Sequence record: PX853108.1 | Source of the DNA: a phage | DNA: 64,000 bases | Strand: one strand, 5' to 3' | In this document: piece after piece, positions 1 to 64,000 of the stretch | Layout of the letters: each line of letters begins with the position of its first letter | Numbering within the stretch: the first letter of the stretch is position 1 | Notes under the pieces: model-generated | What the model saw: the letters and a program-made list of their open reading frames with translations, nothing else | The model's database searches: none | What the model was told of the DNA's origin: nothing | Translations under genes and position numbers: made by a program

Positions 1-1003
1 GTTTCTTAGGCATAGTGTCAATCATATCTGCTACTACCTGACGGTCTACATAAGCAATAGTGCATGGGTCAAGATAATCCAGGATTGATACGGATAAAAA
101 GCCAGATTTCTCATAATGGCTCCATAGCTCTTGTACCTTCTCCAGGTTACCTTCAATTTCCCCATATTCTGATGGGCCTTCATCGCAGAGTTCTCGCACA
201 GCTTCCACTAGGTCACGGTCGAAGTTACAACGACGCAGCATCTCACGTACTACCATCCCATCAATAGAGTGGGTGATGTTAGCAGAGAGCATACGAGTCT
301 TCTCTTCAGTACCCTGAACCATACGAGTGATATCGAATGGCTTACCTAAGAAGTTAACAGTCTGTACTTCAGGGACCATGACCTTAATGACAGCGTGGAA
401 GTTGTCAGGCAGTACCCATACGTAACGGTTGGCATCCGGGTTACCACATTGCAGTAAGAACTTGTTAAGTGCCCAAGGACCACTAGCAACAGTTTCCATT
501 ACATTCTCAAAAGTCTTGAGACGAATACCTTCACCGAATACTTCTTTAGGCTTGGCTTCTGAGCCGTAGAATGCAGTCATAACTGCCTGCTTAGTTTCAC
601 TACGTTTAATACGCGATGCTTCACCAAGGATGTCCAGCATCTTATGATAGATAACTGTGTAAGCATCACGACGTAATGGCTTACCATTCTCTCCCATGTA
701 ATTAACTACGTTACACAGTTCAGCAGCAGAACGGTCACCAGTCAGACAGGCCAGTAACTGCAAACCAGATGATGTAGCATCCAGGGCTACGGCATAACCA
801 ATAGGCTTACCTGCTTTCATATCTTTCCATGCATTTACACCTGCAAAGAACAGAGCAGAATCCTCTGCTTCATCTACCAGATTAAGCAGGTTAGCTTCGT
901 TCTCATCGAACCAGGCAATACGCTCATCCCATGTCTTTTTATCCAAGCCATAGTTATTGGCGATATCTACTTTCAGGTATTCACGAGCGGTTAACAGTTG
1001 CAT
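1..1003 (-). CDS. T7-like single-subunit RNA polymerase, catalytic (large) subunit of a split phage RNAP II; C-terminus runs off the window
   Basis: Minus-strand frame open from ATG at 1003 (RBS AAGGAA upstream, in-frame stop at 1034-1036) to window edge; translation carries T7-RNAP-like motifs AGKPIG, motif A ALDATSSGLQ, motif B KQAVMTAFYGS, motif C ITHSIDG. Not in supplied ORF track because it is truncated. Confidence 0.8.
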   Translation of the reverse strand, partial: MQLLTAREYLKVDIANNYGLDKKTWDERIAWFDENEANLLNLVDEAEDSALFFAGVNAWKDMKAGKPIGYAVALDATSSGLQLLACLTGDRSAAELCNVVNYMGENGKPLRRDAYTVIYHKMLDILGEASRIKRSETKQAVMTAFYGSEAKPKEVFGEGIRLKTFENVMETVASGPWALNKFLLQCGNPDANRYVWVLPDNFHAVIKVMVPEVQTVNFLGKPFDITRMVQGTEEKTRMLSANITHSIDGMVVREMLRRCNFDRDLVEAVRELCDEGPSEYGEIEGNLEKVQELWSHYEKSGFLSVSILDYLDPCTIAYVDRQVVADMIDTMPKK

Positions 1004-1060
1004 TTTATGTTCCTTTTGCTTCTTGGCTCCCCACTATGGAGAGCCTGCTTATTGGATGGA

Positions 1061-1306
1061 TTAGCCAGCATTAAATGATGATAATACTATTCCTGGTTCC
1101 ACACCTTCGGTGGCAATACCAATGTACTTAACTTCTACCTGTTCTGGTGAACTACACCAGCCTGACCATAGCTCGCCCCATTTGCCATCGGGGTTTATCT
1201 GACGTGCTTCCTCTTCGGTAGCAGCAGCTACCACAGCGGAATCATATGTATCCCACTCATTACGCTCATTCTGGCTAATAAGCCATAGTTTTAATAGCTT
1301 ACCCAT
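1061..1306 (-). CDS. hypothetical protein (81 aa) lying between the two RNAP II subunit genes
   Basis: ORF in track; same strand as flanking operon; no recognisable motif. Confidence 0.4.
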   Translation of the reverse strand: MGKLLKLWLISQNERNEWDTYDSAVVAAATEEEARQINPDGKWGELWSGWCSSPEQVEVKYIGIATEGVEPGIVLSSFNAG

Positions 1307-1619
1307 TTGAGATTAGTCCTCTTGGTTCGTATATGGATTTATTTACGGTTACGTTTAGCTTCAGCTTCGCGTTTCATTGCTTCATTGATACGCTTTAATA
1401 CCAACTCTCTATGGGCATAGAAGTCAGCTACTGCACGATGATTAATCATTGTTTACTAACCCTTTATCTTAGATGGTTACTACGTCAGCAGTTAATTTAT
1501 AAATAATGGTCTTATTGCTTGGATTGTTTGTCTTAAACAGCTTTTCGAAATGAATGCATTTTTCTAACGTACCGGAGTAAACACATTCTTCATTAACCCA
1601 TAGCTCATAGGAACCAATG

Positions 1620-2438
1620 TTAGTCTTCATTTACTAACTCCTTATCAGCGAACTCTAGTACAGCTTTGTTGTAGCTGGTTCCCTGATAGTTGATGTGGTA
1701 ACCACAGGCATAGGTACGCCCACGTTTGTCATATTTGTGAGCCAGCGAGAAGTTATTACCTTCTTTGGTCACTAGCTCCATTACTTCCTTAGCTGTACGG
1801 CTGTACTTCTCAAAGGCTTTAACACGTTTCTCGTAGTCCTGACGGGTTTCACCTTCTTTAGGTTTATCCATATTAGGACGGGAGTCTTTTACATAGTTAG
1901 CAACGTCCCAGTTAATACAGAGACGTTGATTGTTCATACGGTTGATGTGGTCAAGACAGACGTCCATCTCATGATGGTTCTTCTTGAGGATGATGCTACC
2001 TCTGCTTTCGTAGTAACCAGTATCACGATTACACTTAACAGGCTTAGGAGCACTTACGATAGGTAATGGATACTGGAATGCTTCCAGTTCCATCTGTACA
2101 TCTTCACTAATCTCATAGATAACACCGAACTTGTCGATGGTAGGGTCATAGTTGAAGCAGTCATTCTCTGCCATCTTGTACAGACAGTCAGCGATGTACT
2201 GAGCATCATCTGAGTGACTCATAAGAGAGCCAATCATAGTTTGGATGTCAGCACGTTTATGTAAGGCAATCTGCACCATTGCATCAATGAGCAGCTTATA
2301 ATCAATTTCTAAATAGGCAGCGAATGCCTTAAAGTCAATTTCTTCGGAGTCCTCGAATTCCTTCCTCATGCGAGGCAAGAGCTGGTTTTTATTGAATAGT
2401 TTTTCGAGTTGCTTCTGATGTTCAATAGATGAGTACAT
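1620..2438 (-). CDS. T7-like RNA polymerase small (N-terminal-equivalent) subunit of split RNAP II
   Basis: 272 aa; C-terminal segment YDKRGRTYACGYHINYQG aligns with T7 RNAP DWRGRVYAVSMFNPQG (DxxGR motif region); immediately downstream of hairpin promoter at 2464-2485. Confidence 0.7.
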   Translation of the reverse strand: MYSSIEHQKQLEKLFNKNQLLPRMRKEFEDSEEIDFKAFAAYLEIDYKLLIDAMVQIALHKRADIQTMIGSLMSHSDDAQYIADCLYKMAENDCFNYDPTIDKFGVIYEISEDVQMELEAFQYPLPIVSAPKPVKCNRDTGYYESRGSIILKKNHHEMDVCLDHINRMNNQRLCINWDVANYVKDSRPNMDKPKEGETRQDYEKRVKAFEKYSRTAKEVMELVTKEGNNFSLAHKYDKRGRTYACGYHINYQGTSYNKAVLEFADKELVNED

Positions 2439-2463
2439 CGCTTATTCTCCTAAATGTGATTAA

Positions 2464-2485
2464 TAACCAAAAGCTGCGGAGCAGC
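2464..2485 (-). promoter_or_regulatory. N4 virion-RNAP-type hairpin promoter (AACC-N4-GCTGC GGA GCAGC); predicted +1 at 2468
   Basis: 5-bp stem, 3-nt GGA loop, G at -8 and -11, CC at +1/+2 on template (plus) strand; same architecture as sites at 6918 and 7483. Confidence 0.6.
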
Positions 2486-2525
2486 TATTACCTAACGCTT
2501 AGTCCAAAAGTTAAAGTGACTTCAT

Positions 2526-2702
2526 TTATTGCTCTACTCTCATTGAAATCCAATTGTATAATTTACGCTTTGCATACTCTGCGTTAGCTTCAATTATTTC
2601 TCTGTCTTCTGGATCTTGAGAACCAGACCATGATAGAGCAACTTGTGCTGCTACATGTTTACGTATTAAGGATTGTAGTTGACTGCATTCTTTTTTAGTC
2701 AT
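2526..2702 (-). CDS. small hypothetical protein (58 aa)
   Basis: Manually translated ORF (below 60 aa cut-off of track); ATGA start/stop overlap with upstream gene 2699-3058. Confidence 0.3.
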   Translation of the reverse strand: MTKKECSQLQSLIRKHVAAQVALSWSGSQDPEDREIIEANAEYAKRKLYNWISMRVEQ

Positions 2703-3058
2703 GAGGAGGTTCCCCAGTAGTTGTAAGCATCACCTAAGTATTTACGCCATGCTTCTGGTAATAGCACGTTGCCAGTTACATTAATGAATTGGTATGGGTC
2801 TAAGTAATCATTACTCATGACTTTAAAGTCCCACTGTGGATTAGAAGATGCATAGGCAATGAAGCCCTCAATAAAGCCATAAATAGCACCCTCTTTGATA
2901 CGGTTACCATTGCCATCCTTTACCGGTATGGCAAAGCTATTGCCGTAATGACCATAGGCCATACCCCAGCGAGCACCGTGTTTCTTATAAGCTAATTTGG
3001 CAGCAGCATTAGTATGTTGCCCAAGTACATTGGTAGTGAATACTAAGATTTCTTTCAT
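2699..3058 (-). CDS. hypothetical early protein, possible small Rossmann-like fold
   Basis: 119 aa ORF in tightly packed minus-strand array; motif ILVFTTNVLGQHTNAAAKLAYKKHG; function unassigned. Confidence 0.45.
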   Translation of the reverse strand: MKEILVFTTNVLGQHTNAAAKLAYKKHGARWGMAYGHYGNSFAIPVKDGNGNRIKEGAIYGFIEGFIAYASSNPQWDFKVMSNDYLDPYQFINVTGNVLLPEAWRKYLGDAYNYWGTSS

Positions 3059-3255
3059 TTACATGCCTCTCTGTTGTAAGTATAAGCATCGTGTGTGGAC
3101 ATATTGTTATGATGACGAGTTACTTCTAAGTAAGTAAGAGCATATTCATGGTCACGTTGTTCTTTCTTGGTTCGGCAATGACCACATTTATCATCCCATT
3201 GGGATACATAGCCTTTACCACATTTGCATTGCTTATCCATTAGGATTCTCCACAA
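3055..3255 (-). CDS. Cys-rich zinc-ribbon-like small protein
   Basis: 66 aa; CxC and CxxC pairs (CKCGKG...CGHC); overlaps neighbours by 4 nt. Confidence 0.4.
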   Translation of the reverse strand: MWRILMDKQCKCGKGYVSQWDDKCGHCRTKKEQRDHEYALTYLEVTRHHNNMSTHDAYTYNREACK

Positions 3256-3613
3256 AGTAGTTATACATAGCTTTTACTAGCTTCTCTTTAATAACCTCAC
3301 CATGACAAGGTTTTGGATAACAGAAGCACTGTAAGGCTAATCCTTTCTCGTCAATGGCTTTATTACCCAGACGATTAAGTTCATCCAATACAACTGGATT
3401 CCCTTTATCAATCTGTTCTTGTAACCAGACTATATACTTAGCAATTACTTGCTCTCTGGTTCCATGTTTACCAATGACAAATGGATTACCTAATGGTGAA
3501 CCACGTCCAATATACTCACCTGATTTACCGTGATGTTTATTAACAATGATAATTGGACGGGCAGATACACCCAGTAAAGCATTGGTGTCATCACCTAATG
3601 ACATAATCTTCAT
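3233..3613 (-). CDS. DUF4326-like small protein (assignment from memory of motif)
   Basis: 126 aa; motif GRGSPLGNPF followed by CFCYPKPCHG; domain family recalled, not searched. Confidence 0.45.
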   Translation of the reverse strand: MKIMSLGDDTNALLGVSARPIIIVNKHHGKSGEYIGRGSPLGNPFVIGKHGTREQVIAKYIVWLQEQIDKGNPVVLDELNRLGNKAIDEKGLALQCFCYPKPCHGEVIKEKLVKAMYNYFVENPNG

Positions 3614-3924
3614 GGTTTAAGTACCTGGAATGGGAACACAGGACGTTTACTACGCCACTGGTTCATAGCTAATTCACTAGTTTCAGAACCATCATGTAAG
3701 TCATAGATAAATGAGATTACATAGTCTGGTTCTTCCGGGAAGTTCTCTGTAGAAAATGGTAGACCTGATTCTTTAAGGATAGGAATCAGTGGTGATTCAG
3801 CATTACAGTACAGAGTAAACTCTTCATTGAATGCTTGGCTTGTCTGAGATACATAATCAATATTACGCATCATCTTATCTACATCAGTAAATGTAGCATC
3901 ATGAACTACTAAAATAGTTTTCAT
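3610..3924 (-). CDS. hypothetical early protein
   Basis: 104 aa ORF, 4-nt overlap with neighbours. Confidence 0.45.
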   Translation of the reverse strand: MKTILVVHDATFTDVDKMMRNIDYVSQTSQAFNEEFTLYCNAESPLIPILKESGLPFSTENFPEEPDYVISFIYDLHDGSETSELAMNQWRSKRPVFPFQVLKP

Positions 3925-4112
3925 ACTGGCTCCTTGCCCGTAAATGTTACTACTTTTCCTGACATATTCCGTATGGTTACCTGTGCTGAGTTAACATCAG
4001 CAAATTGCTCTGCAACCCAGTTAAGCATCTCAGGGTCATTATTTAATTGTTTTTTAATCACAGTTTTACTATCTGCTGTTACTAAAGTGATTTCATAATT
4101 TTCAATATTCAT
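3921..4112 (-). CDS. hypothetical early protein
   Basis: 63 aa ORF, operon packing. Confidence 0.4.
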   Translation of the reverse strand: MNIENYEITLVTADSKTVIKKQLNNDPEMLNWVAEQFADVNSAQVTIRNMSGKVVTFTGKEPV

Positions 4113-4366
4113 ACTACTTTCTCCAGTGTTAGGTAGACGTTATTATCGACAATACTCAAATCACAGAAACCAATCTCTTCTTGTCTCCCAGAGGATACCC
4201 AGATATTGTTCTCCGTTAGCTTAGGCTTCTTAGAGAATCCTATTAATGAGGTATTAGCACTCTTATATTGACGAGGTAGTAATGCTATATACTTAACCCA
4301 ATGTGGTACTTGAATAGTATGTTTCATATATTCCACAGTCTTACCAGTAGGGTATGTAATAATCAT
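4109..4366 (-). CDS. hypothetical early protein
   Basis: 85 aa ORF, operon packing. Confidence 0.4.
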   Translation of the reverse strand: MIITYPTGKTVEYMKHTIQVPHWVKYIALLPRQYKSANTSLIGFSKKPKLTENNIWVSSGRQEEIGFCDLSIVDNNVYLTLEKVV

Positions 4367-4723
4367 TTAGTACCTCACAACATATACAGGTTTATTAAGC
4401 TTATTCATGATATCAATCATGTGCTTGGTTCCTTTGGATTTACCATCCCAGAAACATACAGCAGCATCTGCAAATTCACCCATTTCCTGGTTACGTATAT
4501 AACCAGCAGACTTTCTATGCTTATCCCAGTTAGCTGGGAAATTATGAATAGGCATTTTGTTATTAGCCCATAGGCTGTATGCAAGCATATCTGCTCCACG
4601 AGCCATACCACATACTAATTCAGGATTAGGGTCAATCTTACCTTTCTCCACTAAATCCATTAATACGGTAATCATTACTTGGATATTTACGAAGTCTCTG
4701 CCACCAGCTACTATTAGTTTCAT
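4367..4723 (-). CDS. SLOG/LOG-like (DUF2493-type) Rossmann-fold protein (assignment from memory of motif)
   Basis: 118 aa; MKLIVAGGRDF ... GMARGADMLAY ... FWDGKSKGTKHMI pattern typical of SLOG-superfamily small proteins. Confidence 0.45.
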   Translation of the reverse strand: MKLIVAGGRDFVNIQVMITVLMDLVEKGKIDPNPELVCGMARGADMLAYSLWANNKMPIHNFPANWDKHRKSAGYIRNQEMGEFADAAVCFWDGKSKGTKHMIDIMNKLNKPVYVVRY

Positions 4724-4941
4724 TTCTGATAACCTTCTATGAAGTTAGTACGACGAATAAGCTGAGTAGATGCCCTAACAGCCATCTGTTTGAACTCATC
4801 TTTGTGCTGATTTTCCAACACCTTAGCCCATTCTTCATGGTTCCGTCGTTTCTGTAGGATACGACTACACTTCTTATGATTAGCAACTCCTCTTCCTTTC
4901 TTACAGATTGGGCATATTCCATAATTAGTGCTGAACAACAT
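4720..4941 (-). CDS. zinc-finger-like small protein
   Basis: 73 aa; CPICKKG...HKKC motif. Confidence 0.4.
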   Translation of the reverse strand: MLFSTNYGICPICKKGRGVANHKKCSRILQKRRNHEEWAKVLENQHKDEFKQMAVRASTQLIRRTNFIEGYQK

Positions 4942-4946
4942 TTTGC

Positions 4947-5177
4947 TTACTCCTTGGTAATGTGATTGGCAGTATAGAAGTTATTAATCTCTGATTGGGT
5001 AGTATCAGCATAACCGGATACACCGGTTTCTTTATTAACCCATTTATCGAAGCTCTCACTGTATCCAGGCGTACTAACTTTTACCCATGTACTGGTTCCA
5101 AAGATTGTTTTCTTCTCTACTTCTGCACCAATACCACGTTCATTATCTGCAAATCGTATTACTTTATATTTAGCCAC
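4947..5177 (-). CDS. hypothetical early protein
   Basis: 76 aa ORF in array. Confidence 0.4.
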   Translation of the reverse strand: MAKYKVIRFADNERGIGAEVEKKTIFGTSTWVKVSTPGYSESFDKWVNKETGVSGYADTTQSEINNFYTANHITKE

Positions 5178-5478
5178 TTAGTGCCTCCATTAATATTTTA
5201 CGAATAACATTTACATCAGATTCAGTACCAATTAAACCAACAGGCTTACCTGTACTATCTGTTACAAAGGATGCAATCCTTTCCATCTCTGCTGTAATTA
5301 GCTTGTCACCACTAATAAGACGATTACGAAGGTAAGCTTCATAGGCTACTTCTATATCCTCTACTGTGGTTCTTTCATTACGAGCGAATGGATTACTTAA
5401 TGGGAATGGTAAGTGGATACGTATATTCCGGTCAGCTATCTTAGCTGAATGAGGAAGTATACAAATAATTTCATTCAA
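5170..5478 (-). CDS. hypothetical early protein
   Basis: 102 aa ORF in array. Confidence 0.4.
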   Translation of the reverse strand: MNEIICILPHSAKIADRNIRIHLPFPLSNPFARNERTTVEDIEVAYEAYLRNRLISGDKLITAEMERIASFVTDSTGKPVGLIGTESDVNVIRKILMEALSG

Positions 5479-5521
5479 GGTTATTTCTCCTATTTAAATA
5501 CATATCTAACTATTCAAGAAT

Positions 5522-5552
5522 AAAAAATAGGAGCCTCCTATTGGAGGACTCC
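5522..5552 (-). terminator. rho-independent terminator (minus strand)
   Basis: On minus strand CCUCC-AAUA-GGAGG hairpin followed by UAUUUUUUAUU. Confidence 0.5.
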
Positions 5553-5615
5553 CAGTTCTACTAATGCACCATAGGTTAACAGTACAAACATGGTTAATGT
5601 GATAGGCCAGTTCAT
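5538..5615 (-). CDS. candidate 25-aa hydrophobic peptide (MNWPITLTMFVLLTYGALVELGVLQ)
   Basis: Manually translated; start overlaps stop of upstream small ORF as ATGA; stop lies inside terminator stem. Confidence 0.2.
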   Translation of the reverse strand: MNWPITLTMFVLLTYGALVELGVLQ

Positions 5616-5743
5616 TTGAATGCATCCGGGTGATTGAAGGTAATAATCTTACGTACTGGTTCAGATGTCTGTTTCTTAGCAGCCAGTCTCTCCTTCATCT
5701 TCTGTACGTCAGATTTATTACCCATGATTAATGATTTACGCAT
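5612..5743 (-). CDS. candidate small basic protein (43 aa)
   Basis: Manually translated ORF; overlaps end of 5728-5910 ORF by 16 nt so start uncertain. Confidence 0.2.
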   Translation of the reverse strand: MRKSLIMGNKSDVQKMKERLAAKKQTSEPVRKIITFNHPDAFK

Positions 5744-5910
5744 GATTTAGTGCTCCACATAAAGTTAAAAGGTTTATTGTTACGTACAATTCTTACAACC
5801 ATTTGATAGCCATTGAGCTGCACAACACCATAGTGTCGTTTCTGTACACCAGTGTGATACCTACGAAAGATACACTCTTCAATGGCATCATCTATGTTAG
5901 TGAATATCAC
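5728..5910 (-). CDS. hypothetical early protein
   Basis: 60 aa ORF in track. Confidence 0.35.
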   Translation of the reverse strand: MIFTNIDDAIEECIFRRYHTGVQKRHYGVVQLNGYQMVVRIVRNNKPFNFMWSTKSCVNH

Positions 5911-5954
5911 TGGTTCCTCCGTAATATTGGCAGTTAAGCACAGGTGAATAACGT

Positions 5955-6107
5955 TTACACATCTCCACCTGGTTCATCTCTACCACGAGCATCACTCCCT
6001 ATGACTGCAAACATACCAATAATTACACCTACAGCTAATAACCATGGAAATGCAGCCACTAGCAGTATCATTAATAAAGTACACAGAATCTCTGCCAGTA
6101 GCTTCAT
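5955..6107 (-). CDS. candidate small membrane protein (50 aa, two hydrophobic segments)
   Basis: Manually translated MKLLAEILCTLLMILLVAAFPWLLAVGVIIGMFAVIGSDARGRDEPGGDV; RBS AAGGATAA upstream. Confidence 0.3.
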   Translation of the reverse strand: MKLLAEILCTLLMILLVAAFPWLLAVGVIIGMFAVIGSDARGRDEPGGDV

Positions 6108-6111
6108 AGCA

Positions 6112-6375
6112 TTATCCTTTGTGTAGTTTACGGATTTGTTTACGAGTAGGTTTAGCTACAAAGAAGTGGTCATAGCATTGACCATTCTCATCTTTTACAG
6201 ATACCTGCCAACGAGCATCATAAGTCATCTTACTACCGTACATGGCCATTATGTTAATCAGCCTAGTTGGATTATAACGGTTACATATTGTACGCATAAT
6301 GGTTACTCCTTCATCTAATATAAATCTATATCTATCTGGATACTGTTTCAGTACCCTTCGTCTAAAGATACTCAA
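6112..6375 (-). CDS. hypothetical early protein
   Basis: 87 aa ORF in track. Confidence 0.4.
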   Translation of the reverse strand: MSIFRRRVLKQYPDRYRFILDEGVTIMRTICNRYNPTRLINIMAMYGSKMTYDARWQVSVKDENGQCYDHFFVAKPTRKQIRKLHKG

Positions 6376-6398
6376 AAAGTAGAAATAGCTTATCGTCT

Positions 6399-6430
6399 AG
6401 TTAAAAATAAAAGACTCCCCGAAGGGAGTC
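6399..6430 (-). terminator. rho-independent terminator (minus strand), UUCG tetraloop
   Basis: GACUCCC-UUCG-GGGAGUC followed by UUUUAUUUUUAA, just downstream of gene 6441-6821. Confidence 0.6.
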
Positions 6431-6440
6431 TAGTGATTGA

Positions 6441-6821
6441 TTAGAAAGTCAGTTTACGAGCATATTTATTCTCGTCTGCTGGGATGTCAGCAGCCTCTGC
6501 TTTCACACGACGAAGTTGAACTTGCAGGTTAATGATACCTTCCTCACCTGGTTCCAGGTTCTGAGCATACGCGATTAACTGTTCCAGCAAGTCGTTCTGT
6601 GCACAACGCATAGCACGGAAGTCAGCATTGCTGCTATTAGTAGGCAGCGGTTCCTGAGTATCCAGTGGAATACCAGTAGGCAGTGAGATGAATTTCTCAT
6701 CATCAGAGCCTTCGTTAGCTACATAACCAATGTTCAGCCAGAACTGAGCTTTTGGTTTGTCAGTTTTAGCAGTGGTAGCAGCAGCGTTAGATTGACCGAA
6801 AGTGAATTTTTGAATAGCCAT
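6441..6821 (-). CDS. early protein (126 aa), first gene of a hairpin-promoter transcription unit
   Basis: ORF in track trimmed to internal ATG at 6821 with RBS GGAGAG; about 100 nt downstream of predicted +1 at 6922. Confidence 0.5.
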
Positions 6822-6917
6822 TTTGTACTCTCCAGATTTATGTGATTTACGGGTGAACTCGTCGGTGAGAACACCCAAACAAAAGGATAAAAGTTCAATG
6901 ATTAGTGGATGCATTTA

Positions 6918-6939
6918 CATCCTTTAGATGCGGAGCATC
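6918..6939 (-). promoter_or_regulatory. N4 virion-RNAP-type hairpin promoter (CATCC-TTTA-GATGC GGA GCATC); predicted +1 at 6922
   Basis: 5-bp stem, GGA loop, -8G/-11G, +1/+2 CC; near-identical layout to recalled N4 P2 CATCC-AAAA-GAAGC GGA GCTTC. Confidence 0.65.
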
Positions 6940-7009
6940 TTTCTTTTAAAGATAGTGCGAGTTAGTTAACTTAAAGTAGATAGTTATCTACTTTTGACTA
7001 TCTATCTAA

Positions 7010-7040
7010 TGTTCAAAACAGGAGACTCCGAAGAGCCTCC
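7010..7040 (-). terminator. rho-independent terminator (minus strand), UUCG tetraloop
   Basis: GGAGGCUC-UUCG-GAGUCUCC followed by UGUUUUG, downstream of gene 7049-7372. Confidence 0.55.
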
Positions 7041-7048
7041 TATGTGAC

Positions 7049-7372
7049 TTATTCTTTAGTCAGGATGTCGATGACTTTGGAATATTCTGCGTTATAGATA
7101 CGAGCGTTCTCTGAATCCTTGCAGAAGTCCTCGATACTTTTCTTACGCAGAGTCTCAGTCATAGCTGTTTCCTCTGCCAGTTTATTAACAAAGGTATGCA
7201 TTTCTAATTTAGTACGAATGGCTTGTTTCTCTGCCATCGTACTAACATATGAATTAAGCATACCTACTGCTTTAGTTGCTGTGCTGAATGTATCTGCAAC
7301 AGTAGTAGCAGCTGAGTTAACAGTACCAAGTAAAGTTCCTGCGGTCATACGTACAGTAGCTTGAGTAGTCAT
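7049..7372 (-). CDS. early protein (107 aa), first gene downstream of outermost hairpin promoter
   Basis: ORF in track trimmed to internal ATG at 7372 with RBS GGAGAT; about 115 nt downstream of predicted +1 at 7487. Confidence 0.5.
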   Translation of the reverse strand: MTTQATVRMTAGTLLGTVNSAATTVADTFSTATKAVGMLNSYVSTMAEKQAIRTKLEMHTFVNKLAEETAMTETLRKKSIEDFCKDSENARIYNAEYSKVIDILTKE

Positions 7373-7482
7373 GATGATATCTCCAATAGTTAATGAATAA
7401 TGAGGTTGCCTGTGGATGCACAGGCACATCGTAAGGGATACATGTCCAATGGCTCATGAGATAAGGAGCTTACGATCTCGCA

Positions 7483-7504
7483 TATCCGTAACATGCGGAG
7501 CATG
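7483..7504 (-). promoter_or_regulatory. N4 virion-RNAP-type hairpin promoter (ATATCC-GTAA-CATGC GGA GCATG); predicted +1 at 7487
   Basis: 5-bp stem, GGA loop, -8G/-11G, +1/+2 CC on template strand. Confidence 0.65.
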
Positions 7505-7960
7505 TAGACGAACGAAGTTCGTCAAAAATGTTTTATAAAGATGTAGGCGCGTGCGCAAGCCGAAGGCTTGCGTGCGTGCCGAAGATATGCACATAAGCCC
7601 ATGGGCTTGCTTGCAAGCCTAGTGTGTGTAACGTGTAAGGTGGGGTAGGGTAGTGGCTACACGGTCAACATACCGGGGGGGATGGTTGAGTGTAAGGGTG
7701 TAGCCCTAGGTGTAACACTATAGCCATACATAGCTATCACAATTTTGACATGCAAAAATATTATAGGCACTATCTCTATAAGCAGATAACTTTGAGGTAC
7801 TAACCTGAAAGATGGTTGAGGTATCTATCCTCTATTCATCATAGCGTTTGATACTTAAAACCTCATACAGCTTACCATTTACAAGTAATGGTCCTCCCAC
7901 TTCTATGAAAGCCAGACTGTGTACTATCACTGGTTCAGGTAAGCCCTTGACTGTTACATA
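7505..7960. other. non-coding, locally GC-rich, hairpin-dense region; candidate genome terminus / terminal-repeat or origin region
   Basis: No ORF; hairpins GACGAAC-GAA-GTTCGTC (7507-7523), GCAAGCC-GAA-GGCTTGC (7555-7571), AAGCCC-ATG-GGGCTT; G-run ccggggggg; sits just upstream of the outermost early promoter. Confidence 0.3.
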
Positions 7961-7967
7961 CCACATG

Positions 7968-8297
7968 TTAATCCTTATACGCAGTTAAATAGGAGGGAGC
8001 ATACACCAAGTGAGGGGTTTGTAATTCATTCGTAATACCAAAGGTTAGAGAGTACTTATCCGTATTCACATGCCAGGGGGAGTACATGTAAGAGGACCAT
8101 GGTAGTTCCTTTCCTGGTTCAAGAACTTCTACAATAGTTTCCTTATTTAGTAATAAAGCTAATCCTTTAACTTCGTGTAGTGTTTGTTCATCCGGTACTA
8201 GGATAATAGGAGTGAGCCTACCTGGTACAAGGTCTTGTAAGGTTGTATGGGTAGTGGGGTTAGAACTACGAGCATAACCTATCTTAGTAAGTTTCAT
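7968..8297 (-). CDS. paralog family member 1 (109 aa), unknown function
   Basis: Shares core IILVPDEQTLHEVKGLALLL ... VEVLEPGKELPW ... SPWHVNTDKY with six neighbouring ORFs. Confidence 0.55.
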   Translation of the reverse strand: MKLTKIGYARSSNPTTHTTLQDLVPGRLTPIILVPDEQTLHEVKGLALLLNKETIVEVLEPGKELPWSSYMYSPWHVNTDKYSLTFGITNELQTPHLVYAPSYLTAYKD

Positions 8298-8331
8298 TTA
8301 ATATCCTAAGTGCTTGGGTTAGTAGCATATG

Positions 8332-8703
8332 TTAACTTTTTGTGATTACATCCCAATGAGGTGGCATATTAATATCCCAAGGAAGCATCTTTCCAGATTC
8401 AAGTATTCTTACAGACCTGAAGGAGTTACCTTCTTTTACCATACTGGTTCTTACTGTTACTGGTAAGAAGATATGAAAGTAGTCACCTTCTGGTGCAAGG
8501 TAAGTATCCCCTTCATTGAGAATAACTATCTTTGCATTGCTGTTAGTAAGAAGTTTATGCCCCTGTGCAAAGTCTGCTAACTCTCCTGGTTCCATTATTA
8601 GCGTTGGAGTTCCATAGGTCATAATGTGGATGATTGCTTTCTCCGGTTCTGAGGAATAGTGCAGTAAGTCTGTACCATTCATACCTAAGAGCTTAACGTT
8701 CAT
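8332..8703 (-). CDS. paralog family member 2 (123 aa), unknown function
   Basis: Divergent copy: KIVILNEGDTYLAPEGDYFHIFL ... VRILESGKMLPW. Confidence 0.5.
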   Translation of the reverse strand: MNVKLLGMNGTDLLHYSSEPEKAIIHIMTYGTPTLIMEPGELADFAQGHKLLTNSNAKIVILNEGDTYLAPEGDYFHIFLPVTVRTSMVKEGNSFRSVRILESGKMLPWDINMPPHWDVITKS

Positions 8704-8742
8704 GTTTTAGTACCTGTATCTGATAAGGAGATGTGTTTAGTT

Positions 8743-9027
8743 TCATTGCCTTTCCTTGTAGATTGGGGTGTTACCCTCGAAGGATAGGATGTACTTGTCT
8801 GTATTGAGATGCCAAGGACTAAAGCTACCCTGCCAGGACATAGGTGTTCCTGGTTCAAGTAGATGTACTTCTGCCTTCTTACTGTATAAGAAAAGTAATC
8901 CTTGTAATTCATGCAGAGACTGCTCATCTGGAACCAAGATAAGTACATCAGCGTCTAGATTCGCTATATCTTTATGACGGTAGTAGTCATCCTCATGTAC
9001 TGCTGAATAAATTTTACTGATAACCAT
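8743..9027 (-). CDS. paralog family member 3 (94 aa), unknown function
   Basis: LILVPDEQSLHELQGLLFLY ... HLLEPGTPMSW ... SPWHLNTDKY. Confidence 0.55.
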   Translation of the reverse strand: MVISKIYSAVHEDDYYRHKDIANLDADVLILVPDEQSLHELQGLLFLYSKKAEVHLLEPGTPMSWQGSFSPWHLNTDKYILSFEGNTPIYKERQ

Positions 9028-9347
9028 TAGAGGCTCTCGTCGCTAGATAAATATGAGGTAGAAGGATAGAGGGTAATAAGTCTACCTGTTAGGGTAGTAA
9101 CTACCATAGGCTCAGCAGTAGATAGTACGAATACCTGTGCAAACTCAGATATCTCAACTGATGTATCTATCTTAATGAAAGTGATGGGTATGCCTAACAT
9201 TAGACATGTACCTATGAACTCATCAGCCTCTTCATTTGGTTCATATAGGATAGTAGTTCCATCCAGCTCACCATTTAAACAATCCCGTTTAGTTGCTTTA
9301 CTGCGATAGCAACTTGTACTTAGTGCAACTAATGAGTAGAAGTGCAT
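9027..9347 (-). CDS. paralog family member 4 (106 aa), divergent
   Basis: TILYEPNEEADEFIGTCLMLG ... IKIDTSVEISEF; RBS AAGGAAG; stop/start overlap with members 3 and 5. Confidence 0.45.
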   Translation of the reverse strand: MHFYSLVALSTSCYRSKATKRDCLNGELDGTTILYEPNEEADEFIGTCLMLGIPITFIKIDTSVEISEFAQVFVLSTAEPMVVTTLTGRLITLYPSTSYLSSDESL

Positions 9348-9350
9348 AAC

Positions 9351-9620
9351 TTACTTCCTTACATAGTAGTAACGGTATTCACCCTTCTTATAACGACTCT
9401 CCCATTGGTAGTCATCAGATACCATCATGTATGGGATAGGGTCATTGGCGTTATAGTTGGTATAGACAGAAGGAGGGATAATACATACAACCTTACGGTC
9501 ATTACCTGCTAGAAAGAGTTGTCCCCTTACTTCATGGTAGTCCTCTAAGGTAGGAACCAGGATTACTTGATGGGGGTTGCTGTTCATGACTTCTTCTAAA
9601 GTGAAGTCAGTTGTGTACAT
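9351..9620 (-). CDS. paralog family member 5 (89 aa after start trimming)
   Basis: VILVPTLEDYHEVRGQLFLA; start moved to ATG at 9620 with RBS AGGGAG to avoid 110-nt overlap. Confidence 0.45.
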   Translation of the reverse strand: MYTTDFTLEEVMNSNPHQVILVPTLEDYHEVRGQLFLAGNDRKVVCIIPPSVYTNYNANDPIPYMMVSDDYQWESRYKKGEYRYYYVRK

Positions 9621-9630
9621 AGGCTCCCTT

Positions 9631-10029
9631 TCAGCAAAACTGGGGATGGTCATTATGAATTTCATGATGGATTTTCCTTCCTTTAGGAATGGGTCTGAAG
9701 TAAATGGATAGTGTTTTATTAAAGACGTTATGGTCAACAATCATTTCCCAGCCAGGTACTTTATAGAATCTGATTCCTGGAAAGAATGTTTCGAAGTTCG
9801 AGTACTCAGTAAGATCATACACCTTTGGTTCAGTAAGTATCTCAGTGTTAAGTTGCAGGTTGGATAAGAAAAAAGAACCAATAATCTCGTGTGATTCCTC
9901 GCAATCAGGAAAGAATACTGATTGCCTCGGGGATAGCATCTTACTTACTACCTCTGGTTCCTCTAGGTAATATGGTTCTTGCTTGCGTAGTACACCGGTA
10001 ATATCAATATCAAAAGCGTAGATGCTCAT
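9631..10029 (-). CDS. paralog family member 6 (132 aa), divergent
   Basis: VFFPDCEESHEIIGSFFLSN ... TEILTEPKVYDL. Confidence 0.45.
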   Translation of the reverse strand: MSIYAFDIDITGVLRKQEPYYLEEPEVVSKMLSPRQSVFFPDCEESHEIIGSFFLSNLQLNTEILTEPKVYDLTEYSNFETFFPGIRFYKVPGWEMIVDHNVFNKTLSIYFRPIPKGRKIHHEIHNDHPQFC

Positions 10030-10039
10030 AATTGCATTC

Positions 10040-10081
10040 CTCCAGAAAAAGAAATGGGGTAGAGCCTCTCGACTCTACCCC
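10040..10081 (-). terminator. rho-independent terminator (minus strand)
   Basis: 9-bp stem GGGGUAGAG/CUCUACCCC followed by AUUUCUUUUUCU. Confidence 0.5.
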
Positions 10082-10229
10082 TTACCGTTTTCTATCACGG
10101 GTCAGTTCATCACCCTAGATACATGTGTATCGTTAGCCTACTAGGTAGGAAAGGAGCCGGGCAACCCTGACTGTAGAAGTTATTAACTCTTTACGAGTAC
10201 CGCCACTGTCTACTAGGCGGCATGACTAA

Positions 10230-10520
10230 TCACATCGTCACCGTCATCCGAACACTGTCTTTGCTTCGCCTGACGGAGACACTATGAGGTAATTTTGTGA
10301 AGAACACAAGAGAGGAATGACGTTTTTCTAAAGAGTAAGTTTCTCTTGGTTCTAAGATTTTAATGCCGGGTCGATTCTCTAAAAGCATCATCCCAGCTAA
10401 TTCATGATAGGTATCTTCATCGTGAGTAATGATAATATCATTTGAAAGAATACCAGCTTTGGTGTGGTCTAGTTCTTTGTATTCATCTTTAGAGTCGTGG
10501 ACTCTCATATAGATTCTCAA
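10230..10520 (-). CDS. paralog family member 7 (96 aa)
   Basis: IIITHDEDTYHELAGMMLLE ... IKILEPRETY. Confidence 0.5.
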   Translation of the reverse strand: MRIYMRVHDSKDEYKELDHTKAGILSNDIIITHDEDTYHELAGMMLLENRPGIKILEPRETYSLEKRHSSLVFFTKLPHSVSVRRSKDSVRMTVTM

Positions 10521-10691
10521 AGGTTACTCCTTTTGGGAATAGGGTCATCGGAACATTACATACTATTTAGTATCATGAACTTTTTCTATATCATGACTAA
10601 AGTGTAACTGTATGGTATCGTTTCTTCAAGGGGTAACTCATCCCAAGAAAAGAATCTTCTTTAATAGACATAACTTTGTAGCGAGATAAGT

Positions 10692-11381
10692 ATGAGTGAA
10701 CTAACTAAGCAGCAGATTATTAATGCCTTACCTGCTAACTTCAAAAACAGTGTGACCCAGGAGTTGGTAGACACAATCAACAACATAACCCAAGACCAAC
10801 TGGTTGCTGAGTCCTTCCGTGAAAACTTTATCTCCTACTCTGGTGTAATGAAGGAAGGTAAGTTTAAGACACAGGACTACATGAATGCAGTTCAGTATGT
10901 GACTTACAAACACATGGGTTACTCAAATAAGGAAGCCTACTTCAAGACATTCCCTAACCGACAAGCAGAACTTGTTGCACGAGGAACCAGTGAGAAAGAC
11001 ATTAGTGCTTATGTATCCGCTTACCACAGAGGTAAGCTAGTTAACCTCATCATGGAACAAAGTTTGGTTCCAGTGTGGATTGTGAACCAGGACAACTATC
11101 AGAAGGCAATCAACGTTCAGGTTGAACTGATGACTACAGCAGCAAGTGAAAAAGTAAGATGTGATGCAGCTAACTCTATCCTTACTCACTTAGCTAAACC
11201 GAAAGACCAGGTAACGAATATCAATCTGGACTTGAGAGAGAACTCTGGATTAACTGACCTCAAGGCAACACTTGCTGCATTAGCTGAACAGCAAATTAAC
11301 GCAATCAATAGTGGTGTACCTACCAAAGAGGTTGCTGGTTCTAAACTAGTACGTGCAGATGAGGACATTACAGATGTCTGA
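10692..11381 (+). CDS. hypothetical protein upstream of terminase; possible small terminase subunit
   Basis: 229 aa; position immediately 5' of large terminase with ATG/TGA overlap; no diagnostic motif. Confidence 0.3.
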   Translation: MSELTKQQIINALPANFKNSVTQELVDTINNITQDQLVAESFRENFISYSGVMKEGKFKTQDYMNAVQYVTYKHMGYSNKEAYFKTFPNRQAELVARGTSEKDISAYVSAYHRGKLVNLIMEQSLVPVWIVNQDNYQKAINVQVELMTTAASEKVRCDAANSILTHLAKPKDQVTNINLDLRENSGLTDLKATLAALAEQQINAINSGVPTKEVAGSKLVRADEDITDV

Positions 11382-12963
11382 GTTAATTAAACAGGAACTA
11401 GATGAATGGCTAGACCAGGTGGATTACTCCCACCTTAATTCGTCTAACTATGTTCCTAGTCAGTTTGCTCTTACCTTTGCCAACTTTATTAAGTTGGTTA
11501 ATGGTAAAGAGGGTGAATCCAACAAAACACCTCCAGTTCACCTGAAGATGCTGGATAAGATGATTAGTCCTAACCAGTATGTAGTTAACCTGTGCTTCCG
11601 TGGTGCAGGTAAGACTGCTGTGTTTATGGAATACTTTACTTTGTTCCTGGCAGTGTTTGGACACTTACCAAGTCTGGGTAAAGTAGAAGGGATGATTTAC
11701 GTATCTGACTCAATGGATAACGGTGCTAAGTCTGCACGTAAGAACATTGAGTTTCGTTATAAGAATAGTGAGTTCCTACAGCAATGGATACCTGAAGCTA
11801 CCTTTACGGATAACCTATTAGAGTTTCGTAATGTAGAAGGACATCGACTTGGTGTTAAGCTGTTCGGTGCTAAGACAGGTCTTCGTGGTACGAAGATATA
11901 TGGTAAACGCCCAACACTCTGTGTACTGGATGACTTGATTAGTGATGGTGATGCTAACTCCAAGACTAGCATGGAAGCTATTAAGGATACTGTTTATAAA
12001 GGTGTGAACCATGCTCTTGACCCAACCCGTCGTAAAGTAATCTTCAACGGTACTCCCTTTAATAAGGAAGACATTATCATTGAAGCGGTAGAGTCTGGTG
12101 CATGGGATGTCAACGTATGGCCTGTGTGTGAGAAGTTCCCTTGTAGTAGGGAAGAATTTCAGGGTGCATGGGATGACCGTTTCTCTTACGACTATATTAA
12201 AGCCCAATATGACATGGCAGTTAAGACGGGTAAGCTGGCAGGCTTCTATCAGGAACTTATGCTCCGTATTAGCTCTGAAGATGAGAGACTGGTTCAGGAT
12301 AGTGAAATTAGATGGTATAGCAGACAGCAACTATTAAGGATGAAGTCCTGCTACAACTATTACATTACAACTGACTTTGCTACTTCGGAGAAACAGACCA
12401 GTGACTACAGTGTCATATCAGTTTGGGCTTATAGTTCTAATGGAGATTGGTTCTGGGTTGATGGTGTGGCTAATCGTCAGCTTATGGATAAAAACTTTGA
12501 TGATCTGTTCCGTCTGGTTCAAGAATACCAACCACAAAACGTTGGAGTCGAAATCACAGGACAACAGGGTGGATTCATCTCTCTCCTTCAGAAAGAAATG
12601 ATTAACCGTAATGTCTTCTTTAACTTTGCATCCTCCGAGGGTGGTAAGCCTGGCATACGTCCTGTAACCTCTAAGCTGTCACGTTTTAACCTGGTAGTTC
12701 CTTGGTTCAAAGCTGGTAAGATGTACTTCCCAGAAGAGTTGAGAGATTCAACTATCATGGGTCTGTTCATGGGGCAGATTAAACTAGCTACCATTAATGG
12801 AATCAAAGGTAAGGATGACTGTATTGATACTATCTCTATGCTGGGTTATCTCAATCCTTGGAAACCACAAGCAGGTATGACTATGGTGGATAACAAGGGT
12901 GACCCAATGTGGGATGACGAAGAAGAAGATAGTGTTAACCCACTACGTTCATACATTGTGTGA
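11353..12963 (+). CDS. terminase large subunit
   Basis: 536 aa; Walker A-like CFRGAGKT and Walker B-like LCVLDDL; head of structural operon; alternative start at 11374. Confidence 0.7.
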   Translation: MQMRTLQMSELIKQELDEWLDQVDYSHLNSSNYVPSQFALTFANFIKLVNGKEGESNKTPPVHLKMLDKMISPNQYVVNLCFRGAGKTAVFMEYFTLFLAVFGHLPSLGKVEGMIYVSDSMDNGAKSARKNIEFRYKNSEFLQQWIPEATFTDNLLEFRNVEGHRLGVKLFGAKTGLRGTKIYGKRPTLCVLDDLISDGDANSKTSMEAIKDTVYKGVNHALDPTRRKVIFNGTPFNKEDIIIEAVESGAWDVNVWPVCEKFPCSREEFQGAWDDRFSYDYIKAQYDMAVKTGKLAGFYQELMLRISSEDERLVQDSEIRWYSRQQLLRMKSCYNYYITTDFATSEKQTSDYSVISVWAYSSNGDWFWVDGVANRQLMDKNFDDLFRLVQEYQPQNVGVEITGQQGGFISLLQKEMINRNVFFNFASSEGGKPGIRPVTSKLSRFNLVVPWFKAGKMYFPEELRDSTIMGLFMGQIKLATINGIKGKDDCIDTISMLGYLNPWKPQAGMTMVDNKGDPMWDDEEEDSVNPLRSYIV

Positions 12964-12969
12964 GGAACC

Positions 12970-13680
12970 ATGCAGAAATTATCGGAAGTATATCGTGGCT
13001 TGGCACTAAGTACCTTGAAGGGTACTGGTGCAGTCACTGATGACAGATTAGGCATTGAACCAGATAGCAAGCCTGAAATATTGGCAGCTATTAATGAAGG
13101 GCTGGTACGACTACATAGTCGTTTCCCTTTAAGGACTAATAGCTGCATTGTGGAGATGAAGGAAGGTCGTACTGATTATCCCCTTCAATCCAGATATGCT
13201 TACTCCAAATTTATTAAGCCTACTCTTGAGATTCAATACCCATATATCATGGATGGGTTCATGAAACCTTTCCAGGATGATGTCATTAAAATCTTAAATG
13301 TGTTTGATAACTCAGGGAATCGACGTAGACTGAACGACGATTCAGACCCTCATGCAATCTTTACTCCTCGGCCTGATACTATTCAGTGTATGCGACCTCG
13401 ACACTTCGAGGCACTTAACGTAACTTATCAAGCTAAGCACCCTGTACTTACGGGTGATGAAGAACAGGAAGTTGATTTAGCTGATACGCTAATGACGGCA
13501 CTTCATAACTGGGTGGGTTATCGTTACCACACTGGTTTGAATACTCCGGAAGCTAATGCTAAGGCAGCAGAGTATCTGCAAACATATGAAAGCATCTGTG
13601 GTGAGGTTGTTGATTACGACCTGGCTAATGGAAGTATTTCAATTACCGAAACTAAATTTGAACAACGAGGATGGCGATGA
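12970..13680 (+). CDS. virion-associated protein, function unknown
   Basis: 236 aa; structural operon position; ATGA overlap with next gene. Confidence 0.45.
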   Translation: MQKLSEVYRGLALSTLKGTGAVTDDRLGIEPDSKPEILAAINEGLVRLHSRFPLRTNSCIVEMKEGRTDYPLQSRYAYSKFIKPTLEIQYPYIMDGFMKPFQDDVIKILNVFDNSGNRRRLNDDSDPHAIFTPRPDTIQCMRPRHFEALNVTYQAKHPVLTGDEEQEVDLADTLMTALHNWVGYRYHTGLNTPEANAKAAEYLQTYESICGEVVDYDLANGSISITETKFEQRGWR

Positions 13681-16358
13681 ACGCACATACCCCCTTTGAT
13701 GCAAAACAGGATTGGACCAATCCTTACTGCCAAAACAGTTCCAATGACCCAATGGTAGATGCATTACTTGGTAATGCTTACCATGTGGTTCGTACTGTTT
13801 ACTGTAACTTGGGTAACCTTAAACTTTTGTATGATTTCCTGAACCAGTATGGAATGGTTCTTGGTGTACAGTCAGAGGCAGAACTTAAAGCATTAACTAC
13901 TAAAGCTAAGTATGCACGTATCTATGGCTTTTCTCGTACAGGTGACCGGCAGGTAACTGACTACCTGTATGTGGAAGGTGATCGTACAGGCATTATCCCT
14001 GATGACCCAAAGGCAACAGGTTCATGGATTACTGTTGCTACTTCTGGTTCCACCGGTGGTGGTACTTCTTCCAGCGAAGGTGCTTACATTCCTTGGGTAT
14101 ACAGCAATGGTTCCGCTACTGGTGGGGAAACCACAATCAACGTACCAGATGGTACGGTAGGTGTGCCTTTCATTATTGTTAATGGCGACATGCAGTATGT
14201 AGGCCGTGGCTTTGAGTTTAATATTGACAGTCTGTCTGTAACTCTGGCTCAACCTTTAGAAGAAGGGGATGAAGTAGTATTCCTTCTGACAGGAGTGCCT
14301 GCTGTACCAGATAATCCTAACGTTAATGACTGGGTTCAGATTAACTGGTTATACAACAATGGTGCTGCTGTAGGTGGTGAACAGGTTATTACTATTCCTT
14401 ACACCTTCCAGTCTATTCCGGCTGTGTATAAGAATGGACTACGTTTGTATAAAGGATTAACTACTGAGTCCTATACTGCTGACCCAGATAACCAACGTAT
14501 TTTTCTTACCGAACCACTGACAACCAATGACCGTCTGATTGTACAGATTGGAGGGGAAACACAGGTACTGGAAACATCAGACCATACTATTCAGGAAGTT
14601 GCTCGTGCAGCTAACGTTAAGGATAGTGAGGTAATTCTTAGTACTGACGTTACTCAATTCTTAAATGGTAAGAAGATTGTTTATTCTGTTAGTGAGCAGA
14701 AGGCTTATGGGTTACCTTCTTTGCCTACCAATGTGTACATTCAATCCGTAGAGAACGGTAAGCTTACATACTCCCCTGGAGCCGTGGAAGTAGATTTAGT
14801 TCCTATCCCTGGTTCCTCTGAAGAATTAAAAAATAGTTTAATATCTGATACTGGGGCTGCCATAGTGAGCACTAGTTCTGGTGCAACTGTACAAGCAGAA
14901 CTTGATAATATTACAGAGAAATTGGGGGACTCTTACCCAAATATAAGAGGTAATATTAATACACCTGCAACTGGGTATGTATTCCAACCATATACCCGCT
15001 ATTACGGCGACCATGACATTCGATACATTGGGGGCGGTAATCCTAAGTCAACTAAGCGATTTAAAAAAGATGGGCATGAAACAATAACTCTTACTGGGAT
15101 TTCTACGACGGCATCTAATCCTCCAACCATATCGGTGGATACAGTTGCATATGTAAACCCTGCTAGTGCTGACCCTGATGATAGAACCTTCCCTGCAAGT
15201 ATTACCTTTAACGGCCTAGCCTTTGTAGGTGATGATGATGAGACGGGGGAAGTTGGATTAACCATCCTTCAGGGTCAGAATTTCCAGATTCAAGATTGTG
15301 GTTTTAGTAAGACTAAACTGGCAACTTGGTTTGTAGATGTATGGATGACCAGTGTGAGTAATTCCACCTTCTTTGGGCAGGTTCGCCATGATGGAGGTAC
15401 TAGCTGTTTCTACACTAACTGTTATGCCACTGTACATGATGCCTCAGTACCACTAGGTGCATACAGAATTTCTAATATTCAGTATGGTAATATGACCTCT
15501 TGTGCCTCGGATGGGACGATAAATGGTGCTTACTGGTTTAACGGTAATAATGGATTAACAGTTAATAACTGTGGGTCAGAAGTTCCTACCACAATGGACA
15601 GGAACTATGGTACTGCTGCGCACTTTGAAAAAAGTAATGAGATGGTACTTACCAATTTTTATACTTTACCCGCAGAAGGTACTAACATGCTCATATCAGT
15701 AAAAGATGATAATGAGTTAGTATTCAATAACATGATGGTATACGGTAGCCCTGATAGATACAGCCGGGATTTCTGGTTTACAGGCACGAACAATAACTTG
15801 ATTATTAATGGGGGCATCTTTGGTAATCGAGGAGACTTCCCACGTATTGCCACAGACCATGCAGGAAACACTGTAATTTACAATGCTGTTAATGGTAACT
15901 CATACATATGGAAAACTAAAACAGCGGCCATCACTGCTGTATGGGAACCAAAGTACCTTTCACAGACATTGGATACTACATCTGATGTCGTATTTACGAA
16001 CAGCGGTCCTGTAACAGGAGGAACACGAGATATTAAATTCACTAAGAATGGTAATACTGCTACTGTTGAATTTGATATTACTATTCCAAGTGTTTCTGGT
16101 GCAGTGGGACAACTTCGTATAAATGGTTTGCCTTATGCTGCTGCTCAACAAGCTAGTGGTAGTGTAGCTATAGCCATTGGTTTAGGTACGGGTGTTGGTA
16201 ATATTTCTTGTGCCGTTATCAGAAATGGGACTGAGATACTGTTCTATAAATCTACAACAGCAGGCGGTGTATCATCCGCACTTGTGCCATCAGACCTAAC
16301 CGATGGATGCAGCCTTCGCGGTAGTATTACCTACTCCTGTGTATCCGATTGGGATTAA
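13677..16358 (+). CDS. tail fibre / tailspike-like receptor-binding protein
   Basis: 893 aa; Gly/Ser/Thr-rich; internal tandem approx 70-aa repeat (IPWVYSNGSATGGETTINVP / INWLYNNGAAVGGEQVITIP); C-terminal NLIINGGIFGNRGD module shared with next gene. Confidence 0.55.
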   Translation: MNAHTPFDAKQDWTNPYCQNSSNDPMVDALLGNAYHVVRTVYCNLGNLKLLYDFLNQYGMVLGVQSEAELKALTTKAKYARIYGFSRTGDRQVTDYLYVEGDRTGIIPDDPKATGSWITVATSGSTGGGTSSSEGAYIPWVYSNGSATGGETTINVPDGTVGVPFIIVNGDMQYVGRGFEFNIDSLSVTLAQPLEEGDEVVFLLTGVPAVPDNPNVNDWVQINWLYNNGAAVGGEQVITIPYTFQSIPAVYKNGLRLYKGLTTESYTADPDNQRIFLTEPLTTNDRLIVQIGGETQVLETSDHTIQEVARAANVKDSEVILSTDVTQFLNGKKIVYSVSEQKAYGLPSLPTNVYIQSVENGKLTYSPGAVEVDLVPIPGSSEELKNSLISDTGAAIVSTSSGATVQAELDNITEKLGDSYPNIRGNINTPATGYVFQPYTRYYGDHDIRYIGGGNPKSTKRFKKDGHETITLTGISTTASNPPTISVDTVAYVNPASADPDDRTFPASITFNGLAFVGDDDETGEVGLTILQGQNFQIQDCGFSKTKLATWFVDVWMTSVSNSTFFGQVRHDGGTSCFYTNCYATVHDASVPLGAYRISNIQYGNMTSCASDGTINGAYWFNGNNGLTVNNCGSEVPTTMDRNYGTAAHFEKSNEMVLTNFYTLPAEGTNMLISVKDDNELVFNNMMVYGSPDRYSRDFWFTGTNNNLIINGGIFGNRGDFPRIATDHAGNTVIYNAVNGNSYIWKTKTAAITAVWEPKYLSQTLDTTSDVVFTNSGPVTGGTRDIKFTKNGNTATVEFDITIPSVSGAVGQLRINGLPYAAAQQASGSVAIAIGLGTGVGNISCAVIRNGTEILFYKSTTAGGVSSALVPSDLTDGCSLRGSITYSCVSDWD

Positions 16359-16412
16359 TATTTATATAGCCTCCGTAACTGGAGGCTTACTTAGAAAAAC
16401 AAAGAGGTTGTT

Positions 16413-18296
16413 ATGAACGAAATGTTCTCACAAGGTGGTAAAGGTTCAACTGGTATTCTTACCAATAAGCAAGCCATTGCCCGTAAGTTTGGTGTTAAGC
16501 AGAATGAAGTAGTCTACTTTTCTGTAGGTGTAGACTTAGGTGGATACAAAGTCATTTATGATAAGACTACTCAACGTGCTTACTCATTGCCCGTACTTCC
16601 AGTAGGAACCACTGCTGTAAGTCTCAGTGAGCAGGCAGTCCTGGTTCATTCAGCAGGTACAGTTGATTTGGGTGAACTGGCTGCTACACGTAGGGAATTC
16701 GTAAGCCTGTCTGATACGTTTGCTACTGGTTTGGTAGTGAATACTCGAAATGAGATTCTGATGCATGATGGTATAGGTTATACCTATTTAGGTGCTCTAC
16801 CTGTAACTATTGCCGCAGGAACTAACCCTGTCGGTAATTCTGACTGGAAGGCTCAGACAGACCCATATTTACGCACAGACTTGGCTAGTTCTGATGTAAA
16901 CAAAGGCGCATCGATTATCAACACTACTTCTGGTTTAAACGTTCAGGAGTCGCTAAACACCCTGAGGTTATCGGCTACCGCGAGTTCTATTTCGGCCAAT
17001 CTGGCTTTAGGCTCCGCAAAAGTTATTGACTCCGTATCCAGTGCCGATTCTTTTATCCTCCCATCCTTCGCTACGTTAGAAGGGGGAGATAATTTCTTAA
17101 CCGGCTTCATAGGAACCTCATACCAGAAAAACAAAACTATTCGTAAATCAAGTAATACAACTGTTACGTTAACAAACCAAGACCCCAGCGCTGGGAGTCA
17201 ATCCGTGGACGCGGTTGTATACCAAGACCCGGCATGGCCAGGTGGCGCTGTATTTCCTCAAAAATCGGCATTAAAGCATATTACTATTGAGGGTAACTCT
17301 GCTGCTAACCCTAGTCAGGCCGGTTTTTTTGTATTACAAGGCGGAGTAGTTGACATTGAGAATGTGGATTTCATCAACTGCACCTATGCGATATGGGCTA
17401 AAGATATCTGGCAAAGCCGCATCTCCAGAGTATTCTCCAACAACGGAAAGATTCGCCTTGATAACGGTACGTCTGTTGTACTAACAGGATGTGGGTTGGC
17501 TTCTGCCGATACTACAAGAACAGGCGCATTTGATCTTACGGGCATGAAGTATTCAACGCTTATTGGTTGTACATCAGACCATACTACCAATACTGCCTAT
17601 TCATTCGATGCTTGTGAAGGAATTGTGCTGGACGCTTGCGGATGTGAGGGGGCCAACACCACAACAGCTAATTCTGGAACGGCTCTGGCTTTTAAAGATA
17701 ACAATCATAATATAGTGGTCAACGCTTTCACATGTTTCCCGGTAGCTGACCAAGGCCCCGCTTTGATATCATTCGGTAGTAACAACCAGGTAACCCTAAA
17801 CTCGTTCGAGGTTATACCAGGAATTACATATAATGGGGACATATACCTTTATGGGGCTAATTCTCATATCACTATAAACGGGGGACGCTTTGGTTCAGAC
17901 GGCAATGCTATGCCTATTGTAACGGCTTCGGCTAATGCCATTGGCTCCACTATAACATATCATCACCGCAGGGGTATTACGTATACATACACAGTAACAG
18001 CCGCAGGAATTGTAACTCCGGTACAACATTTCCGCCCTATTGTGTCTGCTGTTATTAACTCTGATGGTACTGTTAGAAGCGGTTTCGGCGTTAATAATGT
18101 AACTAAAAATAGCACAGGTTCTTACACTATTAATTTCACTAGTGAGATTGCCACGGGATATGCGATCCAACATTTATCCTCATTTGGATTTGTGCAGGTG
18201 AGCGTTTTCGACTCAACAACACTAACGGTATTATTCCTTGACCCAAGCAAAACACCAACTGATACGGACTTCTCGGTTAATATAGCTGGCTGGTAA
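16413..18296 (+). CDS. second tailspike-like protein
   Basis: 627 aa; shares C-terminal module HITINGGRFGSDGN and ITIEGNSAANP beta-helix-like repeats with 13677-16358. Confidence 0.55.
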   Translation: MNEMFSQGGKGSTGILTNKQAIARKFGVKQNEVVYFSVGVDLGGYKVIYDKTTQRAYSLPVLPVGTTAVSLSEQAVLVHSAGTVDLGELAATRREFVSLSDTFATGLVVNTRNEILMHDGIGYTYLGALPVTIAAGTNPVGNSDWKAQTDPYLRTDLASSDVNKGASIINTTSGLNVQESLNTLRLSATASSISANLALGSAKVIDSVSSADSFILPSFATLEGGDNFLTGFIGTSYQKNKTIRKSSNTTVTLTNQDPSAGSQSVDAVVYQDPAWPGGAVFPQKSALKHITIEGNSAANPSQAGFFVLQGGVVDIENVDFINCTYAIWAKDIWQSRISRVFSNNGKIRLDNGTSVVLTGCGLASADTTRTGAFDLTGMKYSTLIGCTSDHTTNTAYSFDACEGIVLDACGCEGANTTTANSGTALAFKDNNHNIVVNAFTCFPVADQGPALISFGSNNQVTLNSFEVIPGITYNGDIYLYGANSHITINGGRFGSDGNAMPIVTASANAIGSTITYHHRRGITYTYTVTAAGIVTPVQHFRPIVSAVINSDGTVRSGFGVNNVTKNSTGSYTINFTSEIATGYAIQHLSSFGFVQVSVFDSTTLTVLFLDPSKTPTDTDFSVNIAGW

Positions 18297-18300
18297 AACT

Positions 18301-18328
18301 AAGGCCCCAAAGGGGGCCTTTCTTGTAT
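18301..18328 (+). terminator. rho-independent terminator
   Basis: AAGGCCCC-AAAG-GGGGCCUU followed by UCUUGU. Confidence 0.6.
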
Positions 18329-18703
18329 AGAGTTTACTGTTTGCATTACCCTAATAGATACTGCTGTTAGGGTGATTACTTGTCCGGATATGTTAAACAT
18401 ATCTAGCTGAATACCATCCACCATGAATGGGTCTGTTGAACCAAGTGTGTATGTAGCTAATACATTGTCTCTGTTAGCAATGTCCGTACCTTGTACCTTA
18501 ACACTAACATCTGAACATACTACTGTAGTTCCATTGGTTCATCTTGTTTGTGTTGCCATTCCCTTACCGTGCCAGCACTTCTTATAATAGTTCCTAGGGC
18601 AGACACTATGTCTGGATGTACCTCATCATACTAAGTATTATCTAATGGTCATCTTATGATATGACCCTATTGGGGTTCCTAACTACACAACTACGGTAAT
18701 ATT

Positions 18704-19033
18704 ATGAATGAATCGGGTGAACTGCTTCTAGTCAGACTGGAGGAACGATTGAAGACTCTGTTTGATAACCAGGCAAGAGACAGACAGGACCGTGAGAAAC
18801 TGGAGGAAACTCTGGTAGAACTACGGGATTCAATCAATGACATAGGTAATAGATTAAAGAATGTGGAGGATAGCTTAGCTAAGAATGAACCTACTATTGA
18901 AGAGTTCATCACCATTAAGCATAAAGTTGTTGGTGCTGGAATTTTTGGTAAGTGGGTATGGGCTGGGGCAGGTGCAATTATCGGTGTATTAGCTGCTGCA
19001 AGACGGGAGATATTCGCATGGTTCGCAGGCTGA
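18704..19033 (+). CDS. membrane protein with N-terminal coiled coil and C-terminal TM helix; lysis-associated candidate
   Basis: 109 aa; C-terminal VVGAGIFGKWVWAGAGAIIGVLAAA; precedes holin. Confidence 0.4.
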   Translation: MNESGELLLVRLEERLKTLFDNQARDRQDREKLEETLVELRDSINDIGNRLKNVEDSLAKNEPTIEEFITIKHKVVGAGIFGKWVWAGAGAIIGVLAAARREIFAWFAG

Positions 19034-19278
19034 GAAGAAAAGTAGAGTTAGTACCCAACTGGAAAAGGTGCTGGAAGTGGGCATCCATTCAGATTAGTAC
19101 CGTTGGCTTAATTTTATTTTCTGCCATAGATATTATCCAACCAATGATGACAGGATTACCTCGTCACATCCTGGAAGATATTCCCCATGGTTCCAATATT
19201 GCAATTGCACTGTTTGCCTTGAACATCATAGGCAGATTAATACGATTCCGACCAAAGGAAGATTCTCATGAAAGCTAA
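19018..19278 (+). CDS. holin candidate (two TM segments)
   Basis: Trimmed to ATG 19018 (RBS GGGAGA); basic N-terminus then TM1 ASIQISTVGLILFSAIDII and TM2 NIAIALFALNIIGRLI; directly upstream of endolysin. Confidence 0.5.
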   Translation: MVRRLRRKVELVPNWKRCWKWASIQISTVGLILFSAIDIIQPMMTGLPRHILEDIPHGSNIAIALFALNIIGRLIRFRPKEDSHES

Positions 19279-19903
19279 ACAGAAACTTGCTGCGAAAGGT
19301 GGTGCAGTGGGAGGAGTTGTCGCTGCTATCCTGGGGGCAGTGTTTTATATGGAAGGGGGATATGTAAACAATCCTCGTGACCCAGGTGGTGAAACTAATC
19401 ATGGTATTACCCAAGCAGTAGCTAAGACCCACAAAGAAGTTCTGGCTACTGAATACGGTTGGGATGGTTCTATGAAAGGTTTATCTAAAGAGATGGCTGC
19501 TGAGATATACATTGATGACTACGTACTTAAGCCTAACTTCGTAGCCTTCGCTGATATATCTCCTGCTGTAACACATAAGCTGGTAGATGCTGGTGTTAAC
19601 ACTGGTGTAACCCGTCCTGCTAAGTGGTTGCAATTATCTCTTAATGAGATGTCCCGTAATGGCAAAGACTACCCTAAAATACAGGTTGATGGTAAAGTCG
19701 GTACAAGTACTGTTAATGCATATAAAGCATTACAGAAAAAACGAGGCAAAGTTGAAGCATGTAAAGTAATGATTAAGTTACTTGATGCTAAACAACTGAA
19801 CCACTACACCTCATTAAACATGCCAGACTTTACGTATGGTTGGGTAGCTAACCGAATAGGCAATGTGCCACTGGAGGCATGTAATGAAGATGCTAATCTC
19901 TAA
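19268..19903 (+). CDS. endolysin, GH108-like N-acetylmuramidase with probable C-terminal peptidoglycan-binding domain
   Basis: 211 aa; conserved EGGYVNNPRDPGGETNHGIT motif; Gly/Ala-rich N-terminal hydrophobic stretch (SAR-like). Confidence 0.7.
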   Translation: MKAKQKLAAKGGAVGGVVAAILGAVFYMEGGYVNNPRDPGGETNHGITQAVAKTHKEVLATEYGWDGSMKGLSKEMAAEIYIDDYVLKPNFVAFADISPAVTHKLVDAGVNTGVTRPAKWLQLSLNEMSRNGKDYPKIQVDGKVGTSTVNAYKALQKKRGKVEACKVMIKLLDAKQLNHYTSLNMPDFTYGWVANRIGNVPLEACNEDANL

Positions 19904-20390
19904 AGGTTGGCCTTATCTTCTGGTGGTGGTCCTAGGGGCCACCATTTACTTTTGGGGTAATTCCAATGGACAGTCTACTGTTCAAAAGAAGTGGGATGAC
20001 CAAAAGGTTGAAGATCAGAAGGCAATGCAAAAACTACAGGACAAATACAATGCTCTCCAAAGAAACCATAGTTATGAAGTCGGGTTACTCACTTCCCGGT
20101 TGCAGACGGCTGAGAGTAATTACGCAAGCGAGCTTGCTCGCGTTAGCAATGATTACGACAGCCGGATGCAACAGTCTGAAAGACGAGCATCGGTATATAA
20201 ACGTCAAGCCGAAGCCGGAACCTTTGAGTGCAGAAGTCTTGCAAGCCATGCAGCCAGACTCGACAACAGTCTTGAAGAAGGCAGACGTTTGGTTGAAGAA
20301 CTCCGGGCAACTGTTAGACTCCGTGACAGCCAACTAATTGAGTTGGGTAAACAGATTCAGGCTGACCGTAAACTTTTTGAACAGGAATAA
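19884..20390 (+). CDS. i-spanin (Rz-like)
   Basis: N-terminal TM helix [16 protein letters not shown] then charged coiled-coil; start trimmed to ATG 19884. Confidence 0.55.
20074..20337 (+). CDS. o-spanin (Rz1-like lipoprotein) embedded in +1 frame of i-spanin gene
   Basis: Signal peptide with lipobox-like ITTAGC; fully nested in 19884-20390. Confidence 0.45.
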   Translation: MKSGYSLPGCRRLRVITQASLLALAMITTAGCNSLKDEHRYINVKPKPEPLSAEVLQAMQPDSTTVLKKADVWLKNSGQLLDSVTAN

Positions 20391-20392
20391 CT

Positions 20393-22663
20393 ATGGAACA
20401 CCAAGACACTTTTAAGCCTTTACCAGACCCGGCTCAATCAGAGAAGTTAACGGACTGGAAGAAGGAACCAAGTATCCAATTGCTGAAAGGTGATTTGGAA
20501 TCGGCTAAACCTGCTCACGATGCAATCATGGCTCAGATTCGTGAGTGGAATGATTTAATGGAAGTTAAGGGTAAGGCTAAACCCCCAAAGGTTAAAGGAC
20601 GTTCGCAAGTCCAACCTAGACTGGTTCGCCGTCAGGCAGAATGGCGTTATGCACCATTGTCTGAACCATTCCTCTCATCCAATAAACTCTTTAAGGTAAC
20701 TCCTGTTACTTTTGAAGATGAGTTAGCTGCACGTCAGAATGAATTAGTTCTTAACTACCAATTCCGTACCCAGCTTAATAAAGTAAAACTAGTGGATGAT
20801 TACGTACACAGTGTCGTAGATGACGGTACTGGTATTGCTCGTATTGGTTGGGAACGTAAGACTGTTAAGATTAAAACAGAAACCCCAGTCTTCCAGTTGT
20901 ATCCAATTGAGAACCAGGAACAAGCAGATATTCTTCAGCAGGCTTTACAGCTTCAGGCAGAGAATCCTCGTGAGTATGATGAAACAATGCCGGAAGATAT
21001 TAAGGAAGCTGTTAACTACTTCAATGAAACTGGAGAAGCTACCTATGCAATCCAGACAGGTGTTACTGAAGTAGAAGTTGAAAAAGCATTGGTTAACAGA
21101 CCTACTGTTGAAATGCTTAATCCTAATAACGTAGTCATTGACCCAAGCTGTAATGGTGATTTGGATAAAGCTCTGTATGCAGTTATCTCATTTGAGACTT
21201 GCAAAGCAGACCTCATGAAGAACAAGGACCGTTATCACAACCTGGATAAGATTGACTGGGAAAGTTCTAGTCCTATGACTGACCCAGACCATGAAAGTAA
21301 AACTCCTGGTGACTTCCAGTTTAAGGATGCACTTCGTAAGAAAGTCATTGCTTATGAATACTGGGGATTCTACGACATTAATGATGATGGTTCACTGGAA
21401 CCAATTGTTGCTACCTGGATTGGTTCTACCCTTATTCGTATGGAGAAGAACCCATTCCCTGACGGTAAGTTACCGTTGGTAGTTGTTCCTTACATGCCCC
21501 GTAAACGCGAACTCTACGGTGAAGCTGATGCTGAACTGTTAGGAGATAACCAAGCAATTCTTGGTGCAACTATGCGTGGGATGATTGACCTATTAGGTAG
21601 AAGTGCAAACGGTCAACGTGGTTATCCTAAAGGGATGTTAGATACCCTGAACCGACGTCGATATGATGATGGACAAGACTATGAGTACAACCCAATGCAG
21701 GGCAATCCTAGTCAGGCCATTATGGAGCACAAGTTCCCGGAATTACCTCAGTCAGCAATAGTAATGACTCAGATGCAGAACCAGGAAGCAGAAGCACTAA
21801 CTGGTGTTAAAGCATTCTCTGGTGGTGTAACTGGTGCAGCTTACGGAGATGTGGCTGCTGGTATTCGTGGTGCACTTGATGCAGCATCCAAACGTGAGAT
21901 GGCAATTCTTCGCCGATTAGCTAAAGGTATGGCAGACATTGGTACTAAGATTTGTGCAATGAATGCTGTGTTCTTATCTGAGAAAGAAGTAGTACGTATT
22001 ACTAATGAACAGTATGTAGAAATTAACCGAGAAGACCTTAAAGGTAATTTCGATATTGAGGTTGATATTAATACTGCTGAAATTGATAACCAGAAATCCC
22101 AGGACTTGAGCTTCATGGTTCAAACATTAGGTAATACAGTTGACCAGACTATTACGTTATCTCTTGTAGCTAAGATTGCAGAACTTAAACGTATGCCAGA
22201 CCTTGCACATGAATTACGTACCTGGAAACCACAACCAGACCCTATGGAAGAACAGCTTAAGCAATTAGCAATTCAGAAAGCACAGCTTGAGAATGAAGAG
22301 TTGAAAAGTAAGATTGCACTTAATAATGCTAAGGCTAAAGAAACTATTTCTAGTGGTGACCTTAAAGACCTGGATTATCTGGAACAAGAATCTGGTACTA
22401 AACATGCTCGTGATATGGAAAAACAAAAAGCACAATCTCAAGGAAACCAGAACCTTCAAATAACTAAGGCGTTGACAACACCTACTAAAGAAGGTGAAAC
22501 TACCCCCAACATATCTGCTGCTGTCGGATATAACGCTTTGACTAACGGGAACTCTTTACAGGAACGTGACTTAGCTGCACAGCAAGACCCGACTTATTCA
22601 CTAAGTTCCCAGTATTATGACCCTAGCCAAGACCCAGCATCGGCTCTTGGTATGAACTTATAA
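20393..22663 (+). CDS. portal protein
   Basis: 756 aa; size and position between lysis cassette and capsid genes as in N4-like phages. Confidence 0.6.
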
Positions 22664-22676
22664 GGCAGACCTTCAC

Positions 22677-23021
22677 ATGAGTAAAGAATCAACAATCGCA
22701 GGACTGGAACATCGACTGGAAGCTGCTAAAGGTGCAGTTGCACATGCAGAAGATGTACGTAAACTTCTGGAGAATCCACTGTTCCGTAAAGTAATCCTTC
22801 GTCAGTTCTGTGTAGAAGATTGTGCACGTTACGTGCAGGAGTCTGGTGACCCACTGCTTGAACCTAATAACCGTGCAGATGCACTCAACATGGCTCAAGC
22901 TGCTGGTCACTTACGTCGTTGGCTCGACCTCGCCATTCGTATGGGTGAGAATGAAGCTGACGTTATTCTACAGGTAGAAGAAGAACTCGACGCAGTTCGT
23001 GCTGAACCTGAAGACGAATAA
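22677..23021 (+). CDS. hypothetical head-assembly protein
   Basis: 114 aa ORF between portal and scaffold-like gene. Confidence 0.45.
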   Translation: MSKESTIAGLEHRLEAAKGAVAHAEDVRKLLENPLFRKVILRQFCVEDCARYVQESGDPLLEPNNRADALNMAQAAGHLRRWLDLAIRMGENEADVILQVEEELDAVRAEPEDE

Positions 23022-23040
23022 TTAACCGGAGATATTTCTT

Positions 23041-24261
23041 ATGACTACGGAAGCTGCAACCACAGCTTCCGACATTCTCGCAATGTCGGATGATGAGATT
23101 CTGAATATGGAAGCCCCAGCTATTATTGCTGAGGAAGATACTTCCACTCAGAACAACCCAGAAACCAACGGCGTACAGACTCCTGATGAAGAAGTTGACA
23201 CCTCTGCTGTTGAAGACCTACCAACCGAAGAAACCTCCCCTGAAACTGATCCAGATGAAGATGATTCAGCAAATTCTTTAACTTCTGATAAAGTTGATGA
23301 TAAAGTTGTTGACACAGAAGTTGATAGTAACGGTAAGCCGATTACTGAAGCTGAACCTTCTACTACTGAACCAGGCCAGGAACAGAAAGAAGAAGGCAAA
23401 CAGTCTGAAGGTCTGCCTGCTGACTTCAACTATAAGGAAGGTTATGAGAAGTTGATGGCTCCTTTTAAAGCTAACGGCAAAATGATTACTCCCCGTTCTC
23501 CGGAGGAGGCCATTAGCCTGATGCAGATGGGTGCTAACTATACTCGTAAGATGCAAGAACTTCAGCCGTACCGTAAGGTAATGCTGATGTTACAGAACAA
23601 CGGTTTAATGGATGAGGAAAAACTTTCTTTCCTGATTGACCTGGATAAGAAGAATCCTGAAGCCATTAAAAAGTTGTTGAAAGACTCTGGTACAGATCCT
23701 CTGGACTTTAATCCTGATGAGGAAATTAACTACCAGGGTGGCAATTACCGTGTTACAGACACCGAAGCAGATTTTGCAACCGAAATTGACGACTTAAAGT
23801 CTACTCAAGAAGGACAAGCTACATTAGGTGTTATTAGCTCGACATGGGATGCTGCCAGTAAAGATGCTCTTTATCAGAATCGTGGCTTACTCCACACCAT
23901 TCACGAACAACGTGAGAATGGTATTTATGACACCATTGCTAACGAAGTGAATCGTCTTCAGGTGTTGGGTCAGATTCCGGTAGGTACTCCGTTTATTCAG
24001 GCTTATAACTACGTTGGTAACCTCCTTGCACAACAGGGAGCATTTAACCAAGTGGCTAAGCCTGAGCCAGTACAAGCAGTTAAACCAGCTGTTCAGCCGG
24101 TAGTGCGTGTAGCACGACCTAAGCAGACTCTGGCTAATAACGAGCAAGCTAAAGCAGCTTCCCTTAATCGGGCTGCTACACGTAAAGCAACACCTATTGT
24201 AAACCCACTCGCTATGAGTGATGAAGATTTCGCTAAACTCCCAGTACCGGGTAGTCTTTAA
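23041..24261 (+). CDS. scaffolding-like protein with highly acidic low-complexity N-terminal region
   Basis: 406 aa; D/E/T-rich segment, position immediately upstream of major capsid gene. Confidence 0.4.
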   Translation: MTTEAATTASDILAMSDDEILNMEAPAIIAEEDTSTQNNPETNGVQTPDEEVDTSAVEDLPTEETSPETDPDEDDSANSLTSDKVDDKVVDTEVDSNGKPITEAEPSTTEPGQEQKEEGKQSEGLPADFNYKEGYEKLMAPFKANGKMITPRSPEEAISLMQMGANYTRKMQELQPYRKVMLMLQNNGLMDEEKLSFLIDLDKKNPEAIKKLLKDSGTDPLDFNPDEEINYQGGNYRVTDTEADFATEIDDLKSTQEGQATLGVISSTWDAASKDALYQNRGLLHTIHEQRENGIYDTIANEVNRLQVLGQIPVGTPFIQAYNYVGNLLAQQGAFNQVAKPEPVQAVKPAVQPVVRVARPKQTLANNEQAKAASLNRAATRKATPIVNPLAMSDEDFAKLPVPGSL

Positions 24262-24277
24262 ACAGGAATGAGATGAT

Positions 24278-25480
24278 ATGTTAAACTATAACGCTCCAAT
24301 TGACGGTCAGAAATCTAGCATTGATGGTGCTGGTTCCGACCAGATGAATACCTATTACTGGCTGAAGAAAGCTATTATTCAGTCCCGTAAAGACCAGTAT
24401 TTTATGCCTCTGGCTAACACCGTTAACATGCCGAAGAACTACGGTAAGACTGTTAAGGTGTATGAGTACGTTCCTCTGCTCGATGATAAGAACATTAACG
24501 ACCAGGGCATTGATGCTAATGGTGCTACCATCGTTAACGGTAACCTGTACGGTTCTTCTAAAGACGTTGGTAACATCACTTCTAAACTGCCCCTGCTGTC
24601 AGAGAATGGTGGTCGAGTTAACCGCGTAGGTTTTACTCGTCTGGCTCGTGAAGGCTCTATTCATAAGTTCGGTTTCTTCTACGAATTTACCCAAGAGTCT
24701 CTGGACTTCGATTCTGATGACCAACTGAAAGAACATCTGTCCCGTGAACTGATGAACGGTGCCGTACAGTTGACTGAAGCTGTTCTCCAGAAAGACCTGC
24801 TGGCTGCTGCCGGTACTGTACTGTATGCAGGTGCTGCTGTCTCTGATGCTACCATCACCGGTGAAGGTTCTACCCCGTCTGTAGTTTCTTATAAGAACCT
24901 AATGCGTCTTGACCAGATTCTTACTGAGAACCGTACTCCGACCCAGACTACTATCATCACTGGTTCTAAACTGACAGATACCAAAGTACTTGGTGGTACT
25001 CGTGTAATGTACGTTGGTTCTGAACTGGTTCCAGAACTGAAAGCGATGAAAGACCTGTTCGGTAACAAAGCATTCATCGAAGTTCAGCACTATGCTGATG
25101 CTGGTACTCTGATGAATGGTGAAATCGGTTGTATTGATAAGTTCCGTATTATCCAGGTTCCTGAGATGCTGCATTGGGCAGGTGCTGGTGCACAGGTTGG
25201 CACTAACCCTGGCTACCGTTCTTCCATGGTTGGTGGTCAGGAACACTACGACGTATTCCCGATGCTGGTAGTTGGTGATGACTCCTTCTCTACCATTGGC
25301 TTCCAGACTGATGGTAAGTCTGTTAAGTTCACCATCATGACTAAGATGCCGGGTAAAGAAACTGCTGACCGTAATGACCCGTATGGTGAAACTGGCTTCA
25401 GTTCTATCAAGTGGTACTATGGTATCCTGGTTAAACGTCCAGAACGTCTGGCTCTGATTAAGACTGTTGCTCCTCTGTAA
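24278..25480 (+). CDS. major capsid protein
   Basis: 400 aa; position after portal/scaffold; followed by strong hairpin; size matches N4-type coat protein. Confidence 0.65.
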
Positions 25481-25497
25481 TAGTCCGAAATAAAACA

Positions 25498-25525
25498 AGG
25501 GGGACATAAGTCCCCCTCTTAATAA
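25498..25525 (+). terminator. stable hairpin after capsid gene, weak U-tract on plus strand (partial terminator or RNA stabiliser)
   Basis: AGGGGGAC-AUAA-GUCCCCCU then CUUAAUAAAA. Confidence 0.35.
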
Positions 25526-25547
25526 AACTAAATGAACCACAGGAAAT

Positions 25548-26186
25548 ATGAACATGAGCATTAACGATAAACCGACCACTGACGTAGAAGTAAACGTACA
25601 GGGCAACGAAGATACCGTTAACGATATTGCAATGCCTAGCGAACTTGAAGTTCTTAAGCAACGTGCAACGTTGATGAATATCAAGTTCTCTAACAACATT
25701 TCCGTTGAAAAGCTTCGTGAGAAGATTGAAGCTGCACAGGTAAAAGATGAACCAGTAGTAGAAGCTGCTGTTAATCCACTGGGTGCTAACCAAGAAGCTG
25801 GTGTTAAGAAGATGACTCTGGGTCAGAAGATTCGTGCAGAACAGACTCGACTGATTCGTGTACGTATCCAGAACCTTGACCCTAAGAAGAAAGACCTGCC
25901 TGGTGAGATTATCACCGTAGCTAACGAATACATGGGTACTGTACGTAAGTTTGTTCCGTTCGGTGAAGTAACCGACAATGGTTATCATATTCCGTACTGT
26001 ATCTACGAGTTCCTTAAAGAGCGTAAGTTTATCAACATTACGACCCGTAAAGGTAAGAATGGCTTACCGGATATCCGTGCAACAGAAGCACGCGAGTTCT
26101 CCATTGAAGTACTGCCTCCGTTGACTGAAGCTGAATTAGCTCAACTGGCTCAAGCACAGATTGCTGCTGGTAGCCTTAACGATTAA
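25548..26186 (+). CDS. virion protein, function unknown
   Basis: 212 aa ORF in structural operon. Confidence 0.45.
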   Translation: MNMSINDKPTTDVEVNVQGNEDTVNDIAMPSELEVLKQRATLMNIKFSNNISVEKLREKIEAAQVKDEPVVEAAVNPLGANQEAGVKKMTLGQKIRAEQTRLIRVRIQNLDPKKKDLPGEIITVANEYMGTVRKFVPFGEVTDNGYHIPYCIYEFLKERKFINITTRKGKNGLPDIRATEAREFSIEVLPPLTEAELAQLAQAQIAAGSLND

Positions 26187-26256
26187 CGTATAAGCTACAG
26201 TTCAACACGGCTCACTGGGGTAACTCCGTGGGCCGTTTCTTTTTGAACCAAGAGGA

Positions 26257-27099
26257 ATGATTATGTCTTGTTCTGCTGAGGTAGAAGCTAACCGACTCTT
26301 AGAAGAGTTAACTAAGGGTGATGACTTTACCCTTCCTGATATTGATATGTCCGGTCCTGAATGGGATATACCTGGTGGAGATGCTTCTCCAATCTTTGGT
26401 GCTATTTCTAAAGTAACTAATGAATCCCTTACTACCCGTGAAGTAGGTGGCAGTGGTACGTTTGATGCATTAATGGAATCTGCACACAATCACCTTAAGG
26501 CTGAGTTTAAGGCTAACCGTATTACTGGTGGTGAATATACCAAAGCATACATTGCTATGATGGAATCCTGCATGAGTAATGCTGTTCAGTTCTTACTTGG
26601 CCGTGACCAGGCATACTGGGCTGCTGCACTGGCACAGATTCAGGCAGTTACTGCTCGTGTTACATTGGCAACTTCTAAAGCACAGTTTGTACTGGCTAAG
26701 ATTCAGGCACTGTCTGCTAAGAGTGAATATGCTCTTACTAAGATGAAGATTGCTACTGAGTCTGAGACATACTGTGCTGCATTGTTTAACGCCAGTCAGA
26801 TGTTACCTCAACAGCTTAAGCTGGTTACTGAGCAAACCGAATCACAACGTGCACAGACACTAGATACACGTAGTGATGGTGCTACTGTTACTGGTTCTGT
26901 AGGTAAACAGAAAGAACTGTACTCCCAACAGATTACTTCTTACCAACGTGATGCAGAGGTTAAGGCATCTAAGCTGTTTACTGATGCATGGATTACTCAG
27001 AAGACTATTGATGAAGGCTTGAACCCACCAAATGGTTTCACTAACGCAAGTATTGATACCATTCTGGCCAAGCTGAAGTCTAACAACGGGCTGAACTAA
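26257..27099 (+). CDS. virion protein, function unknown
   Basis: 280 aa ORF; stop adjacent to next start. Confidence 0.45.
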
Positions 27100-27100
27100 T

Positions 27101-29755
27101 ATGGGCTTATTCAGTGGGAAGACCAAAGTATACGTAGCATCCTCTGTCTATAACATGGCAGGGGATATACATAAACGTCCTAACTATATGAAGACTGTAG
27201 TCATTGGTAACATTGTTTCCAATACAGGATTCACTATGGCAGATACTATCTCTGATAGTTATCTGAATGGACCAGGTATTCGTATGCGACTGTTCTCCAG
27301 CTGGAGTAAGAACCACTATGATTCAGAAGTTGGTATGGCAGGTTCTTCATTGGGTGTACTGGCTAAGATTGATCCTACTGTAATAGAGGGTCAAATTACA
27401 CCTCCTGCTGGGGAATCTGTTTATGTTCAGGCAGCAGAGATTGGCTTTGCTGACTTTGAGCAATGGTGTGACCAGTATCTTTATGAGAATGCACCCAGTC
27501 GAATCATGGAACGATTCGACGTAGACATTGATGAAGATACTAATGAAATTACTATGACCTCCCTGGATGGAGGTTCTACTATTAAATTCACGCCTACTAA
27601 CTTTGAACCAGGTGCTTTGTATCTCTATGCTGATTACTCTTTCTATAAATCTCCTGTTACTAATCCGCCAGTAGTAGGACCAACTACTGTCTATGATAGT
27701 GAGGATGACTTACCATCTACTTTGTTATGGACTACCATCTCAAGTGACACAACAGCTAATACAACTAATCTTACCAAGACAATACATACCCATTCTGTTT
27801 ACTCTGATGGTAGACCAGATGAAGACAGTACTGTTACTGAACCAAGTGTGGATAACTGGAACTCTTACGTTAAGGTCTACCGTAGAGGATTTACCGAGAA
27901 ACCTGATGACGTAACTGTAGTTGTATCTGACAGGGTAATGACTCATAAAAAGTTCGGTGAGATTCAATCAAGTACTACTGTAACTACTAATGTAGTTGAT
28001 ATAGGTGGTGGTGTTACTCGTACTGACACAATTACTACAACCACAGAGACACTGGTTCGTAAGTATTCATCTCAGACTACTCGTACTGATACTGAGATGA
28101 CTGCTGTTGGCACACCTAAGATGCTTATTTATAAACAGAATTCCGGTAACGTTGTACTGGATTCACTGTTTGAAACCGAGGCTACTGACAACCGATTCTA
28201 CCCATTCATTCCAATCAGGAATGATAAACAATGGGTAGAGAATGACCCAATCTACCCACACTGTAAGAAAGCTCTTTATAAAGCTACTGGTGGAAAAATT
28301 GATAAGGTAGTGACAGAACTTAAGAAGAATAAGGATATAGGTGATATTCAGTACATTTACGGTACATTCGGTGTATCTCTTAATACCCCAGAGGATACTG
28401 CTAAGGAATACATCTACCGTTTCTTTCAGATGGCTACTGAAGCATTCCCACCTGACCCAACCTACCCGACTTTGGAAGCAGTAATTGCAGGTTATCAGGC
28501 AGCTAATGATGCAGTTGATGCATATGTAGAATGGTGGAACAGGACGGAAGGGCACACTATTGGAACTCCCCCACCACTGCCAGAATACCCTGTCATACCT
28601 AAGCGAGAGTTTAGGGTACACAGTAATAAACACTACAAGTACGATATGACCATTGGTTGGAATTACGTGTCTGAAACTACCCACTCAGGACAAGCATGGT
28701 CTGGTGCTAAGCAGGGTCAACTTCGATCCAGGTATGCAGGAGATATAACTCTTACTCGCAAGAATATACGTACTGCTAGTAACTCAGGTTCAACTAAGAA
28801 GCTGGAGGTAACTACTACGTTCTATTCAATGCAGGAGTATGAGTTGCTTTGGCAGGATGGTAATGACACTTACCGTAAACTCAGAGTACTGGGCCTAAAT
28901 CACAATAACAGAGTATATAAGAATAAGTCAGTACATATTGATGTTGCCGGGGCAATGGGTGATGCAGAGGAGAGTGGATTCATTATTCCATTACACACTA
29001 ACATCTACCGTTCCATGTCACTGGTTCGAAGTACTCAGCTATCTACTGCCTGTTCCTACTTAGTGATGAACTCATATAAGAAGGTTAAGAAGAAATGGTA
29101 TCAGACTGGGGCATTTAAGATTGTTGTTGTTGTGGTCGCTGTGGTTATCTCTGTATTTACAGCTGGTGCTGGTGGTGCAGGTATACTTGGAGCGTATGGT
29201 GCAGTTGGTGCATCTCTGGGTTTTGTTGGATTAGCTGCTGTAATAGTCGGTGCTGTAGCAAACGCCATTGCTGGAATGATTCTGGTATCTATTATCACTA
29301 AAGTATCCGCCTCACTGTTCGGTGATAAACTCGGTTTTATTATTGCAGCTATTGCTTCAATGGTAGCTATGAATGTTGGTACTGCATTGTCTACTGGTAC
29401 ATCATTATCTACCTTAGCTAGTGAAATGATGAATGCCCAAAACATTATGCAGCTTACCAGTTCAGTAGGTAATGGTATTAGTCAGTATATTAATGCATCT
29501 ACGGCTGCTACTATTCAGAAAGCAGAGAAAGTAATGCAGCAGTACAATACTGATATGATGGCAATCAATAAGCAGTATGAAGAGATGTTTGGTACTGCTG
29601 GGCAGGGTGTAATTGACCCAATGCAATTCGTGTCAATGGAGTCACTGGATTCATTCTTATCCCGTACTCTCATGACTGGTTCAGATATAGCTGACTTGTC
29701 TCTAGACATGATTGGCAACTACTCTGACATGACCCTTAATACAGACCTTGTTTAA
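27101..29755 (+). CDS. large internal virion protein with C-terminal Gly/Ala-rich hydrophobic segments
   Basis: 884 aa; C-terminal VVVVAVVISVFTAGAGGAGILGAYGAVGASLGFVGLAAVIVGAVANAIAGMILVSII. Confidence 0.5.
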   Translation: MGLFSGKTKVYVASSVYNMAGDIHKRPNYMKTVVIGNIVSNTGFTMADTISDSYLNGPGIRMRLFSSWSKNHYDSEVGMAGSSLGVLAKIDPTVIEGQITPPAGESVYVQAAEIGFADFEQWCDQYLYENAPSRIMERFDVDIDEDTNEITMTSLDGGSTIKFTPTNFEPGALYLYADYSFYKSPVTNPPVVGPTTVYDSEDDLPSTLLWTTISSDTTANTTNLTKTIHTHSVYSDGRPDEDSTVTEPSVDNWNSYVKVYRRGFTEKPDDVTVVVSDRVMTHKKFGEIQSSTTVTTNVVDIGGGVTRTDTITTTTETLVRKYSSQTTRTDTEMTAVGTPKMLIYKQNSGNVVLDSLFETEATDNRFYPFIPIRNDKQWVENDPIYPHCKKALYKATGGKIDKVVTELKKNKDIGDIQYIYGTFGVSLNTPEDTAKEYIYRFFQMATEAFPPDPTYPTLEAVIAGYQAANDAVDAYVEWWNRTEGHTIGTPPPLPEYPVIPKREFRVHSNKHYKYDMTIGWNYVSETTHSGQAWSGAKQGQLRSRYAGDITLTRKNIRTASNSGSTKKLEVTTTFYSMQEYELLWQDGNDTYRKLRVLGLNHNNRVYKNKSVHIDVAGAMGDAEESGFIIPLHTNIYRSMSLVRSTQLSTACSYLVMNSYKKVKKKWYQTGAFKIVVVVVAVVISVFTAGAGGAGILGAYGAVGASLGFVGLAAVIVGAVANAIAGMILVSIITKVSASLFGDKLGFIIAAIASMVAMNVGTALSTGTSLSTLASEMMNAQNIMQLTSSVGNGISQYINASTAATIQKAEKVMQQYNTDMMAINKQYEEMFGTAGQGVIDPMQFVSMESLDSFLSRTLMTGSDIADLSLDMIGNYSDMTLNTDLV

Positions 29756-29768
29756 CAGGAGAATCCCC

Positions 29769-30212
29769 ATGGATTTGTCATTCTTAACAGGCAACCAAAC
29801 CCCACAGCCAGCTGCTATGTCTTGGATGTCTAATAACAATCAGAACTTTAATACCCCGGCTATGAACTATAACCCTGGTGCAACTATTGGCATGGGTACG
29901 AATTTGGGTACATCTGCTTCTACTCCTTTCATGTCTGGCTCAGCTGGTCAATTGGGCATGAACGTACCTACCTTCCAACTAGGACTGGGTGCTCTTGGCT
30001 CATTAGCTAATATCTATAGTGGTTTCCAGGCTAATAAATTAGCTAAAGACCAGTTGAACTTTGCTAAGAGTGTTACTAACACTAACCTGAATAACCAGAT
30101 TAAGTCTTATAACACTGCACTGGAAGACCGTGCTCGTAGCCGTGCTGTTGCAGAGAACCGTGACCAATCCACTGCTGATGCTTATATTGCAGCTAATAAA
30201 TTAACCCGTTAA
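29769..30212 (+). CDS. virion protein, function unknown
   Basis: Track ORF starts at TTG 29748; first ATG at 29769 with RBS AGGAGA. Confidence 0.45.
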   Translation: MDLSFLTGNQTPQPAAMSWMSNNNQNFNTPAMNYNPGATIGMGTNLGTSASTPFMSGSAGQLGMNVPTFQLGLGALGSLANIYSGFQANKLAKDQLNFAKSVTNTNLNNQIKSYNTALEDRARSRAVAENRDQSTADAYIAANKLTR

Positions 30213-30224
30213 TAGGAAACCATC

Positions 30225-32180
30225 ATGGCTCAAATTACATGGCGTAATGTTGATGCACCTAACTTCTCTGGAGTTGGTGACAGCATTCGTACATTTGGCA
30301 ACATGATTGGTAACGCTACCTCCGGCTTAAGTGATGCACTGGGTAATTTCCAGAACGCTGCCAAGCAGGAGGCTGGCAATGCCGTCATGATGAATGCTAT
30401 GCGATACCAAGACCCTACTGAGTATCGTAATGCTTTGGCATCTGGTGCATTGTTTCAGGGGGTTGACCCTTCATTGGTAAGCCAGCGTACTCTTCAGAAT
30501 CTGGATGAGCGAGCAGGTACTCTTCTGACTCAGCAAGGTCAGCAGGGAACCAATGACTACAATGCTTATAATTTTGGTCGCTTAAAGGATGTTAACTCTG
30601 CATTAGATAATGCATCTCCAGCTATTCGTTTACTGTCTGAGGCTTATCAGTCTGGTGACCAGAACCGTATTAATGCTGCATTGGGTCAGACTCGTGATGC
30701 ATTATCTGCACTTCCTGCTGACCAACAACTGGATTTGTTGAGTCGTCTGCAAGGTCAAGGCGGTCAGGCTATTAACCAAGCACAGAACCGTTTTGATTTG
30801 GGAGTGGCTCAACGTAATGATGCTGATAGTCAGGCAGCTATGGGTGTAATGTCACAGATTACTCGTGGTGCTGAGAATGCTGACGATGCCCGTATTCTGG
30901 CAGAGTCTTATAGTAAGCATCTGTCTCCGGTTGCCCAGGCACGTTTACAGGAAATGCTTGCACGAGCATATCCGGGTGTTTACGGTAACAATGTTGGCGC
31001 TACATCTGCTCCTGGTACTGCTGGTACTCGTCAAGGTTCTCCTTACGATGTTACTTACCAATTTGCTGGTACATCTACTCCTATTACTCAGATGAGTATT
31101 GGTGATGTAATTAAGCACCAGGATAGTATGAAGACGAACCAGGGTGCTTCACCTGTTGGTGCATTCCAGATTAACCAAGCTACTCTACTAGACTTCGCTC
31201 CCAAAGTTCTCGGTTCAGATTGGCAAAGCCAGCCTCTTTCTCCAGAGAACCAGGATAAGATTGGTAAGGCTATCTTCGAGGCTCGTAAGAATGGTAACCT
31301 TAAAGATACCTGGGCTGCTTTACCTAACTCTACCCCAGGTGCTTATAAGGATATGACTTGGGAACAGATTAAGCCTGTTATTGCTCAAGCTGAGGTAGGG
31401 GCTGACCCACTGGCTATGATTCAGAATAATCAAGGTAATCAGGCAGTATCTACTCTGGCTACCGGTATGATTGGTACTCGTTCTATGGAGGACAATGCTG
31501 GAAGTATTGCTCCTGATTATTTACCTGCCTTAAATGACACCTCTACTGTTGGGGAGGTTGCTAATAGATTACTGGAGGGTGATTTTAAGGGGGCAGATAA
31601 AAAATGGGTTGTGGCTCGTATTAGTGATATCGCTCAACGTGCTAATGTATCCCCTGCTATGGCAGGTGTTGTTGTTCAACGTGCAATGACTAATGCACCA
31701 GAAAGTTATACAGGGCGTCTTATTGATTATCTAACCATAGGACAAACCCCAGAAGCCGGTAATGGCTTGCGTCTTAATGATGCTGCTGTAGACCAAATGG
31801 TTGAGGGGTTAAAACGTGGTGAACCCCTTGAAGCAAGTGTTCGTAACCTTGGTCGTGCTCAGGCTATGCAGAACATTCAGGCAGCACAGACTGCATATGA
31901 TGCTGCTGTAGCTGCACTGACAAATACCCAGAATAAGATTGCTACTGGGCAGACAGCACTCACTGCGTTACTTCCGTCACGACAGGAACAAGTGCGTAGA
32001 GCTGCTGAAATGCTTAAAAATGCACAAGGCCAAGTCCAGGCTGACCCACAAAACCTGGCTCCACGTAACTTTCGGTCACAGGCTTCCGTAGATCGAGAGG
32101 CTGAGAAAGAAAACCAGGAGCGTGCTATACGGTATATACGCCAAGCCCAGGGCATACCTGGGTATGTGAAAATGCCTTAA
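30225..32180 (+). CDS. large virion protein with Q/A-rich N-terminal half
   Basis: 651 aa ORF immediately upstream of vRNAP gene. Confidence 0.5.
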   Translation: MAQITWRNVDAPNFSGVGDSIRTFGNMIGNATSGLSDALGNFQNAAKQEAGNAVMMNAMRYQDPTEYRNALASGALFQGVDPSLVSQRTLQNLDERAGTLLTQQGQQGTNDYNAYNFGRLKDVNSALDNASPAIRLLSEAYQSGDQNRINAALGQTRDALSALPADQQLDLLSRLQGQGGQAINQAQNRFDLGVAQRNDADSQAAMGVMSQITRGAENADDARILAESYSKHLSPVAQARLQEMLARAYPGVYGNNVGATSAPGTAGTRQGSPYDVTYQFAGTSTPITQMSIGDVIKHQDSMKTNQGASPVGAFQINQATLLDFAPKVLGSDWQSQPLSPENQDKIGKAIFEARKNGNLKDTWAALPNSTPGAYKDMTWEQIKPVIAQAEVGADPLAMIQNNQGNQAVSTLATGMIGTRSMEDNAGSIAPDYLPALNDTSTVGEVANRLLEGDFKGADKKWVVARISDIAQRANVSPAMAGVVVQRAMTNAPESYTGRLIDYLTIGQTPEAGNGLRLNDAAVDQMVEGLKRGEPLEASVRNLGRAQAMQNIQAAQTAYDAAVAALTNTQNKIATGQTALTALLPSRQEQVRRAAEMLKNAQGQVQADPQNLAPRNFRSQASVDREAEKENQERAIRYIRQAQGIPGYVKMP

Positions 32181-32196
32181 AATACTTCATACTAAT

Positions 32197-32223
32197 AAAA
32201 GCCCTACGGGGCTTTTTTCTTTA
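32197..32223 (+). terminator. rho-independent terminator
   Basis: AAAGCCC-UACG-GGGCUUU followed by UUUUCUUU. Confidence 0.7.
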
Positions 32224-32283
32224 ACTGGCTTACTGTAGAGTAAGTTACCTATATACGATATAAGTTTGAATAGGAAACATGCT

Positions 32284-35200
32284 ATGTCAACATTTGACCG
32301 TCTGGCAGGTTTCGCAGACAGCATCACTAATGCTAAGCAAGTCGATGTCTCTACTGCAACCTCCCGGAAGCAAGCTGCACAGGGGCAAAGCCCTTTCCAA
32401 TTAACCCCAGATAATGCTTACAATCTACAGACTGGACGAGTAGGTAATCTTGGAATCGGTGCATACGAACCAGGTTCACTTCAGGCAGATTTCACTCAAG
32501 CCTCCCCCTTAGAAATCATTAATAAATATGGTAATGAGCAAGGTCTACAGATTCTTAATAGTCGAGCTAATGCTGCTGATGCTGTACGTCAGGACTTATC
32601 TAAACAACGTACTAACGCAGAAGCATTTGGCGATATCCTTTCTGGTGTTGGTCTTGGTGTTGCTAATACCCTTGGGGGCATTGCTGCTCTTGGCACAGGC
32701 TTGGTCAATGATAATGCCGGGGCATCCATTGCTTCCGGTCTTGACTGGTTGAATAAAGGTGTACACAACCTACAGTCCGATGCACTGAATGCTCGCCGTA
32801 ATGTAGTACAGAACCAGAACGTAATATCTGCACAGGAAAATGAGAAACTCTATAAGCAAGATATTGCTAAAGGAGAAAGCGAACTCGTTGCTTCCCTGTC
32901 TCGCATTGGTCGTGATGCTTACGATTCTGTTGCTAATACCCTGTCTAACGGCATGGCTGCTACTGATGGTATTGCTGAAGGTGTAGGTTCTCTGTTTACT
33001 GGTGGCCCATTAATCCGTGGTGTATCTGCACTCGGTAAGGTAATGGTAGGTGGAGATAAAGCTGTTAAGGGTATTACCTTAGCTGCTGAGTTAGGTTCAC
33101 GTCCTGCACGGATTGCACAGTCTGCTGGTCGTGTTGCTGCACCTGCTATAGCAATTGGTGGTATGGAAGCTGGTGGTGCATACCAACAGACTGCTAATGA
33201 AATTATGGAAATGCCATTCAGTGAACTGGCTGCTAAATCTCCAGTATACCAACAGCATATTAAAGATGGTTTATCTCCTGAAGAAGCACGTCGTCAGACT
33301 GCATCTGAAACAGGTATTACTGCTGCTGGCTTAACTGCTCCAGTTGCTGCTCTTACTGGTCCACTGGTATCCAAGTTTGAACTTAACCCACTCAAGGTAG
33401 GTTCACTGGCTGGTGCTGGTTCTAACATGCTGCGTGAGACTGTAGAAGAAGGTATCCAGTCTGGTACAAGTCAGTTCGCACAAAACACTGCAATCAAGGA
33501 AAATGTTGATGCATCTCGTGACATCCTCAAAGGTGTAGGCGAACAAACTGGTCTTGGTGCATTGTATGGCTTTGGTTCTGCTGGGGTTGCTCAAGCTCCT
33601 GGTGCAACTGTTAAGGCTGCTGGTGCTGCCGTTGGTCCTGCTGTACGTACTACCCTGGCTGGTGCTTCTTTGGCTGGTAAGGCACTAGCAAAAGTAGCCT
33701 CCCCTATTACTAACATCCTGGTTCAGCGTGGTGAAGAAGTAGCTAAACGTAACGAACAGGCATCTCCTGTATCTGATGCTACGGTTAATGCTGCTGCACA
33801 GGAAGCTACTGCTCAGGCAGAACAGGCCCAGGCAACCGTACAGGAAGCAGTAGATGCAATGGATATTTCTCCAGAAGAGAAAGCTGCTGCTACCCAGTAT
33901 GCTGCTGACTTAACTCAGGTAATGAAGTTTGATCCAGTAGAACTGGAACAAGCTAGCCCTACAGTCCGTGAAGCTGTTTCTGGTTCCACTAACCGTGTTG
34001 AAGCTATTCAGAAGATGGCTGACCTGGTTAATACTGCCGAAGACCCTAACGTTCAAATGGAAGCTGCAATCCAGATGTACGACAACATCATGTCTATGGA
34101 TAGCTTCATTAACCGTGACCCAGGTGCTCTGGCTAATCTGGAACAAGGCTCTCCTGCTGCTAATATCGTTGACCAATTCTCTGGCCTGATGGCTAACGTT
34201 CAGAATACACCGAAAGTACTTCGTGCATTCCGTGCTATTCATTCCATGATTCAGGAACAGGCAGAAGCAGGTAAACTGAAAGCTACTGAAGAAGCTAACC
34301 AAGCCCAGGCAAACAATATTGCCATGGCTGCTGATATGTCTCCAGAAGTACTGGATGCAGATTCAGTAAACATGGTTCTGAAACATGCAAGTGAAGGTAA
34401 GATTACACTGGGGAATCGTCAGCGTGCTGCCCTGCAATCTGCTGCTGCCTTGTTACAGGGTGCACGAGAATTTGACGCTAAAGCAGAAGAACTAGGCTTA
34501 CGTCCTCAAGACATTGTTAGTAAACAGATTAAAACCGACGAGTCTCGTTCTAATGAAGGCCAGTACTCTGCGTTGCAACATGCTAAACGCATTCGTTCTG
34601 CGTACAACTCTGGTAACTTCGATTTGGCTTCCGCTTATCTCGACGACTTTATGAAGTTCGCCCAGCACATGCAGAATAAGGTCGGAGCGTTGAATGAGCA
34701 TCTGATTTCTGGGAATGCGGATAAGAATAAGTCTGTCCATTATCAGGCTCTTACTCCCTCCCGTGAATGGGTACGTAGTCGTACTGGCCTCGGTGTCAAT
34801 CCGTATGATACCAAGTCTGTTAAGTTTGCCCAGCAAGTAGGACTGGAAGCCAAGACCGTAGCTGATATTGCTAACGCACTTGCTACGGCTTACCCGGAGC
34901 TTAATGTTTCTCATGTTAAGGTTACCCCATTGGATTCCCGTTTGGACAAGCCTGCTGCCCAAGTAGTTAAAGAGTTCCGTCAGGGCAATCTTGATGCTGC
35001 TCAATCCCAACAGACCAATGAACCAGTGAATCAGGTTGATGAATCTCCTGTTACAAAACAGGAACCAGTTACCCCTACTGTACAGACTAAACCCTCTGTT
35101 AGTGAAGCTGTTAAAACAGAACCTACTATTAAAGAGTCTAAACCACAGACTGCAAAAGAACCTGAGAACCAGTCTGAAAAACAGGATGCTGTTGAACAGC

Positions 35201-38200
35201 CTACTGAATCTGAAAGGGATGCTTATGTAAAAGAGAATACTATTTCTCAAGAAACTCTTAATAAGTATGGTGACCGTAGGGAGAGTCCTTGGCTATTTGC
35301 TGATGGTACTGTTGTTGGTTCCAATGGTGACCATATCAGCCTGTCTGATGTATTTGGTCATGATGGTTATCGTGACATGTCTTTGGATACTGGTGCTGTA
35401 CGTTCTACTTTCTACAAAGGAAGTGAGCAACCGTTCGTATCCCTGCAATTGTTTGATAATCAGAAGCTAACTGCTGAACAATTCAATACTGTTCAATCAT
35501 TCGTAGAAGCAAACAATGCACTGATTCAGATTGGTGTAGATACATCTGGGCTTAATACCAATAACGTTGAGAAAGAAGAAGTATCACTGGCTCAACTGAA
35601 AGCAGACTATACCGTTGGTGGTAAACCCCTATCTCAAATGGAAACAGTGTTCCCTGTCTATAACAATGAAAAGACATCGAACCAGTTCCTTAAAGCATTT
35701 TCTCTACCAGAGGAGCCTAAGTCTCGTACCATTGGTTCTGAATCTCCTTTGACTGATGTTAAGAAAGCACTGTCTTCTGCTGCCCGCTTTGAAGCATTCA
35801 CTCAAAAAGAAAATAACGCACTCACGAGTGATGTGATTAAGCGTTACCAGGATTTGTTTGATTTTGGTGAAACTTTGAAGACCACTCTGTCTGACCGTCT
35901 GGCTAAGTTCCTTGCTAACAAGAACGTTGGTAAACGTTTTGCAGAAGGTACTGAGGCTAACCGTTGGGTGGGTGGTAAGTTACTTAACATCGTAGAGAAA
36001 GATGGTGATACCTTTAAGTTCAACGACCAGTTGTTAGAGACTGCTGTACTTGCAGGTTTGCAATGGCGACTAACTGCTACACAGAATGCTGCTGTTAAAG
36101 ACATGAAAGACGTAGCTGCTATTACTGGTGTGGAAGCATCTCTGCTACCAGAAGGTATCCTCGCAGAGTTTGAGAATGCTCAAACCTTAGTAGAGGCTAC
36201 TAACTCACTGGCTCAGAAGATTGAATCCTATTGGGGGCTTAATCGTAATGCTGATGCACCATTGGGTTATACCAAGGGTATCCCAATGGCAATGGCTACA
36301 GAGATTCTGTCTTCTCTCATTGAGATGGGTGAAGTTAAAGAGTCCATGCTGGATGTGTCTGAGATTGACCCAGAATCTAATAAGACCGTTGGTTTGTATA
36401 CCATTGAGAAGTTAGATGATAACGATGCCATTAATAAATTCCCTACTGCTATTGAGGAAGCAGTCCTTCTAGAACCAGTAGAGAAATTGTACTTGGGTGA
36501 TGATATTCCTTCAGTGGCTCAAACTCAGTTACGTAACCCGGCTGTCAAGAATACCCCGGAACAGAAAGCTGCTCTTAAAGCAGAACAGGCTACTGAGTTC
36601 CGTGTACACATGCCCATGGTTAACTTCTATGAAGCATTGGGTCGTGACAACATTCTGGAATTGATGGGTGCTGGTGCTCTTAACCCAGAATTGCTGAATG
36701 TGAATACTGCTAAATCTCTGGAAGGTAAAAACCTGTCCGTGTCTATGGCATATGATTCCTTGTTTGGTGTTATCAATCAGATTAAGGAACAGGAGAATGG
36801 ACTGGATACACCTATTCACTATGGTTACAACATGACCCGTGTAGGTCGTATGCAGATGCTTGGTAAAAATAACCCACAATCCAGTAAGCTGGTCCGTGAA
36901 GCAATCTTACCAACCTTCTCTACCATCGACTTGAGCAATGAAAACAGTCAAACGTTCTCCGATTTCCAGTTAGGTCTGGCTCAGGCATTGGGCATCAAAG
37001 TTCATAAAATGTCTCGCGAAGTTATGTCAGATGAACTGACTAAAGCTCTGGAAGGTAAACTGAAACCTGCCGTTGATATGATGGTTGAGTTTGATAAGTC
37101 TGGACACTTACCTACTGATGCAGTGGATATTCTGAAGACCTCTTTGGGTAATGATAAATCATTTGTAGCTCTCATGGCTCTTATGGAATATGCCCGTTAC
37201 CTTAACAGTGATGACCGTGCCAACTTTAATACCCCACTGTACGTTGAAGCTGATGGTGTAACCAACGGACCAATCAACGCAATGGTATTAATGACTGGTG
37301 GTAAGTTCACCCCAGACTGGATTAAGAATACTGCTAAAGGTGGCTTGTTCTTCGGTAAAGCTGGCAAGACTATGAACGAGCATCATTCGCACGAGGACAG
37401 TGTTGACCTGTATGAAGCATCCACTAATGGTCTGCAACAAGCACTGAATGAATTACGTAGTACTTACCGTAACAACGTTCCTGTTATGAACCAGATGAAC
37501 CATCTCCAGAAATTAATGGACCTGTTCATTAAAGATTTCAATCTTAAGGAAGATGGTACTCTGGACCTGAAACGTGGTATTGCGAAAAACCCACTGACCA
37601 TTACCATTTATGGTTCTGGTGCTCGTGGTATTGCTGGCAAGATGGTTAGTGCAATTACTGATACCATCTACGAACGCTTCAGTGACGTTCTACAAGCTCG
37701 TGCTGCTGACCCTAGCATTTCACCAGCTATGGCTATGTTTGGTAAGGAGGCTGCGTCTGAGGCTGATGCTCAGGCTATGCTGGATACTTTCCTTACTTCT
37801 ATGGAAGCATTGACTGGCAATGTTCCGGTTATGCGTAAAGGTGAGTTGTCTATTCAGCAGGTAGAAGGTGCTCTGACCGGTAAATTAGACCCTCAGAAGT
37901 TTACTGTATCAGGCAATGCTCTGAAGAATTTACAAGAGAACATGCTTCACTTGTTCGTTGAACCAATGCGTACTGGTATCCGAAATACTGTTGGCGAAGG
38001 TTTGATGTACTCTACTGAGAATTTGCAGAAGGCTACCCAGATTCAGTCTCTGGTATTGCAGGATATGTTCCAACAGGCAGTACAGGCTAAGCTGGCAGAA
38101 AAAGAAAAAGACCCAACATGGAAGAAAGGTGATTTCTTAACACAGAAAGAACTGAATGAAATCCAGAATAGCTTAGCTCCACTGGCTCCAATGATTGAGA

Positions 38201-41200
38201 CTGGTTCACAGACTTTCTACATTGCTGGTAGTGAGAATACTGATGTTGCTAACCAAGTATTGGCTACTAACTTAGATGACCGTATGCGTGTACCAATGAG
38301 CATCTATGCTCCTTCACAGGCAGGCGTTGCAGGTATTCCGTTTATGACCATCGGTACTGGTGATGGCATGATGATGCAGACCCTTTCTACTATGAAAGGT
38401 GCTCCGAAGAATACCCTGAAAATCTTTGATGGTATGAACATTGGTATCAACGATATCACCGATGCAAGCCGTAAAGCTAATGAGGCTGTATATACTTCCT
38501 GGCAGGGTAACCCTATCAAGAATGTTTATGATTCCTTTGCTAAGTTCATGAAGAATGTAGACTTCAGTAAACTGTCTGATGAAACCAAACAGGCTATCGC
38601 TAAGTCTGCTCTGGAGTATGACCAGCGTGAGGGTGCTACCGATGACCTGTTACGTGTTGGTGCTGAACAGATTGAACGTAACCTGCGTAACATTGCTTTG
38701 GGTGTAGATATTCGTCACAAGGTAATGGACCAGGTACAGGTCACCGTTGACCAGATGGCTGCTGTTGGTGCTCCTTACGTGAACAACGGTAAAATCTCTC
38801 TGGAAGGTCTGACTGTAGACCAGCAAGTAGCTAAGCTGAACGAACTGTTTGATGCTGAATTAAACAAACGTCGTGATGCAGTTCGTGCTGCTAAAGCAGA
38901 ACCAGTGAAAGAAGTACCGGCTATGGAGAAGGTTGGTCGTGTACTGAAGTCTGGTGTACGTCTGTTGTCTAATACTGCCATTACTAAGCTGGCTAAAGAG
39001 ATGTCTCCTGAACAGCAAGCAGTATTGAAAGAAATACAGAAATCCCTCGCTGCTAAAGACTATAAGGTTGTTTACGGTACACCTGCTCAACTGGATGCTT
39101 ATGCTATTGAGAAGAATATTACTCGCCCAGCACCGGAAGATATTGAAGCTGCTGAAGCTGGTAATGCATATGGCTGGACTAACTTTGAAGATAAGACCAT
39201 CTACTTAGTTACCCCTTCCTTAGAGACTCTGGTTCATGAATTGGTACATGCTACTACTTTTGAATCTGTACTGGCTCATTATGAGGGTACTCCTAATGAA
39301 GCAGTACAGAATATTGAAGACCTGATGAACCAGTTCCTTACTCTGGATGTTAAGGATGAATCTCCGGCTGTACGTGAAGCGTATGCCGATGCACTGAATA
39401 CCATTAATGGTCATTTGTCTAATGGCTTCATTGAACCCGCAATGGCTAAAGCTGCTGCATTGAACGAGTACATGGCTTGGGGTTTAACCAACCGTGAACT
39501 GATTAGCAAGCAGAAGAAAACTACTGCACTTAAAACTATGGTTCAGGCTGTATATGAAGCAATCAAACGTCTGGTATTTGGACGTAAGAAAGCTCCAGCT
39601 AATGCAGATGATATGTTCTCTGGCTTACTGTTTAACTCTGCTGTAGTAATGCGTGGGCAAGCTCCTACTGCTGCTGTAGCTAAAGACACTACTCTGTTCC
39701 ATAACAAAGCATATGGTGACAATACTCGTCTGGAAGAGTTAGGTAAGACCTTTGATAAACTGATTACTGACTACATTGGTTCAGAACCAGTACAGCAAGT
39801 AATTCGTAAAGGTAAATTCTCTGATGCAGTAGTGAATGCAACTAAAGTAACCCGTGATGTTCAGGCTCATGGCTTCACCATGAATATGCAGGAACAACGC
39901 CTCTTCACTAACATTGTTGCTGCATTGGCTACTGAGGCTGCTATTAACCCTGCTGCTCTTGCTCGTGCACAGGAATACTACACGCATGTTACTAAAAACC
40001 TGACTGTTGAAGCATTTATGGCTGACCCTGATAGTACTAACCCTGCTGACCGTTATTATGCACAGCAGAAGTTCGATACTATCATGGGTGCTAACAACAT
40101 TGAGTTTGATGCACAAGGTCGTTCTTCCTTACTGCCTACCTTTGTTGGTCTGGCTATGGTAAGTGAAGAAGTACGTAAGGTTCTGGCTGATATTCCTGTT
40201 ATGAAAGCAGATAAGAAATCAGGCAATACTGTTGACGCAATGCTGACTAACATTGGTACTGCTGCAATGGCTAGCCTGAATGCTCGTGTAGCAGGTGATA
40301 CTAAAGCCACTAACGTACAGGAAGGTATGGATGCACTGGCTCAGACAATCATGCAGACCAGTCTTAATGCAGAATCCTTCTATGATTCCGTTGCTACCCC
40401 TACTGGTAATGCTATCGACCGTGCTAACCAGTATCTGGTGGATTCTATTGATGTACTGTCTACCCGTGCTTTGGAAGGTGCTCGTGAAGTTGCAGCTAAT
40501 ACCAAGAACCCGTTGGTTAAAGGTGCTGCTCATGCTGCACAATTGGTAGCTGCTATTGCTACAGAGAAGAATGGTGCAATCGTAGCCGAAGGTGTTATGG
40601 CTGCAATGAACCAGGGTAAAGTATGGCAACCCTTCCATGACCTGGTTAATGACATAATCGGACGTACTAAGAGCAATGCTTCTGTATACGATTTGATTAA
40701 AGCAGTTCGTGCACAGGTACAGGCTGACCGTCAACAGTTCCGTGAACACTTGCCTACCACTATCGCATCCAAGTTCAGCCGTAAGCTGACTAATGATGAG
40801 TGGAAAGCAATGCATACAGGTATGGGTAAAACTGACTTAGCTGTTCTGCGTGACACTATGTCTCTGGATGAAATCCGTGACCTGCTGTCTGACCAAAAGA
40901 TTGTTGACCGTGAGGTTAATAAACTGGAAGCAGATTTGCAGAAACAAGCAGGACGTAACTGGCCTCTGATTAGTCGTAAATCTAAGCAACTGGCTCAGTA
41001 CATGATTAATGGTACGGTTGGTAATAACCTGTTGCGTAATGCTACTGCAATTTCTCGTTTACTGGGTGAACGTAAGACTACACGTTCTGTTGTAGATGTA
41101 GCTCAACTGGATAAACTCATTACCCTGTATGCACTGGAAGCAATGAATAAAACTGACCGTGAGATGTTATCTTCACTGGCTCAGACAGAAATTGAAGGTA

Positions 41201-43038
41201 TGGACTTTGCTACTTCTTACCTGGTTGGTCAGCGTAAAGATGAAATGGCTAAAGCTAAGTCTGATAGTCGTGCAACCCTGAACCAGTACAAAGGGTATAT
41301 TCCTGGTGAGAACAAACAGGGTGTTAACCTGATTGTTGCTGAAGATAGTCAGTTTGCTGATTTGATTGAGAAATCCTATGTACGACTGGGTACTTATCAG
41401 GGTAGCTCTGCTAATCGTGGTCCAGCACGTAGTTACTACTTTGCACCGGTACAGGCACAGGCTCCATTCTCACAAGGTATCCTACAGAACGTTCGCAATA
41501 CTGCTGGTGGCGTAGACCTTGGCACAGGCTTTACGATGGGAACCATGGTAGCTGGTCGTATTACTGACAAGCCTTCTGTAGACCGTATCACTAAAGCACT
41601 GGCTCGTGGTGAACGCGGTAATGAACCACTGCTGCCTGTATATGATGCCAATGGTAATGTGGTTGCTTACGAGCAATCCATTGACCCTAACATGCTGAAG
41701 CACATCGAAGGTGAGAACCATCTTGCTCGTGCAATTGGTGTATGGCGTGGTCGTCAGGTGGAAGAAGCTAAGGCTCAGCGTTTCAACGATATGCTGATTG
41801 AGAACCTGCATAGCATGTACGAGAACGACATTAAGATGTCTGCTTCTAATAAGTCCCAGTACGTTAACCTTCTTGGTTCGAAACTGGACCCAGTAACTGC
41901 CGATGCTCTTAAACTGATGAACAGTGAAACTCGTCAGAAAGCAGAAAGTCTGTTTGGACCGGGTGAGTTGTGGGTACGTCGTGACATGCTCAACGATGCA
42001 CTGGGTTATCGTGCAGCTTCTGTTGGTGATGCCTGGTCTGGTAATTCTCGTTGGTCCCCAGAAACACTAGATACCTTCAAGAAAGCTATGCTGGGTGTCT
42101 TTGGAAACCGTGCTTATAAGTACGTAATGGGTGGTGAGAATCTGGTTCAAAACTTAGTTAAAGAAGCCAAGACTCTGATTGTAGTTAAGTCAGTAGTCGT
42201 ACCTGCTGTTAACTTCCTGGCTAACCTTTACCAGATGGTTGCTCGTGGTGTACCTGTTAAGAACATTGCTAAGAGCATCCCACAGAAAACTGCTGAGATT
42301 AATCAGTATCTGAAATCTCGCCTGCGTCAGGTAGATGCAGAAGCAGAATTACGTGCAGCTACTAACCCTAACCAGATTCGTAAGCTGAAGGCTGAGATTC
42401 AGTCCATCACGGATAGCCATAAGCGTTTGAGTATCTGGCCTCTGTTAGAAGCTGGTGAGTTTTCTTCAATTGCAGATGCTGGTATTGGACGTGATGACAT
42501 CCTGATTACTGAAGGTAAACTTCACGAATACATGGAAAAGCTGGCTGATAAGTTGCCTAAGTCTGTACGTAATGCTGGTCGTTATGCACTTATCACTAAG
42601 GATACTGCTCTCTTCCAGGGTATCCAGAAGACGGTTGAGTACTCTGACTTTATTGCTAAAGCAATCATCTATGATGAACTGACTCAGCGTAAAGGTAAGA
42701 CCCGAGAAGAAGCACTCGGACGTGTAACGGAAGAGTTCATTAACTATGACCGTTTGCCTGGCCGTTTCCGTGGGTATATGGAAAGTGTTGGTCTGATGTG
42801 GTTCTACAACTTTAAGATTCGTTCTGCAAAAGTTGCAGTGTCCATGATTCGTAACAACCCAGTACATGCTGCTATGGCTATGTTGGCTCCAACTCCTACC
42901 ATGTTTGGTAACGTTGGTCTGCCTATTAAGGACAACATCTTTAGTATTGCTGCACAGGGCAACCTCGGTTACTCCTTCGGATTCGGTATGGGCTTACGTG
43001 CCCATACCCTGAACCCGTGGCTCAACCTCACTAACTAA
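32284..43038 (+). CDS. giant virion-encapsidated RNA polymerase (vRNAP)
   Basis: 3584 aa from ATG 32284 (RBS AGGAAA; track start 32266); central T7-like motifs A EADGVTNGPINAM (near 37245), B LKRGIAKNPLTITIYGSG (near 37560), C KIFDGMNIGI (near 38417). Confidence 0.85.
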   Translation: MSTFDRLAGFADSITNAKQVDVSTATSRKQAAQGQSPFQLTPDNAYNLQTGRVGNLGIGAYEPGSLQADFTQASPLEIINKYGNEQGLQILNSRANAADAVRQDLSKQRTNAEAFGDILSGVGLGVANTLGGIAALGTGLVNDNAGASIASGLDWLNKGVHNLQSDALNARRNVVQNQNVISAQENEKLYKQDIAKGESELVASLSRIGRDAYDSVANTLSNGMAATDGIAEGVGSLFTGGPLIRGVSALGKVMVGGDKAVKGITLAAELGSRPARIAQSAGRVAAPAIAIGGMEAGGAYQQTANEIMEMPFSELAAKSPVYQQHIKDGLSPEEARRQTASETGITAAGLTAPVAALTGPLVSKFELNPLKVGSLAGAGSNMLRETVEEGIQSGTSQFAQNTAIKENVDASRDILKGVGEQTGLGALYGFGSAGVAQAPGATVKAAGAAVGPAVRTTLAGASLAGKALAKVASPITNILVQRGEEVAKRNEQASPVSDATVNAAAQEATAQAEQAQATVQEAVDAMDISPEEKAAATQYAADLTQVMKFDPVELEQASPTVREAVSGSTNRVEAIQKMADLVNTAEDPNVQMEAAIQMYDNIMSMDSFINRDPGALANLEQGSPAANIVDQFSGLMANVQNTPKVLRAFRAIHSMIQEQAEAGKLKATEEANQAQANNIAMAADMSPEVLDADSVNMVLKHASEGKITLGNRQRAALQSAAALLQGAREFDAKAEELGLRPQDIVSKQIKTDESRSNEGQYSALQHAKRIRSAYNSGNFDLASAYLDDFMKFAQHMQNKVGALNEHLISGNADKNKSVHYQALTPSREWVRSRTGLGVNPYDTKSVKFAQQVGLEAKTVADIANALATAYPELNVSHVKVTPLDSRLDKPAAQVVKEFRQGNLDAAQSQQTNEPVNQVDESPVTKQEPVTPTVQTKPSVSEAVKTEPTIKESKPQTAKEPENQSEKQDAVEQPTESERDAYVKENTISQETLNKYGDRRESPWLFADGTVVGSNGDHISLSDVFGHDGYRDMSLDTGAVRSTFYKGSEQPFVSLQLFDNQKLTAEQFNTVQSFVEANNALIQIGVDTSGLNTNNVEKEEVSLAQLKADYTVGGKPLSQMETVFPVYNNEKTSNQFLKAFSLPEEPKSRTIGSESPLTDVKKALSSAARFEAFTQKENNALTSDVIKRYQDLFDFGETLKTTLSDRLAKFLANKNVGKRFAEGTEANRWVGGKLLNIVEKDGDTFKFNDQLLETAVLAGLQWRLTATQNAAVKDMKDVAAITGVEASLLPEGILAEFENAQTLVEATNSLAQKIESYWGLNRNADAPLGYTKGIPMAMATEILSSLIEMGEVKESMLDVSEIDPESNKTVGLYTIEKLDDNDAINKFPTAIEEAVLLEPVEKLYLGDDIPSVAQTQLRNPAVKNTPEQKAALKAEQATEFRVHMPMVNFYEALGRDNILELMGAGALNPELLNVNTAKSLEGKNLSVSMAYDSLFGVINQIKEQENGLDTPIHYGYNMTRVGRMQMLGKNNPQSSKLVREAILPTFSTIDLSNENSQTFSDFQLGLAQALGIKVHKMSREVMSDELTKALEGKLKPAVDMMVEFDKSGHLPTDAVDILKTSLGNDKSFVALMALMEYARYLNSDDRANFNTPLYVEADGVTNGPINAMVLMTGGKFTPDWIKNTAKGGLFFGKAGKTMNEHHSHEDSVDLYEASTNGLQQALNELRSTYRNNVPVMNQMNHLQKLMDLFIKDFNLKEDGTLDLKRGIAKNPLTITIYGSGARGIAGKMVSAITDTIYERFSDVLQARAADPSISPAMAMFGKEAASEADAQAMLDTFLTSMEALTGNVPVMRKGELSIQQVEGALTGKLDPQKFTVSGNALKNLQENMLHLFVEPMRTGIRNTVGEGLMYSTENLQKATQIQSLVLQDMFQQAVQAKLAEKEKDPTWKKGDFLTQKELNEIQNSLAPLAPMIETGSQTFYIAGSENTDVANQVLATNLDDRMRVPMSIYAPSQAGVAGIPFMTIGTGDGMMMQTLSTMKGAPKNTLKIFDGMNIGINDITDASRKANEAVYTSWQGNPIKNVYDSFAKFMKNVDFSKLSDETKQAIAKSALEYDQREGATDDLLRVGAEQIERNLRNIALGVDIRHKVMDQVQVTVDQMAAVGAPYVNNGKISLEGLTVDQQVAKLNELFDAELNKRRDAVRAAKAEPVKEVPAMEKVGRVLKSGVRLLSNTAITKLAKEMSPEQQAVLKEIQKSLAAKDYKVVYGTPAQLDAYAIEKNITRPAPEDIEAAEAGNAYGWTNFEDKTIYLVTPSLETLVHELVHATTFESVLAHYEGTPNEAVQNIEDLMNQFLTLDVKDESPAVREAYADALNTINGHLSNGFIEPAMAKAAALNEYMAWGLTNRELISKQKKTTALKTMVQAVYEAIKRLVFGRKKAPANADDMFSGLLFNSAVVMRGQAPTAAVAKDTTLFHNKAYGDNTRLEELGKTFDKLITDYIGSEPVQQVIRKGKFSDAVVNATKVTRDVQAHGFTMNMQEQRLFTNIVAALATEAAINPAALARAQEYYTHVTKNLTVEAFMADPDSTNPADRYYAQQKFDTIMGANNIEFDAQGRSSLLPTFVGLAMVSEEVRKVLADIPVMKADKKSGNTVDAMLTNIGTAAMASLNARVAGDTKATNVQEGMDALAQTIMQTSLNAESFYDSVATPTGNAIDRANQYLVDSIDVLSTRALEGAREVAANTKNPLVKGAAHAAQLVAAIATEKNGAIVAEGVMAAMNQGKVWQPFHDLVNDIIGRTKSNASVYDLIKAVRAQVQADRQQFREHLPTTIASKFSRKLTNDEWKAMHTGMGKTDLAVLRDTMSLDEIRDLLSDQKIVDREVNKLEADLQKQAGRNWPLISRKSKQLAQYMINGTVGNNLLRNATAISRLLGERKTTRSVVDVAQLDKLITLYALEAMNKTDREMLSSLAQTEIEGMDFATSYLVGQRKDEMAKAKSDSRATLNQYKGYIPGENKQGVNLIVAEDSQFADLIEKSYVRLGTYQGSSANRGPARSYYFAPVQAQAPFSQGILQNVRNTAGGVDLGTGFTMGTMVAGRITDKPSVDRITKALARGERGNEPLLPVYDANGNVVAYEQSIDPNMLKHIEGENHLARAIGVWRGRQVEEAKAQRFNDMLIENLHSMYENDIKMSASNKSQYVNLLGSKLDPVTADALKLMNSETRQKAESLFGPGELWVRRDMLNDALGYRAASVGDAWSGNSRWSPETLDTFKKAMLGVFGNRAYKYVMGGENLVQNLVKEAKTLIVVKSVVVPAVNFLANLYQMVARGVPVKNIAKSIPQKTAEINQYLKSRLRQVDAEAELRAATNPNQIRKLKAEIQSITDSHKRLSIWPLLEAGEFSSIADAGIGRDDILITEGKLHEYMEKLADKLPKSVRNAGRYALITKDTALFQGIQKTVEYSDFIAKAIIYDELTQRKGKTREEALGRVTEEFINYDRLPGRFRGYMESVGLMWFYNFKIRSAKVAVSMIRNNPVHAAMAMLAPTPTMFGNVGLPIKDNIFSIAAQGNLGYSFGFGMGLRAHTLNPWLNLTN

Positions 43039-43044
43039 ATGAAA

Positions 43045-43066
43045 AAGCCCCTCTAATGAGGGGCTT
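43045..43066 (-). terminator. hairpin terminator at convergent junction (U-tract on minus strand)
   Basis: AAGCCCCUC-loop-GAGGGGCUU; minus strand continues UUUUUCAUUU. Confidence 0.5.
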
Positions 43067-43101
43067 CTGCTAGTACTCATACTTGATGTGCTGTAAAGGA
43101 T

Positions 43102-43335
43102 TTAATCACATTTTTTCCACATCTTAGGCTTACGCCCTTCACTTGGAAATTTACCAGTCTCTTTAATCTTCCGTAGCATTTCCTCTGATGGGAACCACAG
43201 GAATGAGAAGTAAAGTTTCTTAGCTACGTAACGAGTTACTCCTAGTTTCTCTGCGATTTCATCAAATGAATATGTACGAACAGTATTGTTGAGAATGGCT
43301 TCACGAACAACAGAGGTAATAGATACTTGTGTCAT
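43102..43335 (-). CDS. small helix-turn-helix-like protein
   Basis: 77 aa; segment FDEIAEKLGVTRYVAKKL. Confidence 0.4.
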   Translation of the reverse strand: MTQVSITSVVREAILNNTVRTYSFDEIAEKLGVTRYVAKKLYFSFLWFPSEEMLRKIKETGKFPSEGRKPKMWKKCD

Positions 43336-43356
43336 GCTATTTTCCTATAAATGAGA

Positions 43357-43389
43357 AAGCCCTCACTAGGAGGGCTTGTTTTGTTTTGG
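43357..43389. terminator. bidirectional-looking hairpin with U/T tract
   Basis: AAGCCCTC-ACTA-GAGGGCTT followed by GTTTTGTTTTG on plus strand. Confidence 0.35.
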
Positions 43390-43458
43390 CTTCATGAGCC
43401 TTACTACTTTGTCGGGTAGTTCAGTACCTTTCGGTAAAAACTACCTTACACCTTTGAA

Positions 43459-43851
43459 TCAGATTGTACAACCACCACCGTCACAGGTATTGTTCTCTGC
43501 AAAGGAAGCCAGAGCCTTAGCAGTCTCTTCTTTCTCATGTAGTGCCTGACGTAGCAGGTAACCCTCTAATTCCCAAATCTTATTGAATGCATTTTCATAT
43601 GCATACTGACGGCCCTTTTGCTCATCATAGATAGTCGGGTCTACACAGGCAGATACGCCTTCGACTTTGAATCCATTTTCCAGAATTATTACACAATAGG
43701 TTACCAGACCCAGGTTAGCCAAATCATCTGCCGGTAGTGCAGAGGGGTCAACGAATGCAGACTTCACTGCATCTGCACCATTAAAATAGTAGACGCTCTT
43801 AATCTTAGATTCGATTGCTTCTTTACTTACTGTTGCCATTATTAGCCTCAT
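43459..43851 (-). CDS. hypothetical protein
   Basis: 130 aa ORF in track. Confidence 0.4.
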   Translation of the reverse strand: MRLIMATVSKEAIESKIKSVYYFNGADAVKSAFVDPSALPADDLANLGLVTYCVIILENGFKVEGVSACVDPTIYDEQKGRQYAYENAFNKIWELEGYLLRQALHEKEETAKALASFAENNTCDGGGCTI

Positions 43852-43985
43852 AGAGTGGTTTGAGTTTGTACTTAAACATGACTGCGTTGTTATAGGCTAC
43901 GCTACCTGCAAATACCAAGTATTTATGTCCTCGATTATCCGTTACCTCATAGGCATACGGGGTAGAGATTAGGTCAATCATAACT

Positions 43986-44261
43986 TCAGCTTAGTGTTGT
44001 TGATTTAACATAGGTTTCCCGGAATATATCCGGTTTACAAGGATATAACTCCCCATGTATGCCCTGGATAATATAGTCATTAGGTGAAGCAGTTAAGATA
44101 CCCTCCAAGGTTCTAATACATAATTTACTATCATTCCCAGAGAACCAGACTACCCCATTACGAAGGGCATCTACTATCCAAGCTGGTTCTTTGTTCAGAT
44201 TAAGACTTCCGTCCCATTGAAAAGCTTCAATCTCAACAGGTTTTTTACGATATTTAGCCAT
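43986..44261 (-). CDS. hypothetical protein (91 aa after start trimming)
   Basis: Trimmed to ATG 44261 with RBS AGGAGA. Confidence 0.4.
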   Translation of the reverse strand: MAKYRKKPVEIEAFQWDGSLNLNKEPAWIVDALRNGVVWFSGNDSKLCIRTLEGILTASPNDYIIQGIHGELYPCKPDIFRETYVKSTTLS

Positions 44262-44278
44262 AGTATTTCTCCTACTTT

Positions 44279-44308
44279 CAAATAAAAAAGTCCCTCCGAA
44301 GAGGGACT
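44279..44308 (-). terminator. rho-independent terminator (minus strand), UUCG tetraloop
   Basis: AGUCCCUC-UUCG-GAGGGACU followed by UUUUUUAUUU. Confidence 0.6.
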
Positions 44309-44565
44309 TAGTAGCTTTAACGCAGCTAACGAGGCTTGTATGAGTGCTAGGATTTGTAACTCCCAGCATATCCCCACCGTTTTAGCTGACGGCAAACAGA
44401 GATTGATAGTCTCAGAGGATACTTTACTCAGGCGAGTATTATAGTCTACTCATACTCACACTACCCTAACGGGTAGTATGTTTGCAATACCTAGAGTGCC
44501 GGACTGTCTCACCGGCATTGTCTTTAGAGTGCAATGCAATCAGGACTATGTTCTCTATTAATGAG

Positions 44566-44638
44566 TACCCACTACTGGATTTGAACCAGTGACCTTCCGA
44601 TTATTAGTCGGTTGCTTTCCCCGTCTAAGCTAAGTGGG
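44566..44638 (-). tRNA. tRNA-like gene, canonical cloverleaf; anticodon reads AAU by hand (Ile-type, unusual A34)
   Basis: Acceptor GCCCACT/AGTGGGT, D-arm GCTT...AAGC, anticodon arm ACCGA-CUAAUAA-UCGGA, T-arm ACTGG-TTCAAAT-CCAGT; folded by hand only. Confidence 0.55.
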
Positions 44639-44643
44639 CATAA

Positions 44644-44719
44644 ATGGTTACCCGGACAGGATTCGAACCTGTGTCCTAGTTGGTTTACTAGTGGGGCTTT
44701 ACCACTAAGCCTACCGGGT
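44644..44719 (-). tRNA. tRNA-like gene with encoded CCA and non-canonical anticodon loop (6 or 8 nt)
   Basis: Acceptor TACCCGG/CCGGGTA, D-arm GGCT...AGCC, T-arm ACAGG-TTCGAAT-CCTGT, then A-CCA; anticodon region CTAGT-AAACCA-ACTAG does not give a 7-nt loop. Confidence 0.45.
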
Positions 44720-45304
44720 ATTAATGAGTGAGTCACGCCAGACTTTAACTGGCTCCTTCTTCGCAATCCTTACATACCCCTACATAATTATTGCGTTAAG
44801 CTTTTTTGTTTAAGTTTAAGTGAAGGCGTTCTTGCTGACTCATAATAGGTTGGGCGTTTGACGAATGACTAGTTCGTTACTACCCGTTTGCCATAAGTAC
44901 CTGGCGACTTTGGTTTGAGGTGGGAGTCCGAGTCCTGTACAGCCTTACCGTTCACACATTGGCAGCGTATCTAGAATAGCACTTCCGGCAACTGGATTTA
45001 ACTGTTACACCTCAAATCTGGTAGGGGCGTCCAGAAGTCTCATCTGGTACTTACGCCGTCGTATGGTTACGACTTACCCCCATAATCTTTCTAATTCAGA
45101 GTAGCACTGCTCCACGTTTGGCCTTTGAACTCCGGGATGGATTAGTGCAATGCTACTTTGAATTAGTTGTCAGGGATTCCACCTGGCTCCATCTGTTTTT
45201 ATAGTCACTCAGATATCGTCTGGACTCTTTACTATGGGACTCACCGGCTACTTAGAGTAACTACGGTAAATATTATTCCACAGCTTACATTGATGTCGCA
45301 TCCC

Positions 45305-45388
45305 ATCAAAGAGTACACTAGCACTGGGCCACGCATAAGTGGGCATCGGCCTTCCTCCCACAGCTAATCTACTAATGTACTCATTGAT
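45305..45388. repeat. element R1: 84-bp unit bounded by 14-bp imperfect inverted repeats
   Basis: Left end ATCAAAGAGTACAC, right end ATGTACTCATTGAT (12/14 match as reverse complement); internal hairpins. Confidence 0.5.
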
Positions 45389-45560
45389 TGGCCCCCCGTT
45401 TCTAATACATGGACGGGGGAACTCCACGGTCGTTTGATAATCAGGACGACTCACTCCTGACTGACGCTTGGCTTATTAGGCTGCCATCAGAACAACATCA
45501 TCGTTTGCATTTATGTTATTGGTTCGTTTCTAAAAAACCGCATAATCGCTTACGAAAACT

Positions 45561-45661
45561 ATCAAAGAGTACACTAAGCACAGGTAGCTATCCTGCCGTC
45601 TTCTCCACCTACACCGGCTACAGTGTAAACCTCCGCACGTTAGCTTAATGTACTCATTGAT
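45561..45661. repeat. element R2: 101-bp unit with the same terminal inverted repeats as R1
   Basis: Identical 14-bp termini to R1, different internal sequence. Confidence 0.5.
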
Positions 45662-46393
45662 AGGATGTCATAATAGGGGAGGGAGGACGAGTCCCTCTTT
45701 ACCCTATGATTTAGTTTGCATGTAAGACCTAACAATTCGATGCTGTAGGTAGCTATGCTATCCGACATTTAACCCAGCCCATATAGGGGCTTATGTGATT
45801 AAAATGCTCAACATTGAGCGGTTAGTTGATAAGGGATCTGAAGCCTTATCCCAAAGATACTAACCTTTGGGATATAGCCTAAGATTCAGAAATGGCCCCT
45901 ATAGGGAGAGGCCATTGATTAACCCGAATGTTGCTTTACCTTTTATGTGATAACCCATTCTTAAAATAGTCTAGCTGACGGATGGGGGGCCACCCCTAGC
46001 GTCAGTGCCATACGGCAAAGATTAAGTTAAGAAAGGTTATGATAGGAGTTCCTATCTCAAAGGATTCTAACAGAACCCTTCACGATATTAACTACTCAAC
46101 GTGAAATTCTTTGATTCCCTCGACAGGTTCTACACCCCAGGAAAAAGCTAACTTTTCCATTTAATTTTGATTGAACCAATGGACTGGGGAGAGTATTCCA
46201 ATCCACTGGTTCGGTTGTTGTTGTTACTCTGGCGGCTTGTCACCACCGTTTTTATCACTGAGTTTCCAAAGTATAAGCACAGTGATGATAAATGCTATGT
46301 ATGGAGCCGACACGTCCAGAATCCTGATAAGCAATAGCATCAGAATTACGAACACTACCACAAATAGCAGCAGCTTCTGAGCCACCTACCAGA

Positions 46394-46834
46394 TTAACTA
46401 CGTTTAAGGCCAGCGAACAGTGAAGGCTTAGTAGCAGGTTTCTCTGCTGGTTCTTCAGCCTTAACTTCTTCCTGCACAACTTCTTCTTGTGCTTCTGGTT
46501 CAGTCACTGCTTCTTCTTTAGGTTCCGGCGTAGAACTCTCGTTCTGACCACCAGTAGAGGTCTGGGTTTCTTCTACCTTTACCTCTTCAACTACTTCTTC
46601 CGGCTCTGATTCTACTGGACGGTGTTTAGCTTCTTGTGGGTTCTTACGAGAACGACGAGTTTTCTTCTCTACTCCCACGGGTGGGGTATCTTCGTGAACC
46701 TCTTCGTTGATGCCTACGGAGGCTGTACCATCTGCATTGATGACAATATTAACGTCACCAGCAAGATTGATTTGATCATCGACATAAGCCTGTACAGCAG
46801 CTTCTACTTCGGACTGGTTCAAAATGATTTGCAT
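46394..46834 (-). CDS. acidic low-complexity protein
   Basis: 146 aa; E/V/K-rich C-terminal half. Confidence 0.45.
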   Translation of the reverse strand: MQIILNQSEVEAAVQAYVDDQINLAGDVNIVINADGTASVGINEEVHEDTPPVGVEKKTRRSRKNPQEAKHRPVESEPEEVVEEVKVEETQTSTGGQNESSTPEPKEEAVTEPEAQEEVVQEEVKAEEPAEKPATKPSLFAGLKRS

Positions 46835-46835
46835 A

Positions 46836-47390
46836 TTACGCCTTTAATAACTTAATAAGGTTCTGGAAAGCTGGGAGATTTACACCAGCATGGATTGCAC
46901 CGATTGCATCAGCTAAGTGCTCATTCTTATTCAGAAGTTTGCCCTTCTTATCTGTGAGCCAGTTGGCTTCAGGATAGAAGGCATGAGCAGCACGAATCAT
47001 CGTGTCTTTGGATGCGGTTTTATCACCGACCAGTGCAAGTTTGTTTTCAATTGGGGATACTTCAAAGATTGGACAACCCAATGCACGAAATGCACCTATT
47101 AATCCTACGCATACTCCATAGGATTTCATACCATTAGCAGACTGGGAGCCTACTGGTACTTCTACGAATACTGCTTTAGCAGACCGTAACCATTCCTCAC
47201 AACCAAGAAACAAATCGTGAGCGGCTTGTATATCTTTGGAGTTGGTTCGAACTTGTTTGTTGTGGTCAACTTCAGTTTGAACCAGTTTAAGTTCGACCTG
47301 CTCGAAGACGCCGGACTCAATGTCCAGCGTCCCACGAGCTAAACCCCAATTGCGGAGACTAATGTCTGCACCAACAATTGGGATTTTCAT
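46836..47390 (-). CDS. hypothetical protein, possible RNase H-fold (RuvC/YqgF-like) nuclease
   Basis: 184 aa; N-terminal MKIPIVGADIS resembles resolvase start; weak. Confidence 0.3.
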   Translation of the reverse strand: MKIPIVGADISLRNWGLARGTLDIESGVFEQVELKLVQTEVDHNKQVRTNSKDIQAAHDLFLGCEEWLRSAKAVFVEVPVGSQSANGMKSYGVCVGLIGAFRALGCPIFEVSPIENKLALVGDKTASKDTMIRAAHAFYPEANWLTDKKGKLLNKNEHLADAIGAIHAGVNLPAFQNLIKLLKA

Positions 47391-48187
47391 TAACGTTTAC
47401 CGAACAGTGATTTACCACCAGCAGGAGTAGTACTCGTGCCAGCACCTGGTTTAGGAGGTAAGCCACCTTTACCATTACCACCAGCAGAACTCTTAGTCTT
47501 GTCGCGAGTTTTGCCTTTGTTCTTCTCCAGCCATGCTGCGTAGAATACAGCCAGTTCTGGGGTCAGCTCTTTTTCAGCCTTCTCTGCTTCCTGAGCCTCG
47601 ACGACTGTGACCAGCAGTTCCGGGTGAAACACTTTCTGAATCTCGTTTACTTCACGGGTTTCACCGGAGTCAACGTAGCCGTTGTCACCTTTAACCTGCT
47701 TGGATTCCAGAACTTTTTCCAGAGCGAAGGTAACAGTCTGGTTTACCAGATCAACTGGAACCATGACAGACTTATTAACTTCTGCTTTAGCATCGAAATC
47801 GTAGACTTTAACAATCTTCTCTTCGAAGTCTGCTTCAGGCAGTTCAGTACCAGTAGCCATTAGCATCATGTCGTTAATGACAGTGTAGCCAGGCAAGAAG
47901 TATTCTTTACCGTTCTTCTCGTAAGTAGGCTTGTTGCCTTTAGCATTACCAGAAGTGAAATATACCTGAGCACGGAACTCACCAGCAGGTACGCCATCTG
48001 AGTTTTTCATGTCATCAATGATTAACTGCATCCAGTCTGCCCCAGAGTCAGCTTTGCCTACGTAAGCTACTTTTACATTACCGGTGTAGATATCGGTTTC
48101 TTTTGCACCGAAGCCACCTCCACCCAGAGAGTCTTTAACAGCTTCAACGTTTTTGGTTTTTTCTTTCAGATTACTGAACAATGACAT
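47390..48187 (-). CDS. single-stranded DNA-binding protein-like (N4 SSB-like)
   Basis: 265 aa, Gly/basic C-terminal tail, position in replication module; assignment by size and synteny only. Confidence 0.45.
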   Translation of the reverse strand: MSLFSNLKEKTKNVEAVKDSLGGGGFGAKETDIYTGNVKVAYVGKADSGADWMQLIIDDMKNSDGVPAGEFRAQVYFTSGNAKGNKPTYEKNGKEYFLPGYTVINDMMLMATGTELPEADFEEKIVKVYDFDAKAEVNKSVMVPVDLVNQTVTFALEKVLESKQVKGDNGYVDSGETREVNEIQKVFHPELLVTVVEAQEAEKAEKELTPELAVFYAAWLEKNKGKTRDKTKSSAGGNGKGGLPPKPGAGTSTTPAGGKSLFGKR

Positions 48188-48226
48188 ATGATTTTCCTAA
48201 TAAGTGATTAACAACCAGGCAAACAC

Positions 48227-48979
48227 TTAAGCGTAGTATTCAGCCAGATGGTCTAAGAGTTTCTGGGCATCGTTATCAATGTAAGTCTCGGACTTATCGA
48301 ACATACCCATTGGGGAACGAAGTCGTTTGCCAACAGACTTCTTGGTTGGACGGGTCTGGAATACGTGTTTATAGCCTAAGTCACGTTCTTCTTCCGTAAT
48401 TTCTAGCATCTTGTTTCCGTACTTCTCCAGTTCTTTAATGTCTACACGTTCTGCGTAAACCACTGTAGAGAAGTAGGCTTCAAGCCCGTTATTCTTAAGA
48501 GAACCTTTCACTGGGATGAATGTTTTCATCACACCGGCAGCTTCATCAAGTTCGTCTTTAGCATGTGCAGTAATGATTACTGGCTTACCAAACTTAACGA
48601 CTTTCTGTTGCAGCAGTATCTTAAAGAACTGTGCAAAATCCCCCCATGCTTTCTGCGTATTTGCAGAAGGCAATACGTACTGGGATTCCAGCATATCCAT
48701 CATAAAGGTTGCTGAGTCAATGATGATACCATCAACATCATCTGCCATTTCTCCACCAGGAGATGCAACATCAAATGCTTCCCAGATTTGGTAAGGGTCT
48801 TCAATGTTGTAAGTATTGAACTTGTTACGGAAAGGCAGACGCTTACCTGCTTCAGTATTCAGATAGAGCCAGCGTTCCTGGTTCCGGATGTTACGCAGTG
48901 ATGCTGATTTACCACTCGCAGAGAATCCTGCAATCAGGATTAGCTGAGTGTTCATATCATTGGGAATTGCTTCGGACAT
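48227..48979 (-). CDS. P-loop NTPase
   Basis: 250 aa; Walker A GFSASGKS, Walker B-like GIIIDSATF. Confidence 0.5.
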   Translation of the reverse strand: MSEAIPNDMNTQLILIAGFSASGKSASLRNIRNQERWLYLNTEAGKRLPFRNKFNTYNIEDPYQIWEAFDVASPGGEMADDVDGIIIDSATFMMDMLESQYVLPSANTQKAWGDFAQFFKILLQQKVVKFGKPVIITAHAKDELDEAAGVMKTFIPVKGSLKNNGLEAYFSTVVYAERVDIKELEKYGNKMLEITEEERDLGYKHVFQTRPTKKSVGKRLRSPMGMFDKSETYIDNDAQKLLDHLAEYYA

Positions 48980-49035
48980 TATTTTTCCTCATTTAATTTA
49001 GGAGTCCTTCAAACCAAAGAAAGACTCCCGTTTGC

Positions 49036-51189
49036 TTACTTGCCAGCGAAGCGTTTAGCCACGGTGACCATTACGGTTGCATTCAATTCATCATCTGGTA
49101 ATGGATTAGCCAGTTTCTTATTGAATGAGTGGACGGCTTGCTGTACTTGGGCAAAATCCCAACCACTGTCAACCAATGCCAGTGCGTACTTAATCATTTG
49201 ATTATTACGATTACCGGTAGCAATACGACTAGCGAACCAACGCTCCAGATTATCCAAGGACTGTACTTCCTTCATCTGGTTCCGGAACTGCTCGTTCTTA
49301 CTAGTACGAGGAATAAAGTCACGCACGTCCAACAGATTTGCTTCAAGGTTGTAATGATAAGAACCAGTCTCGCAGGACATCCATTTCTTGGCTCGTTGGT
49401 TAGCAGATTCATCCGTTTCGAATGGTAGCCAAGACATAACGTTATTCATGAACTCTTTGTATTCCTCGGTGTCGAGGTGTAACTCATAGTTCATTGGAAT
49501 AATCAGTCGGAAGCGGTTCTCTTCATCAGAATGACGCTTAGTGGTATAGGTCATGAACTTATATTCCTTCATTAGTTCATGGCACGTATGCAGTGGTACT
49601 CCACCATCACAGTCAATAACAATCATGTTAAATCCTGGAATAACGTTCTCTTCAGAACGGTGTCCATTCTTCATGTGATGGTTTACCCAGTGCATACCGG
49701 GAGCTTGGGTTAATACATGCAACTGGTCGAACGGTACACGTTCACCAATGTAGTCATAAGCAAAGCTATCACTATATGCCACTATCATCTCATTGATGTC
49801 AGTCTCTTTCAGAGTCTCACCACGGAAGAACTCAATACCTTCGTTGAAGGTTTTCTTAATGATGATGTGCTGTTTGTAGCCCCATGCTGTAGCAAGGGTC
49901 ATCATCTCATTACGAGCTGCATTGCCACTCTTATAGAACGGCAATGACTCTAGTAAGTCAGCATGAGTCACTTCTTTACCTACAGAGGCAATGTACTTAG
50001 CCAGCTTCACATAGGCTTTCTCACGATTGAGAATACCCTGGAATGCTGCTCCAGATTCTTCTACAAGCAAAATTGCTTGTTTAAGATGAGACATCTCAAT
50101 GAATGAACTCTGGTCAACAAATGCCAGTGCTCCAGCTAGTTTAAGTGCTTTGAAGTAACGGTGGGAGATTTCAGCCTTACGAATTTCTTCGTGGTCAGCC
50201 ATAGCTTCTGCTTGTTTCTCACAATCAATTTTGTAAGTAATCAGAGCAATCCCCACTGCATCTTCTACAACCATCTTAAAGCCAAACAGGTTCGGGTCAG
50301 CCAGACTATGGAAGTGGTTAGCCCACTTACCAAGAGACTGTACGTTATCCTGCTTAATCAGGTTACGGTAGATTTCTTCCGGAGACATTGTTGCATGTGC
50401 TCGTTTGTCTAAATGCCCAATGGCAAACAGACAGCGACGTGCATATCCTGTATCGAGGAAGTCATAGAACTGGTCTTCAGTCTGACCACCATCCAGTAGC
50501 TTACTTGGTGTACCAAACAACAACAGGTTAGCTGGAGTCTTACCATCCAGTTCTTCACCACGAACACTTTCAGCAGTGTTTTTGGTTAGCTTCTGCTTAA
50601 CCTTACCCTGGTCATATAATTCCAGGAACAGGGTTAACACATCTGTGTTAGCCAGCAGGTTCGAACCAATTTCATCAATCTGAAGGTTGATTGAACCACA
50701 CCCAGCCATTAACAGCTTATGACGTAGCTGTTTAACTGCTGGTGGAGTACCAGAGTCAAACGTAAACGGATATGCCCCGGCACGTTTATACTCTGCTTCA
50801 ACTTTATCAAACTCATCATTCTGGTCTGTACCTTGACGAGCAGCACGTTCGTTAGCAATCTTCCATAAACGGTCATTTGCAATGACGGGCATGGTGTCTT
50901 CCATAAAGCGTTTACGGAAGCCAGTCATGAACCCGTCTTCAATAATATTTACCGAGTGACCTTTACCGAAACCAGATGTAGCCAACGCAATGGCGTAGAT
51001 GTTTACCGGCAGGTCACCACGGTCTTTAGTTACAATGGTTGCACCCATGCAGGATGCCATTTTAGCCAAGAAGTAGGCTACTTCGACACGGAAAAATCCC
51101 CGGTCATTATTCTGGGTTTTATTGCAGAGCACATCTACGATTTCTTCAATCGCTGGATGGTGACTGATGCCAGTAAGGTCGATACTCAT
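49036..51189 (-). CDS. DNA primase-like replication protein
   Basis: 717 aa; position between ATPase and polymerase; no motif confirmed by eye. Confidence 0.4.
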   Translation of the reverse strand: MSIDLTGISHHPAIEEIVDVLCNKTQNNDRGFFRVEVAYFLAKMASCMGATIVTKDRGDLPVNIYAIALATSGFGKGHSVNIIEDGFMTGFRKRFMEDTMPVIANDRLWKIANERAARQGTDQNDEFDKVEAEYKRAGAYPFTFDSGTPPAVKQLRHKLLMAGCGSINLQIDEIGSNLLANTDVLTLFLELYDQGKVKQKLTKNTAESVRGEELDGKTPANLLLFGTPSKLLDGGQTEDQFYDFLDTGYARRCLFAIGHLDKRAHATMSPEEIYRNLIKQDNVQSLGKWANHFHSLADPNLFGFKMVVEDAVGIALITYKIDCEKQAEAMADHEEIRKAEISHRYFKALKLAGALAFVDQSSFIEMSHLKQAILLVEESGAAFQGILNREKAYVKLAKYIASVGKEVTHADLLESLPFYKSGNAARNEMMTLATAWGYKQHIIIKKTFNEGIEFFRGETLKETDINEMIVAYSDSFAYDYIGERVPFDQLHVLTQAPGMHWVNHHMKNGHRSEENVIPGFNMIVIDCDGGVPLHTCHELMKEYKFMTYTTKRHSDEENRFRLIIPMNYELHLDTEEYKEFMNNVMSWLPFETDESANQRAKKWMSCETGSYHYNLEANLLDVRDFIPRTSKNEQFRNQMKEVQSLDNLERWFASRIATGNRNNQMIKYALALVDSGWDFAQVQQAVHSFNKKLANPLPDDELNATVMVTVAKRFAGK

Positions 51190-51701
51190 TTGATTAATCC
51201 TACGCTCTTATTAGTGACGGCATATTCTCCGAAGTATTTTACGGCAGCTAAGTCATACGCTTTGGCTGCTTCAATTGCTTCCAGGAATACACCTAAATGA
51301 ATTGATTTACGGTTTACTTTGATTTTGGCTAAGTAGTTACCCCTGAACTTAGTAACACCCATAAAACCACTGGTGTTGTTTTTATTCAGTCCACGGTTAG
51401 CACCATTGGTGCTTTTATCCGCTTCCCTTAGATTGTCTATCCAGTTGTGGTGACGTATGGTGTCTTTATGGTCTATTAAACCAGTAGGCCACATACCGTA
51501 CACGTACAACCAAGCTAACCTATGAGCAGCTTCCCGTTTGGAATCAACTGTTATGTAGAGATAACCGTCACTGTTATTGAGCGACCCAGCAACACTACCG
51601 ACAGGTGTTCGGTTACTGAGGGAGATGCGGCGAGTAAATATCCCAGTAAGTGGGTCATAATGCAGCAACTCTTTTAGCCGTTGCTGAGTCAGCTTAATCA
51701 T
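51186..51701 (-). mobile_element. free-standing HNH homing endonuclease with C-terminal AP2-type DNA-binding domain
   Basis: AHRLAWLYVYGMWPTGLIDHKDTIRHHNWIDNLR (HNH) and GFMGVTKFRGNYLAKI...GVFLEAIEAAKAYDLAAVKYFGEYA (AP2); ATGA overlaps at both ends. Confidence 0.75.
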
Positions 51702-52678
51702 GATGGAAAATATCTCTCTCTTTGTTTGCAAATGGACGCGACAGGGCAGTATAGACAACGCTTAACCTGCCCCTCCACGACCTTGATAGCACCCTTGCCA
51801 CCTTTTTCAGCCATGAAGATACGAGCAGATGCCATATCGTCAAAGTTTTTAGTACTTCTGGCTCCAGGTACATCTACCTTAGAAGCATCAGAGAAGTATT
51901 TGAACTGTGGCTCTGTTCGCCACAACTCCTCGTCAGTACATTCAGGAATTTCCTCTTCAGGTGCATTCCAGTACTTCTCAATGAGGTGAATCTTCTCTTC
52001 TACCCAACGTTCAGTCTTATCGACAGATAGCAACGGAATATCCTTATGCATAATACGATTAGCAGGATAGTTCGGATTGCTATTAGCCATGTGCTTCATG
52101 AAGTCAGTGAAGATGTAGTTAATACGAATTACATCCTCGGTAATGATGTCGTTGTGAATCCAACGATACAAGCTGCCTTGCATCTTGTGTTCATCATCAC
52201 GGGAACCAGCAACCCAGGAATAGGTTGAAGTAGACTTAAAGTCCTGCAACAGACCTTCTGTTACGATGTCGAACTTACCACCGATAGTCCAACCCTTAAC
52301 TACCCTGGTTCCACGTTGTTCAATGTAGATTGGGATAAGGTCAGGGTTAGCATCAAAGTCTGCTTCGGTTGGGTTAATGACTACTGCATCAATTACTCGT
52401 TGAGGATATCCCAACTTCTTCAATGCAGTTTTATGGCCTAACTTCCAGGCTTTCTCGATAGAATCATGTAAACCAGTACCCATTGATGTGGAGACAAAAT
52501 CCATAACATCAATCGACTGGTCACTAAGATCTACACGATGTTTCATGACGATTTGCTTAATAGGCTTAAGCAATGTAGTAACAGACAGGTACTTAGGATT
52601 GTCTACGTAATCATACTCGTCATGTAATAGCCATACAGCCAGAGCCAGTGAAACATCATGGTTGTTGGTTATCTTCAT
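51698..52678 (-). CDS. putative nuclease with C-terminal Cys cluster (Cas4/RecB-like exonuclease candidate)
   Basis: 326 aa; C-terminal CLYCPVASIC; acidic motifs LHDEYDY. Confidence 0.35.
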   Translation of the reverse strand: MKITNNHDVSLALAVWLLHDEYDYVDNPKYLSVTTLLKPIKQIVMKHRVDLSDQSIDVMDFVSTSMGTGLHDSIEKAWKLGHKTALKKLGYPQRVIDAVVINPTEADFDANPDLIPIYIEQRGTRVVKGWTIGGKFDIVTEGLLQDFKSTSTYSWVAGSRDDEHKMQGSLYRWIHNDIITEDVIRINYIFTDFMKHMANSNPNYPANRIMHKDIPLLSVDKTERWVEEKIHLIEKYWNAPEEEIPECTDEELWRTEPQFKYFSDASKVDVPGARSTKNFDDMASARIFMAEKGGKGAIKVVEGQVKRCLYCPVASICKQRERYFPS

Positions 52679-52940
52679 TATAAGCCTTTTTCAATATGCG
52701 ATTGGCATAGTGCACAATCTTCTCTGAGTCGTACACAGAAGAGTTTCCAGGTTTACCATTACCCATACGGGCAGCAGCATTTCGCCACAGAGCTTTAAAG
52801 GCACAACCTTCATCGAAGGTCATGCCCAGTGCTTGGATAATATCCTCACACTCTGCTTGGTATGGCTCTTGCTCTTCCCGTTGGGGATTCTTAATTAGAA
52901 CTACATAGTAGTTATTAAGACCACCGGAGAGCTTAGTCAT
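52656..52940 (-). CDS. hypothetical protein
   Basis: 94 aa; segment AFKALWRNAAARMGNGKPG. Confidence 0.4.
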   Translation of the reverse strand: MTKLSGGLNNYYVVLIKNPQREEQEPYQAECEDIIQALGMTFDEGCAFKALWRNAAARMGNGKPGNSSVYDSEKIVHYANRILKKAYNEDNQQP

Positions 52941-53245
52941 TATTTATCCTTAGGAATCATGTTTGCCTGGAACTCTGGTTCAGACATCAGACCCAGGTTG
53001 CTAAGAGACAGATAAACAATGTCTTTCAAGTCAACTGAGGTATCGAAACGCTGGTCCAGACTAATCTTCATGGAGTGATTGGCACGGGCCAAATCTTTAT
53101 AAGTCACATAAGGTTCATCAGTGAGCAACATTGTGTTCATGGTAAGCAGGGAACCATCATCCACTTTAGGAAGTTGGAAGACTACCTGTGCTGCTACCAT
53201 CCAATGATATTTTCTGACTACAGTTTCTTTAGTACTTTTGGTCAT
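52940..53245 (-). CDS. hypothetical protein
   Basis: 101 aa ORF, overlaps neighbours by 1-4 nt. Confidence 0.4.
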   Translation of the reverse strand: MTKSTKETVVRKYHWMVAAQVVFQLPKVDDGSLLTMNTMLLTDEPYVTYKDLARANHSMKISLDQRFDTSVDLKDIVYLSLSNLGLMSEPEFQANMIPKDK

Positions 53246-55821
53246 GCGAATGCCTTTTGAATTATTTGATGAACTTCTTCTGGGGTAGCGTGATTTGGAA
53301 TTTCAATCTCGTTAGCCCACGTTGGGTAGAACAAGGATAGTTCCCCACCCAAACCAACTTCTGGATGAGCAATATCAGGATGATCTTGCCAGTTAACAGC
53401 TTCAACCAAGTGCTTGTTCGTGAACTGCAAGGTATCCATGTTGTCACGAATCATGAAGTACTGGGCATCATGAATATGAATACTAGGACGAATATCTAAC
53501 CTGAACTCACTGGCTCTGACTTTACGCATAAACTCTGAACCAGCACGGTTATTCAGTAGACACCAGCTTTGCCCTAAAGCATTACCAGCAGTTCTGCCTT
53601 CTGCTTCTGCTTCATACGGAGTCTTACATGTCCCACGTAAAACCTGAGCCAGTAAAGGAGTACGCACTCTCAAACCGAATGCGGCAGTAACATAACCAGT
53701 TTTGGCAGCTTCGTCCAGTTTAGCCTGAACCCACATGTCGCTAACTACATAGAGGTCGTGATAACGTTTCTCTGTAGTCTTAGCCTTTTCTTCAGAGAAG
53801 CCACAGTTTTTCATTAAACCCATATACGTACCACCATAAGTAAGCAAGAAGGTTGGAGCCTTCGAGTCACTACGTAATGATTTGTACTTATGCTGGATGG
53901 AGTTAATGGATTCTACTGTGTCTTCGATATCTGGCATCTGCTCACCGAAGTAAGCATATGCACGGAGACTGTGCCCATCATAACCATCGGTATATACCTT
54001 AAGCTTCTGTGGGTCTTTAGTAGTTAAAGCTGAGATACGGTCTTCAAGGCTTGCAAAGTCCAGTCCACAAAAGATCCAACCTGGTGGGGCTTCGAAGCAT
54101 TTTTTAATCTTCTTGGCATATTTGGAGCCAGACGGTATGGTTTGCAAGTTTGGCTCGGAGGCAGATAATCTACCAGAAACCGTTCCCCCCAGATTGAGGT
54201 TGCCGAATAGATAGTGCCAGCCATCCGGTCCTGGTTGTGCATTCCTGAAAGCCGGGATGAAGCTAGTGATAATCTTATCCACGAGCTTATAGTCGATAAG
54301 TGCATTGAGCAGTTCCTTAACATCTTCACTCTGCGTATGTGTACGCAGTGCTTTAATAGTGTCACCGTCAGTAGCAGGTTGCTTGCTCTTAGTAAGACCA
54401 AGAACTGGTAAGCCAATATAATCAAATAACAGCTTCTGTAGTTGTGGACCAGAGTTTGGATTAAACTCGATGTCACAGTCAGCAAGCGTTACTTGCTTCT
54501 TCTTGAGCTTAGCATTCTTATCATCTACCCATTCCTGACGAAGCATCAGGGTAAAGTTCTTCATGAGCTTAGACTCACGAATAGTTTTCAGAGCTTGGTT
54601 CCTGTCAGTTTCCATCTCCTTAGCTACTTGGTTAACGGTATCCATATTCATAGGCATACCGGTTAATTGCATCTGGATGATGTCTTCACAAGCTGGCTTA
54701 AAGATGTTGTTGTAAACATCTAGCTGGTCATCAGCAATTAGAGTATCCCAGTGCTTCTCGTAGGTGTACCAGGTACACAAACCATCAATGAGGTTGTAGC
54801 GTAACAGCTGCTCATTGGGGATAAGACAAATGTCTTTAATATCATCCTGAGCATAGTTACCAGCATACTCCTGAGCCTGGTCTTTCAGACTAAGGTGATT
54901 GCCAGCACAACTATTAGTAGCCAGATAGGTGATTAACTTAGTGCAATCCCAGTTACGTAGCATGATTTCCATGCCATGCAGTAAGCCTTCCGTATCAATC
55001 AGGTTATCCATGAATAACTGATAGATGAGTACGTACACGTCATAGCTAATGTTGTGATACATCTGCCGTTGGGTGTACTTAATAAAGAACTCACGTAGAA
55101 GATTTCGAACAATATCATTTCTGTTGATACGCCCATAAGGTGCTTCAGTAGCCCCAGGGATTGGCTCGTAGTCCACATTAAAGGCTATGCCTTGTGTCTT
55201 ACTCCAACAGAGTGTAATTGTCCCTATACCGGCGTTATAGTGCTTTAAACCAAATGCCTCAATGTCTATAGCTAATGGCTTATTCATCTCAAGCAACTGG
55301 TCTAGCCAGGCTTTAATTTTCTCTGGAGTATCTGGATAGGCTTCAAACTCAATGATTCCCTGACCTGGTTCAGCATACTGTCCACGTATGTGGTTAAGTA
55401 ATGCATCCATACCCTGAGCAATCTTAGATTTCACTACAGGTGGATCATAGAAGACCTGCCTGTAGCTGGGTGCATAGATAACCTTCTGTTTACCCCATAC
55501 TGAGTCACAAACATAGCCGAGGTTAGCCTCTGCTTTAGCCTCTTTAGTCAGTATTTTGAAGTAGTCAGAATCGGTACAGATAATGTATTGAGTCTCTGCA
55601 TCATCCAGTACTTGTTGCAGTTCCTGCTGTATGAACTCTTTAATTTCCCTTGCAGGAGTCTTCTTCTTGCCTGGGGCAGAATGAAGTTCAATGAAGATGA
55701 AATCTTCCATGCTTAGGTCATTAGGCAGCAGGTAGGTTTTAATCATCTCCTCCCTTCGGATTTGATGACCGAGGATAGCAATAGGATACTTACCCGTATC
55801 TTGAGAGGTGATGTAACGCAT
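53242..55821 (-). CDS. family A DNA polymerase with 3'-5' exonuclease domain
   Basis: 859 aa; exo motif LAIDIEAFGL, motif A LDFASLEDRI, motif B RSDSKAPTFLLTYGGTYMGL, motif C HIHDAQY. Confidence 0.85.
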   Translation of the reverse strand: MRYITSQDTGKYPIAILGHQIRREEMIKTYLLPNDLSMEDFIFIELHSAPGKKKTPAREIKEFIQQELQQVLDDAETQYIICTDSDYFKILTKEAKAEANLGYVCDSVWGKQKVIYAPSYRQVFYDPPVVKSKIAQGMDALLNHIRGQYAEPGQGIIEFEAYPDTPEKIKAWLDQLLEMNKPLAIDIEAFGLKHYNAGIGTITLCWSKTQGIAFNVDYEPIPGATEAPYGRINRNDIVRNLLREFFIKYTQRQMYHNISYDVYVLIYQLFMDNLIDTEGLLHGMEIMLRNWDCTKLITYLATNSCAGNHLSLKDQAQEYAGNYAQDDIKDICLIPNEQLLRYNLIDGLCTWYTYEKHWDTLIADDQLDVYNNIFKPACEDIIQMQLTGMPMNMDTVNQVAKEMETDRNQALKTIRESKLMKNFTLMLRQEWVDDKNAKLKKKQVTLADCDIEFNPNSGPQLQKLLFDYIGLPVLGLTKSKQPATDGDTIKALRTHTQSEDVKELLNALIDYKLVDKIITSFIPAFRNAQPGPDGWHYLFGNLNLGGTVSGRLSASEPNLQTIPSGSKYAKKIKKCFEAPPGWIFCGLDFASLEDRISALTTKDPQKLKVYTDGYDGHSLRAYAYFGEQMPDIEDTVESINSIQHKYKSLRSDSKAPTFLLTYGGTYMGLMKNCGFSEEKAKTTEKRYHDLYVVSDMWVQAKLDEAAKTGYVTAAFGLRVRTPLLAQVLRGTCKTPYEAEAEGRTAGNALGQSWCLLNNRAGSEFMRKVRASEFRLDIRPSIHIHDAQYFMIRDNMDTLQFTNKHLVEAVNWQDHPDIAHPEVGLGGELSLFYPTWANEIEIPNHATPEEVHQIIQKAFA

Positions 55822-55830
55822 AGCTTTACC

Positions 55831-56361
55831 TTAGAAAATCAGATGGGAAGCTGCATAGTACTCAATAGAGGGAAGAATCTTCTCATACTGTTTTATTGCC
55901 ATAGGATCACCAGCAAGAGTCCAGGCTGCTTCACGAGTACGTGGCAGTTCCTTATACTTACCAGTCTGGTCTTGAGCTACCAGGCATTCAGGTAAAGCAT
56001 CACGTACATCCTGATAGGACATACAACCACGCACCAGACGATATACAGTCTGGTTCACAAGGTGTACTTCCATAATCAGACGACTGGAGGCTTTCAGATA
56101 CTTGTCCATTGCAGGCCACAGTTCTGGATTAAGAGTTAATCGTTCACCGTAGGTTGGAGGTCTGGAAGCATTAGAACGCTGATAGAACTCCCCTTGATAA
56201 AGGAATCCAGCTGATACATCAATACCATTGATACGGTCATTCTTATCAATGATACCGTTTAACACATTATCAAGACGAACCAGTTCTGCTAAGAACAGGT
56301 GTTTGACTATCTCACTGCTATTGGCAACTTGACCAATAGTCGCTGAACCAATCTGAGGCAT
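55831..56361 (-). CDS. hypothetical protein
   Basis: 176 aa ORF between polymerase and helicase. Confidence 0.45.
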   Translation of the reverse strand: MPQIGSATIGQVANSSEIVKHLFLAELVRLDNVLNGIIDKNDRINGIDVSAGFLYQGEFYQRSNASRPPTYGERLTLNPELWPAMDKYLKASSRLIMEVHLVNQTVYRLVRGCMSYQDVRDALPECLVAQDQTGKYKELPRTREAAWTLAGDPMAIKQYEKILPSIEYYAASHLIF

Positions 56362-56371
56362 ATATCCTCCC

Positions 56372-57682
56372 TTAGAAAGTTAGACCACCATACTTACTGG
56401 CAAGATTGCCATAGAACACTACTCGCTTACGGGCACGAGATACAGCGACGTAAAGCAGACGGGCAACCATATCTGGTTGGCGACAGCTTGAGAGGTCATT
56501 TGCATCAATGAAGATTGTGTCGTAAGTAGAGCCTTGTGATTTATGGACAGTACATGCGTGAGTAGCACGTAGGTCTGGAATGGTTTCTTTAAGACGGAAG
56601 TAAGGTTCCCAGTTTTTCTCTTTACCTAGCCACTTAACCAAACGGTTGAAGTATTCTGGGTCAGTAGGTACTGGAACTTCACTTACAATACCACCATAAC
56701 CAAGGTCCAGAGTACTATCACGAACTTCCAGTTCCAGGTCACCTGTAACCTTAATCATGCGAGTACTGCTATCCTGGTCGATGAGTTTTACGTCTTGCTC
56801 GATAGATAAACGGTCTTCCCCACCTAAGCGAACAGCAGAGTTAGAAACTAACTGTTCACCGATGGAGTACTCGCCTACATAGCCATTAGCTTCACGAATG
56901 TAGTTATTGTAATTAATAACTTGGTCATTTGTGTAAGCAACAATACGGCTATTGGTAGGTTGAGTGAAGTGACTGAGAACCAGTTTCTCCATCTCTTCCC
57001 CCTGTACCCAGTCAATAATGCCTGGAATACATTTAATAGGCAGGAAACCCGTCTTACCTTCCACCGTATCACGTAATTGCTGATGCAATGCTTTGAGTTC
57101 CGGTGCATCGGTACGCATCTGTTCAGTCAGATAATGTGTTGGGATATTACCTGCATACACTGGAGACTTATTCTCTTTAACAGGCAGAAGCTGAGAAGCA
57201 TCGCCTACGAATACCAGTTTGCACTGGTGAGTACCTTCACGAGCATACTTAAGTAACTGACGGTCAATCATGGATGCTTCATCTACGAAGATGATTTTGT
57301 TCTTCTTAATATTGAATGATTTAGACGGTACGACATTAGCCTCACCGGTCTTAAAGTCATTCTTAACAATCAATCCCTGGAAGGAATGATAGGTAGATGT
57401 AGGACGTCCAGTAGCCTGAGCCAGAACTTCGGCAGCTTTGTTCGTGGTCGCAGTCATAACAACTTCGTTATACAGAGGCTTGGTTCCCATAAGGGAGCAA
57501 GTTTCCATATATGCAGGCATTGTGTCATCAATGAGATGCGACATCAGGAATGTCTTGCCAGTTCCCCCTGGGCCACTAATATTGAATTCGGTAGCATTAG
57601 GGTTGAGCAGGAAGTCGAAGAACTCCTTCGCAACCGCTTCTTGCCCCTTGTTCAGCGGGGCTTTGGTAGGTTTGGAAAACAT
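56372..57682 (-). CDS. SF1 DNA helicase (Dda/RecD-like)
   Basis: 436 aa; Walker A GPGGTGKTF, Walker B IIFVDEASMID, motif VHKSQGSTYDTIFID. Confidence 0.8.
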   Translation of the reverse strand: MFSKPTKAPLNKGQEAVAKEFFDFLLNPNATEFNISGPGGTGKTFLMSHLIDDTMPAYMETCSLMGTKPLYNEVVMTATTNKAAEVLAQATGRPTSTYHSFQGLIVKNDFKTGEANVVPSKSFNIKKNKIIFVDEASMIDRQLLKYAREGTHQCKLVFVGDASQLLPVKENKSPVYAGNIPTHYLTEQMRTDAPELKALHQQLRDTVEGKTGFLPIKCIPGIIDWVQGEEMEKLVLSHFTQPTNSRIVAYTNDQVINYNNYIREANGYVGEYSIGEQLVSNSAVRLGGEDRLSIEQDVKLIDQDSSTRMIKVTGDLELEVRDSTLDLGYGGIVSEVPVPTDPEYFNRLVKWLGKEKNWEPYFRLKETIPDLRATHACTVHKSQGSTYDTIFIDANDLSSCRQPDMVARLLYVAVSRARKRVVFYGNLASKYGGLTF

Positions 57683-57715
57683 TAAAATCTCCAGTAAAAA
57701 ACCCTCCGTAGAGGG

Positions 57716-58171
57716 TTAGATGTAAGGGGTTAAATCCGGGGGAGTGTAGTCTTTCCCTTTCATAACTTTCATATTCTCATTGAAGACAGGTTCACCATCT
57801 TCAAACTTAGAATAGTTTGAGCGATTGACCTCAGCCAATGCTCCAGGGACATTCATCCCAAGGAAAGTACCGACGCCAGTTGCTGTAACAATCTGATCTG
57901 CCAGTGAATCCAGTAGGTTGGTACTAGCGTCAATGCGATAAGCATCGTCATTACGTTTCATACGGTTTGCCAGATTTGTAAGAGCATCCTGTGCACGTTG
58001 CAGTAATTCTGCATCGTAACTACCATTTGGATGAATGGTCTGAAGCATTTCTTCTACTTCTTCCAGATGGCAACCAATCTGGGTACTAATGTTCTTACTT
58101 GTTGGATTTGCTACTGCTTTCCGGAACCAGGCTTCCGTATTTGCCAGCGTACAAACGGATGAACTTGTCAT
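57716..58171 (-). CDS. possible MazG-like nucleotide pyrophosphohydrolase
   Basis: 151 aa; EEVEE and LLDSLADQIV helices resemble MazG EExxE/D motifs; overlaps upstream ORF by 77 nt so start uncertain. Confidence 0.3.
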   Translation of the reverse strand: MTSSSVCTLANTEAWFRKAVANPTSKNISTQIGCHLEEVEEMLQTIHPNGSYDAELLQRAQDALTNLANRMKRNDDAYRIDASTNLLDSLADQIVTATGVGTFLGMNVPGALAEVNRSNYSKFEDGEPVFNENMKVMKGKDYTPPDLTPYI

Positions 58172-58490
58172 GCTCAGTCTCTTGGTTAAGGTGGCGATTG
58201 TTATATGCCTCCAGAATCAAGTCTCTTACGTATGAGCGAATCTCATAAGCAGGACCAACTTGCTCTGACAGCCAATCAACCACATGGGTTGGTAAAGGTT
58301 TTAATACGTTTTCCATGAACGTCCGACGTGTGTCGGCTGGTTCAATGTTTAGAGAACGCAATCGCAAAGTAACCGTAGTGGGGTGAACCCCCAACGTCTT
58401 AGCGATAGTTGCGAGGGACAGACCAACAGCATTCATACGAATGATGTCTTCATCAGTTGCTTTGCGATTACTTCTGAATACTTTAGACAT
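58095..58490 (-). CDS. helix-turn-helix DNA-binding protein
   Basis: 131 aa; LSLATIAKTLGVHPTTVTLRL. Confidence 0.45.
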   Translation of the reverse strand: MSKVFRSNRKATDEDIIRMNAVGLSLATIAKTLGVHPTTVTLRLRSLNIEPADTRRTFMENVLKPLPTHVVDWLSEQVGPAYEIRSYVRDLILEAYNNRHLNQETEHDKFIRLYAGKYGSLVPESSSKSNK

Positions 58491-58552
58491 AGCTTATTTC
58501 CTCTTCAAATATAGCCTCACTTTATTATAAGTGAGGCTATTTGAACAGGCTA

Positions 58553-60601
58553 TTACTTAGCAGCTTTGACCAGATTGGTAGCTAATTTAGCTTCTTCTTC
58601 AGTCAGACCCATTGCAGTGAATGACTTCTTAGCATGACGCTTATAGTCTTGCAGAGCATGGCCTTTCTGATAGTCGGAGTACGTCGTATCGTTCAGGATG
58701 CTACGCAGATTATCAGCATGTTTACCAGACGGAGCTACTTTAGTGGCAGCAGCAGAACGCGTAGGTTTAACTGTCTTATCCTGCTTAACAGCTTTAGGTG
58801 CAGGAATGCGAGTACTACGGATAGTAGCAATAGCGTCTACTACATCGCTACCTACATCGAATGCACCCCAGGGCTTACGAGCTTTACCACGCAGTTCTAC
58901 CAGAAGGTCAGCAGCAGCTAACTTATCTTCTGGGGTTGTTGCATTGAGGAACTCTTTGACCAGTTCCTGGATTTGTTCTTTCACAGTAGGAGCCTTCTTA
59001 TTAACTGGTTTAAGGTCGGTAGCTTTCACTGGTTCAGCAGCTACAGCTTCATTCAGTGACTCTTCCATGTTCAGTGCTTCTTTACTAGCAACTGTACGGA
59101 ATTGTTCTACAGAACCAGATGTGAGATTAGTGTATTTGAGGTTAGTACCACGATGACCACCAACCATAATAAGTGTGGTGGGTGAACTATGGTTCCCAAC
59201 AATGGCATCATTAAGTAACTTCTTACCTACTTCTGTTTTAGACAGGTAGATACCATTGTTAACGTTATTACGTTCCTCTTCAGGCAGTTCAGCAATAATA
59301 TGATACGCAGATACACGCATCTTATTGGTGCTGTACTCAGGAACAGCAAATACATCTTCTGGTGCTACTTTACCAAGGATTGTTACGTTACCACCGAAGC
59401 TACGGATATAGCTCATGGATGCTACGTGCAGACCGTTAGAGCAGTCCTGACGACGGTCAGGGTCTACCAGGTCTTCACGTACCTGCACTTTACAGCCTAC
59501 CCACTGACGGATGTTACCTGAGTGACAGTCAACGAATACACGTTTACCATCTTCTGTTCCTTTATACTGAAGGCGTTTCAGAAACAGGATAGAACCATCA
59601 TCAGCAATAGGTAGCTCAGCAGTCTCCATGAATTTCATCAGGTCTTCTACTGAGTGCAGGCGGTCTTTAATAACCGGAGCCAGACGCTCAAGGAACTTAG
59701 TAAAGCCCTTGTAGTCTTTCAGCTTGGCTGACTGACGTAAGTGTCGATGCAGGTTTTCAACTCCAGGGATAACCCCATTGTTGGTAACAGCAACAACCAC
59801 TTCATCTTCCTTCACTTCAGTGTGGAAGTTAGCATCATCAGTACTAATAGCACCCAATGCAGCTAACTTCTCAGAAGCAGCAGCCAGCTTGTCCTGGTTC
59901 GCAGTTTTAGCTACTTCAATGTAAGGTGGTGGGGTATGTTTACGGCTGGTGAATACAATGTGTACTCCTTTGATGTGTTTGGCTTGTTTGGCAAACTCGC
60001 TCATTTCATCATCAGATACTGCACGAATTGCAATAGGCCATTCCTGTGCAAGGGTACGGTTGGTATGGTCATAACCATAACGCAGTACGTCATTGATAAA
60101 ACGAACCAGTGCAGGATGGTTATGGTCCTTATCCCAGCCAGTAACCCACATCAGGTTATCACGTCTGTCATAACAACCATCTGTTACAGTTACTTCTGGT
60201 TCATTAGCCTGTACAGCCAGGAAGGTATCTATAGCTTTAGACACCAGTGTCTTAGTAGGATTGCCCAGCTTAATATCTGAGACGATACGTGCAGGTGGAA
60301 TACCTGTACCATCCTGGAAGAACTCTTTCAGTTTAGCTTTGGCTACCTTGAAGAAACGGACAAATCCGTTAGTGTTCTTCTCTGCTTCCAGATACTCAGT
60401 ACGCAGGCTTACTTCTGGTGCAATGTTTACTTCTATCAAGTCTTTGGTAGTTCCCAGACCTTTGGTTTGTGCTTCAGATACAATGCGAGCAACCCGTGGG
60501 TCGCTCTGTGGGTATACAATTGTGGAGCCATCAGGCTTCCACAGTGTGAGGTTACGACTGTCAACTGCCAGTGCGATGATAGAAATCAGTTCGATTTTCA
60601 T
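58553..60601 (-). CDS. rIIB-like protein (by position next to rIIA-like gene)
   Basis: 682 aa; adjacent and co-oriented with GHKL-ATPase-containing gene. Confidence 0.4.
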   Translation of the reverse strand: MKIELISIIALAVDSRNLTLWKPDGSTIVYPQSDPRVARIVSEAQTKGLGTTKDLIEVNIAPEVSLRTEYLEAEKNTNGFVRFFKVAKAKLKEFFQDGTGIPPARIVSDIKLGNPTKTLVSKAIDTFLAVQANEPEVTVTDGCYDRRDNLMWVTGWDKDHNHPALVRFINDVLRYGYDHTNRTLAQEWPIAIRAVSDDEMSEFAKQAKHIKGVHIVFTSRKHTPPPYIEVAKTANQDKLAAASEKLAALGAISTDDANFHTEVKEDEVVVAVTNNGVIPGVENLHRHLRQSAKLKDYKGFTKFLERLAPVIKDRLHSVEDLMKFMETAELPIADDGSILFLKRLQYKGTEDGKRVFVDCHSGNIRQWVGCKVQVREDLVDPDRRQDCSNGLHVASMSYIRSFGGNVTILGKVAPEDVFAVPEYSTNKMRVSAYHIIAELPEEERNNVNNGIYLSKTEVGKKLLNDAIVGNHSSPTTLIMVGGHRGTNLKYTNLTSGSVEQFRTVASKEALNMEESLNEAVAAEPVKATDLKPVNKKAPTVKEQIQELVKEFLNATTPEDKLAAADLLVELRGKARKPWGAFDVGSDVVDAIATIRSTRIPAPKAVKQDKTVKPTRSAAATKVAPSGKHADNLRSILNDTTYSDYQKGHALQDYKRHAKKSFTAMGLTEEEAKLATNLVKAAK

Positions 60602-60605
60602 CAGA

Positions 60606-63173
60606 TTAGTTACCTTTCAGTTTATTTAGACGATTACGGTAGAGGGACTTAAACCCAGGAATATCCTCTGGATTCTTCTTGAGGTGTTTTACCAAACTAC
60701 CTAAGTCCAGCGTCTGTAGGATGTCATTTTTATTCCAGCTGTAGCTGAATAAACCTTTGTAACCATTAAGTATTTCAAAGTACTTATGGTTACGTGGATT
60801 AGTCATCACTATATATGGCTCTAGGTCATCTACTGATTTAATACAATCCATTTCAACAAGTTTTTCTTTGTTGTTATGTGGTCGATTTCGTAAAAAGTCA
60901 TATGCCCATTCATATTCTGGTTTAAAAATCAGATTCTGTAATGGTTTGAAGGTTAAACCTAGTATGTCGAGGATTTCCCAGTATTCTCTGTCGTCCAATC
61001 CTACATATTCCAGAATACCAATACGGTGTTCAGTAACATATTTCTTGAAGCCTTTACTGGTAATAACTGACATCAATTTACTGTAGCGAACATCATCAAT
61101 GTGGATAGCACCACGCCGTTTGGCCTTGTTAGCCTCGATTTGATTGCGACAGACAACTGTCTCTGCTTTCATCTCATCGGATAACTCATACCATTTCCAC
61201 ATGGTTCCAATTCGAGCAGTTACAGGACTACCAGAACTAATCTGATTAGCCAGTACATAGTACTTAGGCTGTTCTATCTCAACGAAACCATACTTCTCAT
61301 GGAAGCTAGGATCAGTAAAATCCTTGTCAATGTACGGTTTAGAATCCCAATCCCCACTTTTATTCCGTACAGGGGTAGTGCCGAGAACTGCATTCAATGA
61401 AATCAGAGCATTAGTTTTACCTCCTGCTTTGGTTTTATTAGCAGCTATTGTCTTAGCTCGCTTCTCAGCAGCTAACTTAGCCTGTTCCCTGCGGTAGTTA
61501 GTCGGTTTGTCCCACTCATTATATTGAGTAAGGTCAATTACCCGATAACCCATAGCAGTGAACTTAGCTACAGCTTCCTCTGCTGCACCCTTCTTAGGAC
61601 CAACAACGTGAACAAAAGCTGTACGCTCCAGATCACCTCGGTTGTACTCAGGGAAGTATGAGAAAGAGTCTGCACAATCAGATAAACGTCGGGTAACTAC
61701 AACGTTTTTGGTAGTGAATATGCCAATACTTTGGTGGGAGTTATTGTATATCCTAAAGTAGTCAGTAAGTTTACCTTTTACCAAGTCAACACGGTTACCT
61801 TGATTCATTATGTAACCATACCACTTAATACCAGAGGTTTTCAAAGCAGCCAGCTGAGGTAAGTGCAGATGGCGATATACTAATTCCGAGAATGGGGAGT
61901 ATGTACTTTCTTCACGAGTATCCTTAAGAGCACGCATAGCCTTACCATATAGTTTCTTAAGACCTGCATACTCAGGACGAGCTAATAATGCCTTATTGGA
62001 TAAATTACGCCAGTGCTTGATGCGATGCTTACGTTGCTTAGCCCATAAACTAGAGGACATATAACGTTGAACAATAGGGTCTGTAACAGCAAGTAGGAAA
62101 GAAGGATATTCCCAGAAGCGAGTAGAGGATTTAGAGGCGTATTCTTCAACTTGCTTAATAGCTTCAGGAATCTTAGCCTTAATCTCTTTCTCCATACGGT
62201 CTACTAAATCTATACACAGAGTAGTAATACCATCGTCGGTTAACTTCTGATTGGACAGCGTTTCTCGACTAGGAGCAATAGCTAGAGTATCCGGTGCAGC
62301 CTGAACTACTAAATTAGATGCTCCAATAATATTCATGAAGTTGAGAATAAGACCTACTGCCTCTTCACTAGCAGGGCTGGATACAATTGGGTACATTACG
62401 TTACCGTAACGAACGAAAATGTTACTGTTACCCATATAACCCTTATACCATCTATCAGACATATCATATGAACCAGGTTCAAATGACATACCCAGCGTAT
62501 CCAGCAGAGTGTAGTCGCCTTGCTGAATGTTAATGCCTTCTTCTGTTTTAACGAGTTTAGTGGTACTTAGCTCAGCTTTAATCTCACCGTTAAACACGAT
62601 TGATCTGATGTAATGCACGAAGGTATTTACGTCATGCTTACCTAACTGGAACTTAACTTCCAGACCAGATTCCTCAGTGGGAATATTGGTAACAATGGGG
62701 ACAATACCAGGCTTACCATCATTCTCAATCGCAGCCTTAGCTACGTTGTATACAGACATCTTCCCTTGGTTCCATGAAGTAACCTGGAAGCTATCTGTAT
62801 AAGCGAATGGGGATTTACATCCCAGACCAAAGCCACCAGTAACACTACTGTTGGCTTTCTTAGTAGATGCACCATAGACACCATAAATGGAGCCAATGAG
62901 TTCATCCGGGATTCCGTTACCGTAGTCACGGAAGGTAATAAAGTTGTCTTTATCAATGGTAATACGAATAGGGGTATCAGTCTTACCTGCTTCAATATGA
63001 GCATCCCAACTGTTACAGATAGTCTCACGAACTACTGCCAAAGTAGGATTGTTATACAAGGAAGTACTTAATACATGGAAGAATGCCGGGTCATCAGAGA
63101 TGCCAAAGGCAATTGTTTCTTTGCCACCCAGTGTCGCTGAGGTAGCTACTTCATTGGTATCTGCAACTAACAT
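60606..63173 (-). CDS. rIIA: rIIA-like protein with N-terminal GHKL (HATPase) domain
   Basis: 855 aa; motifs ETICNSWDAH, ITFRDYGNGIP, TGGFGLGCKSPF. Confidence 0.65.
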   Translation of the reverse strand: MLVADTNEVATSATLGGKETIAFGISDDPAFFHVLSTSLYNNPTLAVVRETICNSWDAHIEAGKTDTPIRITIDKDNFITFRDYGNGIPDELIGSIYGVYGASTKKANSSVTGGFGLGCKSPFAYTDSFQVTSWNQGKMSVYNVAKAAIENDGKPGIVPIVTNIPTEESGLEVKFQLGKHDVNTFVHYIRSIVFNGEIKAELSTTKLVKTEEGINIQQGDYTLLDTLGMSFEPGSYDMSDRWYKGYMGNSNIFVRYGNVMYPIVSSPASEEAVGLILNFMNIIGASNLVVQAAPDTLAIAPSRETLSNQKLTDDGITTLCIDLVDRMEKEIKAKIPEAIKQVEEYASKSSTRFWEYPSFLLAVTDPIVQRYMSSSLWAKQRKHRIKHWRNLSNKALLARPEYAGLKKLYGKAMRALKDTREESTYSPFSELVYRHLHLPQLAALKTSGIKWYGYIMNQGNRVDLVKGKLTDYFRIYNNSHQSIGIFTTKNVVVTRRLSDCADSFSYFPEYNRGDLERTAFVHVVGPKKGAAEEAVAKFTAMGYRVIDLTQYNEWDKPTNYRREQAKLAAEKRAKTIAANKTKAGGKTNALISLNAVLGTTPVRNKSGDWDSKPYIDKDFTDPSFHEKYGFVEIEQPKYYVLANQISSGSPVTARIGTMWKWYELSDEMKAETVVCRNQIEANKAKRRGAIHIDDVRYSKLMSVITSKGFKKYVTEHRIGILEYVGLDDREYWEILDILGLTFKPLQNLIFKPEYEWAYDFLRNRPHNNKEKLVEMDCIKSVDDLEPYIVMTNPRNHKYFEILNGYKGLFSYSWNKNDILQTLDLGSLVKHLKKNPEDIPGFKSLYRNRLNKLKGN

Positions 63174-63216
63174 TTATTTACTCTCCAGATTAAATGTTGC
63201 TTCTTGGTTATGACTA

Positions 63217-63441
63217 TTAAGAATCTAATGCTGATTTACAGGCTTCAAAGATTACTTTACGTAATTCCCGTTCTTTTTCCGGTTCCTCATGGGGACTGTA
63301 ACCAAAAGGACTGTTTTGCATAAAACCAGCCAGAATTAGTAAATCTTCTTCAGATAGACCATCAATAGTTATGGAGTATTGGTTTTTGCTTTTTACTGTA
63401 GCGTTAGCCATTTCGTTTCTCCGCCATTGCTTGTAATACAA
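63217..63441 (-). CDS. hypothetical protein
   Basis: 74 aa ORF; start may be internal ATG at 63411. Confidence 0.35.
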   Translation of the reverse strand: MYYKQWRRNEMANATVKSKNQYSITIDGLSEEDLLILAGFMQNSPFGYSPHEEPEKERELRKVIFEACKSALDS

Positions 63442-63718
63442 ATACTACAGTGTCTGAAATTTGGTCATCAGTTGGTTCAACTAATTGACCGTTCTCGTCA
63501 TACATTTCTTTCAGAAGTGCATTTAGTTCAGCCATACCAGCCAGTATCATTTCTTTACTTGGTTCCAGCCATAATTTTCGTTCCTCTGCTAGTGCAGCGA
63601 TGCACATACATAGAGAGGCAATGTTAGCTGGGCAAGCAGCAATATCACCAGTTACTGCAATCTCACTAAGTGGGACAGCTTTACCGGTTTTACTATGAAT
63701 AACTTCAGGATTAATCAT
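63404..63718 (-). CDS. hypothetical protein
   Basis: Trimmed to ATG 63718 to give ATGA-type junction with upstream gene. Confidence 0.35.
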   Translation of the reverse strand: MINPEVIHSKTGKAVPLSEIAVTGDIAACPANIASLCMCIAALAEERKLWLEPSKEMILAGMAELNALLKEMYDENGQLVEPTDDQISDTVVFVLQAMAEKRNG

Positions 63719-63923
63719 GGATTTGCTCCAGGTTATGGGCAGGAATAGGGAAGCATGGATAGTCACCTGTAGGGTCCAGTGTTACTGACACATGCAGTGT
63801 ATTGGTCATTTGGGTTAGCATTTGAGCAGCATTGAAATCATCCTGAATACAGGCATATACAATGTCACCTTTCTCACCTTCACACATTACTGGTGTGTCT
63901 TTGATGCGGTATTTAGCAGGCAT
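63711..63923 (-). CDS. hypothetical protein
   Basis: 70 aa ORF with RBS AAGGAA. Confidence 0.4.
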   Translation of the reverse strand: MPAKYRIKDTPVMCEGEKGDIVYACIQDDFNAAQMLTQMTNTLHVSVTLDPTGDYPCFPIPAHNLEQIHD

Positions 63924-64000
63924 ATCATTTCCTTATTTTTTAATAACAATGGGATTTCTGTAATTCCAGGCTCTATTAAGCTTTTCCAGCCTAAATCCTG

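Follow-up and report, generated by a model that had tools for sequence, protein, structure and literature searches.

Two tRNA-like genes with atypical anticodon loops stand in tandem on the minus strand of the phage sequence PX853108.1, with near-identical copies of a short motif on either side, and they raise the question whether such genes decode, as tRNAs of an unusual kind, or are regulatory RNAs of tRNA-like form, and what the motif around them does. We analyzed a window of 64,000 nucleotides of this record, whose source is a G7C/N4-like podovirus (Gamaleyavirus), an N4-like coliphage. The explanation that we consider probable is that the two genes are co-transcribed cassettes, that one (tRNA1) is a working tRNA-Ile and the other (tRNA2) a non-decoding mimic, and that the motif is a cassette linker; the folds, covariation, ancestry, cassette polymorphism and codon usage presented here are its basis. 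The choice between decoding tRNAs and tRNA-like regulatory RNAs, which a preliminary description of the locus had posed for both genes together, splits the pair, decoding fitting tRNA1 and a tRNA-like non-decoder fitting tRNA2. The pair and its immediate flanks comprise:

44566..44639, minus strand (5' end at 44639): tRNA1, a tRNA-Ile with anticodon AAU (ARAGORN, Rfam, covariation)
44640..44644, minus strand: UUUAU, a 5-nt AU spacer from the CCA of tRNA2 to G1 of tRNA1 (sequence)
44645..44720, minus strand (5' end at 44720): tRNA2, read as an L-shaped tRNA mimic with an encoded CCA (ARAGORN, Rfam, minimum-free-energy fold, covariation)
44720..44733, minus strand: upstream linker copy, sense ACUCACUCAUUAAU, adjoining tRNA2 at its 5' end; U1 of tRNA2 is the final base of this copy (sequence, junction comparison)
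44553..44565, minus strand: downstream linker copy, sense CUCAUUAAUAGAG, the 3' trailer of tRNA1, consisting of a corrupted CCA (CUC) and an AU-rich spacer (relatives' trailers)

That both minus-strand genes are tRNA-like, as had been proposed from hand folding, is borne out by two programs. ARAGORN calls tRNA1 as tRNA-Ile(aat) at 44565-44639 and tRNA2, to which it assigns no isotype, as 'tRNA-???' with a 2-nt anticodon at 44645-44720, and the Rfam tRNA model (RF00005) scores 44566-44639 at 64.8 bits and 44648-44720 at 42.0 bits, both above and not below its gathering score of 29. The encoded CCA that had been ascribed to one of the genes belongs to tRNA2, at 44647-44645; tRNA1 encodes none and continues into the trailer CUCAUUAAU. 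Among related GenBank records tRNA1 is present in 36 of 149 and tRNA2 in 24 of 149, so that both are accessory and neither is essential. Annotation pipelines have labelled them Ile, Xle, OTHER, Undet, Leu, Gln, Thr or not at all, and in the literature we found only listings inside genome reports and no analysis of either gene.

The wider context, which goes beyond the preliminary description, is that the pair sits in a modular RNA island:

44288..46091, minus strand: ORF-free modular RNA island of ~1.8 kb that holds the tRNA pair (ORF, promoter and terminator scans; comparison with relatives)
46091-46064, minus strand: putative sigma70-type extended -10 promoter of the island (promoter scan)
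44309-44288, minus strand: putative intrinsic terminator of the island (terminator scan)

The ORF list contains no ORF of more than 80 amino acids within the island. Its small ORFs (68 amino acids at 45454-45248; 64 amino acids over the tRNAs) were rejected as genes, being unconserved and crossing cassette boundaries, and the blocks that bear them have 1-nt indels among relatives, which speaks against a coding role. The islands of related phages consist of near-invariant blocks with such 1-nt indels, together with gain or loss of whole cassettes; the blocks are 88-99% identical to those of N4 and KP8-like phages, while the RuvC-like protein of the same phages is 68-69% identical. Between two conserved anchors lies a slot in which the cassette sets vary among relatives, the linker type being alike at all junctions. 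Both tRNA genes would be neighbouring cassettes on one ORF-free island transcript. Rfam searches of 43900-46600, made both at the gathering threshold and with E up to 5, yielded only tRNA, sub-threshold tmRNA and STnc100, and chance hits, and GOLLD, ROOL and YrlA had no Rfam match in the island.

The anticodon loop of tRNA1 (at about 44607-44597) is CUAAUAA, with anticodon AAU, exactly as first described and in agreement with ARAGORN: C32-U33-A34-A35-U36-A37-A38 is a canonical 7-nt loop with U33 and a purine at position 37. The cloverleaf, with stems of 7, 4, 5 and 5 bp, is paired in 96.4% of alignment cells, and 8 of its 21 pairs have changed on both sides, a combination of pairing and covariation that 0 of 500 shuffles matched and that collapses in slide controls. 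Anticodon and loop are retained in all 11 distinct Gamaleyavirus variants, with changes in the stems compensated; every Gamaleyavirus copy has an A27.A43 mismatch, a point against the explanation given here. The closest outgroups, in EcP1, Aeromonas AS-yj and Yersinia TG1, have the arm ACCGA-CUCAUAA-UCGGU with anticodon CAU; because these nearest relatives are CAU tRNA-Ile2 genes, tRNA1 is, as judged by sequence, a member of the lysidine-type tRNA-Ile2 (CAU) lineage in which C34 to A has been fixed. In the history that we propose, C34 would have become A34 in a lysidine-dependent tRNA-Ile2 (CAU) ancestor, and tRNA1 would no longer require TilS, which cannot act on it because A34 replaces C34.

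The identity set of E. coli IleRS, said to go back to Nureki and colleagues in 1994, reportedly consists of A73, C4-G69, U12-A23, C29-G41, A35, U36, A37 and A38, and tRNA1 has all of these (one variant, L019, has U29-A41); the G34 or lysidine-34 of the identity set is absent, A34 standing in 11 of 11 variants. tRNA1 has the character of a true decoding tRNA, unusual in its A34, and would be charged by IleRS. Its maturation would proceed by host 3' processing and would need the host CCA-adding enzyme, since the CCA is corrupted and not encoded.

What such a tRNA reads depends on the fate of A34. The phage uses AUU for 61% of its Ile codons (34.7 per 1000 codons). We regard it as very improbable that A34 becomes inosine and that tRNA1 reads AUU, AUC and AUA in the manner of eukaryotic tRNA-Ile(IAU), restoring the AUA reading of its ancestor. 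At positions 32, 33, 34, 37 and 38 the loop matches that of tRNA-Arg2, and AUA is somewhat commoner in the phage, at 11% of Ile codons; against this, tblastn with E. coli TadA and a scan for H/CAE...PCxxC found no TadA/CDA-like deaminase among the ORFs of the 64-kb window, ~8 kb of the genome lying outside it. The experimental precedent points the same way, as in E. coli TadA does not deaminate an AAU tRNA whose loop has the same CU-NNN-AA form, so that A34 of that tRNA stays unmodified, and the tRNA reads AUU at 4.5%, AUC at 0.43% and AUG at 0.27%, with AUA below detection and a preference for AUU over AUC of about 10:1 (PMC11066159). Since AAU is not a TadA substrate in E. coli, A34 of tRNA1 should likewise stay unmodified, and would then read AUU by Watson-Crick pairing, AUC little and AUA not detectably.

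Supply of AUU decoding is not the only use to which a working tRNA-Ile could be put, and there is a lesser chance, which we take seriously, that tRNA1 is a nuclease-resistant spare sustaining AUU decoding while host tRNA-Ile(GAU) is under attack. We know of no anti-phage system aimed at tRNA-Ile, and the enrichment of AUU is enough for the supply explanation, the two roles not being mutually exclusive. Both the anticodon and the acceptor stem of tRNA1 do differ from those of host tRNA-Ile, and the gene is accessory, as is usual for counter-defence genes. Toxins against tRNA-Ile(GAU) exist in enterobacteria, namely CdiA-CT EC3006 and Kp342 (PMC9086364), but such CDI toxins serve as weapons between bacteria. 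Phage tRNAs in which the anticodon loop or the body is altered reportedly counteract PARIS, retron and further tRNA nucleases (PMC10264068, PMC11464382, PMC11555353).

tRNA2 forms no canonical 7-nt anticodon loop with U33, as the preliminary description had recognized from the arm CUAGU-AAACCA-ACUAG and as the 2-nt anticodon of ARAGORN confirms; the same arm is a 4-bp stem, CUAG-UAAACCAA-CUAG, with an 8-nt loop (44691-44676). The minimum-free-energy fold of the molecule is nevertheless a cloverleaf, and it carries the elbow nucleotides U8, G18-G19, a UUCGAAU T loop and R15-Y48. The tRNA2 family comprises 11 distinct sequences, from Gamaleyavirus, SABI-like and KP8-like Schitoviridae, Vequintavirinae NDO71 and Stephanstirmvirinae 05F01, and spans five phage groups from three families with apparent transfers between families; its members lie in tRNA clusters without exception. 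The copy in SonariX (a 249-kb 'partial genome') and its neighbours are identical to SABI, which may reflect an assembly composite, and it was not counted as independent. Exact-pattern scans of IMG/VR gave few loci, a pattern scan of metagenome contigs for an ancestor returned already-known forms only, and among 185,579 bacterial and archaeal genomes the pattern scan found neither a copy nor a canonical-loop ancestor, its 6 matches being unrelated and none of them enterobacterial.

The simplest view of a tRNA gene with a damaged loop is that it is a functionless decaying pseudogene whose remainder has not yet eroded. The broken or chimeric tRNA genes that are clearly present in relatives' islands (for instance at 8466-8549 of L025, where the 5' acceptor strand mismatches the 3' strand) raise the prior for such decay; tRNA2 is missing from most relatives, cleanly so in Bp4 and ECBP1, and in some Gamaleyavirus copies (E20, SP5M, ST4, L116) its CCA is mutated to AUCA, AUUA or CUCC, which fits weak selection in those copies. 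The stems tell otherwise. Across the family they are 96.3% paired (3.7% of cells unpaired), and in 8 of the 17 pairs both partners have changed, a result matched by 0 of 1000 shuffles and obtained by explicit parsing of the pairs, the MAFFT family alignment having misregistered the anticodon stem. The tertiary 15-48 pair is G-C or A-U in seven of nine sequences and has switched from G-C to A-U twice independently, and all three deep lineages of this family, persistent in five phage groups, have an intact hairpin at the position of the anticodon arm. Changes in the stems are thus compensated, unlike those of a pseudogene, and the decay of the CCA would be compatible with a partial relaxation of selection; on balance we hold mere decay to be rather unlikely.

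Where conservation lies within tRNA2 is informative about what may be selected. The family conserves the acceptor, the T arm and the D loop. Between lineages the 3' 28 nt are identical at 24-28 of 28 positions and the middle at ~50%, and C3-G70 is invariant, with no G3.U70 alanine determinant. The loops of the three lineages, UAAACCAA, AACUUAAGA and CAGGCAUG, are 8, 9 and 8 nt long and unrelated, although CAGGCAUG is common to KP8 and NDO71 and the SABI and 05F01 loops show a single difference over 9 positions. Within sub-lineages the loop is conserved no more highly than the rest of the molecule, and there is therefore no sign that its sequence matters; loop conservation as a sign of function was dropped, not being above chance at ~14% overall divergence. 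The complement of the loop, UUGGUUUA, which would mark an antisense or kissing partner, is not on the sense strand near the island.

These loops also bear on the idea that tRNA2 decodes with an expanded anticodon loop, for example as a quadruplet or +1 frameshift suppressor. An 8-nt anticodon loop such as that of tRNA2 is the hallmark of classical frameshift-suppressor tRNAs, and the 9-nt loop of the SABI type includes CUUAAGA, which alone would be a canonical 7-nt loop. U33, however, is missing in two of the three lineages (Gamaleyavirus and KP8), neither length nor sequence of the loop is conserved, further pairing can reduce the loops to 6 nt, or to a GGCA tetraloop that caps a 7-bp stem, and the anticodon helix is out of the canonical register, with connectors of 2-3 nt. 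A decoding role of this kind appears extremely unlikely, and we read tRNA2 as a structurally selected, non-decoding tRNA mimic.

For this mimic, selection would act on the acceptor stem, the T arm, the D loop and, in most copies, the encoded CCA, while for the anticodon arm any hairpin would do that has a loop of 8-9 nt without U33; with the body selected and the anticodon arm free, tRNA2 would therefore act through its 'top half'. It would be excised by RNase P at the 5' end and by exonuclease trimming to the CCA at the 3' end. As to its role in the cell, we tentatively favour that tRNA2 is a competitor or decoy, its target being a host factor by which the tRNA body or the CCA end is recognized; our second choice is a pure processing or stability module of the array.

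The motif around the pair had been placed at 44557-44568 and 44719-44732. The first copy, ATTAATGAGTAC, lies exactly there, and the second, ATTAATGAGTGAGT, lies at 44720-44733, one base away. Direct repeats of 10 nt within 200 nt of each other occur at 58 positions in the window, and because such repeats are not rare the bracket alone is weak evidence; the flanking 10-mer was rejected as significant by itself. All but one of the copies of ATYAATGAGTAC at 0-1 mismatch fall within 44557-45661, and 0 of 100 shuffles reached the total count of such copies. The density of the linker core is 4.4 per kb inside the island and 1.3 per kb outside it. The enrichment of the linker is only modest (6 observed and 2.6 expected for a loose pattern, a level reached in 115 of 2000 shuffles). 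The linker is not specific to the tRNA1/tRNA2 pair, since inverted copies, up to 1.1 kb upstream, are the closing stems of other cassettes, two of which are hairpins:

45553..45668, minus strand: hairpin cassette with the motif and an inverted copy of it as closing stem, AUCAAUGAGUAC ... GUACUCUUUGAU (fold z = -3.6)
45298..45396, minus strand: second hairpin cassette with the same inverted motif pair (fold z = -2.0)

The stem of the first encloses other inserts in PBM-3, L025, L028 and L032, and the position of the second is held by tRNA-like genes in Bp4, ECBP1 and PBM-3. The trailer of tRNA1 reads CUCAUU here and CCAAUU (SP5M, with intact CCA), CCCAUU, CUUAUU or UCCAUU in relatives, and by its sequence the ATTAATGAGT motif is a cassette linker, a CCA-like triplet followed by an AU-rich spacer, found at every junction. 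Of the two functions first suggested for the motif, RNA processing is compatible with a linker at every junction, and the promoter reading gained no support.

Could the motif instead be a DNA site recognized by a protein, for site-specific recombination, homing or phage promoter activity, and not a linker at the RNA level? Cassette exchange is precise at the motif-bearing junctions and the motif occurs in both orientations, but the ORF list holds no recombinase or endonuclease gene within the island, the drift at the junctions (CCCATT, CTCATT, CTTATT, TCCATT, CCAATT) follows a degenerating CCA, and at the RNA level the inverted motif copies form stems that fold favourably. A DNA site is accordingly improbable in our estimation, and the RNA-level linker would supply the microhomology for cassette gain and loss.

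Two further structured RNAs occur in the island:

44912..45036, minus strand: conserved structured RNA module (RNAalifold: 29 pairs, 11 with compensatory change)
45424..45559, minus strand: tmRNA-like tag-template RNA (sub-threshold Rfam tmRNA_permuted match, covariation)

The module is 98.9% identical to N4 over 89 nt, occurs in 68 phage records and has no Rfam match. In the tag template, an ORF running from 45508 to 45473 encodes ANDDVVLMAA and is followed by two stops. All families sampled keep this frame as ten codons, AN[DEN]...[AV]A and then a stop, and the terminal Ala codons vary at their third position; the fold has 20 pairs, 10 of them with compensatory change, and the Rfam tmRNA_permuted alignment covers the tag region. 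In several phages the RNA starts ~50 nt before the tag, from a putative promoter of its own. The tag template is unannotated and is found in 399 phage records and in 657 of 5426 E. coli genomes. No tRNA-like domain was recognized in it and ARAGORN makes no tmRNA call. Neither tRNA2 nor another cassette qualified as its alanine-accepting partner, none of the cassettes inspected by eye combining G3.U70 with CCA, and the tag template occurs without tRNA2 in P1, Sf17, Bas79 and Bp4.

Phage tRNA genes are now viewed as weapons in a contest for the host tRNA pool. Were the explanation given here true, tRNA1 would be a natural and experimentally tractable E. coli example of an unmodified A34 tRNA, a kind of which nature otherwise offers almost none, and would show a tRNA-Ile2 lineage freed from lysidine dependence; tRNA2 would define a conserved, mobile family of mimics that gave up decoding, in which the tRNA body itself has a role in infection, as decoy, processing handle or otherwise. 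N4-family phages would keep modular arrays of structured RNAs that are highly conserved and that standard gene calling either passes over or covers with spurious small ORFs. The tag template, widespread in phages, P1-like plasmids and prophages, would make the interplay of phage and ribosome rescue directly testable. Speculatively, N4-like and many other enterobacterial phages may carry an RNA-only toolkit against host translation and tRNA surveillance, comprising the TilS-independent, unmodified A34 tRNA-Ile, mobile mimic decoys and the tag template, which would be three previously unrecognized functional RNA classes in one modular cassette array, and in which the tRNA-like function missing from the tag template might be provided in trans by tRNA2 or a cassette like it.

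Among known systems, tRNA1 resembles the CAU tRNA-Ile2 of EcP1, AS-yj and TG1 in its anticodon stem-loop (which differs at positions 34 and 43 only), its UUCAAAU T loop and its Ile identity elements, and departs from the lysidine-bearing CAU form in its A34, in its expected reading of AUU and not AUA (PMC11066159) and in a CCA that is not encoded. With bacterial tRNA-Arg ACG, which is read as ICG, and with rare unmodified A34 tRNAs it shares a genomic A at the wobble position, but unlike tRNA-Arg ACG it combines Ile identity with an AAU anticodon. To our knowledge neither tRNA1 nor tRNA2 has a cognate defence system. Both resemble defence-evading tRNAs (those of mycobacteriophages, T5 tRNA-Lys against PARIS and tRNA-Tyr against retron Eco7) in being accessory, having atypical loops and lying in clusters (PMC10264068, PMC11464382, PMC11555353); such phage tRNAs still decode, whereas tRNA2 cannot. 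In its acceptor, T-arm and D-loop module without a functional anticodon, tRNA2 is like YrlA, the tRNA-like domain of tmRNA, mascRNA and the tRNA-like structures of plant viruses. It differs from YrlA and other such curated families in having no match to them in Rfam, and from the tmRNA domain in lacking G3.U70 and in being a free-standing 76-nt cloverleaf and not a domain of a larger RNA. The tag template resembles tmRNA (SsrA), phage-encoded and permuted forms included, in that its GCA resume codon follows an AUAAAU context, the tag has ten codons of the form AN..(A/V)A, the stops lie within a hairpin loop, and a pseudoknot is present downstream; it is unlike tmRNA in its start close to the tag, in the absence of a tRNA-like domain by ARAGORN and in its Rfam score of 33.4 bits against a gathering score of 47. 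The T4 tRNA region includes RNAC and RNAD, which are RNase P-dependent. These two are still said to have 'yet unknown functions' (PMC9697503). By its description that region is, like the island, a phage cluster that mixes true tRNAs with small structured RNAs, and the N4-family island is set apart from it by its modularity, its cassette turnover, its common linker, its anticodon-less cloverleaf mimics and its tmRNA-like tag template.

The window is that of a G7C/N4-like podovirus (Gamaleyavirus, Schitoviridae), with a virion RNA polymerase ORF of 3590 aa at 32266–43038. The two minus-strand tRNA-like genes noted in the preliminary description are real, and ARAGORN places both within the region concerned and finds exactly these two in the whole window. 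One is tRNA-Ile(AAU) (tRNA1) and the other a gene lacking a usable anticodon (tRNA2), with Rfam tRNA scores of 64.8 and 42.0 bits, respectively, both above the gathering score of 29. The anticodon loop CUAAUAA (anticodon AAU) read by hand folding is seen in tRNA1. The arm that could not form a canonical 7-nt loop is that of tRNA2, CUAGU-AAACCA-ACUAG or a 4-bp stem with the 8-nt loop UAAACCAA. tRNA2 is also the gene described as encoding its CCA (44647–44645); tRNA1 encodes none and has the trailer CUCAUUAAU. Matches to the tRNA-pair region are found in 149 GenBank phage records, mostly Escherichia Gamaleyavirus, and are patchy with 80–99% identity. The pair and its surroundings comprise the following features.

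46224–46385, minus strand: 53-aa ORF with a hydrophobic stretch, between a 146-aa gene and the RNA island
46091–46064, minus strand: promoter-like site at the island start, TTAATA-16-TGtTAGAAT, extended -10
45668–45553, minus strand: hairpin cassette closed by the inverted repeat CUAUCAAUGAGUAC / GUACUCUUUGAUAG, fold z = -3.6
45424–45559, minus strand: tmRNA-like tag template, tag ORF 45508 to 45473
45396–45298, minus strand: hairpin cassette closed by the same inverted repeat, fold z = -2.0
45036–44912, minus strand: structured RNA module of ~110 nt with 29 predicted pairs, 11 of them showing compensatory changes
44720 to 44645, minus strand: tRNA2
44639 to 44566, minus strand: tRNA1
44309–44288, minus strand: strong intrinsic terminator at the island end

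The pair lies inside an ORF-free stretch of ~1.8 kb, the island, which shares its strand with the flanking replication genes. The promoter-like site is invariant in four aligned Gamaleyavirus genomes; N4 and KP8-like phages have other sigma70-like sites upstream of the first tRNA. The 53-aa ORF probably represents a genuine gene for a small membrane protein, since relatives have a small CDS annotated there and the region shows 80–88% conservation between genera. Compared with PBM-3, Bp4 and ECBP1, the island consists of nearly invariant blocks with 1-nt indels, broken by cassettes that some genomes have and others lack. In Bp4 and ECBP1 tRNA2 is cleanly missing, and a hairpin of the window is replaced by other tRNA-like genes; the slot between two conserved anchors contains, depending on the phage, tRNA1 alone, tRNA2 with tRNA1, hairpin cassettes, up to four cassettes or, in pSb-1, a tRNA1-bodied gene whose anticodon arm is swapped for a 33-nt insert. 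Several blocks are 88–99% identical to N4 and KP8-like phages, against just 68–69% for the adjoining RuvC-like protein. One of these blocks, the structured module at 44912–45036, shows 98.9% identity to N4 over 89 nt and occurs in 68 phage records, including 150–160 kb myoviruses where it lies beside tRNA-Gln; it matched no Rfam family. The last island module with its terminator (44278–44485, minus strand) has a weak match (24 bits against a gathering score of 47, E = 0.017) to STnc100, a gammaproteobacterial sRNA in Rfam, and is adjoined by a block (44552–44501) with 83–90% identity in N4 and KP8-like phages.

Near-identical motif copies were initially described as bracketing the pair and as possible signals belonging to it. 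Both copies are present (ATTAATGAGT at 44557–44566 and 44720–44729, the second having been placed one base off), but a bracketing repeat alone is weak evidence because 10-nt direct repeats within 200 nt occur at 58 positions in the window. The true signal is clustering: all but one of the ATYAATGAGTAC copies with 0–1 mismatch fall in 44557–45661, on both strands. Every cassette junction carries a linker of one kind, ending in CCYATTAT, TCATTAAT, ACCATTTAT or CCCATTCAG, and the tRNA1 trailer has an intact CCA in SP5M (A|CCAATT) and CCCATT, CTCATT, CTTATT or TCCATT in other copies. Judged from these junctions and this trailer series, the motif is an inter-cassette linker made of a CCA-like triplet and an AU-rich spacer, found at the tRNA ends as at every other junction, and not a signal specific to the pair. 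The linker core is moderately enriched in the island, with 4.4 copies per kb versus 1.3 per kb elsewhere. Inverted copies pair to form the closing stems of the two hairpin cassettes, and in other genera (PBM-3 and records L025, L028 and L032) the same stems enclose unrelated inserts of 50–80 nt, so that the insert is a hypervariable cassette.

The tag template belongs to a 190-nt block (45578–45388) with homologs in 399 phage records of many families, including P1. Of 5426 complete E. coli genomes, 657 also carry it, for the most part on plasmids the size of P1, and none has it annotated. The block aligns with the tmRNA tag region of Rfam at a score below threshold. Its ORF in the window, AUAAAU-GCA-AAC-GAU-GAU-GUU-GUU-CUG-AUG-GCA-GCC-UAA-UAA, encodes ANDDVVLMAA followed by two stops, and in all families sampled, among them N4-like, P1, FelixO1-like, Mooglevirus, Vi1-like and small siphoviruses, the frame is 10 codons long without exception, starting with AN(D/E/N) and closing with (A/V)A before the stop, as in ANEEAYLMVA, ANDDLMMVAA (P1), ANDNAFRVAA and ANDNVFLAVA. 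The terminal two alanine codons vary at third positions only. The structure derived from nine aligned copies has 20 pairs, of which 10 show compensatory changes, and puts the stop codons in a hairpin loop. By eye, there is also co-variation between families in a pseudoknot further downstream; Sf17, EcSzw-2 and Bas79 have their own near-consensus sigma70 promoter for it. No tRNA-like domain is detectable in the template and it also occurs without tRNA2, so its link to the tRNA pair is the shared island only. No description of it was found in the literature searched.

Other altered tRNA bodies are found in relatives. The tRNA1-like body in the anchor slot of Shigella phage pSb-1 and a tRNA-Ile(GAU)-like body in a KP8-like phage (L028, 7901–7990) have the anticodon arm replaced by a common insert of ~33 nt, CAGGA(A/G)AGCUUCGA(G/A)AGAACAAGGUG(U/C)CUG, and would be a further kind of non-decoding tRNA derivative. 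Cassettes in phage record L031 (7945–8019), N4 (7751–7817 and 7820–7930) and NDO71 (1580–1690) have aberrant middles but retain the acceptor stem, an encoded CCA and a T arm reading GGUUCGAxUCC; in one, a 6-bp hairpin with an ACAG tetraloop takes the place of the anticodon arm. Phage tRNA clusters seem commonly to contain "top-half" tRNA mimics of this sort. In Bp4 and ECBP1, "tRNA-Cys(ACA)" and "tRNA-Ala(CGC)" are called at 2632–2711 and 3002–3074, where the window has other cassettes; the former carries a tRNAscan pseudogene flag and, like tRNA1, A at position 34, and annotations of these genes disagree between records.

tRNA1 is accessory, found in 36 records at 95.7% identity or more. All 11 distinct Gamaleyavirus variants keep the CUAAUAA loop, and when three outgroups are included, the cloverleaf has 96.4% pairing and both sides changed in 8 of 21 pairs, a level reached by none of 500 shuffles and collapsing in slid controls. 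The sole regularly unpaired position is 27-43, A.A in every Gamaleyavirus copy. The nearest relatives outside the genus, in Enterobacter phage EcP1 (Schitoviridae), an Aeromonas T4-like phage and Yersinia phage TG1, are annotated tRNA-Met, encode CCA and have the anticodon arm ACCGA-CUCAUAA-UCGGU. These CAU genes are of the lysidine-dependent tRNA-Ile2 type, as in E. coli ileX and T4 tRNA-Ile, and tRNA1 is therefore of that lineage with C34 to A and U43 to A changes. Of the E. coli isoleucine identity elements reportedly defined by Nureki et al. in 1994, tRNA1 has all except position 34. Isoleucine codons in the 52 long ORFs of the window are 61% AUU (34.7 per 1000), 28% AUC and 11% AUA, and no TadA-like gene was found in the 64-kb window. 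tRNA1 may also, or alternatively, be a spare surviving attack on host tRNA-Ile(GAU), a role compatible with reading AUU, but we know of no anti-phage system of that specificity. Toxins specific for tRNA-Ile(GAU) do exist in E. coli and Klebsiella (PMC9086364). In E. coli, an orthogonal tRNA sharing the CU-NNN-AA loop and carrying anticodon AAU acquired no inosine and read AUU at 4.5%, AUC at 0.43%, AUG at 0.27% and AUA below detection, the authors considering TadA highly specific for the ACG loop (PMC11066159). The best reading of tRNA1 is a Watson-Crick AUU reader no longer needing TilS.

The minimum-free-energy fold of tRNA2 is a cloverleaf, and its homologs form three deep lineages in five phage groups.

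Lineage 1: Gamaleyavirus, loop UAAACCAA or UAAACUAA
Lineage 2: SABI-like Schitoviridae, loop AACUUAAGA; 147-kb Stephanstirmvirinae phage 05F01, loop GACUUAAGA
Lineage 3: KP8-like Schitoviridae and 137-kb Vequintavirinae phage NDO71, both loop CAGGCAUG

Explicit structural parsing of 11 distinct sequences over 17 acceptor, anticodon-position and T-stem pairs gave standard pairs in 96.3% of cells and changes on both sides in 8 pairs, equalled by none of 1000 shuffles. Seven of nine sequences have G-C or A-U as their tertiary 15-48 pair, with two independent switches between these forms. Between lineages, identity is 24–28 of the 3' 28 nt, 17–19 of the 5' 21 nt and ~50% in the middle, the overall "divergence" figure of 72–80% being that of bona fide tRNA-Asn and tRNA-Gln in the same genomes. 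The loops, of 8–9 nt, have no common sequence, U33 is missing from two lineages, and the KP8 arm can be folded to a 7-bp hairpin with a GGCA tetraloop. Eight of the 11 sequences encode CCA, whereas some Gamaleyavirus copies have AUCA, AUUA or CUCC instead. The gene always lies within a tRNA cluster, a few nucleotides downstream of a genuine tRNA. No family member turned up when the genomes of 185,579 species were scanned by pattern, and a metagenome scan gave only forms already seen. GenBank labels it tRNA-OTHER or Undet, Leu (KP8), Gln, Thr (ST4) or nothing (PMC11927229, PMC6950046). The 249-kb "partial genome" of Enterobacter phage SonariX has an Asn-Asp-Tyr-Gln-tRNA2 cluster identical to that of the 76-kb phage SABI from the same host; the assembly may be a composite and the copy not an independent one.

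We conclude that tRNA2 is an L-shaped, non-decoding tRNA mimic whose fold is under selection. All that concerns its action in the cell we infer: the conservation pattern points to the half comprising the acceptor, T arm and elbow, which is recognised by RNase P, the CCA-adding enzyme, EF-Tu and several tRNA-directed toxins. The alanine determinant is absent, since C3-G70 is invariant. A mere processing or stability module, or a partly decayed gene, is possible; a role as decoy or competitor is favoured, given the accessory nature of the gene and its movement between unrelated phages whose hosts are related. Our combined explanation of the pair, motif and island is moderately probable, the cellular role of tRNA2 being its weakest part. 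Both genes are already listed in genome reports with their nature previously unanalysed; tRNA1 is a new variant of phage tRNA-Ile, and tRNA2 belongs to a hitherto unrecognised family of tRNA mimics that do not decode.

Follow-up and report, generated by a model that had tools for sequence, protein, structure and literature searches.

Two probable structured-RNA genes with a shared closing helix and exchangeable interiors in the tRNA array of a Gamaleyavirus

Small structured RNAs encoded among phage tRNA genes are known from T4, whose tRNA gene cluster also encodes the small stable species 1 and species 2 RNAs (rnaC/rnaD). These RNAs are not tRNAs; they are matured together with the tRNAs of the cluster, and species 1 RNA is a substrate of RNase III in vitro. 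The stems recognised by RNase III in the leader-trailer of rRNA operons and in the early region of T7 are imperfect helices of around 20 bp that flank an RNA in a polycistronic transcript. At the DNA level, N4-like phages use hairpins as early promoters, and miniature inverted-repeat elements (MITEs) are short, carry no genes and have interiors that vary between their terminal inverted repeats. Bacterial Y RNAs (YrlA) are composed of a long terminal helix and a compact module, have tRNA-like links and are sometimes phage-encoded (PMC4201824). In the permuted, two-piece tmRNA genes the tRNA-like domain lies directly upstream (5') of the tag (PMC11915505).

The window analysed here is a whole stretch of 64,000 nucleotides from a phage that belongs to Gamaleyavirus (G7C/N4-like, Schitoviridae). 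Its positions 44400-46400 are 95% identical to the Escherichia phages PD38, Bp4 and ECBP1. Downstream of the virion RNA polymerase ORF (3,590 aa; 32266-43038, + strand), no credible ORF was found in ~44400-46390, and the protein-coding ORFs flanking this region on both sides are read from the minus strand. Annotations of more than 170 related genomes leave this ~2-kb stretch empty or fill it with spurious small ORFs. It is a dense array of structured RNAs, and two tRNA genes and the two elements with shared ends, R1 and R2, are all located within it. The main features are as follows:

44566-44639, minus strand: tRNA-Ile(AAU), found by ARAGORN and RF00005
44648-44720, minus strand: irregular tRNA gene (ARAGORN 'tRNA-???'; RF00005, 42 bits)
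45091..45166, minus strand: R3, third long-stem cassette, with a 20-nt closing stem of different sequence (I3)
45305..45388, minus strand: R1, R1-type structured RNA gene, from sequence, covariance model and family covariation (5' arm 45388->45370; core 45369->45324; 3' arm 45323->45305)
45389..45560, minus strand: tmRNA-like tag module, from RF04321/RF01850 matches, tag variants and pseudoknot stems (5' hairpin region; GCA at 45508; tag frame 45508->45479; UAA UAA from 45478; pseudoknot a ~45460->45429; pseudoknot b ~45428->45393; then GCCA)
45561..45661, minus strand: R2, second structured RNA gene, sharing the closing helix of R1, from folding and 7 homologues (5' arm 45661->45643; 63-nt two-hairpin interior 45642->45580; 3' arm 45579->45561)

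Other parts of the array are also structured. The tRNA-like gene at 44648-44720 has an irregular anticodon arm and is kept in relatives, where it is labelled tRNA-OTHER. A stem-closed unit at ~44930-45030 (-), UUUGAGGUG...CGGAAGUGC...GCUGCCAAUGU...CACCUCAAA-CCA, carries a CCA end as in tRNA and has a homologue on an Ackermannviridae contig (L031). The motif UGUAGGGGUAUGUA(A/U)GG is found in the ncRNA arrays of Gamaleyavirus, the siphovirus Sa179lw and Pollockvirus (window ~44768-44786, minus strand; L104 ~1093-1112; L103 ~838-856). The ~400 nt upstream of R2 (~45670-46100, minus strand), to which the hairpin AGGGAGGAYUCGUCCCCUCCC belongs, are also present in the unrelated Kuravirus SU10 (L005 1240-1500; compared by eye), and there the block likewise precedes an R1-type unit. 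This common noncoding block suggests horizontal transfer. A sequence-only reading of the window had regarded elements such as R1 and R2 as unusual in a virulent phage, which is overstated, since the T4 tRNA cluster encodes small stable RNAs too.

The closing helix of R1 and R2

R1 (84 nt) and R2 (101 nt) are located exactly where the sequence-only reading had placed them. On the + strand both start with ATCAAAGAGTACAC(TA) and finish with (TA)ATGTACTCATTGAT, and the reported 12/14 match between the two ends as reverse complements was confirmed in both. The complementarity of the arms is longer than 14 nt and reaches 19-21 nt (I2, 21 nt at 90%; I4, 20 nt at 85%). When the arms are read as minus-strand RNA, one of the two apparent mismatches pairs as G:U, so that a single U·U mismatch is left. 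Each of the shared termini supplies one strand of an RNA closing helix made of 13 bp, the U·U mismatch and 5-7 bp. This helix, with about two turns of imperfect double-stranded RNA over 19-22 positions, has the geometry of an RNase III substrate. Compared with shuffled sequence, folding gave z = -3.7 for R1 and -3.5 for R2 on the minus strand, and weaker values on the plus strand. The interiors do differ and are hairpin-rich, as had been described: R2 was tried as a member of the R1 family and the covariance model of that family misses it even at E<=10.

As regards the 14-mer itself, these four arm sites are the only ones within the 64-kb window when up to two mismatches are allowed, and at up to three mismatches the motif is at background (10 sites seen versus 8.4 expected genome-wide, chance level). 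Its supposed recurrence beside both tRNAs is weak, since the match at 44557-44570 has 3 mismatches and that at 44720-44733 is poorer still. The idea of the motif as a promoter found no support either, as no promoter- or terminator-like site coincides with the repeats. The leader AUCAAUG is locally enriched, with four minus-strand copies in 45288-45919 (632 nt), each before a structured unit (45655-45661 at the start of the R2 5' arm, 45382-45388 in R1, 45288-45294 and 45913-45919). The proposal of a small RNA gene family sharing processing ends was essentially right: the terminal helices are kept by compensatory substitutions, in an array on the tRNA strand.

R1-type RNAs, R2 and the exchange of interiors

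The core of R1-type RNAs contains, in this order, GAUUAGC, one strand of stem S1, a loop with GGCCGAU, the second S1 strand with a variable bulge, and GCGUGGCCCAG. This invariant core measures 44-51 nt and S1 consists of 6+2 bp, the closing helix being free in sequence and length. The family alignment comprises 22 distinct sequences from at least 5 phage lineages, and 25 unpaired or loop nucleotides are invariant across lineages whose helices are completely different. In these 22 sequences, pairing reaches 95% in the closing helix, where 12 of the 13 pairs show compensatory double changes, and 97% in S1, where 5 of the 6 variable pairs show them. Not one of 500 shuffles scored as high in covariation, and slid partners were only 29-46% paired. 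Strand assignment in the family rests on context, because the G:U asymmetry between the strands (93.7% vs 92.3%) barely discriminates. In the structural model, GGCC:GGCC pairing within the core probably gives an H-type pseudoknot; the tetramers are invariant, so the pairing is without covariation.

The covariance model of the family finds one copy in the window, which is R1 (45303-45391, minus strand; 84.1 bits, E=4e-24), and exactly one match in each of 32 related loci. Beyond Gamaleyavirus, the R1 interior is found by blastn in Klebsiella phage KP8 (Kaypoctavirus), in ~25 Kuravirus genomes (SU10, phi G17 and ES17 among them) and in Erwinia phage Faunus (Chaseviridae). Further members, from Ackermannviridae (ascribed to KpS110, Menlow, maane, EP75 and Se-N) and from several unclassified phage contigs, came from pattern scans; about 60 of the 86 matches of the two-block pattern scan of IMG/VR were chance matches, and the set was re-filtered with a three-block pattern. 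In 185,579 bacterial genomes, one per species, there was a single match, which has no stem, and on these comparisons the R1 family is phage-restricted. Rfam 15 gave no covariance-model match to R1 or R2 at E<=10 (386-nt and 2.2-kb queries), and the R1-type motif is unannotated in the GenBank records matched by blastn. R1-type RNA is apparently an undescribed phage RNA family, no description having been found in the literature searched.

Related to this, known ribozymes and riboswitches (HDV-like, twister, pistol, hatchet, preQ1, fluoride, glutamine and others) were considered for R1 and R2 and discarded, as there is no Rfam match and the topology does not fit. YrlA RNAs (RF02553) have a core sequence unrelated to the one seen here, and the YrlA model matches neither R1 nor R2. 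The small RNAs of T4 resemble R1 and R2 as structured non-tRNAs among phage tRNA genes; however, no sequence relationship was detected, T4-like phages being absent from the R1 blastn matches, and the R1 core motif together with a shared and exchangeable closing helix has no described T4 counterpart.

R1-type units are mostly found inside tRNA arrays, on the tRNA strand. On contig L060 the unit is flanked by tRNA-Asp and tRNA-Pro; the array there has seven tRNAs, all of them ending in CCA-AAU, and the 14-bp stem of the unit is followed by CCUAAU. In Ackermannviridae there are two paralogous R1 types, whose 13-14-bp stems are wholly different and are followed in most copies by ACCA-AAU/AAC, like the adjacent tRNAs. 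On contig L044 the core is tentatively placed on a 5-bp stem, roughly where the anticodon arm would be in a tRNA-like scaffold whose T arm is canonical. The stem of the Gamaleya/Kaypocta/Kura group is formed by 13 bp, a mismatch and 5-10 more pairs, and the mismatch is mostly U·U, A·C in SU10 and paired in PhAPEC5. Given these varied stems and tRNA-array settings, the R1-type core is, on comparative grounds, a module complete in itself, which is presented on a helix and handled as a tRNA gene would be. The stem lengths of 5, 11, 13, 14 and 19 bp (range 5 to 19+) do not agree with a 13-bp 'tRNA ruler' of the closing helix, which was also considered.

Homologues of R2 are present only in Gamaleyavirus and in the more distant Pollockvirus. 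Across 7 distinct homologous sequences, Pollockvirus included, 35/35 predicted pairs are kept. Besides those of the closing helix, they make up a junction stem of 3 bp, one hairpin of 9 bp and another of 5 bp whose loop has 7 nt. The 14 stem pairs that vary all still pair, 3 of them through double changes and 11 through changes on one side. Pairing is 100% in the minus-strand sense vs 86% on the complement, and this fixes the strand of R2 as minus.

The same arms enclose other interiors in related phages. In PBM-3, KP8, PhAPEC5 and contig L090 an R1-type interior is placed exactly at the R2 slot of the window, inside homologous arms, and phage nithesis has a third interior of ~110 nt within the same arms at this slot; all the interiors exchanged there abut the same downstream linker, (A/G)GUUUUCG... 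In Bp4, a tRNA-Cys-like gene occupies the R1 slot of the window, preceded by the same AAUCAAUG leader. Since the same arms hold different interiors at one slot, the closing stem is, judging from these phages, a scaffold that is conserved and keeps to one slot, directly 5' of the tag module, and what it encloses can be exchanged. The interiors were most likely exchanged by recombination within the conserved stem sequences, and the stems would be kept by selection as processing or stability signals.

Two further cassette types of these arrays keep the stem and exchange the interior: R3 and a widespread ACAACAGGUAAGAGCA.../...UGCUCUUUCCGUUGUG type. On contig L090 (~4700-4830) the stem of R3 surrounds a longer, different interior with a T-arm-like hairpin. 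Besides, lambdoid, P1-like, sipho- and N4-like phages have after the tag module a cassette class ACAACAGGUAAGAGCAYUG...CAGUGCUCUUUCCGUUGUG, whose interiors vary (L104 ~860-960, L105 ~865-970, L106 ~865-945, L062 ~2400-2500), and it is absent from the window.

The tmRNA-like tag module

The tag module that separates R2 from R1 is unannotated and was missed by the sequence-only reading. The permuted tmRNA model (RF04321) gives 33.4 bits (E=3e-5 on a short query), which is below its gathering score of 47, and the beta-proteobacterial tmRNA model (RF01850) is matched over its positions 206-304; the matches to both models lie at 45428-45579 (minus strand). The tag reads ...CAUAAAU GCA AAC GAU GAU GUU GUU CUG AUG GCA GCC UAA UAA, which encodes ANDDVVLMAA, and its E. 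coli counterpart, with the frame read from ssrA, is ANDENYALAA. The frame begins at a resume-type GCA, lacks an in-frame start codon, has an in-frame UAG 8 codons upstream, and finishes with a degron end of the hydrophobic-Ala-Ala type; a resume codon and such an end are what is expected of a tmRNA tag. Seven variants were read, each of 10 residues and of the form AN[DE]..[AV]A: ANDDVVLMAA, ANDDVILMAA, ANEEAYLMVA, ANDSEMRMVA, ANEEMYLAVA, ANDDLMMVAA and ANDNTFLAVA. The codons of the last Ala-Ala differ among phages (GCA GCC, GCU GCU, GCG GCG) and are synonymous, which is a signature of selection on the tag peptide; the coding frame is evidently under purifying selection, as far as sequence comparison can tell. 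On the 3' side of the tag there are two H-type pseudoknots, whose stems show compensatory changes in 10 lineages; pseudoknots that flank the tag are likewise expected of a tmRNA. When a profile built from the phage modules is compared with E. coli ssrA, the alignment extends exactly from the resume codon to the stop, the match being weak (E=0.002). The +1 frame (AUG CAA ACG ...) was considered as a small ORF and rejected: it has 5-9 codons and is unconserved past MQT, whereas the tag frame always has 10.

Among phages, 372 records carry the module, and they span many families (N4-like, Ackermannviridae, P1-like, lambdoid HK633, several siphoviruses and others); within P1-like plasmids or prophages the module occurs in 657 of 5,426 complete E. 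coli genomes (12%). It does not correspond to a captured piece of host ssrA, given that blastn with the region misses ssrA in all 5,426 genomes. It shares with two-piece tmRNA (RF04321/RF01850) the resume-type GCA, the 10-codon AN(D/E)...A tag, the double stop and the downstream H-type pseudoknots, and a stem-closed R domain directly 5' of the tag takes the position of the tRNA-like domain in two-piece tmRNA genes (PMC11915505). Unlike two-piece tmRNA, the module has no T arm, no G3:U70 acceptor stem and no conserved CCA, and the interiors of R1 and R2 are not tRNA-like. No tRNA-like domain (acceptor stem with G3:U70, T arm, CCA end) was recognisable in the module, ARAGORN made no tmRNA call in any locus scanned, and the tmRNA covariance models matched the tag part only, below threshold (20-33 vs 47 bits). 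R1 and R2 were both inspected as the tRNA-like domain of a permuted tmRNA; they have neither a T arm nor an acceptor hairpin with CCA and G3:U70, and the hairpin order of R2 is the reverse of what a permuted gene requires.

In relatives there is also a ~120-nt tRNA-like unit, UUACCAGU...GGAGGUUCGAAUCCUUC ACUGGUAA CCA, whose acceptor stem covaries and whose CCA is encoded; it is present on L001, L002, L003, L004, L007, L062, L090 and L095 and absent from the window; no tRNA or tmRNA model detects it. Through GGACUAAG the unit had seemed to resemble the 3' half of tmRNA. The actual E. coli ssrA reads GACUGACUAAG, and a profile search of the unit against E. coli ssrA as a tmRNA 3' half was null.

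The module and the R elements do not depend on each other for their occurrence. The module is found without R elements in Sa179lw, where it looks like it has its own promoter, and in RCS47, where it follows a terminator-like hairpin. R1-type units without the tag module are present in SU10, L060 and L045. In the Gamaleyaviruses AN24P2 and pSb-1 (L109, L110) the tag module and the R1 slot are cleanly missing and R2 remains, its 3' arm joining AGGUUGUACUAU.AAA and running into GUCCAGACGAUAUCUGAG; this clean absence indicates that the tag module is accessory. As module and R elements occur separately, the module is treated here as a separate neighbour and not as part of R1 or R2.

It is quite unlikely, in our estimation, that the R elements and the tag module together constitute a phage-borne, non-canonical trans-translation device related to two-piece tmRNA, in which the canonical alanine-accepting tRNA-like domain would be replaced by interchangeable structured domains (the R1-type pseudoknot, R2, others) or by a pseudoknotted 3' acceptor. 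The literature searched on tmRNA in N4-like phages, on 'tmRNA-like' phage RNAs and on structured RNAs of tRNA arrays yielded nothing specific.

Alternative readings, proposed mechanism and meaning

The explanation that we consider probable, on the comparative evidence, is that R1 and R2 are two small minus-strand structured-RNA genes of the Gamaleyavirus array, with a shared closing-helix scaffold and exchangeable interiors. They could instead be domains of one larger, tmRNA-sized RNA of ~370 nt, in which the 3' arm of R2 and the 5' arm of R1 close the tag module, and the 5' arm of R2 and the 3' arm of R1 pair outside. All four arms are mutually complementary (I1, I7), the minimum-energy fold of the whole 369 nt adopts this swapped pairing, the total size is tmRNA-like and the tag module needs some partner domain. 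However, the covariation favours local closure, and in most relatives (PBM-3, KP8, PhAPEC5, L090 and Pollock) there is only one R element by the module, so that local closure alone is possible. Moreover, R2 stands without the module in AN24P2 and pSb-1, R1-type units lie far from any tag module in SU10, L060 and L045, and the module lacks R elements in Sa179lw and RCS47; the single larger RNA is therefore unlikely. It is very unlikely that turnover of the array left R1 and R2 behind as decayed tRNA pseudogenes with no function of their own. Irregular and pseudo-tRNAs do exist in the array, the 3' hairpin of R2, with 5 bp and a 7-nt loop, lies directly against the 3' arm in the manner of a T arm, and the arms resemble the leader of the tRNA-Cys-like gene of relatives (AAUCAAUG). 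On the other hand, ARAGORN and RF00005 find only the two known tRNAs, and at E<=10 neither R1 nor R2 is matched. Besides, at least 5 phage lineages have the same invariant R1 core, with compensatory changes in its stems, and every substitution in the stems of R2 preserves pairing. Decay would not give such a pattern of conservation.

Two other readings place the function of the repeats in the DNA. The sequence-only reading offered MITEs as one alternative, and R1 and R2, as MITEs or other mobile DNA inserted in the tRNA region, do have terminal inverted repeats (12/14, extending to 19-21 nt), although these behave as strands of an RNA helix. They also have different interiors within the same termini, and there is presence/absence and replacement polymorphism in close relatives, as with the tRNA-Cys-like gene in the R1 slot of Bp4. 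Against insertion, no target-site duplication is seen (GGCCA and GGGATG flank R1, ATCCT and AGTTTT flank R2), there is one copy per interior and no further arm site in the 64-kb window, and a transposase is absent; R1 and R2 match nothing in the 5,426 complete E. coli genomes and have no real match in the 185,579 bacterial species genomes, the single hit being stemless. The covarying helices with their G:U pairs, together with the 100% vs 86% pairing of R2, indicate selection on RNA, and the invariant core spans unrelated phage families. These comparisons largely refute a mobile origin of this kind, which is highly improbable. Extremely improbable is an action as cruciform, promoter or terminator, replication or packaging signal, or hairpin promoter of the N4-type virion RNA polymerase, even though hairpin early promoters are established in N4-like phages and the repeats are long enough for cruciform extrusion. 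N4 early-promoter hairpins have 5-7-bp stems and 3-nt loops, in contrast with the 19-bp stems and 46-63-nt interiors found here, and the repeats coincide with no promoter- or terminator-like site. Besides, the pairing of R2 relies on G:U pairs, which are A·C mismatches on the complementary strand, and the R1 core is kept in phages without virion RNA polymerase (Ackermannviridae, Faunus).

If R1 and R2 are structured-RNA genes, the array would be transcribed as a polycistronic minus-strand precursor, in which the long terminal helices would mark each unit for endonucleolytic excision and protect it. The ~20-bp helix of this phage may point to RNase III, as in the rRNA and T7 stems. In other lineages the same core is carried on 13-14-bp stems ended by ACCA-AAU or on a 5-bp stem, so that RNase III cannot be the general route; in relatives with 13-14-bp stems followed by ACCA-AAU, these features suggest tRNA processing of the RNase P/E type. 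Once released, the RNA, of about tRNA size, would use its invariant core to act in trans, the target probably being some component of tRNA or translation metabolism. The mature ends, the strand of expression and the responsible nucleases of R1 and R2 are all predicted.

In this way, a puzzling 'repeat' resolves into two concrete RNA genes. The tag frame, under purifying selection yet without a recognisable tRNA-like domain, raises the questions of how it is translated and what the phages gain from it; if the trans-translation device were real, many enterobacterial phages would add their own degradation tag (ANDDVVLMAA and its variants) on stalled ribosomes. The R1-type motif appears to bear the signature of a specific binding or catalytic RNA, with 25 invariant nucleotides and freely covarying helices in at least 5 unrelated phage groups. 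The conserved stem with exchangeable interiors constitutes a testable example of mosaic evolution among RNA genes.

Follow-up and report, generated by a model that had tools for sequence, protein, structure and literature searches.

The window analysed here is a 64,000-nucleotide stretch of the phage sequence record PX853108.1 and belongs to a Gamaleyavirus (G7C/N4-like coliphage). Its minus strand holds, at positions 51186-51701, an open reading frame of 171 residues that the ORF list, the sequence, Pfam, PHROGs and tblastn identify as a free-standing homing endonuclease gene (HEG) combining an HNH_3 and an AP2 domain. The upstream neighbour on the same strand is a gp42-like PD-(D/E)XK (Cas4-like) protein of 326 residues (51698-52678; phrog_2139, E 9e-152, and a weak Pfam PDDEXK_1 match), annotated as exonuclease in relatives. 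The downstream one, also on the minus strand, is a gp43-like protein of 717 residues (49036-51189; phrog_2135 and Pfam PriCT_1), annotated in relatives as DNA primase. Two 4-nt ATGA overlaps, seen in the sequence and in a 22-phage junction alignment, link the three genes: the upstream one (51698-51701, minus strand) joins the exonuclease stop TGA to the HNH start ATG, and the downstream one (51186-51189, minus strand) the HNH stop TGA to the primase start ATG. A first-pass annotation of this DNA had described an HNH plus AP2 gene between a Cas4-like nuclease and a primase-like gene with ATGA overlaps at both ends, and domains, position and overlaps all agree with that description.

The gene has its own start and stop, and the exonuclease and the primase are full length with or without it. 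It lies in neither an intron nor an intein, both neighbours being complete in both alleles, and no intron was found in the window by Rfam. Its last codons contain an AGGA (51198-51201, minus strand; junction sequences) located 9-12 nt upstream of the primase ATG, which may bind ribosomes in the window and is a possible replacement site for the primase. The idea that the conserved C-terminal 'GL(I/L)' of these HEGs is kept mainly as code for this downstream Shine-Dalgarno sequence was also considered. It was rejected as the main cause because distant homologues keep 'SLGLI' and yet have a separate intergenic GAGG or GGAA before the primase.

The N-terminal region of the protein (residues 1-45; 51567-51701, minus strand), delimited from an alignment of 66 homologues and a structural model, carries a conserved L..L.YDP.TG.F motif, with Y15, G20 and F22 invariant across the homologues. 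In the AlphaFold model, which was built with an alignment of homologues from a protein-database search, it forms a helix (residues 6-12) and a beta hairpin (13-24), and probably provides HNH_3 enzymes with an additional contact to DNA. The HNH (His-Me finger) nuclease core follows (residues ~46-102; 51396-51566, minus strand) and was recognised from residues conserved in the 66 homologues. D77-H78 lie on a beta strand and are followed by N86, N90 and N99; H78 and N99 are invariant and D77 is at least 90% conserved. The core shows the beta-beta-alpha-metal fold of the HNH / His-Me finger class. It matches HNH_3 (PF13392) over residues 58-100 with 41.5 bits (E 1.1e-10), above the curated Pfam cut-off of 24.8 bits, and the protein matches phrog_99 with an E value of 1.5e-65.

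The AP2-type DNA-binding domain (residues ~112-163; 51213-51368, minus strand) consists of strands 116-119, 122-129 and 132-139 and a helix at 142-160, that is, a three-stranded antiparallel sheet packed against one helix as in the AP2 fold. The curated cut-off of AP2/ERF (PF00847), 33.3 bits, was reached neither by the whole protein (14.9 bits) nor by its C-terminal fragment (17.6 bits), and a precomputed PF00847 match exists for ~40% of the listed homologues. Significant similarity was found to experimentally solved AP2 domains, both in a single-sequence search (WRI1, E 2.8e-8; TEM1, 5.4e-4) and with the 66-sequence profile (WRI1, 2e-12; TEM1, 5.8e-8; ERF096, 5.6e-5; AtERF1, 8e-4).

The nuclease core can be compared with I-HmuI of Bacillus phage SPO1, a strand-specific nickase whose catalytic residues are D74/H75, a general-base histidine preceded by an aspartate, and the metal-binding N96. 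In this enzyme, the C-terminal DNA-binding part is reportedly a helix-turn-helix and not an AP2 domain, according to the 2004 structure paper. The DH...N positions of I-HmuI (PDB 1u3e) align with D77-H78 and N99 of the window protein, but I-HmuI is intron-encoded whereas the window gene is free-standing. The pairing of HNH and AP2 has itself been described in HEGs before, and HEGs of phages mark recombination boundaries near essential genes (PMC10448857, which cites Magnani et al. 2004 for HNH-AP2 homing endonucleases in phages, cyanobacteria and ciliates). Like the window gene, known HNH-AP2 HEGs are free-standing and located beside essential replication genes, at the boundaries of recombination blocks (PMC10448857). 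This class includes the 'IPA-HNH' proteins of the Vibrio phage ICP1, which share with the window protein an N-terminal HNH and a C-terminal AP2 domain; the ICP1 domains, however, are too divergent for Pfam HNH_3 (PMC10448857), whereas the window protein is a canonical HNH_3 member. Homologues were found in ~3,000 phage records, those from non-Schitoviridae phages being less than 60% identical to the window protein. Within the window, the gene had been singled out as the only recognisable selfish element, in agreement with our domain and Rfam scans, which were not exhaustive: no other HNH_3 or AP2 homologue was present among 400 stop-to-stop ORFs of at least 50 residues, and no HEG domain was detected in ORFs of window-specific segments or in seven packs of small ORFs.

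The occupancy of the junction was followed with an empty-site probe, which matched 57 records corresponding to 42 named phages. The site was empty in 34 of the 42, while five carried the 512-bp insert and three a different HNH-AP2 insert of ~470-475 bp. In empty sites the exonuclease TGA directly overlaps the primase ATG as ATGA, and the 22-phage junction alignment identifies this overlap with the upstream ATGA of carriers. Measured from ATGA to ATGA, the insert is exactly 512 bp, the probe spanning 914 bp in its presence versus 402 bp without it. The first-pass annotation had proposed such a comparison, and had named as evidence against its reading a gene that every relative carries and that shows no trace of mobility; most relatives were found to lack it. 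Sporadic presence at one precise site with an intact empty site is one mark of homing genes. Pattern scans of IMG/VR and metagenomes for further carriers returned known phages and empty sites only, and the carrier allele was found in none of 12 metagenome contigs matching the primase-start pattern.

The five carriers are ZQ2, PhAPEC5, PBM-2, PBM-3 and UE-M6; all have the same junction, the 516-nt ORF and the ATGA overlaps, and their gene is annotated 'HNH homing endonuclease'. The protein of vB_EcoP-ZQ2 (gp52, YP_010659989.1) is 100% identical to that of the window by tblastn, with a nucleotide identity of 99.6%, and the orthologues of PhAPEC5 (gp49), PBM-2, PBM-3 and UE-M6 are 98% identical in protein and 98.6-98.8% in nucleotides. 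On the contrary, the window flanks form a different mosaic from those of the ZQ2 group, the exonuclease being closest to St11Ph5 and the 3' part of the primase to EC1-UPM and nithesis.

The gene and its flanks have been compared over ~5-8 kb per genome in a small carrier sample (four independent lineages plus Moo19). Among carriers, nucleotide identity is 98.2-100% for the gene and 89-97% for the flanks once the UE-M6/PBM-2/PBM-3 trio, whose members are near-identical, is excluded. In the same way, dS is 0.018-0.054 for the HNH gene, 0.15-0.27 for the exonuclease and 0.29-0.49 for the primase, so that among Gamaleyavirus carriers it is 6-15 times lower in the gene than in its flanks. Carriers are polyphyletic on the neighbour-joining (NJ) trees of both flanking genes. 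The window phage groups with non-carriers on each, namely with St11Ph5 on the exonuclease tree and with the nithesis/pSb-1/ECBP1/HK2 group on the primase tree, and ZQ2 is paired with nithesis in the exonuclease tree but not in the primase tree. This discordance between the history of the gene and that of its flanks, another mark of homing genes, indicates that the gene has spread sideways and is much younger than its flanks, whose divergence among Gamaleyaviruses predates it.

Outside the genus, a ~80%-identical copy occupies the same junction in the Moovirus Moo19, and relatives with 63-69% amino acid identity are found at the exonuclease-primase junction of other N4-like contigs. These copies indicate that the HNH-AP2 lineage is old at this site. 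The dN/dS of the gene against Moo19 is 0.14, a sign of long-term purifying selection. The insertion had been called likely recent; this holds in so far as the gene is younger than the flanking-gene divergence among Gamaleyaviruses, but not for the lineage, given Moo19 and the more distant relatives.

Such antiquity also raises the possibility of an ancestral resident, inherited from the ancestor shared by Gamaleyavirus and Moovirus and no longer mobile, whose patchiness would come from deletions. Moo19 is occupied at the same junction with a gene about as similar to the window's (~80%) as its flanks are (81%), which also fits a long vertical residence in the Moo19 lineage, and the more distant relatives sit at the same site. 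Nevertheless, every loss would need to be precise, bringing back both the ATGA overlap and the non-carrier sequence of the primase start (described below) in 34 phages. An empty allele could produce such an exact loss by recombination, but this would be the reverse of homing and not simple decay. The reduced dS of the gene, the polyphyly of carriers on both flank trees and a localised tract of differences in one pair of phages also argue against it, and an ancestral resident is considered improbable. Vertical inheritance with loss was rejected on the dS and flank-tree evidence.

This pair consists of PhAPEC5, a carrier, and PhAPEC7, a non-carrier, which group together on both NJ trees. They show zero differences over exonuclease nt 1-746 and few elsewhere, and their differences cluster around the insert, at exonuclease nt 873-945 and primase nt 9-27. 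The conversion tract seen here is short, with ~100 nt upstream and 27 nt downstream. In T-even phages, the free-standing Seg and Mob HEGs ('intronless homing') are located in intergenic or overlapping ORFs and cleave a neighbouring essential gene of the HEG-less phage; flanking markers are co-converted and carriers have protective polymorphisms. This T4-type pattern of a co-converted flank with carrier-specific polymorphisms is reproduced at the window locus, although the phage family is different and so are the nuclease folds, Seg being a GIY-YIG enzyme and Mob an HNH enzyme without AP2.

The downstream end of the tract coincides with a carrier-linked patch at primase nt 9-27 (51163-51181, minus strand), defined by fixed differences between carriers and non-carriers. 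Carriers read ATC GAC CTT ACT GGC ATC AGT and empty-site phages ATT GAC CTK ACC GGA GT(A/C) (GTG/ACT). Between six carriers and 12 non-carriers, only five of 3130 comparable flank columns are fixed differences, and all of these are located within primase nt 9-26. When five variable columns were drawn at random 200,000 times, they never spanned 18 nt or less, and at least five fixed differences arose in 2 of 18,564 label permutations. PhAPEC5 and PhAPEC7 differ here at primase nt 9, 18, 21, 22 and 24-27. The patch state tracks the gene in the second genus too: Moo19 has four of the five carrier states, whereas the Moovirus-like contigs L030 and L041, with an empty site, are non-carrier at each of the four positions that are strictly linked. 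Likewise, 16 of 16 empty-site loci from IMG/VR and metagenomes (15 distinct contigs) are non-carrier at four of the five positions. The fifth change, ACC to ACT at primase nt 18, is not strictly linked, since two distinct metagenome contigs have it as well, in a total of three empty-site loci.

The patch is the downstream end of the co-converted tract. It is also a likely candidate for the recognition or cleavage site, made immune in carriers, the presumed target of the HEG being the 5' end of the primase gene. Alternatively, the patch could be a hitch-hiking donor flank or a compensation for primase initiation in the new upstream context, with the true cleavage site elsewhere or with immunity coming from the splitting of the site by the insertion alone. 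Its position in the primase ORF, +9 to +26, is one that influences initiation, it alters two primase amino acids (V8I and V/T9S), and one of its five changes exists in empty sites. However, predicted folding differs little between the native carrier (MFE -11.5 kcal/mol) and chimeras with the non-carrier patch (-10.5 and -9.9 kcal/mol), as does the probability of being unpaired at the primase start (0.59 versus 0.41 and 0.55), these values being too close to separate compensation of mRNA structure from other roles of the patch. In addition, the patch has persisted between genera, whereas synonymous sites next to it have changed. A patch foreign to immunity is thus possible, but we regard it as the weaker reading. 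Of note, the patch could be part of the mobile segment and have no immunity role.

Other HEGs of these phages are accompanied by similar changes. A second type of HNH-AP2 gene, type B (EC1-UPM gp47, PGN829.1 and U1G gp54), has the same junction and architecture, is 36% identical to the window protein and comes with both flanks changed. G7C gp41.1, between gp41 and gp42, has the same two-domain architecture with 54-55% identity and targets the 5' end of the exonuclease gene. Type B and gp41.1 each bring their own recoded flanks. There is also a broader reading with about even chances, in which the gp42-gp43 junction would be a contested site where two unrelated HNH-AP2 lineages (36% identical) replace each other, each with its own recoded flank, and in which the recoding of primase nt 9-26 in the window lineage, shared by two genera, would define both recognition site and self-immunity.

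Taken together, the ORF is very probably a free-standing HNH_3 plus AP2 HEG, resident at the gp42-gp43 junction of N4-like phages and homing in the following way. During coinfection of a carrier and a non-carrier, the AP2 domain would bind the non-carrier site, which would span the empty junction and reach ~30 nt into the primase gene, probably assisted by the N-terminal hairpin. The HNH domain would then cut the non-carrier DNA near the bound site, either by nicking, as I-HmuI does, or by a double-strand break. Repair by recombination with the carrier genome would copy in the 512-bp gene and a short flank, plausibly with the help of the phage's neighbouring PD-(D/E)XK exonuclease, Sak4-like annealase, SSB and RuvC-like resolvase. 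The carrier genome would escape, its site being interrupted by the insertion and altered by 4-5 substitutions in primase nt 9-26, and the insert would be tolerated because ATGA stop/start coupling is kept at both ends. The insert would also take over the former translation-initiation region of the primase, its own last codons offering the AGGA instead. Our literature search found no study in which cleavage or homing had been tested, biochemically or genetically, for any Gamaleyavirus HEG, this one included.

It may also be asked whether the main role of the HNH-AP2 protein is to benefit the phage, so that selection and not homing maintains it, for example as a site-specific nickase in replication or recombination, as a weapon against coinfecting genomes (marker exclusion) or as an AP2-type regulator. 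The gene is embedded in the replication/recombination module, to which its translation is coupled, its long-term dN/dS of 0.14 shows that the protein has been kept functional, and other phages have recruited HEG-derived AP2 domains as repressors (bioRxiv 10.64898/2026.02.23.707548; PMC10448857). On the contrary, 81% of close relatives have no gene at the site, so it is dispensable, and the intact catalytic residues argue against a pure DNA binder. Moreover, marker exclusion is an expected by-product of HEG cleavage and not a true rival. Service to the phage as the main role is therefore judged very unlikely, and a homing gene remains the preferred reading.

HNH-AP2 homing endonucleases are a described class and the exact protein is already annotated in the public ZQ2 genome, so the gene is ordinary for its class and brings little new biology. 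It is a dispensable mobile insert, which annotation and phage-therapy pipelines should treat as accessory. It also marks a recombination boundary inside the replication module and helps to explain the mosaic identity pattern of Gamaleyaviruses. With a candidate target of 20-30 nt and a natural carrier/non-carrier pair now named, the homing hypothesis becomes cheaply testable. If the junction is indeed a contested site, it would offer a natural system for HEG turnover and for HEG-driven mosaicism of an essential replication module, for which the near-isogenic PhAPEC5 and PhAPEC7 would be the carrier and non-carrier to study.

The window is a nearly complete genome of a Gamaleyavirus (G7C/N4-like coliphages, family Schitoviridae). 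Its segment 49036-53245 is 94.9% identical to Escherichia phage vB_EcoP-ZQ2 (ZQ2) and is matched at 88-96% by about 60 related records, and ZQ2 71790-72231 plus 1-62765 is collinear with the window. In this region, genes are all encoded on the minus strand and run from the DNA polymerase (53242-55821) through gp40-like (52940-53245) and gp41-like (52656-52940) genes, a gp42-like PD-(D/E)XK exonuclease (51698-52678), the HNH ORF under study (51186-51701), a gp43-like primase (49036-51189) and Sak4/AAA_24 (48227-48979) to an SSB-like gene (47390-48187) and a RuvC-like resolvase (46836-47390). The first-pass annotation had described an HNH-AP2 ORF between a Cas4-like nuclease and the primase with 4-nt ATGA overlaps at both junctions, and the HNH_3 and AP2 matches and the gene order bear this out. 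Both overlaps were read from the minus strand, at 51701-51698 (HNH ATG and exonuclease TGA) and at 51189-51186 (primase ATG and HNH TGA). The G+C content of the ORF is 42.8% for 42.9% in the window, so that its composition gives no sign of foreign origin.

Pfam HNH_3 covers residues 58-100 (41.5 bits against a curated threshold of 24.8, E 1.1e-10) and phrog_99 "HNH endonuclease" matches the whole protein (E 1.5e-65). Pfam AP2 reached 14.9-17.6 bits, below its cut-off of 33.3 bits. Nevertheless, solved Arabidopsis AP2 domains were matched by the single protein sequence (WRI1, E 2.8e-8; TEM1, 5.4e-4) and by a profile of 66 homologues (WRI1, 2e-12; TEM1, 5.8e-8; ERF096, 5.6e-5; AtERF1, 8e-4), which confirms the predicted C-terminal AP2 domain. 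The same profile matched the HNH homing endonuclease I-HmuI (1.6e-7). Across the 66 sequences, H78 and N99 never vary and D77 is conserved in at least 90%; since these residues align with the D-H...N active-site positions of I-HmuI, the protein looks catalytically competent. HNH plus AP2 is a described architecture of homing endonuclease genes (HEGs) (Magnani et al. 2004, as cited in PMC10448857), and the protein is 100% identical to ZQ2 gp52, annotated "putative HNH homing endonuclease".

The distribution of the gene was followed with a 402-bp probe across the exonuclease/primase junction of the insert-free phage ECBP1, which matched 57 records corresponding to 42 named phages. In 34 of the 42 the probe is unbroken, and a direct ATGA overlap joins the exonuclease TGA to the primase ATG. 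It is split by exactly 512 bp in ZQ2, PhAPEC5, PBM-2, PBM-3 and UE-M6, the insert being the HNH gene itself with 98.6-99.6% nucleotide identity to the window copy. The Shigella phage Moo19, from the separate genus Moovirus, carries a copy (80% nucleotide and 80% amino acid identity) at the same junction with the same overlaps, and in metagenomic relatives (69% and 63% amino acid identity) the neighbours are likewise a gp42-like exonuclease and a gp43-like primase. Family homologues occur in 2,989 phage records, and none outside this group reaches 60% identity.

Among Gamaleyavirus carriers, the dS of the HNH gene is 0.018-0.054, as compared with 0.15-0.27 for the exonuclease and 0.29-0.49 for the primase of the same genome pairs (Nei-Gojobori). 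The carriers fall in scattered positions on the neighbour-joining trees of the two flanking genes: on the exonuclease tree St11Ph5 is the partner of the window and nithesis that of ZQ2, PhAPEC5 groups with PhAPEC7 on both trees, and these three partners all have an empty site. PhAPEC5 and PhAPEC7 are almost isogenic at the locus: they show 49 differences over about 3.1 kb, and exonuclease nt 1-746 is identical in the two. The differences cluster around the insert (exonuclease nt 873-945 and primase nt 9-27), which reads as the signature of a short co-conversion tract. The dN/dS against Moo19 is 0.14, so long-term purifying selection has kept the protein functional. Taken together, the dS values, the trees, the PhAPEC5/PhAPEC7 tract and this selection argue against simple vertical descent. 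The earlier proposal of a selfish insertion, for which comparison with insert-free relatives was named as a check, agrees with the many empty sites, a gene dS below that of its flanks and the scattered carriers.

The flanks also display mosaicism. Between the exonuclease 3' end and primase nt ~170, across the HEG, the window and ZQ2 are about 100% identical, and a sharp mosaic boundary between the two lies a few hundred nt from the HEG: at about 50222-50521 (primase nt about 670-970) the window is 68-78% identical to ZQ2 and 88-98% to most other Gamaleyaviruses. Non-carriers fall into two strongly divergent haplotype classes at primase nt 30-210 (window about 50980-51160), with 83% identity to the window in pSb-1, ECBP1, nithesis and HK2 versus 93-94% in other empty-site phages. 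Many Moo19 states match the more divergent class, suggesting that alleles beside the HEG site are old and either balanced or recombining.

When six carriers were compared with 12 non-carriers, only five of 3,130 comparable flank columns (662 variable) were fixed differences. All five are in the primase, at nt 9, 18, 21, 22 and 26 (window 51181, 51172, 51169, 51168 and 51164), where non-carriers read ATGAGTATTGACCTKACCGGAGT and carriers ATGAGTATCGACCTTACTGGCATCAGT; no carrier-specific change was found in the exonuclease 3' end. Five variable columns picked at random were never as tightly clustered in 200,000 draws, and at least five fixed differences arose in only 2 of 18,564 phage relabellings. 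Moo19 matches the carriers at four of the five. When IMG/VR and metagenomes were scanned for the pattern, 17 loci were obtained, of which one is PhAPEC5 and one contig is present in both collections. The remaining 16 (15 distinct contigs, two of the loci Moovirus-like) are all empty and agree with the non-carriers at four of the five. Three of these empty loci (two distinct contigs) have the ACC-to-ACT change at nt 18, which is therefore not strictly linked.

The former start context of the primase, AAAGAGAGAGATATTTTCCATC directly followed by ATG, is identical in both alleles and now serves the HNH gene. Its own 3' end, GTAGGATTAATCAA before the primase ATG, provides AGGA 9-12 nt upstream of this ATG, a possible ribosome-binding site for the primase, and restores the ATGA overlap. 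In the simplest interpretation, a candidate recognition or cleavage site lies in the initial ~30 nt of the primase, and the patch of five substitutions there is a candidate immunity change. The enzyme would recognise or cut inside this segment in empty genomes, and carriers would be protected by the insertion as well as by recoding of the patch. Alternatively, the patch may compensate for what now lies upstream of the primase start, and an RNA-folding comparison left this alternative standing. Overall, the system resembles in its logic the well-established intronless homing of the T4 Seg and Mob genes; cleavage and homing by the HNH-AP2 protein are putative activities.

A second, unrelated HNH-AP2 HEG (162 aa, 36% amino acid identity) occupies the same junction in three Gamaleyaviruses, where it splits the probe by about 470-475 bp. 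On the respective segments, it is found as EC1-UPM gp47 (L003 3644-4132), as an intact copy without annotation in PGN829.1 (L019 about 2490-2990) and as U1G gp54 (L020 2540-2977), in which a 1-nt deletion truncates the AP2 domain. Beside this HEG, the exonuclease is recoded over its final ~30 nt and the primase over its initial ~30 nt, and each of the two genes is one codon shorter.

Relatives carry further HNH genes at other sites. A gp41.1-type HNH-AP2 HEG lies between gp41 and the exonuclease in G7C (L009 3764-4333) and likewise in ECBP1 (L004), Bp4 (L012) and EC1-UPM, with a ~65-nt copy of the exonuclease 5' end upstream. Over its first 100 nt, the exonuclease of these carriers has 76-79% identity to the window versus 92-96% in non-carriers, which is again the pattern of a HEG plus recoded target, at a second location. 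The gp41-like gene of the window is a short form of 94 aa that shares 23 nt with the start of the exonuclease and is common to ZQ2, HK2 and Bas96, and pSb-1 gp41 is similarly short, as compared with 155-158 aa in nithesis, G7C, PhAPEC5/7 and others. The short form has lost its C-terminal ~70 residues by a net deletion of ~205 bp right at the gp41/gp42 junction and, as this is the landing site of G7C gp41.1, HEG turnover may have left the deletion as a scar. ZQ2 gp46 (HNH; ZQ2 44263-44760), the other HNH gene of ZQ2 in the shared region, is absent from the window, its empty site being at about 46172-46194. The 23 window nt align to both sides of the insert, which is thus flanked by an imperfect short repeat, GAT(T)GAACCA...GGAGAGT. 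The annotation of PhAPEC5 (L005 about 5912-7415) places a 672-bp intron, with an HNH of its own, inside the DNA polymerase, and the PhAPEC7 (L013) polymerase and gp44/Sak4 of PhAPEC7 and Bas96 (L015) are annotated as two joined pieces; the window polymerase (859 aa) and gp44-like gene are uninterrupted.

In the window, a profile of six Gamaleyavirus/Moovirus HNH-AP2 proteins matched only the HNH ORF among 400 stop-to-stop ORFs of at least 50 aa, Pfam detected no HEG family in seven concatenated small-ORF packs, and Rfam detected two tRNAs and no intron. No nuclease was found among the ORFs of segments that ZQ2 lacks, which encode DUF4326 and SLOG-type proteins besides unknowns. Within the scope of the 400-ORF profile search, the segments lacking in ZQ2, the seven small-ORF packs and Rfam, these results agree with the claim that the gene is the only recognisable selfish element. 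The two adjacent tRNA genes (44566-44639 and 44648-44720, minus strand; 64.8 and 42 bits) lie in a region only patchily conserved with ZQ2. In the early region, ORFs at 3233-3613, 4367-4723 and 7968-8703 (minus strand) have no counterpart in ZQ2; a DUF4326 protein (E 1.4e-21) and a YspA/SLOG-family protein (E 3e-10) are encoded here, together with two ORFs that look paralogous and have no assigned function.

It has been reported that HEGs located close to essential replication genes of phages mark boundaries of recombination and form "HEG islands" (PMC10448857). The observation and interpretation of the first-pass annotation hold, and the feature is real and ordinary, and has been annotated before in another genome. 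To this, the analysis adds quantitative evidence for lateral spread of the HNH gene, a second HEG lineage competing for the exonuclease/primase junction, and a specific candidate for the target and the immunity patch.
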